DNA from: Mustelus asterias
Taxonomy: Eukaryota
Direction of reading: 5' to 3'
Length of the DNA: 64,000 bases
NCBI RefSeq assembly: GCF_964213995.1
Contig: NC_135820.1
Span: 61,628,001-61,692,000 of the forward strand
In this document: piece after piece, positions 1 through 64,000 of the stretch
Layout: each line of letters begins with the position of its first letter
Numbering within the stretch: position 1 is the first letter of the stretch
Program-made: the position numbers and the translations under genes
Notes under the pieces: model-generated
Told to the model about the DNA's origin: nothing
Databases searched by the model: none
The model's input: only the letters and a program-made list of their open reading frames with translations

Positions 1-675
1 TCAGCTTTTGTTTGTTTTGTAACTTTTTTTTGTATGTGCCACTCACATTTTTCTTTAAATGCTTTTCTAAATTGGAAAACAAATTATGATACATACTCCA
101 AAGTGACATTTCAAGCTTTGGGAAGTAATTATCAAAACCGATTCTCCAAGTGAGATGTTTTATTGATAACTTTTTAACCCATGTAGGTAATCTTTGCAGT
201 ATTTAAGGAATACAGTTGAGAAAGATTAATTGCATACATGCACTATTCAAACCAAACAAGGATGAATCAGTATGACAGCCGAGAGTTTTACAATGTATTA
301 GTTAAACTAGTAAAATGGTACTCCAAATGGCTCCAGTAGAATTATAAACACTTGGCATGGAACTAAAATATCAAGTAATTATCGCCACATTAGCAGGCAA
401 ATACTTGCCATCCTCATATGACATTTCCTTACTCCCTAATTTAATCAACATAAATGGCTTAAAGTCTGTTCTGAAATTGAAAGGGTATTACCCTGTGAAG
501 TAGCTGATTTCCCACTAATATAAGCAACAGTAAACATCATATGTTTGTTAAAGAGTTGAACAAAGCTGGAATATCATTTGCTCACAACCTAAGCAATGAT
601 GCTGATAACCTTTACAGGTAAAAACGGCTGAAATTTAAGTGCATCACCTTGCTTTTTCGGACTAATTGTGGCCAG

Positions 676-985
676 GGCAGCATGGTGGCACAGTGGTTAG
701 CACTGCTGCCTCACAGCGCCAAGGACCTGGGTTCGATTCCCGGCTTGGGTCACTGTCTGTGTGGAGTTTGCACGTTCTCCCAGTGTCTGCATGGATTTCC
801 TCTAGGTGCTCCGGTTTCCTCCCACAGTCTGAAAGACGTGCTGGTTAGGTGCATTGGCCATGCTAAATTCTCCCTCAGTGTACCTGAACAGGCGCCAGAG
901 TGTGGCGACTCGGGGATTTTCACAGTAACTTCATTGCAGTGTTAATGTAAGCCTACTTGTGACTAATAAATAAACTTTACTTTTA
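676..985 (+). mobile_element. tRNA-derived V-SINE, 'tail B' subfamily
   Basis: A box TGGCACAGTGG, B box GGTTCGATTCC, V-domain GGTTTCCTCCCACAG, tail ...GCCTACTTGTGACTAATAAATAAACTTTA. Confidence 0.85.
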
Positions 986-1355
986 AAAGGTAGTCAGCAA
1001 ATAATGACGTCAGGATTAAAGTCCCATAATATGTGCAAATTTTAAATGCGAGGAGATGTGATGATAAAAAAGTGAAGTTCACTCCAGCTGTCCACATGTC
1101 TCAACAAGGCAAAATACTTTTAATGGATTGATACCAAATGTAAACTCATAAACAATTAGAAAAGTTACATTCTGATTTTCTTCATGTAAGGCTTTGCATA
1201 ACTGCCTTTTACACATATACAAAATACATCACATTTTCTTTAGATCGGTCACTTGTAATTAAATTAATACATGGCTTGTTCAATGATTCAAAACAGCAAT
1301 GCAACCAAATATAATTTAAAAGCATTTTTATCTGTACAGCAATATTTCCACAACT

Positions 1356-1361
1356 TTTATT
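1356..1361 (-). terminator. Candidate polyadenylation signal of L3MBTL1
   Basis: AATAAA on the minus strand ~340 nt after the stop; another at 159-164. Usage unknown. Confidence 0.35.
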
Positions 1362-1701
1362 TTAAAAATGACTAATCGTTTCAATAAATTACATTTAAAA
1401 TGCAAATTGTCACAGTTAAAAACCTTTCACATAATACCTCACTGGGTTTCATAAATGGGAATAAAATCCAAGTAGTCAATCACAGACCAAGAGATAAGTC
1501 AAGCAACGTTTGTAACTTCACGTACATATTGTCAACTACTTATGCAACATGTTTTGTTCAAATTTCTTGCCATTTAGCACAAATTTACCAGTGTAAAAGA
1601 AACAAAACCAGAAATGACTAACAAAACACAATTCTTAGTTCTTTTGAAGAAGTTTCATTTTGTTCCCACAGGATAGCGTTGCTCTTAAATTAACAGGAAT
1701 A

Positions 1702-57611
<55,910 letters not shown>

Positions 57612-58762
57612 TCTAATAACGCTTCACCAGCTGAGTGTGGCTGACTCTGAATTGAAGTTTGCAAAAAACAACAACAATCAGTCTTGCTCACAAGGTCACG
57701 AGTTGGGAGCCGGTTGGCTCTTTGTTCAAAGCTTGCTGTGAATAATTGATTTTATCGACAGCGTTAAAAGCCAGTGTGTCTGAAGATTTCAAGAATTCCA
57801 GATTACGCCAAAAGTAGCGGGTTCTGCTCAGTATTTACAGGAACTCTTTGTGGATCATCACCATTTGCAAAAGACAAGAACTGGGAAAGGGTTTCAATTT
57901 GTTATAAGATGAAAAGTGGAAAGTTGTGGAAATAGTCAGCAGGCCTGGCAGCACCTGGAGAGAGTGAGTAACGGAGTCATGACGGTTAACCGCCCAGCAG
58001 CATGGAGGCCTGCTTTGGTGGTTGTTGGTCAGGGGATTTTTTTAAGAATGGTGCTTCAAGTGGTTGATCTGACACATTCAGACCTCCAACCGATCATGCT
58101 GGAGACAGGTGAGCAACAACAGCAGCCAGAAGCCAATTCGTACTAATTCTCTAGCCAACTGGAGCAATATTGAGGATGTCTACTGGGATCTTACAGGCAG
58201 AAGACAAGCCCCAGGCTCCAAGCAAATCTCAGCAGGTTGTTGGAGGTGGACTCCTTGCGGAAGGCTGGGCCCTCTGTATTTCAACCCCCTATTTACCTCC
58301 CACAACCCGGGTAGCATTCCCCTTCACAATGTTTGTCTGACAGCTGTGGCCAAGCATCATCTTAAATAGCTTGCAATTCTTCAAAGGGCATTGCCACCTC
58401 CAGTGAGTTGCCAGCAGGACAATACTGCAGGCCCTTCCCATGCTTCAGTAAGGTGCCTGTCCCACCTGCTATCTTGAATTGGAAGGTGTTCCCAGAGGAA
58501 GCCTCTTACTTGGCTGCCTCTGATAAGATTGTGCAAGAGGGCGGCCATGGAAAGCCAGCGGCTCACGATCACTTTGGCCATGCCCTCTGAAAATCCCTGA
58601 AGATGGTAACGTTCTGTCTGTCTACACTGTTTCACTATGATTGTTGGGAATCTCAGCCGCTCACTCACTTACCCTCCGTTGTGATCCAACAAATTCATTG
58701 GTATTTTCATCAGGGATTCATAAAGGGAATATTGCATTGAGAGTACTGATTCATGGTGCAGT

Positions 58763-59075
58763 TCATAGAATCCCTATAGTGCACAAGGAGGCCATTTGAC
58801 CCATTGAGTGTGCACCGACCACAATCCTGCCCAGGTTCTATTCCCGTGACCCCATATATTTACTCTGCTAATCCCCTGACACTAAGGGGCAATTTGGCAT
58901 GGCCATTCAACCTAACCCGCATATCTTTGAAGGAGGGAGGAAACCAGAGCACTTGGAGGAAACCCATGCAGACACGGGGAGAATGTGCAAATTCCACACA
59001 GTCAGCGACCCGAAGCCAGAATTGAACCGGGGCCCGTGGTGCTGTGAGGCAGCAGTGCTAACCACTGTGCCACCA
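58763..59075 (-). mobile_element. HE1-like V-SINE
   Basis: Full copy. Confidence 0.8.
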
Positions 59076-59729
59076 TTTCTCAACAACTTTCCAGTACCTG
59101 GGGTGACCATTCTCCTTGTGTCAGCCAAGGCAGGTAGGTTAATTGGGACACCACCAGGACATCATTTTTCAACACAGGTCACTGCATGACAATCAGAAAT
59201 GGGAATCTTGGGAATATATTTTAGATATATATATTAGATTGAGACTTAAGTTTTATTTTACTTAGAATAAGGAATGAGATAAGGGAAGCAGGTCTTGAAC
59301 TATTGTAAGGAGTATATTATAGAAGTAGATCATACAACCTACTCCACCATTGAATATTCAGCTTCAATTCCACTTTCCCACCAGCCCCCCATATCCCTTG
59401 ATTCCCTGACAGACCAACAATCTGTCTATTTCAGCCTTAAATACATTCAAATATATTCAATTACTTGATTTATTGCTTGGTTTATTTGGACTTTCAGAAA
59501 GCTTTCGACAAAGTCCCACATAAGAGATTGGGAAAATTCTAAAATTAAAGTGCATGGGATTGGGGGTAGTGTATTGAGATGGATAGATAACTGGTTGGCA
59601 GACAGGAAACAAAGAGTAGGAATAAATGGGTCATTTTTAGAATCGCAGTAGTGACTGGTGGGATTACACAGTAAGAAGTTTAACAACACCAGGTTAAAGT
59701 CCAACAGGTTTATTTGGTAGCAAAAGCCA

Positions 59730-59766
59730 CACAAGCTTTCGAAGCTCTAAGCCCCTTCTTCAGGTG
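59730..59766 (-). ncRNA. Minimal hammerhead ribozyme motif
   Basis: Reverse complement of 60183-60219. Confidence 0.7.
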
Positions 59767-60182
59767 AGTGGGAATTCTGTTCACAAACAGAGCTTATAAA
59801 GACACAGACTCAATTTACATGAATAATGGTTGGAATGCGAATACTTACAACTAATCAAGTCTTTAAGAAACAAAACAATGGGAGTGGAGAGAGCATCAAG
59901 ACAGGCGAAAAAGATGTGTATTGTCTCCAGACAAGACAGCCAGTGGCTGTCTTGTCTGGAGACAATACACATCTTTTTAGCCTGTCTTGATGCTCTCTCC
60001 ACTCACTGGCTGTCTTGTCTGGAGACAATACACATCTTTTTAGCCTGTCTTGATGCTCTCTCCACTCCCATTGTTTTGTTTCTTAAAGACTTGATTAGTT
60101 GTAAGTATTCGCATTCCAACCATTATTCATGTAAATTGAGTCTGTGTCTTTATAAGCTCTGTTTGTGAACAGAATTCCCACT

Positions 60183-60219
60183 CACCTGAAGAAGGGGCTT
60201 AGAGCTTCGAAAGCTTGTG
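60183..60219 (+). ncRNA. Minimal hammerhead ribozyme motif
   Basis: CAC-CTGAAGA-A-GGGGCT/TAG/AGCTTC-GAAA-GC-TT-GTG: stem I CAC:GTG, stem II with G-U pairs. Confidence 0.7.
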
Positions 60220-61167
60220 TGGCTTTTGCTACCAAATAAACCTGTTGGACTTTAACCTGGTGTTGTTAAACTTCTTACTGTGTTTACCCCAGTCCAACGC
60301 CGGCATCTCCACATGGTGGGATTACCACAGGGATCAGGACTAGAACCCCAGCTATTCACTATATATATTAATGATTTAGATGAGGGAACTAAATGTAATA
60401 TCTCCAAATTTGCACATGACACAAAGCTGGGTGGGAGGGTGAGCTGTGAAGAGGATGCAGAGATCTTTCACTGTGATTTGGACAGGCTGAGTGAGTAGAC
60501 AAATGCTTGGCTGATGCAGTATAATGTGGATAAATGTGAGGTTATCCACTTTGGTAGCAAAAACAGGAAGGTAGATTATCTGAATGGCAATAAATTAGGA
60601 GAGGGGAATGTGCAAATTGACATGGGTGCCCTCAAACACCAGTCACTGAAGGTAAGCATGCAGTAAGAAGGCAAATGGTATGTTGGTCTTCATAGCAAGA
60701 GGATTCAAGTACAAGAACAGGGATGTCTTGCTGCAATTGTATAGGGTGTTAGTGAGGCCACGTCTCGAGTATTGGGTGCAGTTCTGGTGTCCTTATCTGA
60801 GGAAGGATGTCCTTGCTCTAGAGGGAGTGCAGTGAAGGTTTACCAGGCTGATTCCTGGGATGGTAGGACTGATGTATGAGGAGAGACTGAGTCAGTTAGG
60901 ATTCTATTTGCTGGAGTTCAGAAGAACGAGAAGGGATCTCATAGAAACCTATAAAATTCTAACAGGATTAGATAGTGTGGATGCAGGATAGATATTTCCA
61001 ATGGTGGTGTAGACCAGAACCAGGGGTCATAGTGTAAGGATATGGAGTAAACCTTTTAGGACAGAGATGAGGAGAAATTTCTTCATCCAGAGTGGTCCAG
61101 AATTTGCTACCACAGAAAGTAGTTGAAGCCAAAACATTGTATATTTTCAAGAAGGTGTTGGATATAT

Positions 61168-61452
61168 GGACAGCATGGTGGTACAATGGTTAGCACTGCT
61201 GCCTCACAGTGCCAGGGACCTGGGGTTTGATTCCCAGCTTGGGTCACTGTCTGTGTGGAGTTTGCACGTTGTCCCATGTCTGTGCGGATTTCCTCCGGAT
61301 GCTCCGGTTTCCTCCCACAGTCTGAAAGACATGCTGGTTAGGCGCATTGACCCGAACAGTCGCCGGAGTGTGGCGACTAGGAGAATTTCACAGTAACTTC
61401 ATTGTAGTGTTAGTCTAAGCCTGACTTGTGACTAATAAATAAACTTCTAACT
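61168..61452 (+). mobile_element. V-SINE tail B with the same internal deletion as 7222-7484
   Basis: GCGCATTGACCCGAACAG junction. Confidence 0.78.
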
Positions 61453-61599
61453 TTGATATCACACTTGGATCAAAGAATATGGGGGGGGAAAGATGGGAAA
61501 AGCTATTGAGTTGGATAATCAGCCATGATCATAATGAATGGTGGAGCAGGCTCGAACAATTGAATGGCCTTCTCCTGCGCCCAATTTCTATAACAAACT

Positions 61600-62130
61600 T
61601 ACAAATGCTGCCTGAACTGCTGAATATTTCCAGCATTTTTGGCTTATTATTTCAGATTTCCAATGTTCAACGTATTTTGCTTTTGTTTCAATTGTTACAA
61701 CTGCAGGAAACTACTGGGAGTTCAGCCCATGCAATATTCAACACACGCACAGAGAATGCTGGAAAAACTCAGCAGGTCTGGCAGCACCTGTAGGGGGAGA
61801 AAACAGAGTTAACGTTTTGAGTCAGAATGACTCTTCAGAACTAAGAGAGAGAGAAGTGTTGAATTATATACCGTATAAGAGGAGATGGAACAGCTGGAAC
61901 AGAGTAGAACGTCCATGATTAGTGGGAGTTGGGAGAGATTGCAACAAAGATGTCGCAAAACCTAAGAACAAGTGACAGATAACCCAGTGAGGGAGGGTTT
62001 TTGCATTGGGACAAAAAATGTTTGGGGTATTAAAAAAGGATCAGATGGAGGAGAAAGGTCACAGTCTGAAGTTGTTAAACTCAATGTTGATTCCTGAAGA
62101 CTGTAACATCATAATCGGAAGATGATCAGA
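61600..62130 (-). mobile_element. Second, older Penelope-like family: 3' end with ORF C-terminus relic, degenerate hammerhead (61807-61842) and inverted terminal copy (~61600-61670)
   Basis: Minus strand reads IFRL..LQSSGINIEFNNFRL* with a frameshift, resembling PLE GIY-YIG ORF ends, then AGTT-CTGAAGA-GTCA/TTC/TGAC-TCAAAACGTT-AACT. GATGCTGCC..CTGCTGA..TTTCCAGCA occurs in both orientations. Confidence 0.6.
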
Positions 62131-62472
62131 CAGTATTCAACACAATTTTGATCCAAGTCGGAAATAACTGTGGAAATGTTTCAAAATAGCACCTGAAAAT
62201 GACAATGAGTGATTGGGAAGCTTATAAATATAGGACACCAAAAGAAGGAAAGATTAACCTGTAAGATGAGGAATTGCATGAATTATGTGAAGTAAATCCA
62301 GTAAAAAAGTAATGTACTTCTTCCAAGTTAGTCCACCATTCACTGCTCACAGTCGATAGCAAATGCAGTCTGGATGATTGTTTTGTGAACATCTCTCTTC
62401 AGTCTAAATCATTCTGTTCTAGTTCAAACTTTTCTAGTCCAAACCTCAACCTCCATCACCTAGAAGGACAAG

Positions 62473-62718
62473 TAAGAAGTCTCATAACACCAGGTTAATT
62501 TGGAATCACGAGCTTTTGGAGCAGTGCTCCTTCATCAGGTGAGTGGAGAGGTAGGTTTCACAAACACAGCATATATAGACAAAGACACAATTGCAAGATA
62601 ATGGTTGGAATGTGAGTCTTTCAGATAATCAAGTCTTTACAGACAGTGCGAGTGGAGAGAGGGATAATCATAGGTTAAAGAGCTGTGAATTGTCTCAAGC
62701 TCATGATCTCCACATCAC
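62473..62718 (-). mobile_element. Penelope-like pLTR fragment with a degenerate hammerhead (62507-62541) and inverted tail remnant ATCTCCACATCA
   Basis: Homologous to 59670-59945; TSD AGAAGGACAAG at 62462-62472 / 62719-62729. Confidence 0.72.
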
Positions 62719-63084
62719 AGAAGGACAAGGGCAGCAAATGGATGAAAACATCAGCTCCTGCGAATTTCCCCCCAGGCCACATACCATTCTGATTTGGCAC
62801 CATATTGGCACTCCTTCACTGTCGCTGGGTCAAGATCCTGAAACACCCTCCTTAACAACACTGTGGATGTAACTACACCACGTGGACTGCAGTGGTTCAA
62901 GAAAGTGGCTCACCAGCACCTTCACAAGGGCAATGAGAGATGGGCAATAATGCTGAATGAATCTAGCCAACGATGCCCATGTCCCGTGAAAGAAAAAAGA
63001 ATGTCACAGAGACTCAGATTGATTGCCACTTTAATTCTCCATCCAACTCCCACTCTCACCCAACTACTTTCCACTGTTTGAGTC

Positions 63085-63640
63085 AGCCACGGCTCAGGAC
63101 AGCAATCTCACCTCTCAGACGGTTGTGGGTTCAAGATCCATACAAGAGACTTGAATGCAAGAAAAGACATTTTGTTCAAATTAGTCACAAAGGCATCCAG
63201 ACTTTGAATAATATAGAACCTCAAAATTTACCTCAGTTTATCGTTACAATGCTATTGTAGCCCAGATACTATTCCCTCAACAGCATTTATGACCTCATCA
63301 TTGGGAACCATTCTGTTTAAAGCACAAAACTTTAAGCTGACACCCAGTGGAGTACTGAGGGAGTGCTGCTCTGTCAAAGGTGCTGTCTTTCTGATGAGAC
63401 ATTAAATCAATGTTCCACCCACCTCTCAGGCAGTACTTTCCAGTGTCCTGGCTAATGTTTATCGCTCAGTCAATATTACAGATTATTTAGTCAGTGTGAC
63501 ATTGCTGTTTGTGGGAGCTTGCTATGCACATATTGGCTGCTGTGCTTCCCACATTACACTTGAAAATTATTTAATTGGCTGTAAAGTGTATTAGGATATC
63601 CTAGTCATGAAAGGTGCTATATAAATGCAAATCTTTCTTT
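63085..63640 (+). mobile_element. DeuSINE (SacSINE1/AmnSINE1-like)
   Basis: GTACTGAGGGAGTGCTGC..GGTGCTGTCTTT..GATGAGACATTAAA..ATTGCTGTTTGTGGGAGCTTGCT..TTGGCTGC..GAAAGGTGCTATATAAATGCAAATCTTTC; head GGTTGTGGGTTCAAG at ~63120. Confidence 0.7.
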
Positions 63641-64000
63641 TCACCAATGCCACACAATGTGAGCTCAAGGGATATCATCTCATCTTTCAACTGAGCCATT
63701 TACACCCTCTGGCCTTCACACATTAACAACTTTGGATCTTACTCACTGCTCCAATTTTCTCTGAGACAGCATATGCTAATGGAGGTTGGTTGCTCCTGCG
63801 CCACTAAGGATTGGAAGAAACGTTGCCTGGTATTTGCAGTGGATGAATCCGATAGATACATTTCCAGCAGAGTTCACTCATGGAATTTATCTGCCTTTTT
63901 TTTAAAACCAGAACCCTTGGCCATCAAAGACTTCCTCTGCCAGATTTGCCATGTTTCCCTCCGCCAGTGTTTTTAAATTCATTTTGGGGATGTGGGCGTC

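Follow-up and report, generated by a model that had tools for sequence, protein, structure and literature searches.

The region analysed was a window of 64,000 nt of Mustelus asterias DNA, containing 0 Ns. It holds a complete L3MBTL1 gene of ~20 coding exons on the minus strand (1705-57611). Basking shark L3MBTL1 maps exon by exon on this strand down to position 1705, and residues 1-45 match the first coding exon (57483-57611, minus strand, ATG at 57611; given for context only) at 73%. MBT and C2HC domains were confirmed, with one MBT exon scoring 178.8 bits against L3MBTL1 and 173.7 bits against L3MBTL3 structures. The insert studied here lies 2,057 bp from the ATG, in agreement with the original prediction of ~2 kb upstream of the L3MBTL1 start codon. 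No CpG island was found in 50-64 kb and a candidate splice acceptor was read from the sequence ~35 nt upstream of the ATG; the insert may therefore be located within an intron of the 5'-UTR or else upstream of the promoter.

The insert interrupts a decayed CR1-type LINE RT fragment on the plus strand. The left part spans 59470-59667 (frames read by eye) and the right part 60314-61150 (RVT_1 E-value of 0.044, below the curated cut-off), the outer limits of both being approximate. The fragment is presumably CR1, a label taken from family motifs, and 11 other pieces are present in the window at 65-80% identity. The TSD had been predicted to split a CR1 RT frame; the CR1-type target was upheld, while VTG and GLPQGS were found to lie in different frames. 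CR1 stops occur on both sides of the insert, so the frame was already dead, and disruption of a working CR1 frame was ruled out.

The insert consists of 646 bp between two TSD copies (59656-60325). The left TSD (59656-59667, plus strand) and right TSD (60314-60325, plus strand) are identical at 12/12 positions and the sequence is absent elsewhere in the window (2 occurrences in total). Each arm (59666-59945 and 60004-60283) is the reverse complement of the other but for 1 mismatch in 280. Re-alignment reproduced both the 280-bp inverted arms with one mismatch and the 12-bp TSD around 646 bp that had been predicted, with position 59907 as the sole difference between the arms. The arm limits required one correction, as the left arm opens with 2 nt (59666-59667) that double as the end of the TSD; these 2 nt also match the element and are possible priming microhomology. 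Exact inverted matches in the window reached at most 241 nt, compared with 14-18 nt in 10/10 shuffles. A read fold-back artefact as the source of the arms was ruled out by the unique collinear CR1 flanks and the clean TSD.

The direct unit was numbered R1-310, corresponding to 60004-60313 with R1 at 60004. In this numbering the insert runs in the order inverted R1-278, extra R4/6-63 and direct R1-310, with the 30-32 nt tail last. The left arm (59668-59945, minus strand) is an inverted tail-less pLTR copy of R1-278 that carries the mismatch at 59907. It ends at the turn-round point CA-G-TG (59941-59945, no strand assigned), the central G of which continues the left arm on the plus strand. The extra copy of R4-63 (59944-60003, plus strand) is an inverted duplicate of the left-arm end and shows 0-1 nt of microhomology at 60003/60004. 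The right arm (60004-60281, plus strand) is a direct 5'-truncated pLTR copy of R1-278, and the PLE tail of 30-32 nt (60282-60313, plus strand; compared with PMC8557442 and PMC11167929) is at the right end only. A TATA-like word (60151-60155, plus strand) ~30 nt upstream of the hammerhead is a candidate pLTR promoter. The 3' part of the pLTR (60235-60313) contains AATAAA at R232, and the tail has a pyrimidine-rich stretch ending in CAG that resembles a splice acceptor.

A minimal type-I hammerhead motif had been predicted in each arm, and descriptor searches located both, at 60183-60219 on the plus strand and 59730-59766 on the minus strand. The strict descriptor gave 4 matches in the window (2 here and 2 in a related copy at 54.8 kb) and 0 in 50/50 shuffles. 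An opposite-strand pair is also present in that related copy (54666-54918) and so is not unique to this insert. The motifs share with the minimal hammerheads of metazoan PLEs the conserved CUGANGA / GAAA core, the extra base 9/10.1 before helix II, G10.1-C11.1 and the palindromic helix III positions 15.2-16.2 (PMC4209133). The same source describes opposite-strand pairs 100-700 bp apart in metazoan PLEs, and the cores here are separated by 423 bp. In contrast to that set helix I is just 3 bp here, and the part of the source covered does not name sharks. Membership is claimed of this published minimal class and not of an Rfam family: Rfam hammerhead families gave 0 matches at gathering score in the window, and no hammerhead was among the 28 Rfam matches at E<=10 over 59600-60400.

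Of the 5 aligned copies, 3 carry a mutated GAAA box. Across helices I and II 93% of 45 cells were paired and 2/9 pairs showed two-sided change; this was equalled by 39/500 shuffles and derives from 5 sequences only. The predicted monomer fold was marginal, with z of 0.42 or -0.09 depending on the boundary, and unconstrained cofolding of two hammerhead copies did not produce the hammerhead dimer fold. As the motifs are on opposite strands they form no tandem dimer, which the minimal class needs (PMC4209133), and a hammerhead dimer in cis was ruled out. Single minimal motifs showed no cleavage in that work. Among the top matches listed for the non-subscription literature, none described shark PLE hammerheads.

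The evidence supports the insert being a Penelope-like element (PLE) pLTR insertion with minimal hammerheads, of a known kind and ordinary for its family; architecture and ribozyme motifs both agree with the earlier PLE pLTR assignment. PLE insertions typically consist of an inverted 5'-truncated copy, a direct copy, a 30-40-nt tail at a single end and a TSD (PMC8557442, PMC3846280, PMC2377424), and palindromes at inverted junctions are abundant in PLEs (PMC3846280). The window contains 6 copies of the family including the insert, 5 of which have an inverted 5'-truncated pLTR beside a direct copy. The tail at 60282-60313 is one-sided and 30-32 nt long, and its end sequence is the same in 4/5 sisters. 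TSDs are 12 bp here, 10-13 bp in 4 sisters (by script) and ~12 bp in the fifth (by eye). All 4 strict hammerhead matches in the 64 kb fall within these copies. As the insert carries neither RT nor GIY-YIG sequence, its assignment to the PLEs is based on architecture together with the ribozyme; none of the 6 copies in the window has a coding part next to it. A 113-aa open frame across the centre returned 0/27 candidates at E<=0.01 in a protein search, and a contig collection made up of prokaryotes only contained 0 matches to a 32-nt pLTR pattern.

Comparison was made with Pen2a_Av and D. virilis Penelope as EN+ PLEs (Penelope/Poseidon, Neptune). These share the head-to-head inverted truncated copy and one-end tail (PMC3846280, PMC8557442, PMC2377424), as well as a TSD of ~8-12 bp, an inverted-junction palindrome and a TATA-like word in the pLTR. 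In the present insert the ORF is gone, and a 60-nt internal fragment makes up the extra direct piece, unlike the partial tandem of those elements, which includes the 3' end. A non-LTR retrozyme, which consists of head-to-tail tandem units each with a hammerhead (10.64898/2026.07.22.740005), was rejected, since the tandem unit here is 63 nt without a hammerhead and the two hammerheads are on opposite strands.

Four of the five sisters are inverted copies with TSDs. The copy at 54.8 kb (54651-54930, minus strand) has inverted R153-275 and direct R180-311, giving 97-bp arms with two opposite hammerheads. The copy at 56.6 kb (56603-56745, plus strand) has inverted R216-277 and direct R258-311. In the copy at 62.6 kb (62462-62729, plus strand) inverted R16-276 is accompanied by a direct part that is the tail end R302-311 only; this copy is 75% identical and a single unit aligns as far as R16. 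The copy at 26.9 kb (26665-27167, minus strand) has a short inverted part split by a SINE-like repeat and a longer direct part. The fifth sister, at 10.7 kb (10652-10776, plus strand), is direct only and tail-less, with a TSD of ~12 bp by eye. Four of the 6 copies (10.7, 26.9, 54.8 and 56.6 kb) are in L3MBTL1 introns.

The SINE-like repeat within the inverted arm of the 26.9 kb copy is ~300 bp (26818-27122) and has >20 relatives in the window. At the inversion junction of this copy (26796-26800) the microhomology is the 4-nt complementarity of hammerhead helix I, and its tail continues into an ATG, which together with the acceptor-like stretch of the tail possibly marks a PLE intron end and ORF start. 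The direct parts of 3/6 copies (10672-10678, 26796-26800 and 54791-54798) start no more than ~8 nt upstream of the hammerhead core, ~30 nt below the TATA-like word seen in the 60.1 and 62.6 kb copies, with a post-hoc chance of ~0.04. These clustered starts may reflect where pLTR transcription begins, or else a halt of the RT at helix I.

In 5/6 copies the order runs from the inverted tail-less end, which begins at the same motif 0-4 nt away from the TSD, to the tail. In 5/5 inverted copies the copying of the inverted part halts 30 nt before the tail end. In the 4 inverted copies other than the insert, the inner ends of the inverted and direct parts lie 23 nt or more apart. Only in the insert and the 26.9 kb copy, among inverted copies, is the inverted part contained in the direct part; the inverted bases absent from the direct part number 23 nt at 54.8 kb, ~42 nt at 56.6 kb and all ~230 nt at 62.6 kb, where the two parts do not overlap. 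Fold-back of a first cDNA gives only an inverted part nested in the direct part, so the 54.8, 56.6 and 62.6 kb copies are not simple fold-backs; with inverted-only sequence in 3/4 of the other inverted copies, the inverted part would not have been copied from the first cDNA. The original prediction that fold-back made the arms was not sustained by these copies, and neither was its view of the insert as a rare readable record of inverted pLTR formation, the inverted layout being the norm (5/6). As judged from the sequences, the set favours priming from both target strands (twin priming) over fold-back, unless the centres of those copies were deleted later. Priming on both strands would account for outer ends being fixed and inner ends free, and a fixed outer end is consistent with RT starting at a defined site.

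The Poseidon protein of Anolis (PAc) cuts and extends both strands, with two RT start sites that bracket the tail (PMC11167929) and match the two outer ends here. The start sites of PAc are used without strand bias in vitro, whereas exactly one tail is present in 5/5 inverted copies here. The main text of PMC11167929 draws no link from both-strand priming to inverted pLTRs and leaves the junctions of inverted products undescribed. Arkhipova et al. attribute the palindromes at junctions to self-priming, with an antisense strand as template (PMC3846280). L1 twin priming likewise produces two separately primed, opposite cDNAs within one TSD, but the L1 cDNAs overlap little, with a median of 12 bp when overlapping (PMC12016303). 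PLE cDNAs would start 30 nt apart and so give long inverted repeats, unlike L1. Among the top matches listed for the non-subscription literature, no description of twin priming in PLEs was found.

The best explanation, which we hold with moderate confidence, is a young, non-coding, 5'-truncated PLE insertion, its arms near-identical, made by twin priming, with a centre formed by a turn of the left strand and end-joining. From the anatomy, the strand that carries the centre base and the sister architecture, which were observed directly, we infer the twin priming, the order of the steps and the enzyme. Cuts by the PLE protein in the two target strands, offset by 12 bp, would leave 3' ends that each prime cDNA on PLE RNA. 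The top strand would start at the tail-less site and yield the left arm, the bottom strand would start at the tail end and yield the right arm and tail, and both cDNAs would stop at ~R1. Against this, both cDNAs must end within ~3 nt, unlike in the other 4 inverted copies, and a later deletion across the palindrome centre could make inverted parts seem longer than direct parts. One mismatch over 2 x 280 sites, at a rate of 7e-10 per generation (PMC10587355), gave an arm age of 2.6 million generations; the range of 0.06-14 million is too wide to use, and the estimate no longer holds should the mismatch stem from a copying error or the arms convert each other. An imperfect small hairpin, R8-29 (60011-60032), adjoins the end of both arms, and the inverted part of the 62.6 kb copy ends near R16; the zone of this hairpin is a possible RT stop region.

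At the centre, 59944-60003 equals 60007-60066 at 60/60 positions and the reverse complement of 59883-59942 at 59/60, as had been predicted for a spacer that is both a direct and an inverted copy. The second palindrome was confirmed with its centre at 59943, but the proposed 1-nt loop was not, as the hairpin folds with a 3-nt loop. Base 59943 on the plus strand is G and continues the left arm. The mismatch is private to the left arm, with spacer and right arm in agreement there, and the spacer is joined to the right-arm tip with 0-1 nt of homology, giving a run length of 58-60 nt. If the turn was tight, the G at 59943 points to the left-arm strand as the one that made it. The left-arm 3' end (..CA-G-TG) would have primed on antisense DNA, either itself via a 3-nt loop or the other cDNA via 4 pairs around a G.G mismatch. 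The turned strand would then have run 58-60 nt and detached, and end-joining with 0-1 nt of microhomology would have linked it to the right cDNA's tip; either the RT or a host repair enzyme could have served as polymerase. A turn in cis needs a later mutation for the left-arm-private mismatch and one in trans does not, which suits priming on the other cDNA better. Because the arms mirror each other, such an inverted duplication reads as a 63-bp tandem duplication.

Products of this kind arise by host repair in other systems. In yeast, fold-back inverted duplications of 2 to ~150 bp involve Pol delta and NHEJ capture (PMC11724301); Drosophila SD-MMEJ includes snap-back and trans priming, with a TG/CA primer pair among those used (PMC5728401); and the ends of L1 insertions can carry inverted duplications that use 2-bp homology (10.1101/2024.12.14.628481). 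All share with the present centre a 3' end on tiny inverted microhomology, a run of tens of bases and joining on 0-5 nt (PMC11724301, PMC5728401, 10.1101/2024.12.14.628481). The end here differs in being a PLE cDNA that faces its mirror image, so that the product looks like a tandem duplication. Among the top matches listed for the non-subscription literature, none described such a PLE centre. Two successive events had been proposed for the centre; two polymerase switches or joins are indeed needed, while the fold-back origin of the arms was not retained. A turn followed by end-joining, as in host break repair, would make the scar a record of the joining of the halves and not of inverted-pLTR formation. 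The centre is considered a single-locus junction scar whose authorship, by RT or host repair, is uncertain.

A more specific form of twin priming, suggested by the six copies only and in our view possible though doubtful, has an RT dimer priming both target strands on a single RNA; the top literature matches listed contained no such proposal. The dimer would grip the RNA at both start sites, each protomer priming one target strand. The trailing protomer would displace the tail-less cDNA, both cDNAs would run off the shared RNA 5' end, and the freed tail-less cDNA would snap back before joining. If true, this would account for the single tail (5/5), the common R1 end, the turn of the left arm and the longer inverted parts (3/4 others), and inverted pLTRs would be products of twin priming and not of self-priming.

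The main rival explanation places the revision of the centre after insertion. A perfect ~555-bp palindrome centred at 59943 would later have extruded as a cruciform, been cut, opened unequally at its hairpin caps (60 nt from the tip on the left and 2 nt on the right) and been ligated; taken as a whole, this is unlikely. It needs no coincidence for a right arm that starts at the centre with CAC, and long palindromes without a spacer are the most unstable. Revisions at palindrome centres usually delete sequence and seldom add it, which counts against this route. Cruciform cutting, Artemis hairpin opening and NHEJ have been described (PMC7999016), but the right end needs a 5' overhang, the difference of 1/280 between the arms requires both events to be recent, and the 61-bp palindrome that remains (-74.5 kcal/mol as a DNA hairpin) indicates a product that is not fully stabilised. 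The sequence is also reproduced by a double switch of a single cDNA, a one-cDNA version of the originally proposed model, in which the bottom cDNA reaches R1, slips back 63 nt on the RNA, re-copies to R4, folds back and copies its first pass. PLE self-priming and template jumps have been proposed (PMC3846280), the left-arm-private mismatch fits the last-copied arm, and the 26.9 kb copy is compatible with fold-back in its longer direct part and 4-nt helix I junction homology. This route is nevertheless quite improbable: it requires a 58-nt loop held on 2 bp and, among 14 TGs of the antisense arm, has to land on the single one situated at the first junction; it offers no reason for the stop 30 nt before the tail end in 5/5 inverted copies, and it cannot yield the 54.8, 56.6 and 62.6 kb copies without later deletions.

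The agreement of spacer and right arm at 60/60 would also follow if the centre had been inherited, either as a 63-bp tandem repeat in a master or through re-retrotransposition of a parent locus as a whole. We regard inheritance as very unlikely: both junctions still have to coincide with the repeat boundary, and the 62.6 kb copy shows a single unit to R16, a weak objection because that copy ends before the boundary. Least probable is a real insertion with a 63-bp duplication introduced in error by the assembly or consensus, at a hairpin that is hard to sequence. Tandem and inverted PLE structures are known to trouble assemblies (PMC8557442), but the window is without Ns, the left arm carries a private base, 4 sisters have matching outer architecture, and for the arms the unique CR1 flanks and clean TSD exclude read fold-back.

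A transcript across the insert was predicted to form dsRNA of -554.6 kcal/mol (z of -57), which substantiates the dsRNA-forming potential originally predicted. Whichever strand is read, the hammerhead-sense arm follows its complement in the transcript, so that read-through RNA would bury this arm in a 280-bp duplex. Such RNA, if transcribed, is a potential ADAR or Dicer substrate. The predicted DNA hairpins were -352 kcal/mol for the long one and -74.5 kcal/mol for the 61-bp unspaced one. At inverted Alus in eukaryotic cells a 52-bp spacer abolished fork stalling (PMC7999016), which would make the short palindrome the likelier cruciform seed. A miRNA gene was rejected at a best score of 54 bits against a threshold of 135, the sub-threshold matches reflecting a generic hairpin. 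The insert is most likely inert, and there is no evidence for an effect on L3MBTL1.

The locus itself is minor, being one more truncated inverted PLE insertion in a dead LINE fragment. Its value is as a data point: the formation of tandem and inverted PLE structures has been called undefined (PMC8557442), and the six copies in the window bear on fold-back versus twin priming. At 6 copies per 64 kb, the shark genome is suggested to hold very many such copies. An unrelated palindrome at 46218-46280, whose 31-bp arms have one mismatch and flank a 1-nt centre, is the only other tight palindrome with arms of at least 14 bp in the window.
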